From positions 62,001 through 126,000 of the forward strand of contig CAJFCJ010000025.1 in NCBI GenBank assembly GCA_904063045.1: a stretch of 64,000 nt of DNA, in the 5' to 3' direction. This stretch comes from Dimorphilus gyrociliatus (taxonomy: Eukaryota; Animalia; Annelida). This document shows positions 1-64,000 of the stretch, piece after piece. How positions within the stretch are numbered: the first letter of the stretch is position 1; every line of letters begins with the position of its first letter. Position numbers and translations under genes: made by a program. The notes beneath the pieces are model-generated. The model saw nothing but the letters and a program-made list of their open reading frames with translations. It was not told the DNA's origin and made no database searches.

Positions 1-131
1 CTTTTTTCTTCTTTTTATCTTTATCCTCATTTATATATATATATATATAAATGTATATATAATTAATCGTTAATATTTCTATTGCATAACTCTTAATTAT
101 ATCATTCTTTATTTCATTTCATTTTTTAAAG

Positions 132-1462
132 AATGCCAAAGGAAAAAATTTTGGATTAAGAATAAGAGCACTATGACATTTGATTTAGGCATTTCCTCCT
201 CCAAGGAAGTTTTATTATGGGGTAAAGTTGGATCTCACCTAGGTGAATCAACCAATTCAAGTAATTACCAGAAAACAGCGAACTTTTCAGGTAAACTTTC
301 CAACTGATATATATTATATACAATGTATGTTAAACATAAAAAAGGAGCTAGAACAATTAATTACAAATACTCTGCCTCAGAAACAAAAATAGACAAACAT
401 AATGGTAGTTTTCTACAAGAATTTGCGCAATTTTTTGTAAGAAAGTAGTGCCATCTGTAAGTCGAATATATGAATTTAATGTATGATTTTCTTTGAAGGA
501 AATTGTATAGTCTAGTAGCTGCTGATAGGATACTATACAACTTACGTAAGAGAATTCTGTATTTTTTTAATACCTTATATAAATTTTAGTATGTAAAAAT
601 TATTCCCAATAGATTAACGATTCATTTGCAATAAAGAGAATATTTTATATAGTTTTCAGAATATAGCAGTTTTGTTTTGTTTCTATTCTGTTATATAGTT
701 TATTATAATGTAAAATGTTGAATGGCAATTTTTTATTACTACAACTATTATTTGTATTGTTATAATAATTATATTGTTCTTTCCTCAGCCGAAAACTCAT
801 CAAAGGCAAATCTAATTGTTCTCGGTATAGTGGGCTCATTGATACTGGTAATTATTTTCATAGTCTTAGCATGGAAGTTAAGGTAAAAGTAATTTTATTA
901 TAATAAGCAATTTATTTATTCTCCATCTTTTCATTAAAAACTAATATATAGAGCCGCCTTTTGGAAATTTGTACATTTCCCGATAGAAACGGATTTTCCA
1001 GTTATTTTGAATGAGGTATCTTCGAGCCATCCGAATGGTGATGAAGCGGCGAACGCTGAGCAACCTAACCAAGGAGCTACTCCGCTATTACGGAATGATG
1101 AATCTGTAACTGATGGAGACAAGAATTCGCAGGGTAGTGGTTCGGAGACTCCGATTTATGTTGAGATAAAACATAACAAAGGATCGAATGGTTATTTAAC
1201 AAATGAACCTGAGAAATTTGAAGATGTTAGAGAAACAGCCAACGGCTACTTGCCAAGAGACAATGTACACCTTTTAGGTCCTTGTAATCCAAATAGGACT
1301 AATGAGGTAACTTTAGTGAAAGGAGCCACTGCTTCTCCTATTTCTACTGATACAATGCAGCTCAATGTAGAGAATGGTTCTACGAACGGTCAATCTAGTC
1401 AATTGGGTGGGAGTTCGGGATCCTACGTTGACCCATCCGTGTTATTTTCAAAAGGAAAATAA
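132..1462 (+). CDS. 3' part of a single-pass type I membrane protein with a ~170 aa cytoplasmic tail, possibly a cytokine-receptor-like signalling chain (5' end outside the window)
   Basis: Hand-spliced exons ~132-290, 345-~444, ~499-545, 789-882 (TM: ANLIVLGIVGSLILVIIFIVLAWKLR) and 952-1462. The last exon is in frame with ORF 1007-1462. The tail begins AAFWKFVHFPIETDFPVIL and carries four Tyr motifs (YVEI, YLTN, YLPR, YVDP). The TM and last exon junctions are solid; upstream junctions and the family assignment are tentative. Confidence 0.6.
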
Positions 1463-4115
1463 TAAGTAATAATTTGTTTACGTTATATAGAGTATTATTT
1501 TGTTAATAACAAAAATTCGTTACTGGTATTGTTCATAGAAATCTTTGTGTTTTAACTTAAGAGAAATGTTTTCCAACTGCTAAATAAAACAGTTTTCAGT
1601 TATTACTACTTTAAGATGTCTTCTCGCTTTGTTTTCTTTCTTTGATAAATACATAAAGGAACGTTTTGGTGTTTTTATATTTGTTTTCTTAAGTATATCA
1701 TCTATATTTTCCTTTCTGTTTTCTTCACTTCGCTCTCCATTTCCCTTTCTTTAGTATTAATTGTTATGTTTATTATGCTAAATTGAAAATTGATATTATG
1801 TTCTTACTAGTCTAAAGGATTAATGAAAATTTAACTTCAATTTTTTAACCAGTTTTTAACGATATTGAATTTGTATGATACAAGTGGGGAATTGGGGAGA
1901 ATAACAGTAATAGTTTATATATATATATATATATCAATTTATATTGATAATCTTATAGCAGAACAAATTGTATAAAATGAACGTACTGTATATATGTGAA
2001 TAGTTATTTATTTGTTTATTTAATTACTTATAAGTGATGTAAAATACAAAGAATGATTTATACATATGTATATACATAATTATATACATTCATACAACAA
2101 CATATCTTTTTGTTTGTTTGTTTATTTGTTTATTTACCATATTTTAGTTACAATTGAATATTTGAACATAATTTTTAAAATATTACTTTGTGGATAGTTG
2201 AAATATATGCCCACAGTGTTTTTAGTGTCTTTTATTTTTTTATTTTGAAATCTATCGCAAGATCTTGATTTTAACCTTCAAGGTGAATTCTCTTACTTAT
2301 ATTTGACTTACTTTTAGACCTTCCGGATGTAATATATAGGCAAAATATTTCTTGTTCAGTAATATATAGGCTAGTATACTGTACGGGATTTTTGTGGTAA
2401 CGATCAATAACAGAAAGTTTACAGGCTTTCAGCAGTAAAATCGATAAATTTGTACTGAGCAGAACAGGTTAGTTGAACAGGTAAAAGTACACTACATTGA
2501 TAACAAAAGCTACGTCTGTAGAAATAAAGATATCAGGTCATTCGGTACAGTTATTGTTTACAACAGAAAATACCACGTTTTATTGTTACCTATTTATACA
2601 GGATATTGTGGAGGGACTCTACCGAAACGTAATCAACCTTCAAACGCTTTCCTATTGTTCTAAACTCTTACTTTTATTGTTCAAACATATTTTCTAATAA
2701 AAAGAGATCCTACAAAAAAATAGTAATAAGTTGATTTCAATGATACACTCAGCTTTCACTTTTTTAGTTAATTAAACAAATTGATCTACACAAATACTTA
2801 AGAACTAAAGAGAGAGAGAGAAAAAGAAAAAATAGCCATTCTTCAGCTACTACACCTTAAACACAAGTTTTTTAATATTTCTTTGCAGGCGGATACAATA
2901 TTCAAATACGTCGATTAATACCTTATAAAAATGCCTTTTTTTAAGTCTCCGATTCAATTCGGGGGAAAAATCAATGCGAAATAAAACTTAATAATCTGAG
3001 AGATATTTTTTTAATGTATAGGCTTTCATAAGTAAAAAAAAGAAGTTGGCCATATCTTAAAGATTTATTCAACTCCCTCTACCTTCCGCTAGATTTGGCC
3101 TGTACCCCCCTTCCTCTTATTTCTTTTATTCTTTTTTGTTCTCTCCCTCTCTTTTTCTCTCTTATATTACGTCTTATTTCTTACTCCCACACTCCCCCTA
3201 CCAATCCCTTTTGTGTTTCTCTATCGTTGGCCAATATAACACTTTTTCAATTTACCTGCACAATATTTCAAAAGGCCTGTAACAATCTTCTATCTAGTTC
3301 GTCTTTTAATAAAAATATTTCAATAAAGTCCTTTTAAAAGTCTATGTCAATGCTAAACGGACTAGAAAAAGAGATGAAAGTTTTATCAAATAAACAATTT
3401 GACAATTATTTACTTTTTAATACGCTTTTTCTTTTGTTCTATACCAAAATAGGCATATCTATGAGCGTCTATTGTCCACTATCTATTGAAATATTTGGGA
3501 AAAACAGAGTTTTCTATAAAGCAAGATGGAAATAGATAACCTAAACCTAATTAATCTTTTACATTAACCTAATTAAGATTATCAAGTATTTAGTTTTGTT
3601 ATAGAGTTTATCACTATCTTTAGCAGTTTCTCTTTTGTTTGTGTATGTGGTTTTTTTTTAGAAAAAACAGGAAAAGCTTTGCGAAAATGGGATAAAGTTA
3701 GAAAACGTTATTAACTATTTCCGTCTAATTTCGCGCTTTACCAACGGAAGTGATAATGAAAGATGATATCGCCCATAAGAGAAAGGGACGGTAGAAGGAG
3801 GAGCAGGAAGGAATAGAAACTTGGTTGAAAGGGGAAGAAAAAGGACTAGAAAACTTGTTGAATAAGCATACGAGAAGGAAGTTGTCGAAGAACGAATAGA
3901 AAGTTATTTTTTTTTTTGTTGGGTACCAAAGAAGAGAGGAACGATTCATATTTATTTTTAGAAATGATTCATCAGTTTTATTACTCATCTTAATTTTACG
4001 TAACATAACCACTACCTAAAATAATAAATATAATTATTATGAATTCTTTCTTTACCATAAAAAAGATTATGGCCACATTCAGCACCATCAAAAGTATCTT
4101 CATTATTTACAAATA

Positions 4116-4118
<3 letters not shown>

Positions 4119-4163
<45 letters not shown>
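4119..4163. repeat. (TA)n microsatellite
   Basis: Pure TA run, seen directly. Confidence 0.95.
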
Positions 4164-4170
<7 letters not shown>

Positions 4171-4398
4171 TATAAATACGTATACATGAAAAAGTATATA
4201 AATGTATATATATATATATAATTTTTTTGTTTCTTTTTCTATTGTAAGCAAAAACAAATTCATAAGTAAAGCATTTATAAGAAAGTAAAACGGAACTATA
4301 AAAACAAAAGATGTAGATACGTAACATACATATTTTTTAAATCAGTTCGGAAACCAAAAAGAGAGAAAACAAAAAAAAAAGAAGAGTTTTATAATTGT

Positions 4399-5091
4399 TC
4401 ATTGCAATAGCGTCGGATTTATCGTAATAGTACACCCCCGATGAATGTGTTGGGAGATTTGATGCTTCAATCTAGATACCTGTTCCTTTAGTTGATTAGA
4501 AGATTCGGACAACTTTGCATTAATGTTCTTTAATTCTTTAACTTTTCCTTCGAGATTTTCAATCCTTTCCAATTTTCTAAATCGGCACTTTCTGGCGGCG
4601 ATACGATTTCTTTCTCTTTTGTGTTCTATCTTCAATTTTTCTTGGTTGTCCATGTTAACTGGGGAAACGGGTGGGGAAGAGACGCATGTTGGAATGGGCG
4701 TAGGATTTTCCCTTTTTATTTCTGTTGGAACGGTATTAGCGACATTCTTTGCTCCAGTTGGAGTAGGCAAAAATTTCGGTTGACCTCCACGCTGGGCGTA
4801 GACACTGTTCAGGGCCTCAACGAAGCCTTTAGCGTATTCCTCTTCTTCTTCGGTGGCAGGTTTCGGAGGGAATAGTATAGATGTTGTTGGAGTTGGTGTT
4901 GTTGTTATGCCGTTCAGATTTAGGAGCTTTTCAACTTCTGGTGAGGCTAATTTCAGCATCTGAAGATCGGGCGAGTTGATGATAGGAGGCTTCATCTTTA
5001 ATCCATTCTGATTTAACTCCAGAAGCAACGTTCTAGGTTTCGTTGGTTTCTTCTGATCGTATAAACTGTGATTTTCGATGTTTTTTATCAT
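4399..5091 (-). CDS. jun: Jun (AP-1) bZIP transcription factor, intronless, 230 aa
   Basis: JNK-docking-like KPRTLLLEL; phosphosite motifs NSP, KLASP and TTTPTP; GFVEAL helix; PPVSP degron-like motif; basic region RNRIAARKCRFRKLERI; five-leucine zipper ending in HIHRGC. Confidence 0.97.
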   Translation of the reverse strand: MIKNIENHSLYDQKKPTKPRTLLLELNQNGLKMKPPIINSPDLQMLKLASPEVEKLLNLNGITTTPTPTTSILFPPKPATEEEEEYAKGFVEALNSVYAQRGGQPKFLPTPTGAKNVANTVPTEIKRENPTPIPTCVSSPPVSPVNMDNQEKLKIEHKRERNRIAARKCRFRKLERIENLEGKVKELKNINAKLSESSNQLKEQVSRLKHQISQHIHRGCTITINPTLLQ

Positions 5092-5173
5092 ATTGAAGAA
5101 TATCTATGAGTAAGTTTGTTGTGAGTAAGGTTTCAAACCGATTTCTTTCTCTCGATGACGAGCACTGTTTAAT

Positions 5174-5339
5174 GGAATTTCCCAAGCGCTGTTTATATAG
5201 GTCTGAATAACCGCTTATTTTTAGTGATGATGTCACAAACTCGGCTGCTGATTGGTAGTTATTTGGGATTTTCTATTCCGCCGACGTGACGTAAAAGGTG
5301 AGTCAGCGTTTATACAACGTGCATGGGATTCATCCGGAA
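5174..5339 (-). promoter_or_regulatory. jun proximal promoter with clustered transcription-factor motifs
   Basis: Read toward the gene: ETS-like CCGGAA 5334-5339, AP-1 TGACTCA 5299-5305, CRE-like TTACGTCA 5287-5294, CCAAT 5251-5255, TGACATCA 5228-5235, MEF2 CTAAAAATAA 5215-5224, TATATAAA 5192-5199, NF-kB-like GGGAAATTCC 5174-5183. Confidence 0.85.
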
Positions 5340-6263
5340 ATTAATAAATACATTATTTTATTAACTATTAAAAATCAAAAAATAATTATTGCATGTATTT
5401 AAAATTGAAAATTTTGATTTTATACGAAAATGCGTTGAATAACGCAATCGCTCCGAAATACGAATGTTCGAATAAAACGAGATCACATGATGTTTACGTT
5501 AGTCTAAAGTTATCTAAATACGCACATGCTTGTTCTAGGTTCCATTAAGGTTTATTTATTAATGATCAAAACGTCATTTTTCTTCATATTAAAGTAATAA
5601 AATGCAAATAATTATCAATGTTTCTCTTTATTAGTAATATCTATTTATTATATTTGAAATTAATCTTGTAGACGTAGTATTCTCAAGAGTTGTTTTAGAT
5701 CAATAAAATTCGTTTTATAATTCAATTAACATCCAAATAACTACATCTAAAAAAATAATAATAAAGATAGAAGGGAAAAAATAATTTGAAACTTGCTAAA
5801 AAAACAAAAATAACGATAAAATAAAGAGAGAATGGGTCTTAAAAACTGGTAAAACACATATATATATTATAAACTGTTAATAACTATACGTTAAGAGAGT
5901 AACAATAACAGGTTATTGACGATAAATAAGTATACATCTTTTAATCAAGCGGACATTGACCCTCTTTCTTTCTCCTTTAGGATTTTTTTTTGTTTTCTAC
6001 AAATTAATACGAAAGTAATAACTCCCATGAAGAATGTTTAAGTACTTCCCCGAAAAAAACAATTATTGATCGATAAATGCGCTTTATATAATATTACTAT
6101 TAAAGTAAAGCATTAACTGTAAATATATTTAATAATAAAGAATAAAAAAAATAGCAGATTCTCCCCATAATAAAATTTTATTGATGGATAAAATATTTTT
6201 TTAATTGTTCATAAAAAAGAGTCTCTTTTTAGAATGTTTTTTTTTTATTATATTCTATTTATT

Positions 6264-6267
6264 ATAT

Positions 6268-6307
<40 letters not shown>

Positions 6308-6311
6308 ATAT
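6264..6311. repeat. Perfect 48-bp palindrome ATATTGTC-(TA)16-GACAATAT
   Basis: The arms at 6264-6271 and 6304-6311 are exact reverse complements around a TA run. Confidence 0.9.
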
Positions 6312-8953
6312 TGTATATAGTTTAGTTACAGACTTGTCCAAGTAAAGAAAAAGGTACTATCATTATTCTATTTTATAATTAAATTATCTATTGTAGGAGA
6401 GATTACAGTAGATTGTTTCTTGTTTATAGCTCAAGTCCTTGGAATGTTTCCTTGAAAAATTTAAATTAGTGACAGCAATCGATACAAATGTACTAAAGTA
6501 CAAAAAAAAAAAACTAATAATCCCTTCTTTTCCTTTCTTTTCCCCTCTCTTCTCATTATTTTTTTATTCTTAACCCTTTCATAATTCGACCAGCTCCCCG
6601 CCCCCCCTTCTGCAATATCTTTTCTTTCGTTATTAAAGCCTTCTAACCATGGTTTTCTCTTTTTAATTCTATTTATGTACAATACGTTTAGTAAACCATT
6701 TTTTTCTAATGATATCGCAAACGACTGATTGTATCTTTATATATTAGATCAATATCAATTGCCTTTAAACAGAACGTACCAGTTTTACTAAATATTTATT
6801 ACAGAATTTACTATAAAAGAATAAAGAACAACGAGGCCAGTAATAGACAAATCAATAATATCACCAGGTAATAAGATATTTTATACGTTAGATAGAGTAG
6901 AAAAATAATTTTGAAATCCATCATCAGCATTAGTCATATTTCACCTTGTTCTTCTCCTCCTCCTCCTCCTCCTCGTCCCCTTTCCATTATTCATACAATT
7001 AATATATTTCTCAATTATTAGCTTTTAATTGATAATACAAACTATATAAATCTATATTTAGCAATATCAAGCAACCGTTACTATTTTGCCGTGTTACTTT
7101 CTTTATTAAATTAGCTATGTATTAAGCAAAAGTATCAATGTTACGAATATTCTCTTTTTTAAGCCAAATATATCAATTATTCTATAAAGTTTTAATAATT
7201 TACAAAAAATATATTGAACGTTAAAAATGTGAATCTTTTTTATCTCAGTTTTTTAATTTATGCTAATTTATGCGTGTTTTTTTTATTTAATGTAATCTGT
7301 AAAGCATTAATGCAAATATAAATACATCGATATTTGAGAGTATAGTTGATTATAGTACACGTAGATTTGTACATAAATGACTTGTATACAATACGTTAAA
7401 GCACTTATAGTGTATAATTGTAAATATATGTCTTCAATAGATATTTATCAAAATGTCGTTCTCACGATTTTTCTTTCTATCTTAATATATATATATATAT
7501 ACTGTATATTAATAACGCGATATGATTAATACATTAATATCGTGTAACAGTGTAATATAAACTTATTTTTTTGAATATATAAGATAAGAAAGAGGGAGAA
7601 AAAAACTAGATCAAAGAATTAGATTATTGATATTAGCTTATATATTTTCAATGTACAAAGAGAGAGAGAGCGAAAAAAAATCAATCTAGTTTACTATGCT
7701 ATCTCATTCTTATCATTCTCTCTGATTAACTTGGTTAGATAGTATAGAAATAAATAAGTAAAAAATATTGAACAGAGACATATAAACGATTTAAAAAATT
7801 GCACGATTATTTTGTTCAACTTTATCTTCTTCCTAAATTAAACCTAATAGAAGTACTTGCGAAAAAATAAGAAAAACAAAGGAGATAGCTTAATAACCAA
7901 TTTATTACAAGTATAGAAATGATGTATTCTAAGAAAGTAACATTAAATAACACTCTCAACTTACATTTATGTATATATGTATACACACTGTATATATTTA
8001 AGACAGGACTATTGCAGTTATCTTTTGCAGATCTTAGTTTTTCTTATTTAAGAAAACATTACTGATAAATGGCCTGTAAAAATATAAGATTTTACAATGA
8101 AATAACACAATAGCAATAACGCACGTAAGCACATATGGTCAAAAGAATAGGTGGGAAAGAGGAAAATAGTTAGGAAGACAGATGCAGAGAAAGAGAAACA
8201 GACAGAGAGAGAGAGAGCGAGAGAAAGAGAAAAAGAAAGAGTTGAGTTGGATGGGGACAGAGATTCAGCGTATGCAACACAGATAGAGAAAGAGACAAAG
8301 AAACTACGAGTTGTTCGGAAGAAGAGTAGATACATGCTCTGTTTACATTAGGGGGGAAAAAGAAAAATACTATAAGAAAACAATGAAAACAGGTGATAAC
8401 GTTTATATAAAAAAAAAATGGCAGAAAATACCTATGAGATTTATAGGCCTAGTTCAATTATTATTAATATTCATAAAACTTCACGATAAGTGTATTCTAT
8501 TTCACATTAATTTTTATCATTATAAAAGAATACTAAAGTTCGAAAGGGAAAAAGAGAGAGAGAGAGAGAGAGAGAGTAAAGTAGAATTGTATACTTGTTC
8601 GCCTATGTTAACTTTATGATTACTTTTCTCCCATGATTTTTTAAGTGATAATAATAATTGTTATACTACTCTTATCTTAAATAAAAATTCTTTATCGCCA
8701 ATTGTAATAAAAAATGGGGAAAATGTTAGTCTCTTTAGATGTAATGATACACTAAAAAGTATATTAAAAAGACTTTGTTATTAGCCAATAAAGTTGATGA
8801 TTATTTTATGTTATTTTTTTAAAAAAAAAAATAGATTATAGTAATTAAGATAAATAATTAATGAAATATTTTCCTTAATTTCAGCTCAAGATTAATTTAT
8901 CTAGACATTGTTTTTCTTTTAGATTAGCCTAACACTAGTTACATTGTATTGTG

Positions 8954-8966
8954 GCGCCATCTATTG
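8954..8966 (-). promoter_or_regulatory. CTCF-like motif (reverse complement CAATAGATGGCGC)
   Basis: AGATGGCGC core; the same 13-mer occurs in the opposite orientation at 10559-10571. Confidence 0.5.
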
Positions 8967-10558
8967 TATTTAAAAGTTAATAAGCATAAATATTAGTTCT
9001 AGTAGGAATCTTTGGCTAACGTTACGTTTCCAAGATATCGGGGTTAAGAAACCGTTTGAATTAACAGCAGTGGGGTGAAGGTTACACGCGGGAAAAGCAA
9101 TAAGCGATCTTCACCTATCTATTCGATTACTATTCACTATCTGGGTGATGATAACTAATTATCTTTCACAGGATGTTAACGACATACACGTGCCGTGTCA
9201 TTCAACGTCTTCGGCAGGCGTAAAGGCATCATCTACCAAACTATTTCGACAAACCATTTTTCCTTCTGCCGATTATATTTTTAGCCAGAAATTTCTCAAT
9301 TCCGATGTTCTTATCATACTTTCTCTCTTTCCTCCCTTCGCACCCCTACCCTCCTCCTCCTTATTCATTCACTTAATAGGGCAAGTGTTGTTGTGAAAGA
9401 CGGGGTTAAGGGGATAATTCTCTTCCGTCCTCGTCTTTCTTCCCCTTTTTGTTTCTGGCATTTTACAATCTTTTCATTTCTTGCTAATTAGTTGGTGTTT
9501 TTTCTTTTTCATAGAAGAGAATTAATCAAAATTTGAATAACACAAAGAATAATGTCTCAGTTATTAGTTTAATAATTTTCTCCAAGTTAGGCCTAGAAGA
9601 GTTTTGCAGTAGGCAAAATACCTCTCTTCTCTCTCTCTCTCCCTCTCTCTCTCTTTCTTTCTAACTCTGCAAAACTTATTTTACGGTTTTCTATTATTTA
9701 GGTAGGGGGGAATTTGCGGTACTTACGTAATAAATGAATCGAATTCAGATTCAGTAGGGGTCGAAATCCCTATGAAAGGGATTGAATAATCGATTTTTTT
9801 TAAAAAGAAGACTGCAATCATTTGTCATTGCCCCACAATGAACGCTTCAGTGGGATTAATCGGCTTTATTGCGATAATGACAACTTGTCGGAAGTATGCG
9901 GTGAATGGTGCCCCTTAATTTGTACAAGAAATCTACATTAACCTCCCACCCATTTTCAGTCTGTAAACGCTCAAGCAACTGGTCGCCCAAAGAGTAAAAT
10001 TTCAAAGCTAGTAATTTGAACGCTCTTTTCTCACATGGTTAAACATTTCTATTAAGGACTATAGAATAGACAATTTCATTCTCAAATGAGAAAATAGAGA
10101 TAGTTTGACGCGAGTGTATTCAATGATTGAATTAATTTAAACACTCTTCCCCACTATATCTATTTGTTTTAATTAACTGCTTGTACCAAAAAGATTCGTT
10201 AAAAATCCTTAATTAAACAAGATTATACTATATGTGCGAATGTATTTTAGATAAATTGTCTTTAAATAGGAGCTGGGGGCGGAGAATTCGAGAAACAAAA
10301 GTAAACAGAATAGAAAATAAAAATAGCGAAGAAGATAAATTGGGGAGGAGATCTCGGCAGTAGGAGAAGGCTGGTTGAGAGATACTTTTCTCTGATTCTT
10401 TATCTTAAATATCTTTTGAAAATTGAGATTCTCTTTGAATAGCGAACTTTCCATTTAAGTAATTAAAAGAAAAAGTAAGTTCACTGAAATAGAGAGATTG
10501 GCAAAGGGTTTCTTCAATCCTTTAACTTACGGAAAGACTACTTAGGGTGTAGTTCTCC

Positions 10559-10571
10559 CAATAGATGGCGC
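10559..10571 (+). promoter_or_regulatory. CTCF-like motif CAATAGATGGCGC
   Basis: AGATGGCGC core; inverted copy of the motif at 8954-8966. Confidence 0.5.
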
Positions 10572-11002
10572 AAATCAGTTTGTCCTTTGTATATCGGAAT
10601 ATACTATATATATATACTGTATTTATATAAATGTGTGTTTGTGTTTTTCAGAGCTCGGTAGCGTGGTGAAAAAGAGATTAAAGTGAAAATGTATAGCTTG
10701 ACCGTTCCAACAGGAAATCAAATGTAATTGAATATTTTGGTCATATCGTAAACGTCAATCGAAATACCCTGGCGAAACGAGTTTAAAAAATTAGGCGTTT
10801 GCTCTGAAAATCTGAACGGTTCATTGCTTTCGAACGAGTTTGTTAATGATTAATGTTTTGCAGATGACAGCCGCAATGTTTATTTTACATCTCACGCTCG
10901 GCGTCCTTTTTAAAACTATTACTCTAATGATGCTGTACTTATAGAAAAAAAACATTAAGCTGACGCTGATTGGTTATGGTTTGGGCCGAAAATTCGAGTG
11001 CA

Positions 11003-11016
11003 ACGCCCCCTCGTGC
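11003..11016 (-). promoter_or_regulatory. CTCF-like motif (reverse complement GCACGAGGGGGCGT) about 55 bp upstream of the protocadherin ATG
   Basis: Close match to CCACNAGRKGGCRC; a CCAAT box (ATTGG) lies nearby at ~10969. Confidence 0.45.
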
Positions 11017-11069
11017 TCAGTCGGAAATAGTCAAAGATGAACTGTGGATGAGAGAGAACGGATTGGATT

Positions 11070-12183
11070 ATGACTAGTTTTTATCTGGTGGTGCTTCTAT
11101 TCTCTCTCATTAAATCTTCTTATCAAAATACAATAGTGTTCAAAACAAAAGAAGAGGATCCAAGAAGAGAAATTGGAAATCTTCGTCACGCTTTTAAAAC
11201 TTTTCACGGTCAAGCGGTTGAATTTCAACTATTTAGACCAAAAGGTTCTGAAGAACCTCAAAATTGGTTTGACATAGATAAAGTTACTGGAATTTTAAAA
11301 AGTAGAAAAACTATCGACAGAGACTCTATCTGCTATGCCCGAGAACAATGTTTCGTTGAGTTAAATGTGGGTCTAACGGTCAATTCAAAAGTTAACATTC
11401 GTCAAGTTAAAGTTCTTATAGAGGATATCGACGACAATATACCAACATTCAATAAAGAAATTTTTAAAGTGTTCGTATCGGAGTCAACCGCCGTTGGAAC
11501 TAGGATTAATTTACCAATCGCCAGAGACGCTGACAGCCCCATATACGGCATAAAAGAATATGCCTTAACCGACGATTATGGAATTTTTAAATTGTCCGTA
11601 ACTGAAACAGATAGCGGCCCAGATCCGCATCTGATAATTCAGGGAAAATTGGATAGAGAAAAGAAGAGCAGGTAATTCATACCGTTTATCTATATTATAG
11701 TTGCTAATTGTTCAAATCCATTAATAGGAAGGGGTCAATTGTCGGATTCTTTTGTTGCTATTACGTATCAAAAATATATTATAAGCAATTATTACAAACG
11801 CATAATTATCAATGGAAAATATGTTATAATAATCTTTTATATAGTCTTTCTCCCGCTCTTTCTCTTCCCTTTTTCTATATCCATTCTATTCTCTCTCTGT
11901 TGTCTCAATTCAAAAGCAAAGATTCTCTACTTCTTTTCATTTTGTCATTGTCTCTATTTTTAAGTTACTCCTAACGCTCAAATAACAAAAGAAAAAAATT
12001 CTCTAATTTCTATTAATTAATTATTCATCTACGTAGCTATTGTTTCTATTTAAAAGTTAATAGTTTCTACCATTCTTCCTTCCATCTTCTTTTACTTTAT
12101 AATGTTAGGCCCAGAAAATTAGATTTAAATTTTATATTTATATAATGAAGATAGAGATGGTGGGAAAGAGTGAGAGTGAGAGT

Positions 12184-12221
<38 letters not shown>

Positions 12222-14937
12222 GATGGAGAAGAGAAAGAAGATGAGAAGAGGCATTTCAACATATAAAAGATTTGTTAATTATAATTGTATATTTATATAA
12301 ATTGTTAATATTTATTACTAAAAAATTCAAGTACATCAATTTCATTATTATAATGAATATAACACTTACAAAATGTATATATTTTATGACAAACTATAAA
12401 AAATAACTATAACAAAAGATCAGAAAGAATAGGACTGGTTTTTACTGATAAGCCTATCAAACGTTCCGACATTCGTTCATTATCGATCCTTATTTAAGAG
12501 TGTAATGATTAGGAGTAAGTAAATAAATAATAAGTAATTTTAACATAAGCTAGAAACAATAGAGAAAAAAGATATAAAGAAAAAAACATGGTATACATAG
12601 AAGAAAAGAAAATAAAGAATAAAAAGAAAATTTAAGGAATAGAGAAAAATGGAAGAGTGGAAGATAGAGATAGATATAGATAGATGGGTAGACAGATAGT
12701 TTAACACGAGTAAAGAAAATGCTAAAATATTTCATTTTGTTGTCTAAAATATTCTTTTTCTTTTTTTTTTTTCTATATACAAGAAAGCAATTTGATAATT
12801 TAATCTTTCTGATAGACAGAAAATTCCCATATGAAGCGTGCTTTAATAGTTAATAAACGATATCAAAGGCATTCCCATCAATTAGAAATTTATTAATTTT
12901 AACTGCTAAAATGGGACTATCATATCATTAAAAGCATCTCCAATTTTCCCTTTTAGTAACATTCTAACTATACTTATATATACTGTATATCTTTTATAAT
13001 GAATCGGCGTCGAATAACACTATTAACAAGATAAATATAGGCGTTTAAGTGAATTTTTTAACAAGTTCAAATATAGTTAATTTATTACAAATATTGGAAA
13101 AGTATATTTAAATTTGCTGTATAGTTGAATAAAGAAGTTGGAAGAATTTTAACAAAATGAGAGGAAGTTGTTATAAAAGAAAGAGAAAGATAATACTAAA
13201 TGATTGTCTTTCCAAAAAAAGAAAACTCTAGTTAGTTAAAAAGCTTTAAATCGTGAAATAAATGCTCAGAGAAAAATTGACAAAAAAGGGATTAGTCGTC
13301 TTTTTCTTCCTCTTTTTTCTTTCCTTCTTCCATCTCTCTCTCTCTCTCTCTCTCTCACTTTATATATATATATATATATATATTCCATTCATTCTTCCTC
13401 TTCTTTCTCGCACCCCTCCCCCTCCATTCCCTTTCTCCCTCTCTCTTTTTGCCTATTTTTTTTAGAAATCGATAAATTTTAAGTCGTAATTGATCGGTAC
13501 GGGGAAACGTTCTGTCGGGCCAATTGTACAATTATCTAAAGAAATAGGATATAACGTTATTTAGTCGTACAAGTCATTAGAAAAAACCCTAAATGAAATT
13601 AGAATTAATAAGGGAGTCCGTTTTTAGCTTTATTGACCTCGATTTGTTCTTTTTTTAAGCTAATTAATAGCATGAGGGTTTAGTATTTATTTTTTTCTCC
13701 TACTATTTCTTTCAACATTATTTATGAACAGTATCTTACCTACGTATAATAAACGCCGAATTAAAGATTTAGACGCTTTTTTCTTCCAAATTACCTTACC
13801 ATCTAATCAATTTTGACTGAATATATGAATAATATAAAAAATCAGACACGCAATAGAAAACCACAAAGGCAGAAAAAGCTAGCTGAACCGTTGAATATAT
13901 ATTATATACTAGTGTATATAGATATGTGTATATTACAAGGAGATAATGTTTTATTCGAGTTTTGTTGGCATAGAAACAAACATTTTCCGTTACGATGTCC
14001 GACTTATGGTAATACCGGTAATGAAGGAAACCTTACATAAACATAAAATCCACGCGATACATGCGTTCCCTTCCCCACAAAGACTTACTAATTGTTAATT
14101 AGCCCGGAAGGGTGACGCTAAAATAGTAAATAATAAATCTTTTCCAATTATTCTTCAGGTATAAAATGCGGCTTGAAGCTAGAGATACCAAACACGCCGG
14201 TTCTTGCCTTATAATTATCGAGATTCAAGACGATAACGATAATTCACCGATATGCGATAAAACGTCTAGGGAAATTTCCCTTGCGGAAAATTTTAGAAAA
14301 GGAAAGAGTGTCGTCAATGTCACTGCAACCGATCAGGACTCTGGTCGTAATGCTATGGTTGTCTACAAGTTCGGAGAATTGGCGTCTAAAGCGGTCAAGG
14401 AGACTTTCGCCTTGAATAAATCTACGGGAGAGGTAACATTAAAGAATTCGCTGGATTACGAAAACCTTCAAATCTATCATCTTCCTATAATCGCTAGTGA
14501 TTCAGCACCAGATTCCAGGCAAGTGATCTCGAATACTTTGGTTAATTAATATAATTTCATCTATTAAATGTAAAGGTTAATCTCCTGTGTTTAGCTACAT
14601 CCTTTTAGAACAACGATCAATTAATATCGTATTATCATACAAAGTATCCGTTTTGTTTGCTAGCTAGGTAAAAAGCTTTTACAAAAAATTGAAATGAAAA
14701 AAGACAGAAGAAGAAGAAGTATGGATGATAAACGTTATCAGTTTACTATTTATAGAAGACAAACTAAGTATTAAGAGATTAAACCGAGAGGAAGAAGTTT
14801 ATTACAAAAGAACATGAGGAAACCTGAAAGCTAACATACTCATACGTAAAAGTTTGCAACACGCAAAGTTAAGCTTAAGAAGCCTATCATAAAGCTGAAT
14901 GACGGTTTAAGGGAAGAGAGAATATTATATATACTGT

Positions 14938-15002
<65 letters not shown>

Positions 15003-15244
15003 TATATATATATTACTGCATTTTAAAGAGTTTATCGATTACTTTTTAAGTATTTCTTTTAATTGAAATTATTCCTCAAAGGATTTGATAATCATTCGTT
15101 AAATATTTATATAAAGAAAGAAAGAAAAAGCCATTAAGTTTTCAAAATATCTTTTCAAAAGTCAACATTTAGTTTTTATTCGTTTTTTATAAAAGAAATT
15201 TTTAGTATGTAGGAGTTTAGGTAAAAGAATTAAATCCTCTTTTC

Positions 15245-15276
<32 letters not shown>

Positions 15277-18200
15277 TTCTCAGTCTCTTAGAAGTTTTTA
15301 AGTATATATATAAAAATGCTGTAAAAATGATATCTTTAATGAATTTTTCATTAGAATTGTGCGCAATTTTTTATTTCTTCATCTTGTTTTTTACAGGTCT
15401 ACGACTTGTCTAGTTATTATTAAAGTTATCGACCTTAATGACCACAATCCTTCAATTAACGTACAAACTATGAATGGCAGACCGGAGGCGGAAGTTGAAG
15501 AGGATTCCGGTCCAAAAACTTTTGTCGCCTATGTTACAGTCTCTGATCCAGATTATAATTCTAAACAGAAAATAAAATGTTCCTTAAATCCCAATGGCTA
15601 TGAAGCATGGTTTGATTTACGTCATATAAATGGAAATCGTTATCAATTAGTAACCAATAAATATCTGGATAGAGAACAGAGATCAAGGTAAAGAAATTTT
15701 TTCTTTCATTCCAGAAAACAAAAGGAAAAAAGGGGAAATAAACAAATATTAATACAAGATTTATTAAATAAGATAAATAGACTTATTAAAAAGAGGGCAT
15801 AGTTCTAGCTGTAAATAATGGACTAATCTAAAAAAATGAGAGCGTCAGATGTAAGAACTATTAGTTAAATAAATGAAGAACGTAAATTGATCAATAAAAG
15901 TCCAATATTTGGTACGAATATTAATTAGACATTAACCAACTCAGCCGAGTTGAATAACTCATTTTTAAATATCAAATCCATAACTAAATATCACTTTTAC
16001 TATGCATAGATAGACTAGAAACGTATGAAATATGCAATGCATAGCACTCATTGTATGCCCATATTTTGTTATTACTACATAAGAAGATAGAGTGTAAACG
16101 GACAGAGAGAGAAAAAAAGGGGGAGGAGTGAGAGCGAAAAGCACGAGAGTGAGAACGGGAGAAAGAGTGGAGATTAAGAATAGAAAAGAAGATAAATGTT
16201 GAAAAAAATATTAGCCCTACTAGGAAACCTTATAGACTTGAGTAGTTTAGTTAGAAAGTTAAGTAAGATAAGGTTAGTTTATAAAGACGATAAGATACTC
16301 TTAGCATAGCTCCATTAGAACAAAAAGAGAAAAAGAAGTTTTTGAAAAGAGTTGATGAGAGGCAAAAAACAAAAAAATTATAATCAACGTTTCATTCCTT
16401 ATCTTTCTGTCTTTCCTTTCTCTTTCTTCACATTCTTTGTTTTTCCATCTCCCTTATTCCCAGTCTGTCTCTTTGCCGACTTTTTTCTGTGTAGGATATA
16501 AGCCGGGATATTTGGGAGGTTTATCGCAGTACCTAATCCCTTCAATTTTCTCTAATCTACACCGACATTGTATAACACCAAGTTTATTACGTTATAAAGC
16601 TGGTAGAGAAGGGATTGTAAAAAATTTTATTTATTTAAATGACGTTTTACGATTTAACACTCTCCTATTCAGGTACGATGTTGAAATAAGATGCGTTGAT
16701 TCGGGCTCTCCTGCAAGACAATCCAAACAACTTTTGATTGTAAGGATCAAAGATAAGAATGATAATTCTCCCTCATTCGTAGAAAATGTAATAACAAAAA
16801 CTGTAGAAGAAAACAATCGACCAGGAACGCTTCTTTGTCAATTAAGTGCTACCGATAGTGATAGAGGAGATAATGGTCGTGTCCGATACGCTATCATAAG
16901 AACCAAGCCTGATTTATTTAGGAGCTATTTTCGTATCAATTCTACAAACGGAACTTTAACGATCGTTAAGAGATTAGACAGGGAAAGAGGCGAAAAAATC
17001 GAATTGGATATCGAAGCCAGGGATAGGGGTGAACCATCTAATTTCGCAATGGCTATTGTCAAGGTACACGTTATGGACATGAACGATAATGCACCAGAAT
17101 TCTCAAAGAAATTGTACAATTTCACGGTGTTAGAGAATACGGTAAGATAAATTTTATCTATATCTTTTTTGTTTAAGGAATTCTATCCACTTTTCATTCT
17201 CCAGACTTCCAGCTCCTTCATAGGAACAATCGAGATTCGAGATAGGGATAGCAAACCAAATGCCAGATACCTGGTTAATTTTACCAATCCGGAGGACCTT
17301 TTTCGGTTTGATAAGAGGAATGGAAGGTTATCAACCAAATATCTATTGGATAGGGAACGCCGTTCTTCTTATCAATTTCGTATGATAGCTGTTGATAGGG
17401 GAAAAAGTTCTCTAAGGTCAGAGACAGTAATAAGAATAAACGTTAAAGATAGAAATGATAACAGTCCAAAATTTGTGTTTCCATCTACTGAGAATAATTC
17501 TTTGATGATATCAAGCCTCACGCCATCCGATGTTGAGGTTGGTCGATTACTAGCCAAAGATCCCGACCTGAATCCAAAGCTCAAGTACGACTTAATAGAC
17601 GGTGACTATTTCCGTCTTACACCAGACGGTGCACTTTTAGTTAGTGGAAATCTAGGGGAATTATTTGGAAATGAAAGACTGCAGCTTCAAGTTAGGGTTC
17701 AAGATGAAGGAAACAATAAAGATATTCAAATATTATATATCCAACTGAACGATTCTCTACCTTACCATGGGAGTAAAACGTTTTTATTCGATGGAAGTTT
17801 ATTCATAGTACTCATCGTCTCAGCTTCCGCAGTTTTATTACTTTTATTATTAGTTGTTTTGGCTCTTGGTCTTCGAGCCGCAAAAAAATCGAAAGCCGAT
17901 AGATATAATTGTAGATTGCAATCATTGAAAGTATGGGCTCAAAATGAAGAGAAAGACGAGGAAACAGATGATGAGGAGGAGAGAGATGTTTTAGAAAAAA
18001 ACTGTGAACACATTTCCAACAGTACAGACCAGGTACGTAAATTATAGCTATGAGAATATACTAATATATAATACATACATATATATAGATATAGCTACTG
18101 TATATCCCGTATAATTCCATATAAAGTATTATCTAAAAACTCAAAGTAATAAATGGTATCGAATACTTTCATTTTTTCCTTTGAACCGGAAGCTCGTAAA

Positions 18201-19328
18201 GGGAATGTATCCCCGTAGGGTTCCAACTTGATGCGACAGCTCAACGAATTCGCGACATATCATTTGTACCCCTATTATTTCCGCGTTTTTCTCTTTTCTT
18301 TTTATTATTTATTTGCCTTTCCTTATTTTAAATCTAGAGGAATTCAATAGCTATTCTACTTATACACTATACAATATATATGAAAGTAGTTTTTATCGAA
18401 AGTAATAAGCTATAGTGAAGAAGAAAAAACAGGGGATCTTTTTTTATATATAGCAGTATGCTCCGCCTAATTAAAAGTGCTATGAATTAATTTTCTATAT
18501 TGTTGGAGAGATGGATGCTTCACATATATTAATACATCTTTACATACATTCTCTACAAGCTTATCTTCTGTATAGAATATTTCTTGTTTTGTTATCTCTG
18601 ATTTTATATTCTATATTTAATATCTACAATTAAGTAAAAGTATTAAAATGGAATAAGGAAAGAATGATGGAGAGAAAAGATGAAGGAAAGCGAGGCGGGG
18701 AATTTTCGTAATTAACAACAAGGATCAGGTGCAGTAATCAAACGCAAAAAAAAATCGAATGCGTTTACATGTACACTTAGTAACGCCCCAATGCACAGGC
18801 TGCAATACCGCAATTAAGTAAACGGAGTAGGGCAATAGGACTAACAAATTTGGGAAAAAGGGTTAGAAGGGTAGTCGCATCTGCGTACAATTACCAAAAG
18901 AAAAGTAACGGTCCCACCACAAACTCTAAAGAGAGAAATAGAAAGAAAGAGACGGGACTGAGCGAGAGAGAGAGAGAGAGAGAGAGAAACTGCGCTCTAC
19001 TACGCCTTTTGTTGACGATCACGATTAGTGACTTTTTGTCGGTCACTACTGTCTAAGCTAGCGCGTTACAAATGATTAAGTACGTAATCCAATATATTCA
19101 TTCATTAGTTTGTGTTTTAAAAAGAAAGTAATAAAATCCTGTAATGTACCAAGACAGATTAGACAATACAAAGTACAAATTACATATTTAGAGAGTGTTT
19201 CCTTTATTGTTAAATTGAAAATTCTATAACATGAGTTCAATTTTTTTTCACAGGACTGGAAGGTACCACCCCCACCCCCGCCTCCCAGACTTGTCCGCCC
19301 ACTTCTGAAGTCAAACGTGAGAATTTAG
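11070..19328 (+). CDS. Non-clustered (delta-like) protocadherin, 7 cadherin repeats, 874 aa
   Basis: Exons 11070-11671, 14159-14518 (GC donor), 15397-15687, 16673-17141, 17205-18032 and 19254-19328 join in frame (2625 nt). Signal peptide, seven EC repeats with DxNDNxP/LDRE/DxD motifs, TM (LFIVLIVSASAVLLLLLLVVLALGL), YNCR motif, acidic stretch and terminal DWKVPPPPPPPRLVRPLLKSNVRI. The last exon is less certain. Confidence 0.92.
12170..12218. repeat. (GAGAGT)n/(GA)n microsatellite in protocadherin intron 1
   Basis: Seen directly. Confidence 0.9.
14942..14999. repeat. (AT)n microsatellite in protocadherin intron 2
   Basis: Seen directly. Confidence 0.95.
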
Positions 19329-22300
19329 CAAAAAATTAAACGATAAAAGTAACGGCGGACCTATTAAGTTAGAGTCTAATATATATATATATATATATTT
19401 GTACAGTTTTATAAACTATATATCTATCTATCTATCTTGTTGAAGAGATTAAAATTCACTTGCTCTTCCTTTGTTTCTATAATTTTCTTTTTTCAATTAT
19501 TACATACGTTTAAAAAGAATTTTTACAAATTATTACGATATATCAATTTTATTGTTAAAATAAATCTCTAAAAGAAAAACTATCTTTGTTCTAATCCTCC
19601 TTTTTTCTTATTCCATCTCCTCAATTTTCATCTTCTTTTTTTACCCTCTCTCAATCTTTTTATATTCGTCTTTTTCCCTTCCCCACTCTCAAACGCTTCC
19701 CCTCCCCTTATTTTGTATTCCATATTCCCTCCATCCTCTTATCTTCCCTTTCTTCGTATCCGTATGTTGAAGTAAAATTGAAGAAACTTTCTTACGTAGT
19801 ATGATACTTTGTCATTTTTCCCCTTTCACATTCTCTCCCTCTCTCTCTTTCTCTCTCTCTCCCTCTCTTCTCTATACGACTACGTTTATCAATATTTCCT
19901 AAGGGAAGTTTAAGTAATTTTACTTTTATATTTGTCTATTGATTGAGAATATGAAAATCCATCCTAATACCTGAAATAAATGCATCTCGTATATAGACGA
20001 AAGCAATAGTGAAGAAGAGAAACGACACTAGCTATTAATTAGCTATTAAGAAGAGTACAGCTTGTCTCTTCTAAATTCATGATTCCCATGCACATTTATC
20101 AGGGATCAATGGCTTTAGCTTTAGCTTGTTGAATATTAATGAAGTTGGATTGTAGAACGAATAGGAGAAGCCTGGTTGATTGAATGAGAACAAATGATTA
20201 TCTATTACACTTGAGATCTAGGAATTGGGAAAACTTTGTCTATTTTAAAAACTCTTTCATTAATATATTAATGGCCAAAATACTCTATTAAAATCACCGA
20301 AAGGCGGAAACAATAGAGGTGGAAAATTATCACAGTTATTTAACGTTAAGAGTTAATAGAAAGATGGAGAACAAGCTAATGATTCTTACCCAAATTTGTC
20401 GATCGATACATAATAAGAAGTATCAGAGAGAGAGAGAGAGAGAGAGAGGGTGCAAGAAAATAGGTTAGAGAATTTAATAGAGGACTGTTTCGTGATATTT
20501 TGCCACAGAAAACGACTCTCGTAATATCTTAACAAGTACAACTCTTATTCCAGCTTGTCTATCTGGTTAAAAGCGAAAATTGAGATGAATTAGACCGTTT
20601 CCGCCGTTTATTTTTTACGTTTTTTTTTTCTTCCACTGTTTTTGTTTTATCATTCATTTTAGTAAAAAGAATAAAAGACGAAATAGTCAGTTTTTTTTCA
20701 CTATTTATTGCTTTCAGATGTCTGTTGACTGTTGAAAAGAAAAGAGAAGAGAAGAGGGGAGATGAGACTCAGGACTAGCAGAGTTTACTATACGCATCGC
20801 CTCCGCCGACCGATAATACCAAGTTAATCTTTCTTCAGAAGCATCGTTAATTGGCTGAAGGCGGTTCGATATAGGCCTATCTACTAATGTATTAAAAAAG
20901 ATACCTATACATTCCCAGTCTTTTCTGCTTGCATATCTTGTTTTTCATTTTTACTGGTTTTCTTTTTTATTAAAAACAAATAAAAACAAGGAAAAAAGCA
21001 AAAAAAAAATGAAATTTCTTCTTTTAAAAAGCAATATTTTTTTATCTTTTGGAATCCTTTAGAAAAATTGACCTATTCACCCGAATCCACTTTTCCTATC
21101 AACACTGATAATCCGTAAAGATAATCCTTGTCCCGAAGCGAACCTTCTTTTACCGAGTGCAATATGGACGTTGTCTTATAGCCTTCTATTTGCTCACGAA
21201 GCATACGTTGAACGGTAAATGGATTGGAGGGGATGCCAATTGATCCTATGGAGAGGGTGGAACGGGTGTCTTTTTTATTTTGTTAGCCCTATAACAGTCA
21301 ATATTGTAAGAGAGACGATCACCCCCTACGGTCTCTTTCTTGGGGCCCTTTCAATCTCTTTTATAGAACAAAGGAAACGATTACAACTTCCCTACCCTTT
21401 TCCTTATTTTCCGGCCGGGGGTAATTCTCCTCCATAGTTTCAATCCCATACTCGGTCTCTCTCCCTTTATTTATTTCTTTCTTTCTGATATACTTAGTAG
21501 CTTTTTTCTTTTTCTGTATTTCAATAATGTAAAGTGCGCGTCGCGAGTAGAGACATTACTCCCAAGAGATTTCTTGATTAAGCGCAGATACCGAGCTTTT
21601 TTCGTTCCATTTCCCAAACTTTCCATTCTCTTTATACTAACATTCGTAAATCGTTTTACTTTTCTCCCAGTTTATAAGCTTAAACGGAGAAAGGAGAAAC
21701 ACTATTCTATAACATCTCCTATCCTTTTTAATAAGAATACGAAAAATGATTAATATTGACGCCTATTTTAATCTAACCGTTTCGACCCTGTCTACACTTC
21801 CCTTCGCCAAATGAAACGAAACTTTCTCAGCCAACGAGGGAAATAGCGATTTCATTAAGTGCATCACGTGATCCAACGTAATTAAACGCGCGTAATTAGG
21901 TAGCGCAATTTTCTATATTTGATATGAGAAAAAGGAACAATCGCACGCTACCAAGACGTCACTTAATTTGCATATATTATATATGCAGATATTAAACCTA
22001 TCTTTGCTAATCAAAAATATTTTTCCCTGTAAGCGCTCCTTCTCATTTTCCTTTCCCCATAAGACCATAAAAAACCATCCAATACACAATATATTAAAAT
22101 AAACATAAGTTTATTTTAATATACCTAAGTGACAAGAAAAGAGCATCTCTTTAAAGAATGAAATATAATATATATAGAAAAAAAAAAGAAACAAATGTAA
22201 ACATTATCTTTTGAGTCGTACAACAAATACTCTTTACACTTTCGCCACGCACATGCATACAAAACTGAAGCAAATAACAAGGTTATCTACAGTCGTTTAA

Positions 22301-23347
22301 GAAAAAAGATGCAAGAGTTTTTCTAATCTTACTTCTTCCGATCTTCCTTCATCGAATACAAGAAGAAAACAACTATAATCTATAAAAGTTACATACCGGA
22401 TATAGAGCTTAGAAGAGGGAGAAATAAGAGGAATAATATGAAAAATAAATTGTTAAGATTAAGAGTTACACTCTATAAAAAGTGACTAATATTCAATTTA
22501 ACAAATCGAGGCATAGGATAGAGAGAGAAGCGAAAAGATAATTTGTTGTATATAATAATACTCGAGTTACAACTTTGCATCTTTTAACACAAGCCATACG
22601 CTTTCATCAGTTAGTGACTTGATATATAAAAGAATGGAAAAGATAGAAACCTGGTGAAACTGCGAAAACGAATTCTGACCAAACTGTTTAATAAAATATA
22701 GTCTAATGAAATTAAAAGGGTTAATATTCCCACTGATTCGTCCTTATTCCCAACTCCCTTTTTATTCTTATATCTTTTTTCGTTTAAAACTTTTATTCAG
22801 GTATTCGTGACGAGTATTCTCTTGCTAACTTCAATTTTTACATGGAGCCAAAGAACGGAATTGTCAGTATGCATTACCTAGATCATAAAGCAAGAAAGAG
22901 AATTTGAAAGCAAAGAATGAGTACCGTTGAGATTGTGAATGAGTAGAGTAAGAGGAATAGATAAACATCAGAGTGAGAGATAGAGAGAGAAAAGGAAACA
23001 GAAAAAAAATAAAGAGAGAGAGAGAGGACAAGGTAAGAACTGTATAAATACAATTTTTACTCTAGTAAATTTATAAGCTCACTTTCGATCATATTCTTTA
23101 ATCAGTTGACATGCAAAAAGGTGCTAAGGTTTGTTTTAAACAAACGTTACAAACAAACAAAATGCAAGATTTGTCTAGACAACACTGAAACAATTTTTTT
23201 TTATATTTCAAATAAGTACGAGCATAATTATATCAATACAAATAATTTTTCTATAGTTTTACGGAGAGGAACAAAAAACAAAGCTGACGTGAATATCATA
23301 TAATTCAATACTCCAGGGAATAATCTCCGATTATAAAACTCCTAAAT

Positions 23348-26300
23348 CTAGAAGATGTATGGTAACATCTTATATGGAACGGCTTTCTTGTATTTAGCCC
23401 AGGCGTCTCCATATTTTTTCATACATTTAGCATCATCTCTGAAGGTACGATGGGTCAATAGCAGGATCAACCAAAGGAAATAGACATAGGGCATTATGTG
23501 GCGACTACCTCCGGGCAAAGACCAAGCCAAAGCCAACATTAACTCGGGAACATAATGAAAATGTCTCGCTATTCCCCACCATCCACTAACCAAAAGCAAG
23601 TTTTCTCTAGTTTCTCCTGATTCAAGTTTATAGGACGCTCTAATTACCTGAGCTTTGGAACCCCAAACTTGACAATCGCCATTCTCCTTTCTAACATGTT
23701 GCTTCTGCCTATCGGCGTCGTAGTTGAGGGCAATTGCGGCTAAACCAACAGCGAGTATTAATAGGCCTTTAGCTAGTTCCATTTGGGGAGCGTTCTTTGC
23801 CAAATATAAACTAGGAATAGTATAAAATCCGGGTACCCAAACAAGACAACCCCAGCAAATATAGAAGCCGGCTCTATCAAGCATAATATCAATGGTCCTC
23901 ATGTATCCAGCTTCCCACCAAAAGAACTTTGTCAAGTATGCCAAATGGATAATTGCCGATACAGTCGAAGAGAGAACAAATTGGCCTTGTACTTCGTATG
24001 ATTTAATTGTACACAGCATAACCGCGAGGGCCCAGACGTTCATGCCGAATCTGCAGTTGGTGAACACTTTTACATCAACACCTTTGATTCTAGGATATAA
24101 CTCAGTTCCCCAAAAAAAATCAAGCATAAAAGAACTTGTTCGACCGTGTTCAATGGACGACGGCGCTAATATGCCTTTAAAGAATAAAAGCGCGCAGAAT
24201 GAATACGCAAAGAAGTTCAAAACACACAAAACTTCTCCCCATCTATCATAAACAATCGATGGGGTCATATCAAATTTCTTTAGGACAAGCGTCAAAGCCA
24301 AAAGACTAAGCAAGGTGATGAAGTAACACCTCAAACCATTGTCCTTATAGACCGGCACGTGTCCTTTGGGGCTAACGGGCCCTTCAAATCTTTTTCCAGG
24401 TACGATAATATGTAGTATCAAAGCGAAAAACAAGTATCCAAAGACAACAGCTACACTTAATAGACTTGGAAATGGAAAGAAGGTACGAATAGCATCCCCA
24501 AATCCTTCAACTCTTGTCAGTTGTCTAAAAGCCTCAAGAAAACTTCCATCAGCTTTAGCAGCAGTGTACCTAATAAAACATTTAAATTATTTAATTATTT
24601 CTTTTCTTAATTATTAATAGATAAAGGAGGTTTACAAAGTAAAGAATGAAAGATAGTTAGGGTTTGAAGTGCTTTGCTTTCCTTTTTCGCGAAAGTTTTA
24701 ACTTGGAACAAATGTCTAATTTCTAGGTCGAGGAAAAAAAATAACATTCATTCGCCCCTCCTCCCCCAAAAGATACTTTTCCCTATTGATATAGAAAAAA
24801 AGAGGATAGGAAAGTGAAGAGGAATCAGAAAAAGATATTAAGCATCTTATTCTAAACGTAATTGCACCAATCAAGATAATTCTTTATCATTTATCTTTTT
24901 ATATCCTTAATTTTTTTTACTACTGTTTATACAAGAAAAAGCAACTTATCTTACTTTCAAACATTTCAGATGATAATAAGAAGAGAAGGAGAGTAAGAGA
25001 GGAGGATAGGATAAAGAAATTGCCTTATTCCCTATCTTTCTCCTTCTAATATACGTAAACTAACTAAACATATCTACAGACGGAATCTCGAGAATTTTAT
25101 AAGCTACGCATCGAAATATTTTATAAATTATTTTATTATTCCTATCCCAATCACGTGACTCTGCGCAATCTTTTTTGAATATTCCTTCCACCTAAAGTTA
25201 AGCTCAAAAAAGTAGAGCAATAAATATTTTACTAATAGAGTAGTTAATCTAAAAGCAGTTACTAGATAATTAAGATGAGTTTAATTAAATTATTAAGTAA
25301 TATAGATTGACATTTGACATGTCCATTTTTTATGAAAATAATAAGGTCTGGAAAAGAACGATTGACACTTTTTAAACCTATATGTTAAAATTTTAACAAT
25401 GTAGTTATAAATATTTAATAAGATAATAAAAGTCTACAGTCTTTCATTCAAAATCCTCTTTAATATATAGTTTAGTCAAGTTCGTTCATTTTCAATCGGG
25501 TTATAAGAAATAATACGAAACTAATCATATCGGTTTAATAAAGATCCAAATTCTAATATAAACCTATAAACAAAAAGAAAAGGCAGGGAAAATTGTAAAA
25601 CAATTAGTCGTGCATTTGAATAATTTAGTTAGATCATGATAGTATCGGTCAGGTTTCCCTTTACTAAATAACAGTATGAGAATAAAAGAATGAGTAGTAT
25701 TATAGAGAGGCACGAGGGGAGAAGGTTAAAGCAGCCTTTTGAACAATTAACCCGTTTATCGTGTCAAGTAGCAGCTGTGCATGACATTAAATTAGACTAA
25801 TGCTTGGATGCTTTTCTATTTTTTATTTGTTCAATGCATTCAGGGACTTATCGAAATCGATTAGTTTTTATAAATTGCGTAATAGACAACTGCCTTTGTA
25901 ACTAAGAAGTAAAATATTTATAATCTATATGATATTCTCTACTTTACTAGTTTTAATCTAAAGAAGGAAGTTTAGCAATAATTATTCAAGTATAGACTTT
26001 ACGATTTAGTCGCTAATAGAGTAATTACTTTGACTTAATTTTGTAATGAATAACTAGTTTACTACGATTTTACTTACTTTCCCCTCTTTTTGCTGATTAC
26101 GTTCTATCATAATTTTGAAAGAACAACACAGTTTTGGTAGTTTCTCAACTCAGTGAACCTTGTACTTGTTGATGATACAAATGTACTTAAGAACTTTCCC
26201 ATTGAACAATACATTATCACACTTGAATGAAATGCTATTGTTCATAATCTTTTGTTACATAGCTAATGAGTCGAACTAGACTAGACTAACCAGGCCGGAT

Positions 26301-26589
26301 TAGCCTTAATAAGTAAATTTGGTCGGTGAAAAGTGGATAAATAAAATGCACTCATTGGGTCAAGGATTTCTAGGTAGTCTATAATATAACCCGCAACTAA
26401 CCATATAAATTGCGTTGTCCAGGGGCAAACAGAACAGAAGAAAAGAGGTCCTAAATATTCATGAAATATCTTGAACGGTAAGCTGGCTCCAGTAGATAAG
26501 CCAGCTTCACCCGATGAACCAGAATAACCAGCATTCTTGTTACCGTTGGTCGTGTCTTTTCCCTTTTGTTTCCTACTTCTTAATTCCAT
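23348..26589 (-). CDS. DHCR7: Sterol delta-7 reductase (7-dehydrocholesterol reductase, ERG4/ERG24 family), DWF5-type, 469 aa
   Basis: Exons 26402-26589 and 23348-24569 join in frame (1410 nt). Motifs GKRFEGPVSPKG, GTELYPR, VFTNCRFGM, TKFFWWEAGY, DRAGFYICWGCLVWVP, SGWWGIARHFHYVPE and RDDAKCMKKYG. A probable non-coding first exon lies near 27990-28150. Confidence 0.93.
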
Positions 26590-28200
26590 AACCTGAAATA
26601 AAAGAATAGAAAATTATAAAACACTTCAATATTTTTTTATGAATATTCATTTGAATAAAAAGAGAAAATTAAAAAGCTTTCAGTTTTAACTTATTAAGCA
26701 CAAGTTATATCATGTGTTATAACACACAAGTATATATAAAACATTGCAAAAAAAATAGATTAGATCTAACCACTCCCCTGTATTGTTGTAATATAGAATA
26801 CATAAAAAACTGTACAGAAAGAGAGGGATAGAGTGAGGAGGAAGAGGAGGACAAGGATGGAAAGCGATCTGTTATAATTATTCCTAATTTAATTAAATTT
26901 ATACAGTTAGACTAAAATATAAAATTTTTAAATTCTTTTTCTTTTTTTTTTTAAAAAAAAAATAATTACAAAATAGTTATTTTGATTTTTTAGCTTAATA
27001 TTTACAAAAGAGAAAAACAAAACATAAAATAAAATGAACATATGCTTTAAAAAAAAATGGTTTTAAGAAAAAAAAAACACAAAAGCATATCGATTACAAA
27101 TGATTAGCTCATATAGGCTAAAAAAACTATCTGCATAATATATTCTGAGCAAATATCTAAAAATAGCCCTACGTATGTAAGGTAATTTCAACTCAGCCGA
27201 TCTTTAAGCCTATACCCATTATATATTATTTTGTAGGAAACGAGGTCTAAAGCCTGATTTTATATATAAAAACATATTAAATTTCTACGTTTCCGAATTC
27301 AAATATCCTAAATATAAATAATAAAGAATAAGAATAAGGAAATATTATTCAGATTCTGTTATATCTACAGTGATTTTTAGTTTTTTTTTTTAAACTAGAA
27401 CAGATGTTCAATTCAAGGTCACAGAACTTAAGACTATTAATTCTATAATAACAGACAAAAAGCTTGGATTTTCTCGACGAAATATTCAGTATTTGCAGAA
27501 TTATTCGCATTTTTATAATGAGAAGAATATAAATATAATGGATCCTTTGTTTATAAAGAATCCATTTTAATTTTTTAAAATAAAGAGAGATAGCAAACAA
27601 AAAACAGATATAGAAATGATAAAAAGCTTAGAATAAAATATCATTATTTGTTTGTTAAAATAGCTTTGTTAGATGAATATTTAATTGGCATAGATTCTAA
27701 TTTTTAGAACGTTTTTAAGGGTATCTTCTTTCTATTTACCTCCTTATCGAGTATAAAATCGAGCAAAGGCATATTTTTGGATTTTTACTTTATCGTTGAT
27801 ACAGCTGTAAGAAACGTATATCTGACACAAAGAAATGTCTGAAACCGGTAACAGCACGTGTGTTCTTTTTTTATAAAAAAAAAATAATATTAACTGTAAT
27901 AACTATACCATACTCAATATTTTTATTAAAGCATCTTTATAATATATTTTATCTATTGTTCATGCATTTATTTAATGAAATTACTTACTTATTTCCTTCA
28001 AATACTCCCTTTAATTTGGCAAATTCGTTGAAACCCCCGGATGATGCTAAACCCAGATGTTTAACGTAGAGCGAACTGAATATGTTTGCAGGCTGGTTAC
28101 GCGCTCCGTGCGTGAGTTTTTATTTTATCTCACCCTCTATTGAGACAGTAACCATACTAATCTGGAAGTGGAAACGTCTTTGTTGCCAGTTCTAGGTAAT

Positions 28201-28210
28201 ATCACGTGAC
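28201..28210. promoter_or_regulatory. ATCACGTGAC E-box (SREBP/MiT-type) upstream of DHCR7
   Basis: Palindromic TCACGTGA core in a GC-richer promoter-like island; further copies at 25150-25159 (intron) and 21863-21872 (downstream). Confidence 0.45.
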
Positions 28211-31200
28211 TATGAGAATTATACTTTAAAGTAAAAAAGATTCATTTTATTCAGAATCACAATATCACAGGGGTTTCTAAGTGCTAGGAATCAATGCAAA
28301 TTAATAAGTGTTCATGGACACTGCAAAAGCAGACAAAAAAAGAAAAGACGTCTAATCTATGGACGCTTTTTTCTTTTAAAGGCGGAATATTTGAAATAAT
28401 ATCTTGTCAAACATTTAATAAAAAGTAAAATATCATTGGTAAATTATAAATTAGATTTAAATGGCATATAATAAAACAAGTTGAATATTAAATTTTTATG
28501 GCTAAAGAAATTCAGGTCTAAAAATAAATTATAAAAATTGGTTTTAAATAAAAGTCTGTGTAATGTTTTGTTATATTTATAAATATATAGAAATTTCCGA
28601 ATGATTCATTTAGGGAGGAGTTGAACAGATGCCCTAAAATGTTCTTCGCTATCATTTCAGTAGTTCATCACCAGTGCAAAACTATTGAACAGCTACTATT
28701 CATTTATTGTTATAACTTAACAAAATGACTACGTATATATATTTTTTAAATTGTATTGTTGTCTTTATAGAAAAAATTTTGGAATTATATACCAGTTTTA
28801 TTTATAAATAGTTCTCTCTGTCTCTTTCTTTCTTATATTTAACTAACAAATACTAACGTCCTCAGCCTCTTCATACTACATATACGTCTATAACAATCTA
28901 TTTTTATATTAATACAACAGTGATTCGGTTTTTGTTTTTTCAATTTGAGTTTAGTTAGTACATTTTATAATAAGTTATGCAATTAATAAAATAAAAAGGA
29001 AAAGAATAGGCTTTAAAAATAATAACTTTACTCTCAATATATTATAATATTTTTTACTATTCTAGTTCAGTATGGTTTTGTGTGTTACTTACTTTTAATA
29101 TAAGACGTTTAGATACTATACCAATTATTTTATATCTATTATCATTATTTCTGTTGAATAAATCTTCTTTTCAATAAATATTCTAAATTATTCTTTTATT
29201 TAAAGATTATATAATTATAGGCCTATAATAGATTATCCCTAATTCTTTTTCTAACTTCCTTTTTCCATTTAAAGACATTAGTTCAATAATGCACTTGTAA
29301 TTTTTTGTTAAAAATTCTATAGCTAACCTTCTTTTAATCAAATATTAAGTTTGTATATCACGGTCAATCCAAATAATGAAAGGATTAATGCAAATATATA
29401 TAGTCCTATAATTACTGTATATAGTAAAAAAAATTTATAGGCTTACTTAGACATACAGTATACATTATATACTGTATATTTATATAGACAAACATTTCTC
29501 TTAAATCATTAATATCAACAATGTTTGATATTAAAATGGTTAAAATTCAAGATTTTTATTGATTTCTGAATTCTCATATATCTCATTTAATGTCTGTTTC
29601 TCTCTTTATCTATTCGTTCAGCTTTTTTCTTATCAGTTAGATTTATTATTATACAAGTCCTACTTAATAGACACGGTTAATTAGTAAAAGTTTTCTTGAT
29701 TTTTCATTCGTTTACAATCTAATTTCTAAGAATCAATTGGCATGTATATTTGTTACTTGATATATAATTATTCGTGTAAATATACAAGTGATAATCAAGC
29801 ATTTATATGTTATAAGTCTAGGTATAATATTCAGCATAGATGAGATGTTATAGGAGTATATACTCTATGTATACAAACATATCATATCATACATATATTC
29901 TAATATATCTGTCCACCTGTGAAGGCCTACCAACAAAACAAAGACACAAAATAGAATTTGTTGTTCTAATATCGCAAATGTAAGATTAAGAAAACCAGGG
30001 AGAGAGAGACAACGGGATATAATAAAAACAATCAAGATAAGGAACAAAAGAATAATACTATTAAGATGGCATATATTCTATAGTACTAAAATGTTTGTAA
30101 TAAAGAGCTACATTAAAAGAAAACATTGCATAGAAAGAGGAGAGAAACCTTTCAACCCAGACAGAAATTCAATACTGAAATAAAGTCGGAAAAGTGCTAG
30201 GATAACAGTCTTACTCGCACTTTGAACGAAGAAGGGTTAAAATTAGAGGTTGATCCCGATTTAATCGGACCACTTTTCTTCTCTTTCTTTCGGTATTTTT
30301 TGAAGAAAGATAGTTGGAATTGTTAGGAATGTTTCTTTAATAAGAAACGTAAGGCAATTTACTCTTATATAAATAAATCAAAAGTCGCCTATAGGCTGAT
30401 GGCCTTGAAAAGAAATACAATACGACATCCTATACTTATATAAGATATGCACCAGATCTCAACATATGCTCTTCTCTCATAATTGCCTTTATGCCTAGCT
30501 AGATAGTCTTATTCTCTTTTCATTCCTTTTCATCGTCTAATCAATTTCCTTTTAAAGTATCACCTGGATAGTTAGGTCTCATTAAAGAACGGGGACACTT
30601 TACGATTTCTAATCCAGAGAAAAATTAAAATAGTCAGGTTTAGACTTGAGAAGTGATAGGCAAATACACGCTAAGTATAGGGGAGAGGTTGCTGAAAAAA
30701 GCTATAAAGAAGAAATGAGCTAGTAAAAGTTTGAGGGGGGGAAGGGTGGGGGAGTGGATGAAAGGAATAGCTTTTTCTATACAGTTTACTGGTAGTCGTC
30801 CTACAGCGCTCTGTTTGACATTTAACCCGTCCGGCCCCTCCAGACGCCTATTAATGGAAGCGTTGGAACGCAAAAAAATTTTCCTCCTTCCTTGGGAGAC
30901 GATAACTCTATTTCTCGCCCATCGACTTATCAATCGATTTATGTCTCTTTTTCTCTTTTACTTTTTCATATTTCCTCTTTTCTTCGCTTTCCCCTCCCCC
31001 GTCACCCTTCTCTCTTTTATCCGTTCCAGCATCTTATCATTTTTTATATTTATAGTATATTGTTTCTAATAACTTGGAAAATAATCAAACCTTTAAAAGT
31101 TGATAAGGAAACTCTTTCAAAAACGTTTTAAAGATGTACTCAAAGTGTTTGTAATTTGATTATTGCAATTAATGGGAGAATGTTAAATGCATACATGATT

Positions 31201-33263
31201 AAATATGTTGTATATATAAGATATAAAAGGGAAAATAGAATAAATATAATGATTGAATTGAAAGGTTTTTAATTCATTTAGATGTATTCCACCTTTTAGA
31301 TCGGACATCTGAGGTCACGATCAACCAATAAGAGAATTGTTATGATAAAAGTTATATCCGTCCAGAGGAAAATGAGAAACCGGATATCTTTTGTAAACTA
31401 TTCAAATTATTCACAGAATCACACTCTACGTTTAATTAAAATATCCGACGTTTTCTTAATTGACCTTTCAATTGGTTTATGAATATTTATCAGTCTTAAA
31501 ATAGAGTTATGTAAATTTTGTTTAGTTATTTGCTTTAATAAACATAACTATGTATACTTGTGAAAATGCTGTGGGTACCAGTATTCATCTGATTTTGGTT
31601 AAATTCGTGCTTAATATTAGTTCTTCCTTTTCTTTGTTTATAATTGATTAATAACAAATAAAAGGCTGTTTAAATAATCTATTATTAATATTTTATCCTA
31701 GATTAAAGGAATTATGATATATGTTAAATTTCAAAAATCATTTCCCCACTTCGGAGATTAGCCTAATTCTGATTTGCTAGTTTTACAACATCAATGTTTT
31801 GTCTTGCTCTAAGCAAGAATAACTAACTAACTAACGTATCTTATTTTTTCTCTCTTCCGCTTTACAAAGAAGAAGAGAGGAAGATGAAAAGAAAAGAAAA
31901 AAAAAGAATTATAATTTGCTCTTGATTGCCTTAATAGTAATTAAAGGCTAATCGAATATTATTCTAGTATAATATCAAGTATAAGCTATAGATTGATGAA
32001 TAATCTTCAATAAATTAATTCTAGTCTGGTGTACAAAAAGTGTTGAATGATTATTTATAATTTACATCCTTATCCTTTTGACATTGACTATAATCTTGCT
32101 GGTACACAAGAATATTCAATCTTAAGAGAGCGTCATTTCCTTTAGTATTTTTTTTAGTCAATAATTCATTACAAGCAACTAAGTGATCTTCTGTAAAAAC
32201 TAATATGAACTTTCCTTTATTTTTTTATTCTTTTCCCCTACGATGTGTAAAAATTTTTATGCTATATTTTTTTCCAGCTCTCCCAACTGCAAAGGATTTT
32301 GCGTGCCTGTTAATATAGATTATAGTCGTTTTTTTTCGATTTGTGCGAGAAAAGGGGGAAGGGAAGGGTGGGGGAGGATGTTCAGAGGGGGGTAATTTTC
32401 TTGCTGGCATCAAATTGAGCCTTGTATGCATATGTATATGTATAATTAAAGTAGGCGTTTCACAGCATCAATTAGACCTCTATTTTACGAATAATGTTTC
32501 GTTGTGCTATTTAATGTCTGTTAGTTTGTTGTTTTTTCTTCGTAACAAAACATGACCATGTAAAAGGTTGTTACTTTGAATGATGAATTATATCTGCTAA
32601 AGAGAAAACAGAGATTAAGCCTAGAATTAAAAAAAAATAGAGGATAGGGAGTAGGAGAATAATAACAATACTTTACAGTTTTTCTATCCGACCATATAAT
32701 CAATCAACTGCAATCATATACGGAAGAAGAGAAATACGGTCGTAAATCATGGAGACAAATTAGCCGTCTCCCCTCGTCTGTATCATTGTCCTTTTTGTTC
32801 TTTATTTCGTACTTTTTTTGTTATCTTTAAAGAAGAGGAGAGAAAGATATATAAATATATATTATCGTTTAGAATCTGTAATAGATTTATCTATACATAT
32901 TTATAGGTGTTGTATGTAAGCAATAAATTTCATGTATTTATTTATACAGTAACATTATATGTATAATTTATGCTAATTTATGAGAGGTAAAAAAAATTGG
33001 AGAAAAAACAGATTTACAATAACCCTCTCACATACGCCCCTTATGTAAGTCGACCGTAATAGTTCCGGTTGAGAACTTCACAAATTCAGTATAACGACCC
33101 CAGGCGCTTTTCAAATGAATTTTTTAAGACTGTACCCCGACGATGAAGAAAAGTCAATATACTAGATTTCTTTTTTTTAAAACATTCCGTCTTTAATTTA
33201 GAAAAGTAGAGTAACAATATTCATCTTATCTTATCTTTCTTCCCCTACTTGTCTATGTCTTTG

Positions 33264-33296
<33 letters not shown>

Positions 33297-36200
33297 CCAT
33301 TCTTTCCCCTATCCCTTCGCAATTATTATCTCTTTTCTTTCACTACTATTTAATTATCATAACTGCTTATTACACACATAAAATAGTGATGGATTAGATT
33401 TTGAGAGAAAATCAGAGGGTGATTTTTTTCTCATTTCGTCACGCGATAAACAATAATGCGATGGTTACATAATAATCAATTGCCCTGATCACGAACACGT
33501 TCCTCATCATTAGGCCTATTCTTTATTATTTTATACATCTATTCAATTCTTAATAAACTGTGTAAAAGGTTCATTTTCTGAAGTGAAAGATTTTTTTTTA
33601 TTAAAGAAAAGAGTTTAAAGATTACAGTTTATATGGGAAATTAATCAAAGTATAATTAGGCTCTTGACCTTTATTTCTTAACATTTAATGTTAAGACCTT
33701 TTGTTGAATTACTACAACTATTTCTAATACAAAAGATCTCTTGTTCCCCTTTGGTATTGCCTCGTTATTTAAACTTAATTAATTACTCAGTCTTTCGCTC
33801 TTGAATTTTATGATTTCTTACAACTTATTCTATCTTACAAAACCACAACAATATAAAGAAATCCTTCAGATCTTCGTGTTATTCCTCTACATTTCTTTTT
33901 CTTTTTTTTCAATCAATCTTTACCCTTGTTCTTTTACTTGATGATTTTCTCTGTCTCTCTTTTTCTCTCTTTCTTTATTTCTCCTTGTTTTCTCTGTCTC
34001 TACCTCTTTCTTCCTTCTCTCTCCTTCTTCTCTGTTTTTTATTTCCTGTCATGTTATGTTAAATTTATTTATTTTCATTAATAATCTTAATTGAGTAGCC
34101 ACGTGACAAAGAAGAGTATGCTAATCATGAGTTTTCATTAGCCACTGTTAAACTCGAACTGAATATCATTCCATGTTTTAATGTCGTTTCTGTCATTACT
34201 GTTAGGGTAGCCGTCATCCCGTCTACGTTTATTTCCCTTATTTCTTGAGGGAAAGAGCAAGAGAATAACGCCTTTCGCGTAGAAACTAGAATTGACCTTA
34301 TTTTTAATGGATTCGTAAATTTTTCAAATCTATATCTCTGTTGATTTTCCCGCCTCAATCAGTTTAGCAGAGTTCCTCTTTCGTTTATGTTAACAGAATT
34401 TATGACCTGTCTTATAGGTGGTAAATTTTTGGTAGACGTTGGGTGGGCTAATAAATCTGACTGAATGATAGAAAATTGGACCCTAACAATTAATTTCGGT
34501 CGAGTAGAGTGGGGTCAACATCGTTAATTTTGTTGTTGTTGTATTAAAGCAACCTTGAAATAAAAGATACTAATATAAAAAGAAGAATAATAAATATCCC
34601 ATTGAGATAGACGCTTAATTAGTATATGAATATTTAATAAAATAAGACCAATATAGACTACTACTCTGATACGCGGTTCAAAGAGAATTTTTAATGCTAT
34701 TATTAAAGCAAGAAGTAAGCTTAAACTAGTCCATTAGAGGCTGGAACAAAGAGCAGGTTTTCCCCAAAGCTTCTTATAAGATCTATCATCTCCATGTTTA
34801 TATATGTTTAAACAACGGATGATAGGTATTAATCGCCTCTGATAAACGATGCACAAACTGGACAAACAGGGGGCAAAAAACATTGATTTCTGTTTAATTT
34901 TCATTAGAGATAAAACAAACGGATACAATTGTTTAATTAGATCGGTTCGATTTACCATCTCTACTATTATTCTTTCATTGCCCTGGTGTCATGTGGCAGC
35001 TTCGATACTAGATGTTTGTCAGGGACGGACAAATTACAAACATAAAGGATAAATACACTCGATACTCTCTTACTCTCTAACTCTCTTTATCTCTCTTCTA
35101 TTCTTACAATTACTTTTTTTGTCTCCTAATTAATAAAACAACCAAGTTTTTATTTACAAACAAATAAACAAAAACTATACAATTACTTTTTTTTTACTTT
35201 AACACCTCTTTCCTTTAATTATGTACCTGATTCGTAACAATAAATTATAATCGCTTTATCTAGAGTTTGCTTTTACAAACTTTAACTATACAAACTGTCA
35301 AATTGAAACGTACTATATAGTCTATATAATTCATTTATTATATAAAAAGGAAATATACAACTGGATATATTACTAAAGTACTAAAAAACCAAACTTTTAT
35401 TGCATCTTTTTTATAGTTTTCTTTTGTCAAAGTAAACTTTTTCACAGCGGAAAATAAAGAAATAATTCCTTTTTTATATATAAAAAGAATAATAATGCCA
35501 AAAATAAAATGAATGGTAAAGATAGAGAGAGAGAGAGAGAGAGAAAAGTATGCCTTTGGCAATTAGGAATGCAACTTAATACTTTTAACGAGCTTTATTG
35601 ATTAGTTTGCCTTATTTTATTTTTCAGTATTGAAAGAAGAACAAAAGTTTGTACAATATACAATTTATTATAAAGTATATAAAGTGTTACAAAACTGTTT
35701 TAGTCGGAGTTTATAGCGTGAGAAATATTTTTTTTATTTAATTGATTATTTTAATAATAGTTGATTTAGTTAAATATTAATTTTTTATTACAGGTTTTAT
35801 CAATAAGGAGGAAGATTCTAAATGTTTTCAAAGTTGGTAATAAAACGCTTGACGACGGTCCAAATCAGCCCTCGTACAGACGATTATCTCAAGTCTTTCG
35901 AGACTTTAAACGACTTGTTTGTCAAGCCGATTTATTAAGTCTCGACGATCGATAGGGGGCGTTATAATACGGTTTATATTTACTAGAACATTTACCGAAT
36001 TTTGTATGATTATCGTTAACTACGTCTTTTAAAAAGCTAGGAAAAAAATTAAAAGCTCATTTTCCCATATGGGATATATCAATGTAATAGATATTCTTAC
36101 CGATATTTTCAATTTGTTAGAACTTAACGAAAGGTGATATGAGGTTTGTCATTCACTTTTTGTTCTTAGCGAAATGAACGAAAGGCGATATAGTCGATGA

Positions 36201-36456
36201 AAGAGAAAAAAATCCGTACGAAATATCTTTCGTTCTTTTATTTTCTACATTTATTCGTTTCTTTCTCATTTTCCCTTTTCTCCTTTCAAACATTTGCTCG
36301 TTTAATATATTTAACTAAAGTCGACAATTCATGCAGATATGAATAAAACTTAGAGATAATTTGATAAATTGGATGTGTTTCATTCCCAAAAACGTGTTCT
36401 CTTGTATAGAAAGAAGATATTAGAATAGTAGAGATTAAGATAATATAAAGAAAGAA

Positions 36457-36487
<31 letters not shown>

Positions 36488-38053
36488 CAATTATCTTTCG
36501 ACTGTCAAAATAAAAAGTTATTATGAGAGATAAGTAAAATGACTAATTAACAAATTGGAATTGAATCCAAAACAAACGGGAAAACAACTAATAAGACAAA
36601 TGTATTATGTAATAGTATGTTTTTGAAAACATTATCTGTAACAATATGATAATACAACTTGTTTATTACGCGATCAAAAGAAAAAATATAGATTACGAAT
36701 CAATGTATACATTTTAATCGCGTGATAGATCAGTCATTATTAAATGCTACAGCGAGGTTAAATGTTAACGTTGGCATGACAGCTTAGAATTCATTCTGAT
36801 ATAAGAAACATTTTGGCATCTGTTTGATAACGTTATAGTAAGAATGATTGATTTTATCAAACTTAATCAAAAGTATACACGGAAAAATTAATTAAAACTA
36901 GGTTAATTAATACATTAATTAATTAATAAATTAAGACAATATTTATAATCCAATATTAAACATAGAAAGAATAGGTAAATAGTAAGCAAATGGTTATAAA
37001 TTCCCTGTAAAAATAGTTTGAATAAACAAGTAAACAATGTTGATTATTGTAGCCAGTTGTTTATCGTTCCCAATAAAACTGCTTAATTTGTTGACGCGCC
37101 AAAGGCGAAACAAATGTTAGATTAATTCTACAAGAGTGCAAATGGGATGTAAGGTAAGAGAGAAAGAATGTAAGAAAGAAAGAAAGAAAGGGAAAGAGAG
37201 AGGATAGAGGAGAGGCGAAGAAGGGAAGAAAAAGAGAAAGCGTTAGAAAAGAGGAGAGGTAGTGTTATGTTGCAGTAACGGGACGAAATGAGAAGTGCGG
37301 GGGGTGGGGAGGGATGAGGGGGGCAGTTGAAAGGATGAGGGGGTTTATTAGTGTAAAATAGCCTATATAAAGAAATAGGAAATACAAGGAATTGATAAGA
37401 AAGACAATTGAGAGAAATAATGACGGATCCATAGAATTGTAAATAGTTTAATTTAGAGTGCGTTGTTACTATACTTTTTATTTATAGACAATAGCGGCCA
37501 TCTTTCTATTATATAATCAACTAATATAAGTAAAAGGGGTGTTTGATGAACCACAAATACGTAATAAGTACATACGAATTGTTGTTTACACTTAAGGTAA
37601 TCAATGAATAGAAGAGAATAACGTAACGTATATAAATTTTTTACACGAAAGCTTCTATATATGAGATAAAGAGAGAGAAGGGATAAAATCAATTGGGGAA
37701 AAAAAAGACGTAAGAGAACGAAGGAAATCCTGTATTTCGACTATTTAGGGCCCATAATTATAAGTCTATATAAATATAGGCCCTGAAAATCCTCAACGCG
37801 CCTCATAGTCAGCCACGCAACTGCCTCTCAATTACCCTAAGCTATCAAGGGAATGCATAATCTTGGTTACCAATGTGTTGCGCAATGCTGAGAGTCATTG
37901 AACACGTCAACTCGTGTATACATACAAGCAACTGGGGCGTACACTCGATTGCATAATGCTCCTCAAGAATCCTTCATTAATTCAGTATACCATTTAGAGA
38001 GCGTTTCCCTCGCATGAGCAAAGCAATGGCACAAGGAGGGAAGGAGGTACCAA

Positions 38054-38105
38054 GCAGCGGCGGCGGCGGCGGTGGCGGTGGCGGTGGCGGTGATGGTGGT
38101 GGTGG
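38054..38105. repeat. Imperfect (GGC)n/(GGT)n trinucleotide tract
   Basis: gcagcggcggcggcggcggtggcggtggcggtggcggtgatggtggtggtggtg, seen directly. Confidence 0.9.
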
Positions 38106-39457
38106 TGTTGTGGTAGTTGTAATGTTGGTGGCAGTTGGAATGAATGAAATGAACGAGAGGGGGGCGAGAGAGAAAGCTCATGCGAACTAAACATTCCTCG
38201 CTGTCAGCGTCGATAAACGTCCTCTTTCATTAGGCGTCTATTCAATCAAAGTCCGATGAAGAGAAAAAGAAGCCAGAAATACCGTCGTACAAGAATAGTA
38301 AATATTTGTAGGATTAATTAGCATCTAATTAATGAGTGTAGACGGATTTTGTCTAATGTTTTTCACATCTTACTGGTGGTATCAGTTAATTTATTCATAC
38401 AAATTGGAAACGGATAAAGATATAGGAGAGGGAAATGAGGAAAAGGGTAGGCGGGAGTACGTCAGCCCTACGGGGAAATTGAGTTGAATCATTGAATGTA
38501 GAAAGAAGAGTTCATGACCCCGTTTTCCGTTCTGTTTGTCGGCTGTAAACAACAAAACGCTTGAATGAATTGAAAGAAAAGAATCTAAACGTTTAGACGA
38601 GGGAAGGAGTGGAGAGAGAAAAAGGGTTAGAGTTTATTCGGAGGTTGCTGCAAGCTAAAAGAAATATTTCCGCCGAAAAGCGTTTATTTATTTTCAAGGG
38701 AGGTGGCGGAATTAATTCGCATCGATCAACCGATGCGTGCGGATAACGTTCTTCAACGGCCTCTTGGCGTAGAACGACTGGGAATTAATTAATCTACGAT
38801 TCTGCTTAACGTTAATAATTTCTCCGCCGCTTAACTTCTGCTAACGCCATCTATGTTGCAAGATTCCTCTGTTTAAGAAAAGTAATCAATTGCCTTAACT
38901 AGGGGCTGGAATGAGATGATTTGTTAGTTTTACTTTCCAGAAGTATTCCACAAACCGCAACTCGATCAAAATCGCTTTACCGCAAATCTATATAAAGGAT
39001 TGTTTGGTTTCCTTCTTGTTTTGTCTTAAAGACGGTGGGAAATGAACTCCCGTTAAAATAAACTTACTGCAATAATCCGATAACGAATCTTTAGGCTCCT
39101 ACTTAGAATCATTACAAACTAGTACTTCGCTATTTCTCATTTCAGAATGAAGCTAATTTATTCATGTAAACGTTTTAATTATTTATCTTCTCCACTAAAT
39201 GGGATTTTAATTTTCTTCTTAGTATAAAATTTCTCCAAATCACTTTCTTTTCCTCAGTTCTTTAAAATTATTGCTGGTGTTTGTCTTATTAGTTTACTTT
39301 TTATACATTTTATATAAAAGTTAGTCTATCTCTTTTGAATGTTAATATGCATAAAAGCTGACAAAAATTTTAAAAAAGAAGGAAAGAAAACGACGAATGA
39401 GAGTTGAAAAACTATAATTAACTTTGAATCACTTTAGTATAGAGAATCGACCAGATA

Positions 39458-42246
39458 TTACACTTCCTCTTTGTCTTCCTCCATGATCAAATACGTCATT
39501 TCCTCCCCCTCTTCCCTACATTTCGAGTTCTTCTTCCGGTAATATATTGCCATAGCAACGTAAACAGCCATCATAACTATCATATTTAGTGACAAGTAAT
39601 AACCGAAAACTGCAACCGTGAAATGAACATTTGCTTTGTCGTGCCTATCCCAATTCGGATTCGGATCGTTTCCTGAAATATTTTATTACTATTATTATTA
39701 TTATATAATAAAAGATATATATATATAAATAGATATTGATTCGATATACTCTATGATTTATTCAGAGACGCATATAATAGAAATTCTACCAAAAAGGCTA
39801 TATATTAGGGAATGAGATTATGAAAGTGGGAGGAGAGGGCAGGGGAGTGAGAGAGACAGACAGACAGACAGAAAGAGCGAACAAATTTGTTTTATTTTGC
39901 GCTCTCTCCATAGATGGCTCCACCTTATATAGCAGATAAAAAGCAGGGAAAACAATATAGGAAACCATAAATATATCAGAGAGATAGAGATATATTAGCA
40001 AATTGATGCATTTATAAATAGAATCAAGGATCTGGAAAATTACTCTTATAAAGAACATAAATAATTTTCTAATTGCAGTATAGAATTAATTGAAAATGAG
40101 GAAGTTTATTAATTAAAACTTGTAGGTTTTCTTGGTTTGTTATTTGTTTTTCCCACCTTAATAAATAGGAATTATAGAAATATTAAGAAATTCTTTCTAT
40201 TCAAACTCCTTTTTTCACTTGTAAAGGATGTAACATGCTGAAATATTTGTTTTCCTTTATTTACAGAATCCTTTAGATAATATTTATCGTTTAAACGCTT
40301 GATTAAATAAGATAGAGTTGCATTTGGTGGGAAGGTCAAAGGTGAATGATTGACAAAGGTATTCATGGTGCCAAAATATATAGACAGAAAGAGAGACAGA
40401 GACAGATATAGAGAGAAAAATACTGTCCAAAAACTGGTAAAAAAACTATCTAGACTTTATTTCCTCTGTATTAAAGTTAACAGATAAGAATAGAATATTT
40501 ATTTGACAATTTTTCTATCAATACATTTGGTCATCTTAAGCGTTAAATTTTATTGAATGTTATTTAAAACAAAACGGAAATTGCATACTTAGATAACTTT
40601 GATTACTTTTGAAGAATTCATAAATAAGTTATGAATATACTTGTCATCATATTTATGTTATATTAAAAAATAGCGAATGTCTTTTTAGGGAGGATATAAC
40701 AACTATTTTTAGCACAAATATTTAGTATAAAATTCTTAAATATTATTAATCTTAAAGGCTAAAGTTTGCTTTAAACAGGCCATTTTGATGTTAAAACTAA
40801 GATAAGAATTTGCTTTGAAAATGACATACTACATAAAAAATGTATGATAAAATTTTGTCAAGTCTGTATTTTTTCTTACATGCTCCAATGACAAACTTGA
40901 AAATTCAAATAAAGAATCCTTAACCGATTTTTACAGCACTAATGATTAATAAATTAGACTTTTCATATCTAACTGTTTGATTAATAAATAAAAAACTTGT
41001 ATCAGACAAGTGTTAGTCATAGATTTTCTCTGGTTCTTTCTCTCTCTTGCTCCCTCTCTCGCTCTTTAAGAGTTAAAAATATTATTTAATATTTTTATAT
41101 GAGTATCTACTGACTCATCGACAGTATTTCAAGGAATTTTGTTATCTTGTATATGTGATGCTTGTGATTCATTCAATAACCTTGTAGTTCTAATTAACCC
41201 TCCTCTTTTGGAGGTCTTTTTTTAACTTTTTATTACTTTTTTGGAATAAAGGTATAAAGCTTACCTGGAAATTTTGCTGATGGATCGTACAAGACGAAAG
41301 CCATGTGGCCAAACCAAGTACCAAGATTCATCAATGTAAATATCCTAGCAACAGTAATCATAAAATTCTTAGGATTCCAATATTCTAGAATCGTAAAAAT
41401 TGCACAAGCATAGATGATGTGAACTGGTAGATTGTGAATGATTGTTTCCAAGGGTGGCTTTCCTTCCATAGAGGCGTGATAGGAGAACGAAGTTCCATAC
41501 CAAGAAAATGCTAGACCGGCACTAACATATGAGAAACTTTTCGGTATTTGTGTCTTTTTAAAGTAAGTGAGAAGGTCAATTAATGAGTGTATAGCAAAGA
41601 TTAAGTAAATAGATATATGTTGAAGATGATTTAAGAAGCGGAAGTGGCCATCTTTAACAAAACGAAAACCATCACCAAATTCTGCCAATCCAGCTATTTA
41701 AAAGAAATGAAATTTATATAATAAATTAAAACTGTTTTTCTAAAATAAATATAAATATTTAGAGCGTTTAACCTAGTTTACGTGAGAAATTTTATTTATG
41801 ACCTTATGTTTCTTATTCTATAATTCTATAATTTATAGCATATTTGTTGATATCGTTATCATAATCATAATTAAGTATTGCTATTAACGAAAGCAAATTT
41901 GCAAAGTTATTTGAAGGTTATGAATCGTTATCCTAACTATAACAATTCAATAAACGGTTCAAATATAAATGAATTTGAAATATACTTACCAGCAGTAAGA
42001 AAAAAGAACTTTAAACTGCTTTCAATTGGAATTTCTCTATTACAAACTGAACTTGAAAAGCTATATCCTGTTGAACGATAATTCTTTCCTTTCTATACAT
42101 GAATATATGCAATTGTTGATTTTCTTTTTGCTATTATTATTGCTAATTCTTACTTGAAAATATTGAGGAAATGTCTTCCAAATCCACCAAAAAGATATAA
42201 TTATAAAGAAAAAAGCCTCATCCAGATGTCCGAAGAAAGAACCCAT
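39458..42246 (-). CDS. TMEM45: TMEM45 family multi-pass membrane protein, 279 aa
   Basis: Exons 42154-42246 (MGSFFGHL...), 41990-42092, 41265-41693 (NHLQHISIY, YHA, HNL, GTWFGHMAFVLY) and 39458-39672 (GNDPNPNWDRHDKANVHF...EEDKEEV*). The last exon is absent from the ORF track. The exons join in frame (840 nt). Confidence 0.88.
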
Positions 42247-43366
42247 ATTCCTTTATTTATATTCCTTTTACTTGCTTCTGCTATAGTGAAGAAAGATAGT
42301 GGAGATTGTTGTTGGAGCTAGCTACGAATACAATTAAAAGTAGTTTTGTTTTATTAACTTGGGCTTTATTTATATGAATATTCATTATGTTAGATGCGAT
42401 AAGACACAGTACTTATCATAAATTTTCCTTAAAAGTTTCTTTTTACCTTTATCAATCAGGTGATTAGAAAATCCCTCTCTGAAAATGACAATCAACTTAT
42501 TTTCTCTTAAATTCTTTTGCTAATATATTAAATACTGCATTTTATTTAACTTTAATATATATATATATAACATACAAACTTATCTTTAGTTGATTAATCA
42601 CACTTTGAAAAACTATGGTAGCTTGGACAGTACAGTATTGTAAGGCAATGACTAATAGTGAGACGTATCTATATATATATATGTTAGTATGCATGTGTGT
42701 ATCGTTATCTGTGCTTTATCTTATCAAGCTTTTTTTGTTTCTCATCTCTTTCTCTTTCTCCAATCGGCATAGAGATATCAGGTAACAGAATGATTCATAG
42801 TATTGATCTTTACATAGAATGTTTTATAACTGTCATACGTCTTACAGATTTTAAATATCTTTGCCTCAGAAAGTGATTCAAGACAGTTTCTTGAAAAATT
42901 AACAATATCTTCTTTTAAATTCTCTATTTTTTTTCATATTTTGTTGAATGCGTGTTCATTTTATTCCCTTATTTCTTTTAGTATCATCTTTTTATGTATT
43001 TGTTATGTTACAGCTCAATGAAGTGCGAATGATAAATCAATTTATTTGCTATATAAAAGCTTAATATATATATATATAATAAGAAGAATAGTGTTGTTCT
43101 TGTAAGTTTTATGTCAAACATATAGGCATAGTTGTTCTTTAATAAACAGATGTTCTTATCGACAAAAAAAGTTATTAACGAATGAAATATTTTTTGGCAA
43201 AAAATTCAGATTTGCACCAGTTTAGCCTGAACAAATTGAAGCAGGTCTATTTAATGTCTTCAAGGAATATGTGATAGCTGTCACAATAACATATATTGGA
43301 AGAAGATAAAACTATATATACTCCAATATAAATATTTAACACCTTTCACTACATCAAAGAAAGAAA

Positions 43367-46300
43367 ATGATCTTGACGGAAAAAAATGTTCTACTTTTGT
43401 ATCGACTATGTCTAACTCTTTCTTTAGCACAAGGTAAGTAATACAAGTATTCTTTTATGTCGCGTATGCGGAACAAAGAAATTTATAATAGTTCTCTATT
43501 TATACTATTCTTTAATATAATCTAATAAGAAATAATATTGAGATTTACAGTATTTCCAGTTTTGATATCTAATCTGTATACATATCTTATAGCATTTCTT
43601 AATAATCGTTTAATATGTATTTTCAGTTGGCATAGGCGTCCACCGATATATAAAAGTTACTACAGTATTGGAACATCGTTTTGAAAACATCACGTTTTCT
43701 ATAGTTGAAAGGATTGGATTTAACATTTCTTGCCATGCTAATGATGATATCTCTTCAAAGTTGTATAGGAATTCACCGACGCTAGTTAAAGTAGGATGTT
43801 CTTATGGAAGTGCATATATAGTAAGCAAAGACAACACATATGGTTCAAAATTGCCAAATATCTCCGTACCTGCATCATTCAATGAAGACACATTGATAAC
43901 AACATTTTATATTAAAGAAGATAGTCTAGAAAAGATTGAACGGGAAGTTGAATTATTTAACTCAACGATATCAGAGTGTTGGCTTCAATGCGAATTTTTT
44001 GACAAAAACTTACAAACCTACGGAAATACAGTTCATATTTTACCAATTCGTATGTATAATTTGATTATACACTATGTGAATACTCTTCGTGTGCATTTGT
44101 CCTAATTCATTTGTACTTTTCCTATACATAGGCCAACCGGTAATTGAAGATTGTTTCATAGAAGATTTCCAGAGGTTGGTTTGCAAATGGAATTCTGGAT
44201 TAGATAAGAAAGCACCGTATTTTAACCGTACTGAAATTGGATTTACTTACGGGTAACTATTTCTTTGTTTTTCTATATTTAGTTTATCTTCATAGATATG
44301 TATGCCACTAGTCCTGATCACTTACAAAAACAAGATAGGGGCTCAATTCGCAAAAATTTTTGCAAAGAAATAGAATGCTCAAAGTATAAAAAAGATACAT
44401 ATCTAAAAGGGAATGAACTGTGGTGGGGTAAAGCAGTATATTACGCAAGAAATTACTCGATATGCATCTGCATAAAGACAATCTACAACCAAGCGTTAAT
44501 TTATATTATACCAACGGAATATCCTGGTTCGATAACGTTTTAACTTTTGTCTTTTGTTATTTTCTACTAATAAGATATTCATTTTTTTAAATTTTAATCC
44601 ATCATCATATCAAAACACTAGACTATTTCGACTTACATACATAATTCTTTTTCTATATTTTACAAATCAGCTTAAGGTAGCAAAAAACACCAATTATTTT
44701 CAATACTATAAATAATCGTTTCTTTATTTTTTACTAATATTGAGTTTGAAATTAAATTAACAGTTTATACAGTAGTATCAAGTTTGATTGTGTCTTTTTT
44801 TTCTAGGCCATAAGATTGGAACATTTGATTTAACTAATGGTTTTTATACTTTATAACTCTTTCGCATTAACAGCTTTACAGAACCTTTTCCCGCTAAAAT
44901 ATTCGCATTCGACACCATTGAGAGTAAACTGTTCATTTGTGAATTGTTAAAGAACTCTCGCACTTGTATTGGTAATATAGTTGAGATGAATACCAGCGAT
45001 TTAGGTAGTTTCTTCAAAATAATAGCAAAATATTTCCTCCTAGCAAAGCTATCTTCACTTAACGGCAAAATAAAACAAATATACATATATTTAATGCTGC
45101 TATATGTATATTTGCAAACAATAAATAATCTACTTAACAACTATTTAAGCTAATGTCCAATTTATAAACAATTGTATATATGCTATAAATTCTATCCTAA
45201 TTTTTCAGCTACTCTTCCACTGTCAATCCACCATATGACATCAATTACTATAGAGATTCCTTTCTATCTGTATATTATTTCAAGGGTAGAAATATTTCGC
45301 AATCATTTGATTTACCCAGCCGATTTAAAAATCCGCAGTGGGCTAATTTCCCTGAAGGTAATAATAATCCCCGTTACAAAAACGTATTTTGCGAAAATTC
45401 TAATTGATTTTAATGCTGCTTCCAAATGTCGAAATTATTTTCTCAAGTCTTATTTCCCTTTTGAAATGTTATGTAGAATGATTTATATAATTATTATTTT
45501 TAATATATTGAAATTACTATAGAGAATTATACAAGTGCGGTTGCCAAATTGAAACTACAGAGATCCTTTATCAAGAAGGTCACTATTACTGTAAAGTTCC
45601 CTGTCAATATAAAAATCCAGGCAAAATGTGTCGGAACAACACACGTTTTCTCAACATATCTTTTAAAGAACGTGGTATACTTTTTTCTAGTTTGAATCAA
45701 GAAATGCATGCAGCCTTCCAATAAGTTTACTCTTTCAATTAAAGGATTTGTTATGTTTATTTATGCATCAAATTTTTAAAGACTATAAATAGCATGGGCT
45801 ACGTGATCTTTTCCATATAGAATTACTGTTTCTCTTTCTAAATGGTTTAAACGATTCAAAAGTGTTCCTTATTTCAACGCTTAACAAACGCTTCTTTTAA
45901 AACAGCTAATTTGCATTTTCCAACATCTAAACAAGTTAACACTAACTATATATATAATATTCTTATACAAGCTAAAACTCTTTTTATATTTATCTCCATA
46001 AAGTTGTTCCTGGAAAACCACAAATGAATATCACTGAGGGACAAACAGATGTTTTGCTCATGGTAAATGGATCTAAAGGAATACATTATTATTGTGCAAA
46101 TGACAATTGTACTGAAGAATACATGTACCCTAAAGTATATTTCAAAATAGTATGCGAACTAAGTCAAAATTCTGTTGTTTTGGTAAAAAAAAACAATCAT
46201 TTATTATCTTCTTACATCATTCGTTTAATAATCATCTCTTTCGAACAGAAAAGAGAATCAAGGAATTATATTATAGGAGGCCAGCCTCAAAGAAGTTTTC

Positions 46301-47545
46301 GTTTCTCGAACTTGTTACCATATAGACAGTACAGTGTAAAATTGTATATGATACTTTATGATAAGGACTTCCGACAGAAAATAGGACAAAATGGTACAGC
46401 TCTTATTCAGAATTTTACAACAAGACAAGCAGGTGATACTTTTACTTTTCTATTTTTTATATTGCTTTCTCTTTTTTCAAAATGCTTTTTTTTAGTCTTT
46501 TTATACATTAATCCTATGTTTATAGAACCATCCGCATTACCTGAAATTCCTCCAGGAGCGTTCATTTTAGATTCTGATAGAAGGCATCTAACAATTTTGT
46601 GGAAACCTCTTCCCATTCCATTCCGAAATGGACCAATTGCACAATATTCTCTTCAAATTTCTTCTGAAAAATCTATGACCAATGTCTCTGGGGATGTAAA
46701 CTATTACAAATTTAAAAATCTAACTACAACAAATCCTTCTATAAAAGTGATTGGGTTTACGAAAACACAACAAATATCTCCTCTTCTAAATAACTCTGAT
46801 CATCAATTTAACCTCTCAAAAGGTAAAATATTTCTCTTTATATTTGCAATTCTTAATCTATAAAGATGATTATTTCATAATTTAGTTTCGTATGATAAAG
46901 AAAAAAGCTGCTTCTCTGTTAATAAAACTTCGAATGGAAATCGAAAAATTGATTGGAAAATACCAGGCATTAAAGTTTCCAGATATGTAATTTATTATTG
47001 TATTGTCGAAGGACCCGAAGCTTTAATATCAGAAGGCTGTATAGTAAGCAATGACAGCGATTGGTATGGTCTCAAAACAATAATTGTATCGAATACAACA
47101 AATTTTCTTGTAATGAATGAATCTCTATTCATGGAAGATAAGATATACGATTTTGGAGTTTCTGGGGATAAATTCCTTAACGATAAATGGCATAGTACTG
47201 GATTAATACCATCAACCTGCCTTAATAGAACTCAATCAGACTATAAAGGTAAGTCACGAAATTGTTAGAGAAGAATTTCCATTGTTATTTTACGTCGTTT
47301 GTTATTGTATGCTTTAACAGTGGAAACGGCAGACCAATCTTCATATCTTTGGATTCTTACAATTTTTTTTATTATACCGATTGTAGGATTTGTACAATTT
47401 ATTAAAAGGTTTGTAAGCGTATTTCTTTTTTTATACAAGATATAGAATAAAAAACATGTATTTTCAATTTTGTAGGTTAACGAGAGAATTCAAGACAGAT
47501 CCGATGATGAAGGAGAATTTGGGCAAGCTGTTAGATAAAAATTAA
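43367..47545 (+). CDS. Domeless/gp130-like type I cytokine receptor A with a short (~23 aa) cytoplasmic tail
   Basis: Signal exon 43367-43433; Ig-like exon 43627-44049; CHR exon 44132-44252 (CFIEDFQRLVCKW); FN3 exons 46004-46134 and 46249-46432 (LLPYRQYSV); 46526-46822 (LTILWKPLPIPFRNGPIAQY); 46886-47248 (YVIYYC...C...W...YDFGVS...STGL..STC); TM exon 47321-47408; tail exon 47476-47545. Exons between 44312 and ~45700 are only partly resolved. Confidence 0.78.
46504..47528 (+). repeat. ~1.02 kb segmental duplicate, copy 1 (exons and introns of receptor A)
   Basis: Colinear with 49856-50880 at a constant 3352-bp offset with no indels. I count 6 substitutions in the first ~980 bp and ~7 more in the last ~45 bp. 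Confidence 0.97.
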
Positions 47546-48082
47546 AACGCCATTTTTTTTTATATCATTCAATCAATCAACTATTAGCCTCATTCGAAAT
47601 AATCTATATTCAAGCGAATTAAAGAAAAAATTGTAAATTTGTATTAGTATTGTAAAGACAATTGTTTATATGTACTATATTATATCTTGTTTATATGAGT
47701 TTACTCATTTTCTTAAATATTGTTTTGTTTTTCTATTGTTGATACTGTTTATAATGTTTTCTATTAGCGCAAAAGACGATTTCAAAATAGACCTTTGCGA
47801 TTAATTGGAACAAATAAAGTTATCTATTTTAATTATTCTTATGAAAAGGTTTTTTATTATATGGACGAAATGAGAATTTCCAAGCAATCGTATCGAAATA
47901 CATTCGGGTAGATACATTTTTATTTGCAATGTCCCTTAACGATTTCAGATTTTGTTTACGAGTTTCTATAGTATTATTTATTACAGCAGCTTGTTGTAAG
48001 CTTCGCAATACTTGAACAGATATTTTAATTGAATAGCTCTATTGAAAATGATTTTTGATAGAATACTTTCCAACTAAAGTTT

Positions 48083-48086
<4 letters not shown>

Positions 48087-48121
<35 letters not shown>
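48087..48121. repeat. (TA)n microsatellite upstream of receptor B
   Basis: Seen directly. Confidence 0.95.
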
Positions 48122-48124
<3 letters not shown>

Positions 48125-48215
48125 TGTTCATACATTTGCCAAATCATAGTCTAAGGACAAACTTAATAGACAAGAAACAAAAATAGATAATTTCGAAATG
48201 ATAACTTCATAATAA

Positions 48216-51026
48216 ATGTGTAAAGATAAAGGCATATTTAACGGTTATGTAATAACCTGGACTGTTTTTAATATACTTCAATACGGTAAGTACTCAAGTT
48301 TCTTTCAAATTATAACAAAATGTATTTCTATGTTTGTTTATGTAATTTGCGTTTTGTTTTTATTTGACAAATTACATTTTATTACACGATGTTATTTTGT
48401 TCCTTTAGGATGTTATTTGCAATTATCGAAAGGTTCAAAAATTTCGACTACCTTTCCAAACATCTTCTATAATTCATCAAATACTGTTATTGTATTAAAC
48501 GAATTCTTAGTATCCTGTTCAGAATACTCAACTGACAAACTAAACTTGAAATATTCAGTTGAAATTGTTATTGATTGTCCAACTAAATCTCTCTATCTAC
48601 AAGGAAACGATAACCTATATCCATTGTTTAGAAATGAGAGCCTATATATACAAACCATTGACAAAGGTTACACATCAACATTCCATGTTTCTCCAACTAA
48701 TTTAATTGCCATAAAATTACTATTAAATCAACAACTTGAATCGTTTCAATGTACAATTTATTGTCAAATGAATGATAGTAATGGATATTTATCAAAGGGA
48801 GAGATTTTTAAGATTCTACCTCTAGGTAAGTTGACAACACTGGTATATATATATTTCATTGAATTATTATATTGTCTTCCACGTCTTAATTAGGAATACC
48901 AAAATTAGAAAATTGTATATTAAACGATATGGTTTCAATTTATTGCTCTTGGAAATCAAATTTAGATAATACGTTAATACCAATGAAATTAAAGCAAGCT
49001 ATAATCGATAAGATTACAAGAGAAATTACGTAAATATTTCAAATATATTCAATATTCAATCCTTTATATTGTAATTTTACATATTTTATTTATAGTTGCG
49101 ATAGAGGTAATTTTGCATACGTACCTATTTTATCTACGCAAGATTTGCTCATTTGTAATTGGGAATATATGTCACAAATTGGCTATAATGCGATACGATG
49201 GAACCGAACACAAACTTTATTGATTGTTTACGATGGTAAAAAATTAATTACAACTCCAAGTTAGTTATCTAATATTCTTTTTATAGATAAAATGATTATT
49301 TAATTTTCCTTTTACAGTTCTTTTTCCACAACCTCAAATCGAATCTAACAAATATTGTATTAAAGAGTCAAGTAATAGTCTTACCCTATCAGTTGGTTTA
49401 GCTTTTAGTGAAGGAATAAACTTTATTTGCAAATTCTATCCAAAGATCGACCCACCGCAATTGGAATTTTATGCCATATCAATTCTAAAATCTCAATGGA
49501 ATACAGAGGTATTTATGCCTTGACCGCTTTTTTCTTTAAAATTTACTAACCGCTAATTTTTCATTGAATTAATAGTTTTTTATTGTTTTTTCTTTTTGTT
49601 TTCTTTCCTTTTGCTAACAAAGATTCATAAATTTCTCATGGTTTGTCCTCAATTTTGCGGCAACGAATCTTCACGAAACACTGCTCTATACTTTGAACAT
49701 AAAAATCTTCGCTATAATACGAATTATTCATCAATTATGTATTTCAAAACAAAATACTATCCAGGTGTCACTGAAAAATTCCTTACGAATTTGACAGCAA
49801 AGGAATTACACACAAGAATATCTGGTAATCATAATTCCTTTTATTCATACTTTTTTACATTAATCCTATGTTTATAGAACCATCCGCATTACCTGAAATT
49901 CCTCCAGGAGCGTTCATTTTAGATTCTGATAGAAGGCATCTAACAATTTTGTGGAAACCTCTTCCCATTCCATTCCGAAATGGACCAATTGCACAATATT
50001 CTCTTCAAATTTCTTCTGAAAAATCTATGACCAATGTCTCTGGGGATGTAAACTATTACAAATTTAAAAATCTAACTACAACAAATCCTTCTATAAAAGT
50101 GATTGGGTTTACGAAAACACAACAAATATCTCCTCTTCTAAATAACTCTGATCATCAATTTAACCTCTCAAAAGGTAAAATATTTCTCTTTATATTTGCA
50201 ATTCTTAATCTATAAAGATGATTATTTCATAATTTAGTTTCGTATGATAAAGAAAAAAGCTGCTTCTCTGTTAATAAAACTTCGAATGGAAATCGAAAAA
50301 TTGATTGGAAAATACCAGGCATTAAAGTTTCCAGATATGTAATTTATTATTGTATTGTCGAAGGACCCGAAGCTTTAACATCAAAAGGCTGTATAGTAAG
50401 CAATGACAGCGATTGGTATGGTCTCAAAACAATAATTGTATCGAATACAACAAATTTTCTTGTAATGAATGAATCGCTATTCATGGAAGATAAGATATAC
50501 GATTTTGGAGTTTCTGGGGATAAATTCCTTAACGATAAATGGCATAGTACTGGATTAATACCATCAACCTGCCTTAATAGAACTCAATCAGACTATAAAG
50601 GTAAGTCACGAAATTGTTAGAGAAGAATTTCCATTGTTATTTTACGTCATTTGTTATTGTATGCTTTAACAGTGGAAACGGCAGACCAACCTCCATATCT
50701 TTGGATTCTTACAATTTTTTTTATTATACCGATTGTAGGATTTGTACAATTTATTAAAAGGTTTGTAAGCGTATTTCTTTTTTTATACAAGATATAGAAT
50801 AAAAAACATGTATTTTCAATTTTGTAGGTTAACGAGAGAATACAAAACAGATCCGTTGATGCAGGAGAATTTGAGCAGGCTTGAAGAAAGAAATGCCTGT
50901 AGTATTCATAGTAAATATATATATATATACATATATTTATTTATATTAGATGTAAACCGCATGTGTTTACAGATCGACAGTCTGAGCATCTCATTGCAGA
51001 AAGTTGTGCACATGAAAATCATGTAA
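48216..51026 (+). CDS. Domeless/gp130-like type I cytokine receptor B (own N-terminus, C-terminal block shared with A), short tail
   Basis: Exons 48216-48285, 48409-48825, 48894-49029 (CILNDMVSIYCSW), 49096-49259, 49318-49508, 49623-49824, 49878-50174, 50238-50600, 50673-50760 (TM) and 50828 onward all have compatible phases with GT-AG junctions. The exact 3' end is uncertain (read-through stop at 51026, or further small exons). Confidence 0.8.
49856..50880 (+). repeat. ~1.02 kb segmental duplicate, copy 2 (exons and introns of receptor B)
   Basis: See 46504-47528. Confidence 0.97.
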
Positions 51027-51559
51027 GTAATTAGAATTGCTATTGGAGGGTTGTATCTCTTTTTAGAGAATGTTGCCAAGAGTCTGGTTTCTCTAAAAAG
51101 AAAAACTCAAAGGGTTTAGAACGCCTGATAATTTTGATATATTCTATTTTGTGATGCTATTCTCGAAATCTTAATACTGATATAAAAGTCAACAATTTTT
51201 CTTTTATATTCCGTTCGGTTCAGTCTTTTGCTGTTTACTTTTTTAAAATAAATAGAATACCCAAAAATTGTATTACGTCCTTGAGAAAGATAATGAAAGT
51301 GGAAAAGAATAAGCAAAGATAAAAAACAAGTTACATTGAAAAAAATTTGAGATAGAAAATGCATAATAGATAGAGAGAAAGGGAGACAAAGATAGGAGGA
51401 AAAAAATATAGAAAAGAGATAGAAACAAAATACTATAGTAATTATAGAAGTTTTGACATACAAATAAATGCTACACATGAAAAAAAAAAAAGGAAAAATA
51501 CTTTTGACGTTTTTTTACGTTAATAAAAATACTTCGATAACTTTAATTTTGTTTTCAAG

Positions 51560-52800
51560 TTATTCATTTTCAGTTTGTTCTGTGCTATTCTCTTTATTAT
51601 CCTCCTCGGAAAATGAACGCAACAATTTAACTCTTTGACGCACCTCTTCAACTCTTTTGTCCTGTAAATTATTTACACATTTAATAATAATTTAATCCAT
51701 GAAAAAATTAAAAATTTGCTTACATGATCACGTAGTTTATCCAACATTTGCTGAACCAAATTATTCTTATTCTGTAAAACTTCGTTCATCTTTAGAATCA
51801 TCTTTTCTTTTTTTTCCTGTTCAACGGATTGACTCGTTTCCAATACTTCTTGAACATGTTTTTCCTATTTATTAAGAAATAAAAGTAAATTAAATACATC
51901 TGCTTATTATTCAAACATTTATTAAGCTTATACTAAATTACGTACATGTTCCTTTAATCTATCCAACATATTTTTCATTTGGCTCTTTCGATTTTCATCA
52001 GAAACTTCCAATTTCTTTTCAATACGCTCCGCCAATTCTTTTGTGTATTTTTCGGATGCTTGTCGCACATCCTCAACTTTCTTTATCTAAACAAAAGCAA
52101 ATTGATACGGATTGCGTAATATTATCAGTAATTTTATCAATAAAGATAACAACTTACTCTCTCTCTTAGTTTGTTTTGTAGAGCTAATATTTGGGCATTT
52201 CTGTTTTCTTCCAGAGCGCCCATTTTTGCTTCCAATGTCCTTTGAGTTTCGGCTTGAAAAGAATTGTTCAACTCTTGAACCTTTTCTCTCGCCTCTTCTC
52301 CGCGTTCTTGTAATTTTTGAATTTTCTTCAATTTCTCAGCCTCAACGGATTTTCTTCTATCAGCAGCATCCAAAAGTTTCCTCTTGATCTCTTCCTGAGA
52401 CAAAGGTCGCGGAGAAGACTTTGGCGTCTTTCTAGGTCCATTCGGCGTAGCCGGTTTTAAAATAACCTCAAAGGCAATATTCTCTCCATTTTGACCTAAA
52501 AGAAGGAGAGAAATTATTAAATATTGAATTAAAAAAAAACAAAAAAAAATTTGTGAACAAAACTTTCGAGAAAACTTAAAAAAAACACAATTTTTTTAAA
52601 AACTTGACTATATTATCGCTTTAAACTTACTAGTCATAAAGCTAGTTACACATTTTTCATAAGAGAATACATCTATTTTTCAGAGAATATTGTTTACAGG
52701 TCGAATAACGTTCATTTTTTTTTTTCAACGTCAGATCCTATTTCAAGTTTTTGAATATTTCCTACTTACCATTTTTTTCATTCAATACGTTGGCTGCCAT
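51560..52800 (-). CDS. stathmin: Stathmin family protein with extra tubulin-binding repeats, ~250 aa
   Basis: Exons 52770-52800, 52158-52495 (IAFEVILKP...LSQEEIKRKLLDAADRRKS...ENRNAQ...KLRER), 51946-52086, 51724-51864 and 51560-51661 join in frame (753 nt). A possible 15-aa N-terminal extension uses 52902-52921 and 52801-52825. Confidence 0.9.
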
Positions 52801-53685
52801 TACTTCAGACTGTGGAGCAATTGAACTAAAAAATTCATTTATATTAGTTTAATATGATAAAAATCAACTTTTAATTAAGATTTAACTGAAATAAAAAAAA
52901 CTTATGGCCTCGATCAGACATGATGGCTGATGGCGGTTAGGGGAAAAGTTACTTAAATATTAGTTTGCAACGACTTTTTATTACAATAATCGATAAGAAC
53001 AAGTCCTACATAAATATTTATAAAGTATATTATAAAAAGGAGGATAATTATTAAGTTAATTCTGTACAAAACTAACCTTAATCGTTGAACAACGTTTATC
53101 TAGTCCAAAATGGGCGCGATCTAGTCACGTGATACAAGTTCAGCATCAAATTTTACTAAATTATTTATTTTTTGTTTAATTTTAACTAAACAGTAATTAA
53201 GAAAAGCATAATAAATAAAAGATTTTTTATTATATAATTCAAATATGTCTTGAACAAAGTTGTTGCAAAACTATTTCTATAAATTACAAAAATATCAGTT
53301 ATTGAGAAATATATTTACATATTGAGTAATTCAAATTTATCTTTTATGTTTGTTATGTTCTTCTTATCTTTGCTGAAATTATCGACGATATCCTGTACTT
53401 TAAAAAGATAAACAACAATAAAAAATATGAAATACAAGTTTTAGATTTAATTTTTTGTGTCTTATTTATTGGCCAATAATTAACTTGTACATAATTTATT
53501 GAACAATAAGTATACGTTACACTTACATTTTAAAAGAATACTATCAAAACTTAAACGAATAGATCATATGATGAGATCAGCATACAAATTAAACAAGATT
53601 AATTGTTAAGTGCATAACTTTAGAACTATATTACACTTGTCTTCAATTAGATGATATACTTTATTGCGTACTTCAATAAAAAGTA

Positions 53686-55388
53686 TTATTTGAACCACCG
53701 TCTTCTTGCGTCCGATTGGCTATTCCAACTTTCTTTCTTATCATTTCCACTTTCAAGACTTGTTGGTCCCCTCTTCAAGTTTCTCGTTAATGTCTTAACA
53801 GATCTAGATTTAGATGTACTTCTACTTTTTGATCCGTATTTGAAGCTATTATTCGTGAGAGTCACGGATCCCCTTTTTAGTTTACATGGAGATTTAGATT
53901 TGGATCTAGACCTGGATCTGGATCTACATTTTCTGCTCTTTGATCGATATTTGAAGCTTTCTCTCGAGTAAATAGAAGACCCATATCTTCGCTTATATTG
54001 AGAACTAGATTTGGACCTAGATCTAGATCTACTTCTACATTTTGAATCATATTTGGAACTATCTTTCACAGACTCCCTTTTTGGCTTGCGTTGAGATTTA
54101 GATCTGGACCTAGATTTGGACCTAGATCTGGATCTAGATCTGAATCTACTTCTACGTTTTGATTTATATTTGGAGCTATCTTTTGTGCATGTCACAGACT
54201 CCCTTTTGGGCTTGCGATGAGAACTAGATTTGGACCTAGATTTGGACCTAGATCTGGATCTACTTCTACGTTTTGATTTATATTTGGAACTGTCTTTTGT
54301 GCATGTCATAGACTCCCTTTTGGGCTTGCGATGAGAACTAGATTTGGACCTAGATTTGGACCTAGATCTGGATCTACTTCTACGTTTTGATTTATATTTG
54401 GAACTGTCTTTTGTGCATGTCATAGACTCCCTTTTGGGCTTGCGATGAGAACTAGATTTGGACCTAGATTTGGACCTAGATCTGGATCTACTTCTACGTT
54501 TTGATTTATATTTGAAGCTATCTTTCACAGACTCCCTTTTGGGCTTGCGTTGAGATTTAGATCTGGACCTAGAGTTGGATCTAGATTTGGCTCTAGATCT
54601 AGATTTGCTTCTACTTTTTAATTCATATTTAGAGCTATCTTTCGTGCAAGTAGCTGATCGGTACCTTCGATTATGTGGAGACCTAGATCTGGACCTAGAT
54701 CTGGATCTACGTCTTCTACTTCTCGATCCATGTTTAAAGCTGTCTTCCATGCAAGTAGCAGATCCGTGCCTTTGCTTATATTGAGATCTAGATCTGGATT
54801 TACTCCGACATTTCGATTCATTATTTAAGCTGTCCTTCGTGCAAACCGCAGACTCTTTGGGTTGAGATTTAGATTTGGATCTAGATCTACTTCTGCTTTT
54901 TGGTTCACATCTGAAACTATCCTGCGGCTGTGCTGTACATCTTTGTTTTTTATTATCTTCAGACCTAGATCTAGATTTTGAACTAGAGCGAGATAAGAAT
55001 CGAGATCTAGATTTTGACTCTTCGCTTAATCTCCAATGGGAAACTTGATTTGGTTCCTCGGCTGGAGATTTCAGCTGGGATTTGTTCAGCTCAAGAGATC
55101 TGTCTCCTGAACTAGAGGGGACCACGTCGAACACTTTCCAATCATCAATATCTGGTCTAAGACAACAAATAAACATAAGATTATCACTAAATAGATTAAC
55201 AATATATGAAATTACGTTAAAGAATTTCTTTCTAGCCTTTTACAATCTTCTTTTCGGCTTGACCACGGCGTTATAGGACTCGAATTTTCGGCAGCTTTAA
55301 CCAAAACTTGGTTGTTTGCAATCACCAATGAGAGAAACGCTTCGATTTCTTGATGAAAGAGAGATATATTTTCAGGTTGTTCAATCAT
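53686..55388 (-). CDS. Arg/Ser/Lys-rich, Cys-containing repeat protein, ~547 aa; no RRM or other known domain recognised
   Basis: Exon 55216-55388 (MIEQPENISLF...RNSLT) splices in phase 2 to exon 53686-55156, which is the ORF 53686-55176 frame. RS/KS dipeptide tracts are separated by recurrent [A/M/V]TCTKDS spacers. Confidence 0.75.
54061..54570 (-). repeat. Coding tandem repeat with a 114-bp (38 aa) unit, ~3 copies, plus a related block 459 bp apart
   Basis: GCATGTCA recurs at 54187, 54301 and 54415; ATCTTTCACAGACTCCC recurs at 54061 and 54520. Confidence 0.92.
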
Positions 55389-56216
55389 TTTCCTGCTAGT
55401 ATAACCAAAAAATAAACGACGACTTTCTTAGAAACAAAGATGAAACACACGACGGACGAGAGTGGCAAGGATTAGAAATGTATGCTACAGATAACTGTAT
55501 ACAAATTTTAAAAGTTCATATATAACAATGTGTAATAAAAACTGTTATACTAGAATTTTAAAAGCAAGCTATTTTTTTAGTAGTTTCAAAACAATGGTGG
55601 AAATTGACCTAATTAAATGAGAAACACGTGTAACTAAATATTGTATGTAGAATTTTATAATCTACTTCTTTATACTGCGTCTAAAAAAAGCAATAATTCA
55701 TAATAATTTCAATATTGAATTTACATAGCAAAAACCGTCTAATAAATTTTTCAATTAATAATTTTGATAACAATTATTTACTCTTTAGAAGAAGTAATCT
55801 TTCTTATTAAACAATGCATTGAAAATGAGATATTTGCATATAAAAACCATGTTATATAAGTATATGTTTATAAGAAAAGTTATCCCTTACCTTTCGTATA
55901 CATAAGAGTTGAATGTAAATGTCCAATCAGGAAATATCGTTTTCGCATTATTTAAAAATTTTGATAAAAACTTTCTCTTAATCTAATAATAAATTAAAAA
56001 AAATTTATTCCAATATAAGACAAATGTTTGAAAACATTTGCGAAAAAAACAAAAAAAAAACAATATTATATTTTATCTTTCGTAAATGGAGGGGTGTAAA
56101 TGGGGAGGAGAGAAAATGAGTAGGGGCGGAGGTAGTGGGTTACCTAAAAAAAACTTAGTGATTAATTAAAATACTAAAAAGGATTTTAATAAATACGTTT
56201 AGTGTTTCAGTATCTT

Positions 56217-56623
56217 TCAAACTATTGAAAAGTTACTACTATACTGATTTATAGTGTTTAGAAGTCTTTTCTCAAGATCTTTTGCTCCTGTTTCTTCACT
56301 AATCTTTATTCCATTCTTGTAAAAGATTAGTGTTGGAAGATTAGAAATTCCATGATCAACTCCCAAATCACTTCTACCAACGTCTATTTTCCCAAAGACA
56401 ACATTATTCATTTCCTGACTCAATTTATATATTACTTTTTCAATTTCTGAACAAGTTTTACACCAATCCGCGTAATAATCGATAACAACAAGTTTGTTTT
56501 CAGCATGTTTTAAGATATAATTAAATTCTTCCTGATTAAAAATAAATAAGGAAAATATATAGGAAAATAATATATTCTATTTGTTCAATTTACCTCTGTA
56601 TCAATAAGCTTAATCGAACTCAT
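56217..56623 (-). CDS. Thioredoxin-like protein with atypical WCKTC active site, 114 aa
   Basis: Exons 56594-56623 and 56217-56531: ...KLVVIDYYADWCKTC...VVFGKIDV...NLPTLIFYKNG..., a Trx fold with the cis-Pro motif retained. Confidence 0.88.
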
Positions 56624-56768
56624 TTTTTAGTCTTTTCACTAGAATTTAAATTATATTTATGACGAAATTTTTAACTAAACATAAAGAATGTATCTTTAAT
56701 AATTTTTCATTACTGTTGTATTAAAGCAGGAGTAACACATTTTAGAAAAAAATGACATAGCTCTTATC

Positions 56769-57884
56769 TTACATATAAAGAGTTTCATATTCAGTATGCA
56801 GTTCGTCGTATTTTAAAGTTTCTTCATTCGGTTTATCCAATGCAACATCTTTAAACGGCGTTGAACTAAGAATGTCTTTAAACATTGATATTGTTTGTCT
56901 ATCAACTTTTTTACTGTCCGTATAGCATACGTACATTACAGCGGCAACTTTGAAAACTTCACAATAGCTCATTATTTGAGCTGATAAACCCGTAACCATA
57001 TTTGGTTGTTCTAAATAAGGACATGCCGGAGTACCTCTGAATTTAGTTGTTTTCAAAGCCCTAAGGAAGGGAGTTGGAACATCACCAGGTGGTAATTGAC
57101 TTTTATAGTCAGTCACCGGATTTGTGCATAAGACCGCCGCGTAGACATTTGTAACATTCATTTTATCCATTAGATTGTGGGTCCATGAATACGACTGTTC
57201 GGGTGATACGTCGGTGTTACAAAGCGCAAGTATAACTTCCGGTCTAGAAGCTAAACGATAAATGTAGCAAGTTTTGTCAGTCACTGCATTCTGTGACAAG
57301 GAATTAATATCGTTTGATTTCAATCCAGTACAAATAACTCCAACTTTAGGCGACTTCGGCTCCAAAACATACGTACGTACAAAAGCTGTAAAGATATATT
57401 GAGATTGTAGGCAAAATCTTTTAAGCTGAGCTTATTCATATTCAACTAAAAGTTTATACAATACTTTTTCAACTTAGTATTTTATGGGAGTTTTGTTCAT
57501 TGTATTGTAATATAAGTAGCTTAATTTAGTAAGAAACAAACGTAATGCAAAAGAGTTGAATTCTCTAACAAACTTGTTATAGGTTATTAGAAAAAAGTTT
57601 TAAACAAAAATTAAAACTTTAGACTTTCGATATTTTATCTTATTTTAGGAAAAAGTAAGAAATATACCTGTAGCCGCTGGTCCGATAGCTGCAATTAGAA
57701 TAGAACACTGTAGACAATTTTGAGTATTATCTTCTATTTCTTGTCTAACTGCTGGTGACCATCTAATAACGGCTTCGAAGTTAGAAGCTGGCACTTCTTC
57801 TTCGTCGCTATCTTCATCATCGTCGTAGTCATAGTCAAAAGCTCGGGATTCAACCGGCAAAATCTCACCAAAGAATGTTGCCAT
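56769..57884 (-). CDS. PSMG1: Proteasome assembly chaperone 1, 277 aa
   Basis: Exons 57668-57884 (MATFFGEILPVESRAFD...acidic tract) and 56769-57385 (PEQSYSW, FLRALKT, CPYLEQPNMVTGLSAQIMSYC, ETLYM*) join in frame (834 nt). Confidence 0.92.
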
Positions 57885-58039
57885 GATTATGAGCGATAAT
57901 GGGCAAATTTTAAGAAATACAATTGATTATTTTTCGTAAAATTAAGTAATATTGTTCACCATATTTCTAATATTTTAAATATAAAAATTGTTATAGAAAC
58001 TTCTTTTTACGTAAATAAATTAGAATGTATCTCTTTGTA

Positions 58040-58053
58040 GCGCCCCCTGCTTC
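58040..58053 (-). promoter_or_regulatory. CTCF-like motif GCGCCCCCTGCTTC in the PSMG1/RBM12-like divergent promoter
   Basis: The first 12 bases match the CTCF reverse consensus GCGCCCCCTGCTGG; the site lies between head-to-head genes. Confidence 0.55.
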
Positions 58054-58855
58054 TTGTAGAGCTGAAGGTATAAGTATTTTCCTCAATATTATGTCTTATA
58101 ACTGTGATCGTGGTTAAAATTTAGTAAACTTACAAATTGTGTAGTAACAAGAAACATTTAATCTCTATGTAAAACTATCTTTGATACTTAAACTACAGGT
58201 TGTCTGAGGAACAACAATGTCAACCAAATAATTTCCTGTGGAAACAGGGATGTCAACATCAACACTCGGAACATATTAGAACAACGACGGTAAAGCAACA
58301 AGGTAATGTCATTCATTATTAAATTTAGGTATTAAACTTACTAAATCATATTTTGATACATTAAAAATACTTTATTAGAGATGTTTAAAGATGTCAAAAA
58401 ATCATTTTCTATACACTTGTAAACAAAACTCCTTAACGTATGTTTTACATTTTGACAAAAGACAAACGGCTATGTAAAAAAAAAAAGAAAGAAATTTTTA
58501 TAAAAAATATATAATATGTTTAAAGGAGGAAAAAAAAAAGACTATTTTCTTTCGGTTAATAATAGTAATATTAATTTGCAGGCTATCCAAACAACATATA
58601 CAGTATATACTGTATATATAATATATATAGACTTATAAATACTATAAATAAGTTTAAACTTTAAAACTAGCTTAGTATCTAGTCTTTCCTTTTTTTTATT
58701 TAAAGTAATTTAAAACTATTTGCTAATTGTAAAATAAACACTTTATCTTTTGTTTTTGGTATTATTTTCATCATTTACAAATTCTATGCATTCAATATAA
58801 AAAGGGAAAAAGTAGTTATTATTTATTTAATATACAATCTATTTTTCTTTGCAGG

Positions 58856-60961
58856 ATGCCAATTTTTTTAAGACTACAAAATTTGTCATGGAATGCCACT
58901 GCTTTGGATATCAGAAAGTTTTTTCATGGTCTGTCTATACCAGAGGCTGGCGTTCATATTGTAGGCGGAAAAGACGCTGTCGCTTTCATAGGTATTTATA
59001 TAACGAAATTTGCTCTTCTTTCACCTTCCCTTTATCTTATAAATATAACTCTCCGTCTTCGAGTTTTCTATGTTTCTTTCTGTTTATCTTTATGCTAATA
59101 GAATACTTTTTTAGTGTTGACATTATTGAAATCTTTTTCTTGCTTGAGATGATCTTTAAGATTCAGATCATTCCCTGACAATTAGATTATTTTACTCGAA
59201 CTTCTTTATTATTAAAGCTTTCTCAACTGATGATGATGCCAGAATAGCCATGAAAAAGGATGGCTATATGATATGTGATTCTCGAATTAGACTTATGTTA
59301 TCGTCAAAAGCTGAAATGCAAAAAGTTATTACTAGAGAACGAACACAAGTTGTTGCTGATGATCAAGAGACCATACCCGTAATGAGAAATACGGGAGATA
59401 AAAGAATACCCCAAATAATCTATGATCCTCCGAGACGAGTAGTTAATCAGAAAAAGTCTTCGTATCGAGAGAGTAACAGTAGCATTCCAAAGCATATCTC
59501 GAAAAATCGTTCATTCAAAACAGTATTTAATGGTATGTATTTTATTAATTAACTATTTTGCTTATGGATATTGGTACATACTAAACAAAATAATTAATAA
59601 TAGGCATATTAAGTGATTGCAAACATTTCCCAGATTCTTGGGAGTCAAGACAGTTGGAAAAAAGTGCTTATTATAGCAAAGATCAAGACTCTCCAGTAGA
59701 CAGGAGAAACGTTAGTCCAGTGGAACTTTCATATCAGACAGGTGAAGAGAGCTATTACTCACGTAAGAGACAGTCGCATTATTTACAAGATTACGAGACC
59801 AGCTCACAAAAAAATTATGCTTTTGATCATGATCCATCCAGGAAAAGGTGGAGGGAAACATCCGATTCATTATGGATGGATCCATATGATGATGTAGCCT
59901 CGTATGTCAGAATGAGTAGATTTATCCCCGAAGTGAATATTTTCGAAATTCAAAATTTTTTTATGGATATTGGTATACGTTTGCATAAAGAAAATATTAA
60001 AATGTTGAGCGATGAGTGGGGTAATCCGATAGGGGAATGTCTAATAGAGTTCCCAAATAAGAAGCTTAGCTTTAAAGCTGTTGAATATTCTGGCTGTTAT
60101 TTTGGAAAGGATAAGGTGAAGATATCCTTTTCAGACTATTCATATTTTAAACATGCTGTAGAGTACGATACAAATTACTATTGTGGTGATAGGGGTAGTT
60201 CAGAATCGCAATTTGAAACTTACGAACAAGAGAAGGAAGAACACGAAGAAGTGGATGGTAGGTATGCAAAACATTGGCATTATCATGACGATTATGAAGA
60301 AGAAAAGAGCAGTGAGGATGTATTTGAGGAGATAAAAGATAAGATAATAATGATTAAAGATGCTCCTTATAAATGCCTTAATAGACCAGATATTTATAAG
60401 TTATTTCCGAAAGCAAGATTGAAACAAATCTATTTTGAATATGATGGATTCGGTAAAGTAAATGGAAATATATATGTTGAATTTGAAAATTACTATAATT
60501 ATATAGATGCACTAAAGAGAAATAATTACTTGTTGAAAAATAAGCCTATTAAATTGATTTCAATTTCAAACGAAGAGATTGTATCACGTATCCAAACTCA
60601 TCAAGAACTAATAAAGAAGCAAAAGAAAGCAAAATATGCAATTGGACCTTATAAGGAGTTTTGTAGAACCCCTACACGTATTGAGCATGTTGAACCAACA
60701 TCCGACAATGTAACTCGTATAAAAGTAATAGATGTATCACAAGAAGCCTCTTTAAGAGATCTAATCAAATTTGCTATGTGTCATAGTCCAATAGAGCAAT
60801 TTTCGACAATGATTGAAAAGAGAACATCGAATGATATATATCTAGCATTTGCAACAAAATCCGAAGCAGTGAACTTTATTCAAGATTTTAAAGGAAAGAA
60901 GTTATTTTTTGGAAAATTAATTGATTGCAATCTAGTTATAAATGACAATAAAGAAGACTGA
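58856..60961 (+). CDS. RBM12: RBM12/RBM12B-like quasi-RRM RNA-binding protein, ~592 aa
   Basis: Exons 58856-58991 (LRLQNLSWNATALDIRKFFHGLSIPEAGVHIVGG), 59218-59532 (AFSTDDDARIAM...LMLSSKAEMQKVI) and 59634-60961 (further qRRMs) join in frame (1779 nt). Probable 5' UTR exons end at ~58067 and lie at 58199-58301. Confidence 0.85.
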
Positions 60962-62520
60962 TAACGATAAAGAATAATTGTAAAGATATAAAGCAAAAAT
61001 TGACATATCAGAAGAAAGAGAAACTTGAAGACAGAGTTTTTTTTTTTATATATTTTTATATATATTTGTTCATTGGAAGAAAGAAAACATAGATCATTTG
61101 AAGACAATTCATTTTTTTTCTCTTTAAATGTTCTATTACAAACAATAATTCTAAAATACTGAAGATGAACAATAGTAGAGTGAGGCAATATGCAGAATAT
61201 ATAACTGTATATAATACTATAGCTGACTGTTCAAGAATCTGAACATAAAAGATATGATTTGTCAGTTTTTTTTACATCTATAATATAGAATTTTAAAATT
61301 GAACGGGACAATTTTTTCCGTTCTTTAATCGTTAAATTGTGATTTTTATTATAAGCAGATAGTTCTTGAATAACAACTAGTAACTTCAATTTATATTATT
61401 CGTATTATTTCCAATATATAATATTACGTAAATACGATAAAATTAACAAACTGTTTTACATTTCACTCTTGTAGAACGAGAGATGAAATTTTATAATTTT
61501 GTTCTATTTATTCATTTAAAAGTTAACGTTATTTATATACTTTATTCTATAAATAAATAGAGTTAATGAGGAGGATATTCGAATGACATGCACGGAAATA
61601 TTGTATTGTTAGTCCCTTTCTTTTGTTCCATACTTTTATAATTCTTAACTTTTGCACCGACAGATTTTAACAATAGATTATTATTATTAAAAATATAAGA
61701 GTTTTTGCCTTTTATTTCATTTATATTAAGAACATTTGGGTTTATTATTTGGATATGTTTTTCCATATTGTTTCTTACTTTTTCTTTTTATTCTTTTAAT
61801 GGATAAAATCCATACAAACACTTTATACTAATTAGTAACCATTTCTATTACAGAAGTCAACCTTAGCTCTGTAAAACTTGCAGAGGGCGTTACCATAAGA
61901 TCGGAAAAGAAGATCTGTTAAAACTTGGGAACAGCAATAGGTTATTGTGTGTTCAAAGCGTGGCATTAAAATCGAGTACGCCACTGCGTAATGCTGATGG
62001 AAAGTCACTTCTTATGGATTACGCTGCGCGTGGAACCCATGTTATGTTACTATTTTATGTTATGTGCTAATCCAGAAGCCCAGGCGAATTAAGAAGAAAC
62101 ACAATTCAGAAAAATTCAAAATATTGTATATGTACAAAACAAACTTACTATATGCGATTTTACCTTCATAAGTTTTCTTGTTAATGTAAGACAAACAATG
62201 TAAAAGATTTTGCGTCGTTACCTGCAATATACAATTAAAGGTAAATTAATTGTATATAAATAATGGCAGCTACAATCTAGTACGTCATTTATCCATAGCA
62301 GATAAAAACAGTAGTGATAAACGGTAATAATGCGGCAGATATTTTTCATTGAATAATCTAAAAACAAAACAAACACACAGCTAAAATGTAAACAAAATTT
62401 TTTGTCAGTACTGGAAGTCAACTTTATTGATTTTATGTAATTTTTATCAATATTATTTTGGTTTGTTTAATATGCTAATTGTTTTTTTTCTCATATTTTA
62501 AGTCCTTATTATTACTCTTA

Positions 62521-62590
62521 ACTAGTACTACAGCGACAACTACTATTACTACTACTACAACCACTACTACTACTATTATTATTATAATTA
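62521..62590. repeat. Imperfect (ACT)n/(ATT)n trinucleotide tract
   Basis: Seen directly. Confidence 0.8.
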
Positions 62591-63257
62591 TTGATGATAT
62601 TAAATTATTAAATTATCACTATTATTTGCATATTCAAATTATGTAAGACTATTACGCAAAAAAGGGCAAAAAAAGTGAAAATTTTACCTTAAAATATGAA
62701 AAAAAAGGAAACGAAAAATTCTTTTTCTTTCAATGTTGTTTGTAAATTACTTTTTAATTGAATATATACAGAATATATACTGTATATATTTTCGTTTTCC
62801 TGTTTTGTCAAGTTGGAAGTTTTACGTCGTAGTAACGTTTGTCATCCGTGTTTGCGAATATCATACGAATTACAAGTGTTTTAATCGTAATTTTAAAACA
62901 AATTCAATGTTTGATAAAACTTAAAAAATGTTTAATTATAAAAGAAATATGAAAGTAAATATTATAATAAATGTTGTGTTTTTCTTCATATATAAATCTA
63001 TATATAAAGGGAAAATGCAATAAATACAAAGTCCTTTAAACTGACGTTATTCTTCAGTTTTAAGGAAACAAAAAAAAACTTATTTCTTCTTTCGCTTTTC
63101 GTCAAATATTTTACGAAGATATTCCAATCTTTACCCTGATTACGGGGAAAAAACAGTCATTTTATTGGAGATAAACAAATTGAAACCGAAGAAGGAGAAA
63201 GGATATAGATAATTTGTAAGTTGAAGAAAGCTTGTTCTAAACACTTTTAATTGTTAT

Positions 63258-63882
63258 TTAAAGAAGGACGAAATCTTCAAAATGATTGTCCCGAGAATTT
63301 CGATTTATTGATAATGCCTGTGCTGGTGTTGATTCTTTATCAATTATTGAAAAAACGGGATATTTCATCGGCGGTGTTGAGTCATTCCGTCTTTCTTTAG
63401 TGATACAATACTAAAAGTATAAAAATTATTCATAATTAATAATAATAAACAAACATGAAGAATTTAAATTCTTTTACAAACCTTTTGAATATTCTCCCGT
63501 AACTCGCTTAGGTGCTGTCGACTTTTGCAGATAAAACATATTGTACAACTTGGATCTAGTTTTCCGAAAGACATTTTTCTGGGCTCCCGGCAATGAAAAG
63601 TTTCAATAGATGTCATTTCATCTTTTAAATTAACTGATTCTTGACATAAATGAGGATCCAAATATATAAATTCATCTTCTTGACTACCACAAACCCAAAC
63701 GGAATGTCTAGGCTTTCCACCTAACACACCAGCACATCCGTCAAATGACAATATACCTTTTAAACATTCTGCATAGTCTCTATTTAATTTTTCACCCCCT
63801 AATCGAACAGGAATTAGAATTAAAACACTTTTCCAATTTCCCTCTCCATCCATTGCTAATTTCTCAACATCTTTCATAAAAA
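63258..63882 (-). CDS. ATG4: ATG4 cysteine protease, ATG4C/D type; last two exons (5' end outside the window)
   Basis: Exon 63482-63882 (ILIPVRLGGE, GGKPRHS, YLDPH, FHCREPRKM..LDPSC) and exon 63258-63410 ending in the LIR-like HFEDFVLL*. Confidence 0.93.
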
Positions 63883-64000
63883 CTGTTAAAATATAAAGTT
63901 GTTTATATTATATATTTAATGATTTACATAATAAACAACTGCAAAGCCTATTTTACTATATGCCAGAAAATATAAAACAAAGGTAAATATCGTCCGATGT

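Follow-up and report, generated by a model that had tools for sequence, protein, structure and literature searches.

A row of CCAAT, ATF/CRE-type, MEF2 and TATA-type sites upstream of jun in Dimorphilus gyrociliatus, its counterparts in other protostomes and its resemblance to the mammalian c-jun promoter

The architecture in which a CCAAT box, the jun1 site and a MEF2 site follow one another upstream of the gene is textbook knowledge for mammalian c-jun. We take the human CCAAT box to lie at -91, jun1 at -71 and the MEF2/RSRF site at -59, and Rozek and Pfeifer are said to have described, in 1993, a footprint over the CCAAT box at -91 in human c-jun. The mammalian promoter carries Sp1 sites upstream of the CCAAT box and the jun2 site, TTACCTCA, further out at -190. 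A fixed distance between a CCAAT box and a second site is also the mark of the ERSE, CCAAT-N9-CCACG, which is read by NF-Y together with ATF6. Cis-regulatory DNA turns over fast, and promoters and enhancers usually cannot be aligned between phyla. The few non-coding elements conserved across bilaterians, for instance those near the SoxB2 and Id genes, are distal developmental enhancers, and to our knowledge no more than a handful of non-coding elements have been described that protostomes and deuterostomes share.

For human JUN, the AP-1 site at -72/-63 has been published as GTGACATCAT (PMC11108773). A Jun-TRE probe runs ...GGGGTGACATCATGGGCTAT (PMC2441799) and a c-jun MEF2 probe, attributed in its sources to Shin & Han 1999, has the sequence GGGCTATTTTTAGGG (PMC6470251, PMC4339472); because these two probes overlap, the mammalian order can be read as the 8-mer, TGGG (4 nt) and CTATTTTTAG. 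MEF2 controls c-jun via p38 (PMC2628930), the jun1 and jun2 sites are occupied by c-Jun/ATF2, and the ATF site of dp5/Hrk, TGATGTAA, binds c-Jun/ATF2 and ATF2 dimers in vitro (PMC2685101). A literal-term search of open-access papers and preprints yielded no description of the jun promoter row outside vertebrates, a result that cannot prove its absence from the literature.

The jun gene of Dimorphilus and the sites upstream of it

The window, i.e. the whole 64-kb stretch of Dimorphilus DNA that was analysed, carries on its minus strand an intronless jun coding sequence of 230 amino acids (4399..5091), recognised as an open reading frame with Pfam matches to Jun (7.6e-20) and bZIP_1 (2.4e-15). 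Among the best 120 matches of a word-based protein search the nearest relatives of the deduced protein were Jun/AP-1 proteins from insects, molluscs and annelids. The jun/MutS5 gene neighbourhood is not retained in Dimorphilus.

The initial annotation had claimed that the core promoter of this gene reproduces the order and spacing of sites in the mammalian c-jun promoter, and all the sites that it named were found on the minus strand at 5192-5255, in the order given and with the 15-nt spacer. Read 5' to 3' on that strand, the row begins with a CCAAT box (5251..5255), which is followed after 15 nt by the 8-bp ATF/CRE-type site TGACATCA (5228..5235), a jun1-type site that is the same as the human jun1 core. 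Three nucleotides (TCA) separate this 8-mer from the MEF2 site CTAAAAATAA (5215..5224), which matches YTAWWWWTAR perfectly; 4 nt (GCGG) lead on to TTATTCA (5204..5210) and another 4 nt (GACC) to the TATA box TATATAAA (5192..5199). The whole row measures 64 bases and lies 101-164 nt 5' of the jun ATG. TTATTCA is interpreted as a degenerate 7-bp AP-1 site (TRE), the same slot being occupied by AP-1 sites in other protostomes.

Several further sites were noted on the minus strand around the row. An upstream CRE-type site, TTACGTCA (5287..5294), and a consensus AP-1 site, TGACTCA (5299..5305), lie 32-50 nt 5' of the CCAAT box; in the sister species considered below they read TGACGTCA and TGAGTCA, the latter being the other consensus form. 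A second TATA-like sequence, GTATAAAC, occurs near 5310-5317, 110 nt farther upstream. Between the TATA box and the predicted start lies a Rel/NF-kB-type decamer, GGGAAATTCC (5174..5183), which is GGGAATTTCC in the sister species and there still satisfies GGGRNWYYCC; its function is putative and is suggested by the sequence only. A distal block at 5441..5580 may represent an upstream enhancer. Rfam searches of the promoter and of this block returned no RNA family, only microsatellite noise.

The region was compared with that of a sister species whose Jun protein is 89% identical and is found on three Logan contigs (L001-L003). These contigs continue across the promoter and terminate in simple repeats, and therefore represent genomic DNA. 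Alignment revealed that 37/38 bases of the motifs (CCAAT, the 8-mer, MEF2, TTATTCA and TATATAAA) were identical in the two species, while identity fell to 19/26 (73%) at the spacer bases inside the module and to 57/81 (70%) at 4-fold degenerate sites (Fisher p 0.006 for motif versus spacer bases and 5e-4 for motif bases versus 4-fold sites). All 7 bases of TTATTCA and all 8 of the TATA box were kept. The sole motif change turned CTAAAAATAA into CTAATAATAA, at the degenerate W, so that the site still fits MEF2, and the changes at TGACTCA and TTACGTCA were within the consensus or towards it. Constrained motifs combined with free spacers are the pattern expected for functional sites. Further upstream, the A/T-rich spacer at 5346-5440 was 70.5% identical and the sequence beyond 5580 was 64% identical, while the distal block at 5441-5580 reached 92%, to be compared with 64-70% in its flanks and at 4-fold sites.

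Counterparts in other protostomes and the vertebrate side

The jun loci of the annelids Paralvinella and Capitella, the nemertean Tubulanus, the brachiopod Lingula, the molluscs Octopus and Crassostrea and the insect Periplaneta were compared with that of Dimorphilus; two more insects, the damselfly Ischnura and the sawfly Athalia, were added later, and the motif table comprises 11 promoters, the Lingula row having been read by eye. In all seven loci of the first set a row lies 200-340 nt 5' of the jun ATG, in which CCAAT is followed by an ATF/CRE-type site of 8 bp, a MEF2-type site, an AP-1 site of 7 bp and, last, a TATA-type box, and the row is also present at the Ischnura and Athalia loci. 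The module, which the initial annotation had expected other spiralian jun promoters to share, is thus found in Capitella, Paralvinella, Tubulanus, Lingula, Octopus and Crassostrea, and in three insects, each of a different order, as well.

Both the order and the distances of the sites are nearly fixed. CCAAT itself is invariant in all 11 promoters and the spacer between it and the 8-mer is 15 nt in 10/11, the oyster having 17 nt. The remaining spacers range over 2-4 nt (8-mer/MEF2), 4-6 nt (MEF2/AP-1) and 2-6 nt (AP-1/TATA); the first of these is 2 nt in most spiralians, 3 nt in Dimorphilus and 3-4 nt in insects. In the ten promoters other than that of Dimorphilus the MEF2 slot fits the consensus exactly in eight cases and is one base off in Paralvinella and in Periplaneta. 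The AP-1 slot reads TGAGTCA, TGACTCA, TTAGTCA or TTACTCA in nine other species, and a TATA-type box fills the corresponding slot of all 11 promoters.

The 8-mer is the most variable element. Tubulanus, Lingula, Octopus and Crassostrea have TGATGTCA, in which the core is flipped, Paralvinella has TGATGTAA and Capitella AGACGTCA, and the insect versions are degenerate (TGACGTGA, TGACGGCA and TGAGGACA). The TGACATCA orientation was encountered only in Dimorphilus and in a second, upstream site of Tubulanus, the spiralian norm differing from it at two central bases. A second 8-mer is located 5-6 nt 5' of CCAAT in most of the species compared; Dimorphilus has none at that place. Its TTACGTCA site could possibly match either the distal 8-mer of the other protostomes or mammalian jun2, a homology that the sequences leave unsettled.

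Two profiles were built from these promoters. Profile R1, based on sequence only, was derived from the seven jun promoters of Tubulanus, Lingula, Octopus, Crassostrea, Capitella, Paralvinella and Periplaneta, with Dimorphilus excluded, and profile R2 from spiralian promoters only. Searches with R1 of the insect loci outside the model gave single matches 5' of jun, in Ischnura with 40.5 bits (E 1.8e-11) and in Athalia with 27.8 bits (E 1.6e-7). R2 matched each insect jun locus at one place, at the expected position, with E values of 7.1e-11 in the damselfly, 5.8e-9 in the cockroach and 2.9e-6 in the sawfly. From the R1 and R2 matches, therefore, the promoter is alignable by sequence across Spiralia and insects. 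A permissive regular expression for the whole row matched once per locus in 10/11 promoters, missing Lingula, with no match elsewhere in 456 kb and 0 in 200 shuffles; it was composed after inspection of the data and carries less weight than the profiles.

On the vertebrate side, the Dimorphilus 10-mer is identical at 10/10 positions to the published human -72/-63 site. This exact match is partly a lineage-specific coincidence, because in spiralians the flipped core TGATGTCA is the usual form. The parts of the human layout stand on different ground: the 8-mer, the 4 nt and the MEF2 site agree with the papers quoted above and the distance from CCAAT agrees with a chicken primer table, while the placement of CCAAT at -91 is checked only indirectly, through the chicken arithmetic. 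A literal search of the literature with longer runs of the human promoter sequence returned nothing relevant. We take the human layout after CCAAT to be 15+8+4+10+4+7+6+6 = 60 nt.

In the chicken JUN primer table, fragment 12 measures 113 bp (PMC11508107, supplement). After subtraction of a 20-nt overlap and a 25-nt vector arm 68 nt remain, which extend from TAGCCAAT to ...GATAAGT, and the distance from CCAAT to the end of GATAAGT is 60 nt, equal to the human length given above. The chicken bases ahead of GATAAGT give no AP-1 reading, and the sequence there (...GGTCGCTGATAAGT) is not a canonical TATA; judged from these bases, the 7-bp AP-1 slot probably has no vertebrate counterpart. No deuterostome appeared among the best 120 Jun matches of word-based searches with Dimorphilus, Tubulanus and another spiralian as queries, all of them being protostomes. 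The vertebrate half of the comparison rests on short published oligonucleotides, the chicken primer table and the human layout taken as above, and not on deuterostome jun DNA. Conservation across the protostome-deuterostome split, as initially inferred, is supported, the homology with the vertebrate module being an inference; of the conditions that would have spoken against it, neither a differing human order, so far as that order is published, nor an absence of the module from other spiralian jun promoters was encountered.

With this basis it remains conceivable, though we regard it as unlikely, that the protostome jun promoter is genuine and that its likeness to the mammalian one is convergent, the NF-Y, Jun/ATF2 and MEF2 inputs having been recruited separately and in the same order. 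The sampling, which includes neither non-vertebrate deuterostomes nor cnidarians, leaves room for this, as do the orientation of the 8-mer, which differs between most spiralians and mammals, and the chicken sequence with neither an AP-1 slot nor a canonical TATA. The 8-mer/MEF2 spacer also differs, with 2-3 nt in spiralians as against 4 nt in mammals, but the insect spacers of 3-4 nt bridge this gap. Against convergence, protostomes and mammals have the sites in identical order, the 15-nt spacer of 10/11 protostomes fits the human numbering (provided that -91 for CCAAT holds), and the span from CCAAT to the TATA-like sequence, 60 nt in chicken, is 57-62 nt in protostomes. A separate origin of the order and spacing of four elements before the same gene is unlikely, and we prefer common descent of the CCAAT/8-mer/MEF2 core in protostomes and mammals.

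Predicted transcription start and searches of the Dimorphilus genome

An initiator-like AACAGT (5164..5169, minus strand), invariant in the sister species, is the predicted start of transcription; it lies 30-33 nt past the first T of the TATA box, the canonical spacing, and about 75 nt from the jun ATG. The predicted 5' untranslated region would extend over 5092..5168 on the same strand, its 5' limit being inferred from the TATA geometry and not from reads, and 75/77 of its bases (97%) are shared with the sister species. From the TATA and initiator geometry and this conserved leader, the Dimorphilus jun start is inferred to fall at about 5166-5169. If a start at about 5168 is assumed, CCAAT, the 8-mer and MEF2 are predicted at -87, -67 and -56, and TTACGTCA and TGACTCA would lie about 120-135 nt ahead of the start.

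Contigs from seven Periplaneta runs were collinear with the genome, and in six of the seven they begin 174-182 nt before the ATG, which corresponds to 43-51 nt downstream of the first T in the homologous TATA box; no contig among those runs reaches into the module. These ends fit a TATA-directed start combined with the usual loss of 5' ends, and the contigs are no strict proof. In Crassostrea the Logan contigs proved to be genomic and collinear, had scattered ends and gave no information on the start.

Without RNA evidence for the start in Dimorphilus, one might suppose that the row is an upstream or intragenic regulatory element and that transcription begins elsewhere, either from the second TATA-like sequence mentioned above, GTATAAAC, or farther upstream, where the conserved block at 5441-5580 could be part of another promoter or an exon. 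This appears very improbable to us. The TATA box and the initiator-like CAGT stand at the canonical 30-33 nt and do not vary in the sister species, the cockroach contigs of six runs start just past the homologous TATA without ever entering the module, and a TATA-type box occupies the same slot in 11/11 species. The row is better regarded as the proximal promoter of jun.

The specificity of the arrangement was assessed in the window and in the Dimorphilus genome (78 Mb, 349 contigs, about 30% G+C). TGACATCA by itself occurs at chance level, with 2 occurrences in the window and 1.46 expected. The composite CCAAT-N10-20-TGACATCA-N0-8-MEF2 has one match in the window and 0 in 100 shuffles. The loose pair TGAYRTCA-N2-4-MEF2 is not unique, because it matches 27 times genome-wide compared with 12 times for a reversed control; another of the 8-mer and MEF2 pairs found genome-wide (L013) has no evident gene adjoining it. 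The locus is distinguished by the complete row of sites and by its placement ahead of jun, not by the pair.

Profile R1 matched the 64-kb window once, at 5180-5258 on the minus strand (27.7 bits, E 9.7e-8), and its top match in the 78-Mb genome was the same place in the jun promoter (E 1.2e-4), the runner-up having 19.6 bits and E 0.037. The next-best genome matches were rejected, being near noise and ahead of unrelated genes; of the lower-ranked matches one lies 5' of a gene for S-adenosylmethionine synthetase and the other amid unrelated reading frames. A functionless chance cluster of short common motifs can hardly be maintained, for although TGACATCA alone is as frequent as chance predicts, loose 8-mer and MEF2 pairs recur across the genome and MEF2-like and TATA-like strings are common at about 30% G+C, the shuffles never gave the composite, the cross-phylum profile picks out the jun promoter genome-wide and the motif bases are constrained relative to the sister species. 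The CCAAT/8-mer/MEF2 arrangement ahead of Dimorphilus jun is not due to chance.

Proposed function and comparison with known systems

We consider it likely that the stretch at 5169-5258 on the minus strand is the proximal promoter of jun, an orthologous copy of a promoter of about 80-110 bp that the protostome ancestor already had and that most likely goes back to the bilaterian ancestor, and that its CCAAT/8-mer/MEF2 part corresponds to -91/-50 of mammalian c-jun; the start, the binding of factors and the vertebrate homology are inferred. With somewhat less assurance, we favour the broader view that an array of about 100 bp (distal 8-mer, CCAAT, 8-mer, MEF2, AP-1, TATA and initiator) with near-fixed spacing has been kept since the bilaterian ancestor, is still alignable from annelids to insects and has a CCAAT/8-mer/MEF2 core homologous to c-jun -91/-50. 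Observed directly were the sequence, its placement before jun, the conservation of sites and spacing across phyla, the constraint on the motifs and, in the genome, genes for MEF2 and NF-YA. Weak points in the sequence comparison may be seen in the 8-mer, which is degenerate in insects, in the AP-1 slot, which is degenerate in Dimorphilus, and in the human orientation of the 8-mer, which only Dimorphilus has.

The layout proposed for the promoter would be CCAAT, 15 nt, an 8-bp ATF/CRE-type site, 2-4 nt, MEF2, 4-6 nt, a 7-bp AP-1 site, 2-6 nt, TATA, about 30 nt and the initiator. By analogy with mammalian c-jun, and in the absence of binding data, NF-Y would occupy the CCAAT box and a Jun/ATF2-type bZIP dimer the 8-mer; the A/T-rich site would be bound by MEF2 and the AP-1 slot by Jun/Fos. 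The Dimorphilus genome encodes MEF2, with a MADS/MEF2 domain near-identical to that of vertebrates, and also SRF and NF-YA. The distances between site centres of about 21, 11-13, 12-15 and 10-14 bp amount to roughly one or two turns of the helix, a spacing that suggests the factors stand on one face of the DNA. Factors already bound would then be phosphorylated by MAP kinases, Jun/ATF2 by JNK and p38 and MEF2 by p38 and ERK5, and the outcome would be quick induction with positive autoregulation of jun.

Orthologues of a well-dissected mammalian promoter can be recognised in at least five phyla of protostomes; they share the order of sites and the 15-nt spacer, and the promoter is probably among the few promoter sequences retained since early bilaterians. 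If the vertebrate link is true, immediate-early wiring through NF-Y, Jun/ATF2 autoregulation and MEF2 is older than the protostome-deuterostome split, and the input from MAP kinases through Jun/ATF2 and MEF2 into jun would rank among the most ancient cis-regulatory circuits whose history can be followed base by base. The promoters also form a natural experiment in promoter grammar, in which the order of the sites is fixed, as are the MEF2 core and the distance from CCAAT to the 8-mer, while the orientation of the 8-mer, the letters of the spacers and the loss of the AP-1 slot are free, and which is testable in small, tractable animals.

Of the systems described, the mammalian c-jun promoter is matched in its position ahead of the orthologous, intronless gene, in the order of CCAAT, an 8-bp ATF/AP-1-like site and MEF2, and in the 15-nt spacing between CCAAT and the 8-mer, for which the human value combines published numbering with a CCAAT box taken to lie at -91; with a start at about 5168 the Dimorphilus sites fall within 4 nt of the human positions. 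It differs in the spacer between the 8-mer and MEF2, which is 4 nt compared with 3 in Dimorphilus, in the 7-bp AP-1 site and canonical TATA that follow MEF2 as protostome features, and in the second 8-mer that most protostomes have 5-6 nt 5' of CCAAT, and only in mammals have binding and control by MAP kinases been demonstrated. Promoters with ATF sites such as dp5/Hrk also carry 8-bp CRE-like variants, the dp5 site being the variant of Paralvinella jun; unlike the jun row, these are single sites ahead of a different gene and have no fixed CCAAT, MEF2 or TATA neighbours. With the ERSE the row has only the principle in common, in that NF-Y and a bZIP factor together read a CCAAT box and, at a set distance from it, a bZIP half-site; the jun row, with its 15-nt spacer and a full 8-mer bZIP site followed by MEF2 and AP-1, is not itself an ERSE. 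Like the bilaterian conserved elements, the jun promoter is non-coding and alignable across protostome phyla, probably also with deuterostomes; unlike them, it belongs to an immediate-early gene as its core-proximal promoter, and each of its conserved blocks can be read as the site of a known factor.

The predicted start and leader of jun

Alignment of the predicted jun 5' leader (window 5092-5168) with the sister species, a close relative of Dimorphilus, revealed that 75 of the 77 bases (97%) were identical, a value exceeding that of the jun coding sequence (87.5%) and lying far above that of the 4-fold sites (70%). This comparison of sequences suggests that the jun leader is under constraint, possibly for the control of translation or for the stability of the RNA. 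A perfect Rel/NF-kB-type decamer, GGGAAATTCC (window 5174-5183, minus strand), follows the TATA box and precedes the predicted start, and its counterpart in the sister species, GGGAATTTCC, retains the fit to the consensus. Capitella (GGGAATTCCC), Tubulanus and Paralvinella also carry GGAAT..TCCC-like strings on the upstream side of the jun promoter module.

Just past the predicted jun start, a conserved CACGTT(G/T)TG was identified in the loci of Tubulanus (L005), Lingula (L010), Capitella (L009) and Paralvinella (L004), and the Octopus (L011) version is CACATTTTG; in these five loci the element follows the initiator-like site by about 5-20 nt. Dimorphilus lacks the element at this position and carries GCACGTTGTA upstream instead, at about window 5311-5320.

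Sequences upstream of the jun module

The 11-mer CCCAYAATGCA occurs in exactly one copy in each of the jun loci of Paralvinella (L004 5556-5566), Capitella (L009 5627-5637) and Lingula (L010 5637-5647). Since it is common to these three loci and precedes their CCAAT box by 72-82 nt, the homology of the jun promoter reaches further upstream. The only Dimorphilus counterpart is a shortened form, ATCCCATGCACG, near window 5318-5329.

A distal block at window 5441-5580 (minus strand), approximately 250-390 nt upstream of the jun TATA box, showed 92% identity with the sister species as against 64-70% in its flanks. The block harbors the inverted repeat TGCGTT-N4-AACGCA and matched no Rfam family. 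The sole Rfam matches around the jun locus, all of them sub-threshold, were the long TA microsatellites flanking it (window 4120-4190 and about 6264-6311).

Gene neighbourhood of jun

A MutS5/MSH5-like gene with the Pfam domains MutS5_N, MutS_III and MutS_V was observed head to head with jun, on its upstream side, in Paralvinella, Tubulanus, Crassostrea (L006) and Lingula. The pair, with the intergenic region that the two genes share, looks like a case of microsynteny conserved in spiralians. The arrangement is not kept in Capitella, where the neighbour is FBXO32-like, nor in Dimorphilus, whose contig C25 contains no MutS_V match.

Other 8-mer and MEF2 pairs in the Dimorphilus genome

Close copies of the 8-mer and MEF2 pair were found elsewhere in the Dimorphilus genome (G000), at C2:2767905-2767924 (locus L013), C7:3814787-3814806 (locus L020) and C8:265980-266000; no ORF was evident near L013. 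These pairs might mark other immediate-early genes. One example reads TGACGTCA-TT-CTAAAAATAA, and its 2-nt TT spacer is that of the spiralian jun promoters.

Follow-up and report, generated by a model that had tools for sequence, protein, structure and literature searches.

Two tandem receptor-like genes on one exon plan

The window, that is, the whole 64,000-nt stretch of Dimorphilus gyrociliatus contig CAJFCJ010000025.1 analysed here, contains two tandem forward-strand genes, A and B, whose features are collected in Table 1. Both encode type I membrane proteins: gene A opens with a hydrophobic signal exon, and each gene encodes a 20-residue hydrophobic transmembrane (TM) segment followed by KR. 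An earlier note on this DNA had read the pair as Domeless-like receptors whose ligand-binding ends differ but whose membrane-proximal halves nearly match. The present analysis supports this description, with the family taken as the gp130/Domeless kind and the front halves as of ligand-binding type.

Mapping of the annotated proteins onto the DNA showed that A and B each have ten exons with identical intron phases and similar exon sizes. This removes the apparent difference of one FN3 domain by which B had been thought to be shorter than A, as the surplus “exons” of A are open reading frames (ORFs) within its introns of 621 and 999 nt. Three candidate extra exons of A (44312-44427, 45209-45365 and 45525-45674) are phase-compatible, but they occur in no annotated isoform, are superfluous to the colinear plan and are unproven. 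Intron 6 is retained in two of the three public A isoforms.

The public gene models of A and B are incomplete. That of B lacks its 5' exons and begins at an internal Met; the two candidate signal peptides at the start of B both lie outside the annotation. When P0002 and its segment P0002:170-349, which spans the exon 6-7 junction specific to B, served as queries, word-based searches yielded no RNA-derived or orthologous protein for B and, since the public model also begins internally, full-length expression of B is unproven. The tails of A and B comprise ~19-24 residues in either splice frame, except in the B frame using a GTTTGT exon-9 donor, which reads on for 65 residues through a (TA)n run. 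This long tail was judged unlikely. The end coordinate previously given for the locus, 51026, holds with the GTTTGT donor only; use of the annotated GTAAGC donor brings the end of the coding sequence of B to 50884. The tail frames are annotated differently in the public models of the two genes. Downstream, B is bounded by a convergent stathmin gene, leaving little room for additional tail exons.

Table 1. Features of genes A and B and of the repeat that they share (window coordinates)
Feature	Position	Strand	Remarks
Gene A (DgyrCDS13368/13369/13370)	43367-47542	+	10 exons; annotated proteins P0007, P0006 and P0001 mapped exactly; GT-AG introns
A exon 1, signal	43367-43433	+	
A exon 2, Ig-like	43627-44049	+	
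A exons 3-4, CHR D1	44132-44252, 44874-45004	+	
A long intron 3	44253-44873	+	621 nt, unique DNA; holds ORFs previously taken as CHR exons
A long intron 4	45005-46003	+	999 nt, unique DNA; Cys-rich ORFs, in no annotated isoform
A exons 5-6, CHR D2	46004-46182, 46249-46432	+	
A exon 7, FN3	46526-46822	+	
A exon 8, FN3	46886-47248	+	
A exon 9, juxtamembrane and TM	47321-47408 or 47412	+	
A exon 10, short tail	47476-47542	+	
Core tract (probably homogenised), copy 1, gene A	46504-47480	+	6 mismatches in 977 nt relative to copy 2
Core tract (probably homogenised), copy 2, gene B	49856-50832	+	Offset 3352 nt, no indels
Tail-exon zone of intermediate identity	47481-47542 vs 50833-50894	+	82%, 11 mismatches in 62 nt
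Gene B (DgyrCDS13372)	48216-50884	+	10 colinear exons; P0002 mapped, 5' exons read from sequence
B exon 1, candidate signal exon	48216-48285	+	Unannotated; alternative in-frame ATG at 48330
B exon 2, Ig-like	48409-48825	+	Annotation begins at Met 48768
B exons 3-4, CHR D1	48894-49029, 49096-49259	+	
B exons 5-6, CHR D2	49318-49508, 49623-49824	+	
B exon 7, FN3	49878-50174	+	
B exon 8, FN3	50238-50600	+	
B exon 9, TM	50673-50760 or 50764	+	
B exon 10, tail	50828-50881 and stop codon	+	

The front halves of the two genes (exons 1-6) share 19-40% amino-acid identity. The Ig exons align with 23% identity (E 7e-4; z = 7.0 vs shuffled sequences) and the exons carrying C-x3-D-x5-C-x-W (D1a) with 38-40% identity (E 5e-5; z = 6.5 vs shuffled sequences); the remaining upstream exons gave no significant alignment between A and B, in agreement with the view that this part shares family-level features alone. 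Identity at third codon positions is 35-51%, against 31% for random sequence, and hence near saturation. The introns of the front halves cannot be aligned, and introns 1-6 have A/B lengths of 193/123, 82/68, 621/66, 999/58, 66/114 and 93/53 nt. Judged from these alignments and the identical intron phases, exons 1-6 of A and B are homologous but old, so that the identity of the rear halves must be secondary. Comparison of the A and B exons with a neighbouring upstream receptor-like pair (L022 and L023) revealed no significant similarity, which precluded construction of a family tree.

Extent and edges of the near-identical rear half

The rear halves of A and B form a direct repeat whose two copies, 46485-47542 and 49838-50894, lie 3352 nt apart throughout and are 97.9% identical over 1058 nt with zero indels, homopolymer runs included. 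Within it, the block 46504-47528 differs from 49856-50880 by 12 mismatches in 1025 nt (98.8%), confirming the indel-free 1 kb repeat originally noticed, and begins with a perfect match of 523 nt from 46504 to 47026. Outside the block, the sequences compared at this spacing match at 20-38% of positions, as expected by chance for DNA of 30% GC.

The core tract, 99.4% identical, starts 22 nt before the end of intron 6, takes in exons 7-9 with the three introns that follow them, and stops 5 nt into exon 10, the tail exon; its coding part covers both FN3 domains and the TM segment. Its mismatches (47027, 47032, 47124, 47297, 47338 and 47341 in copy 1, each with a partner in copy 2) are divided between exonic (five in 757 nt, of which four are replacement and one silent) and intronic positions (one in 220 nt, or 99.5% intron identity). 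Gene B is distinguished by 50379 C, 50384 A, 50476 G, 50690 C and 50693 C. The left edge lies 22 nt upstream of the exon-7 acceptor, within intron 6, where a breakpoint had been placed by eye, and the rise from chance level takes few bases. On the right, the core gives way to the zone of 82% identity in the tail exon, which we take to be either a more ancient layer of homology or the product of an earlier conversion, and similarity between A and B stops at the stop codons. Each copy is set in its own unique flanks, and the tails and 3' flanks are distinct. A search of the whole 78 Mb genome for further copies, as the earlier note had proposed, found exactly two and no third donor of the block at either the DNA or the protein level.

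Origin of the rear-half identity

The best explanation of the rear-half identity, and in our judgement the probable one, is interlocus gene conversion between A and B. The two genes would be old tandem paralogues, each encoding a signal peptide ahead of an Ig-like domain, then a cytokine-binding-type module of two domains, a pair of FN3 domains, a TM helix and a ~20-residue tail. The 3' kilobase of one gene would recently have been overwritten by the other through interlocus (non-allelic) conversion, and the six 5' exons would have escaped conversion and diverged close to saturation. This latest conversion was probably one of several rounds, since the tail exon retains a layer of intermediate identity. 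Because the tract introns are as identical as its exons, in which four of the five differences are replacements, recency rather than purifying selection accounts for the identity. Against conversion, the tract lacks the GC enrichment that can be left behind when conversion is GC-biased.

A recombinational origin had already been suggested, as either gene conversion or unequal crossover. The equal identity of introns, synonymous sites and replacement sites supports the general idea, but unequal crossover alone does not yield the observed arrangement. If the conversion was homologous, both genes would stay in frame without an intronic breakpoint.

Conversion needs high identity to initiate; therefore, either the rear halves had stayed similar since the duplication or the replacement was non-homologous. 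The second of these, a one-off segmental duplication or exon shuffling in which illegitimate recombination put 1.0 kb of one gene, from intron 6 to the stop codon, in place of the rear half of the other with no continuing concerted evolution, would accommodate the intronic position of the left edge, flanked by symmetric phase 1-1 exons, the coincidence of the right edge with the end of the coding sequence, and front halves that are today too diverged for homologous pairing. We nevertheless think it unlikely, as the copy keeps perfect register, indels are absent and the junctions show neither filler nor duplicated sequence, the graded tail zone beyond the core is unexpected from one clean paste, and the replaced part has exactly the exon sizes that the colinear ten-exon plan calls for.

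Near-identical 1 kb repeats are classic sites of assembly error, and short-read polishing can raise the apparent similarity of close paralogues; thus, one real block might have been placed twice through a haplotype join or a mis-resolved repeat, leaving one gene without a rear half of its own. This is very improbable, since the assembly was built from PacBio long reads (PMC7854359), whose length well exceeds the 3.35 kb spacing, and the copies differ at 12 positions, continue into distinct tails and 3' flanks, contain zero indels even across homopolymers, and each stand in frame behind a unique, colinear exon set. A and B might instead stem from a recent duplication of the whole gene, after which the front halves diverged adaptively at extreme speed and the rear was held by purifying selection. 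Such a reading could draw on the very rapid evolution possible in the ligand-binding parts of immune-type receptors and on the single colinear plan that both halves follow, but it can be dismissed as extremely improbable: introns and third positions of the front halves are also near random, intron lengths differ several-fold, and constraint does not explain tract introns of near-complete identity beside exonic differences that mostly change the protein.

We infer, then, both interlocus conversion as the mechanism and full-length expression of the two genes; the existence of both copies is argued from internal consistency, and the expression of both is taken from the EVM/PASA annotation.

Receptor family, tails and comparison with known pairs

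CHR D1 (exons 3-4) contains four cysteines and C-x10-C-x-W in both A and B, and neither WSXWS nor a close variant is present in exons 5-6 of either gene. The WSXWS motif of Domeless is also only degenerate. The ESM Atlas clusters nearest to B and to the A-specific half are OSMR, LIFR, leptin receptor, IL-12R beta, gp130, IL-27B and CRLF1 (feature scores 0.91-0.93; structure TM scores 0.5-0.6, with Atlas models at pLDDT 0.58); an AlphaFold2 model of P0002 made without an alignment had a pLDDT of 34. The best sequence match in the PDB is LIFR (E 4.8e-4). Pfam fn3 is the sole profile above its cut-off (34.3 bits); among the curated CHR/Ig profiles (IL6Ra-bind, LIFR_D4 and Lep_receptor_Ig), the best was LIFR_D4 (E 0.46, 11 bits against a cut-off of 25), and a six-frame Pfam search of the genome for LIFR_D4 and Lep_receptor_Ig found none above cut-off. 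A HMMER search of 1.84 billion representative proteins with 45976-46860 as the query returned A and B themselves and generic FN3 proteins only, and neither this set nor a word-based search yielded a relative or a detectable orthologue outside the D. gyrociliatus genome. The weak sequence scores and a moderate-confidence Atlas model would place A and B with the gp130/LIFR/OSMR-type class I cytokine receptors; they are best explained as a fast-evolving, lineage-restricted branch of gp130/LIFR/Domeless-type receptor-like proteins in D. gyrociliatus.

Gp130, LIFR, OSMR and IL-12R beta share with A and B the order Ig-like domain, CHR, FN3 stalk and TM segment, and a D1 with four cysteines and C-x10-C-x-W. 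In contrast to the vertebrate gp130 family, A and B lack WSXWS and Box1/Box2 and reach the threshold of none of the curated Pfam CHR models, and their stalk contains two FN3 domains, compared with three in gp130 and none in the alpha chains. It is the alpha chains (IL-6R alpha and IL-11R alpha) that A and B resemble in their short tails. Box1, PxxP and YxxQ are absent from the A and B tails in all frames read. Like short alpha-type or decoy receptors (Et/Lat, IL-6R alpha and IL-13R alpha 2), both proteins have a complete ectodomain but a tail of insufficient length for signalling, and from the short tails without Box1 we infer that A and B are putative ligand-binding (alpha-type) or decoy chains, which would not signal themselves but need a long-tailed partner.

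Contrary to the earlier suggestion that the mechanism had not been described, conversion confined to the C-terminal part of tandem receptor paralogues is documented for mammalian TLR1 and TLR6: within a species, it keeps the two near-identical from the membrane-proximal ectodomain through the TM segment into the first portion of the intracellular part, and their N-terminal ligand-binding regions diverge (Kruithof et al. 2007, PMC2077338). A and B therefore reveal no new mechanism of receptor diversification. As in A and B, TLR1 and TLR6 are tandem paralogous type I receptors with a homogenised rear half and a diverged front. They differ in belonging to the LRR/TIR family rather than the Ig/FN3 cytokine-receptor type, and in having a single coding exon, whereas the A/B tract spans three introns and begins inside one; moreover, the TLR1/TLR6 case is backed by nine species and that of A and B by one genome. 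Conversion in TLR1/TLR6 was interpreted as limiting divergence where shared partners bind (PMC2077338). By analogy with TLR1 and TLR6, each of which pairs with TLR2, the identical stalk/TM module of A and B might be kept by selection, with both receptors docking one shared long-tailed chain, although we regard this as distinctly unlikely. If true, it would amount to a modular alpha-chain system in a spiralian, in which different cytokine-like ligands feed one transducer and gene conversion is the mechanism keeping the docking module matched. The “interchangeable dimerisation surfaces” previously attributed to A and B are speculation.

Interlocus conversion limited to one module of neighbouring receptor genes is also known from the paired immune receptors Siglec-11/16, Siglec-5/14, CEACAM and KLRC (PMC5701461, PMC3210942), but with a polarity opposite to that of A and B: the ligand-binding domain is identical, while the TM segment and tail differ. 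An invertebrate parallel is Drosophila domeless and eye transformer/latran, adjacent duplicated gp130-like genes of which one encodes a “short” receptor that modulates signalling (PMC4751595). Like A and B, they form an adjacent pair whose ectodomains combine a cytokine-binding module with FN3 domains; the same study does not report partial homogenisation of dome and et (PMC4751595). They differ in that A and B possess an N-terminal Ig-like domain and two stalk FN3 domains instead of three, and that both A and B are short-tailed (~20 residues), without the Hop-binding LP motif and the tyrosine motifs retained in Et/Lat.

A and B would thus represent a clean, sharply bounded case in which two cytokine-receptor-like genes of an invertebrate evolve partly in concert, and they appear to add two short-tailed members to the expanded, fast-evolving gp130-like family of a miniature marine annelid. 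In practical terms, RNA-seq quantification and transcript assembly cannot tell the 3' halves of A and B apart. Elsewhere in the window, the last exons of another receptor-like gene, at 722-1459, include a TM segment and a tail exon encoding at least 170 residues, and a candidate JAK is present in the genome.

Extent of the shared 3' kilobase

In the 78-Mb source assembly from Dimorphilus gyrociliatus, a miniature annelid, an AT-rich window (G000:C25:62001-126000; GC about 30%) carries two tandem receptor-like genes, A and B. At an offset of 3352 nt, identity between them is 98-100% from 46500 to 47500, against 20-38% on either side. A single BLASTN alignment (46485-47542 against 49838-50894) spans 1058 nt at 97.9% identity with no gaps; its core is 99.4% identical between the copies and opens with a 523-nt perfect run. 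The near-identical block described in an earlier note, 46504-47528, was confirmed, its 1025 nt holding 12 mismatches, six of them within the final 40 nt, and the search for further copies that it proposed returned these two only, genome-wide, by both DNA and protein comparison. Past the core, identity in the tail exon drops to 82% across 62 nt, and likeness stops at the stop codons. No GC enrichment was seen in the repeat tract. One (TA)n microsatellite starts about 15 nt past the right end of the gene B copy and another sits 545 nt past the gene A copy; simple repeats are known at conversion boundaries in the human fetal globin genes.

Features of genes A and B and their surroundings (window positions unless a contig is named)
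Feature	Position	Strand	Detail
Other receptor-like gene, final exons	722-1459		TM helix, then a tail exon encoding at least 170 residues
Gene A	43367-47542	plus	DgyrCDS13370 (P0001); cluster mates DgyrCDS13368, DgyrCDS13369 (P0006, P0007)
Gene A long intron	44253-44873	plus	621 nt
Gene A long intron	45005-46003	plus	999 nt
Gene A intron 6	46433-46525	plus	93 nt, in frame, stop-free
Repeat core, gene A	46504-47480	plus
Exon 9 donors, gene A	47405-47416	plus	GTTTGT, GTAAGC, 4 nt apart
(TA)n	48087-48131
Gene B	from 48216	plus	DgyrCDS13372 (P0002)
Gene B candidate first exon	48216-48285	plus	ATG 48216; with 123-nt stop-free in-frame intron, weak signal peptide
Gene B alternative start	48330	plus	In-frame ATG straight into Ig exon; much more hydrophobic, better signal peptide
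Repeat core, gene B	49856-50832	plus
Exon 9 donors, gene B	50757-50768	plus	As in gene A
(TA)n	50905-50945
Stathmin-family gene	51931-52403	minus	Pfam Stathmin 69 bits; converges on gene B 3' end
Candidate JAK	G000:C7:1268480-1272300 (L026 about 80-3900)		351-residue exon; weak JAK-type FERM_F1 (20-22 bits); weak, then strong tyrosine-kinase domain in tandem

Gene structure

Public annotation was retrieved by an HMMER search of 1.84 billion representative proteins, and exon maps were obtained by placing the annotated proteins back on the window DNA. This gave 10 exons for gene A and 9 annotated exons for gene B, every intron being GT-AG. Annotated gene B starts at an internal Met within the Ig exon, with the frame open further upstream; once the candidate first exon is counted, the two genes are colinear. 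Exons 1-6 measure 67/70, 423/417, 121/136, 131/164, 179/191 and 184/202 nt (A/B), exons 7-9 measure 297/297, 363/363 and 88-92 nt in both, a short tail exon follows, and phases agree at every intron. Because of this colinearity and phase identity, each protein is predicted to comprise a signal, an Ig-like domain, a two-domain cytokine-binding-type module (CHR), two FN3 domains, a TM segment and a short tail. The FN3 domain that B had been thought to lack disappears as a difference, the extra pieces of A being ORFs within its two long introns, which are unique DNA and whose ORFs occur in no annotated isoform. Other introns, in this gene and in the genome, measure 53-193 nt. The ORFs have compatible splice phases, one is Cys-rich, and they could be skipped or decayed exons.

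The left edge of the repeat consists of the final 22 nt of intron 6 in A. This intron is kept in two of the three annotated A isoforms (P0001, P0007), where it places about 31 hydrophobic residues after CHR D2 and ahead of the first stalk FN3. At exon 9, the public annotation uses the first donor for A and the second for B, giving tail frames that differ. Neither frame is interrupted in A or B; tail lengths are equal (about 20 residues, acidic) only in the GTAAGC frame, and in the GTTTGT frame the B tail runs through (TA)n to 51026. Expression of A and B is taken from the annotation, which is EVM/PASA-based and holds three isoforms for A and a 5'-truncated model for B; word-based protein searches with P0002 and with its residues 170-349 found no transcript-derived proteins.

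Age of the two halves and origin of the tract

Front-half exons share 19-40% amino-acid identity, exon by exon. Likeness is significant in just two of them, the Ig exon, at z = 7.0 and BLASTP E 7e-4, and the C-x10-C-x-W exon, at z = 6.5 and E 5e-5, which agrees with the family-level resemblance first noticed there. At third codon positions identity is 35-51%, with 31% expected by chance, and introns are unalignable, with several-fold different lengths. On these three grounds the A/B duplication is old. Within the tract, differences number 1 in 220 intronic and 5 in 757 exonic nt. Since introns are as alike as exons and four of the five exonic changes replace residues (I/T, E/K and two S/P), this identity reflects recency, not constraint. 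The intermediate identity of the tail exon suggests that this exon belongs to an older layer and that exchange happened more than once.

Interlocus gene conversion probably copied the 3' kilobase between these old tandem paralogues, which fits all observations on halves and edges. The main but less probable rival, a single non-homologous copy-and-replace, predicts neither the graded right edge nor the perfect register. Mis-assembly is unlikely, as the assembly was built from PacBio long reads (PMC7854359), a dozen sites distinguish the copies, and each copy has a unique exon set before it and its own 3' flank after it. Silent sites and introns contradict a recent whole-gene duplication with fast divergence of the front halves. 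Homologous conversion keeps register wherever its tract ends, making the intronic breakpoint superfluous as the frame-keeper that the earlier note supposed.

That note did not recognise such an arrangement as described, but it is documented in mammalian TLR1/TLR6: their N-terminal part, which binds ligand, diverged, and independent conversion events in nine species preserved identity across the last LRRs, the TM segment and most of the TIR domain, a pattern that the authors read as co-evolution with shared partners (PMC2077338). Like A and B, these are tandem receptor paralogues with a homogenised rear and a diverged N-terminal part. Paired immune receptors are the mirror image, the ligand-binding domain being homogenised; in Drosophila, dome lies beside its duplicate et/lat, one of the two being long and the other short (PMC4751595), and IL6R/gp130-like receptors have been reported in molluscs (PMC13203501). 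Given these precedents, the A/B locus would belong to an already documented kind of conversion-homogenised receptor pair.

Protein affinities and genomic surroundings

Pfam fn3 scores 34.3 bits on the FN3 common to A and B, and the top PDB sequence match, LIFR (E 4.8e-4), lies on the shared FN3, as does the lower-ranking gp130. Curated profiles barely match A or B, LIFR_D4 reaching just E 0.46 on the first CHR domain of B. The nearest ESM Atlas clusters to whole B and to A-specific residues 1-365 (feature scores 0.91-0.93) are OSMR, LIFR, leptin receptor, IL-12R beta, a gp130 homologue, IL-27B, IL-12 p40 and CRLF1, and the Atlas's own models compare with such receptors at TM 0.5-0.6. The first CHR domain holds four cysteines in both proteins; WSXWS is absent from both. 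Tails run to about 19-24 residues in either splice frame, except in the GTTTGT-donor frame of B, whose 65 residues are unlikely to be a real tail; neither Box1 nor a STAT-type tyrosine motif was found in the tails. HMMER (1.84 billion representative proteins) and word-based searches found no orthologues. The Domeless-like character first assigned stands as a resemblance. With WSXWS and Box1 absent, the tails short and the profile matches weak, A and B are filed, on sequence and model comparisons, as divergent gp130/Domeless-type receptor-like proteins of unproven membership; we infer that neither signals by itself and that both would serve as ligand-binding or decoy chains.

The receptor-like gene ending at 722-1459 extends past the left window edge, and its upstream exons (L022 and L023, a neighbouring receptor-like pair) have no significant similarity to A and B. 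The candidate JAK has a dynein heavy-chain gene on one side and a cortactin-like gene on the other.
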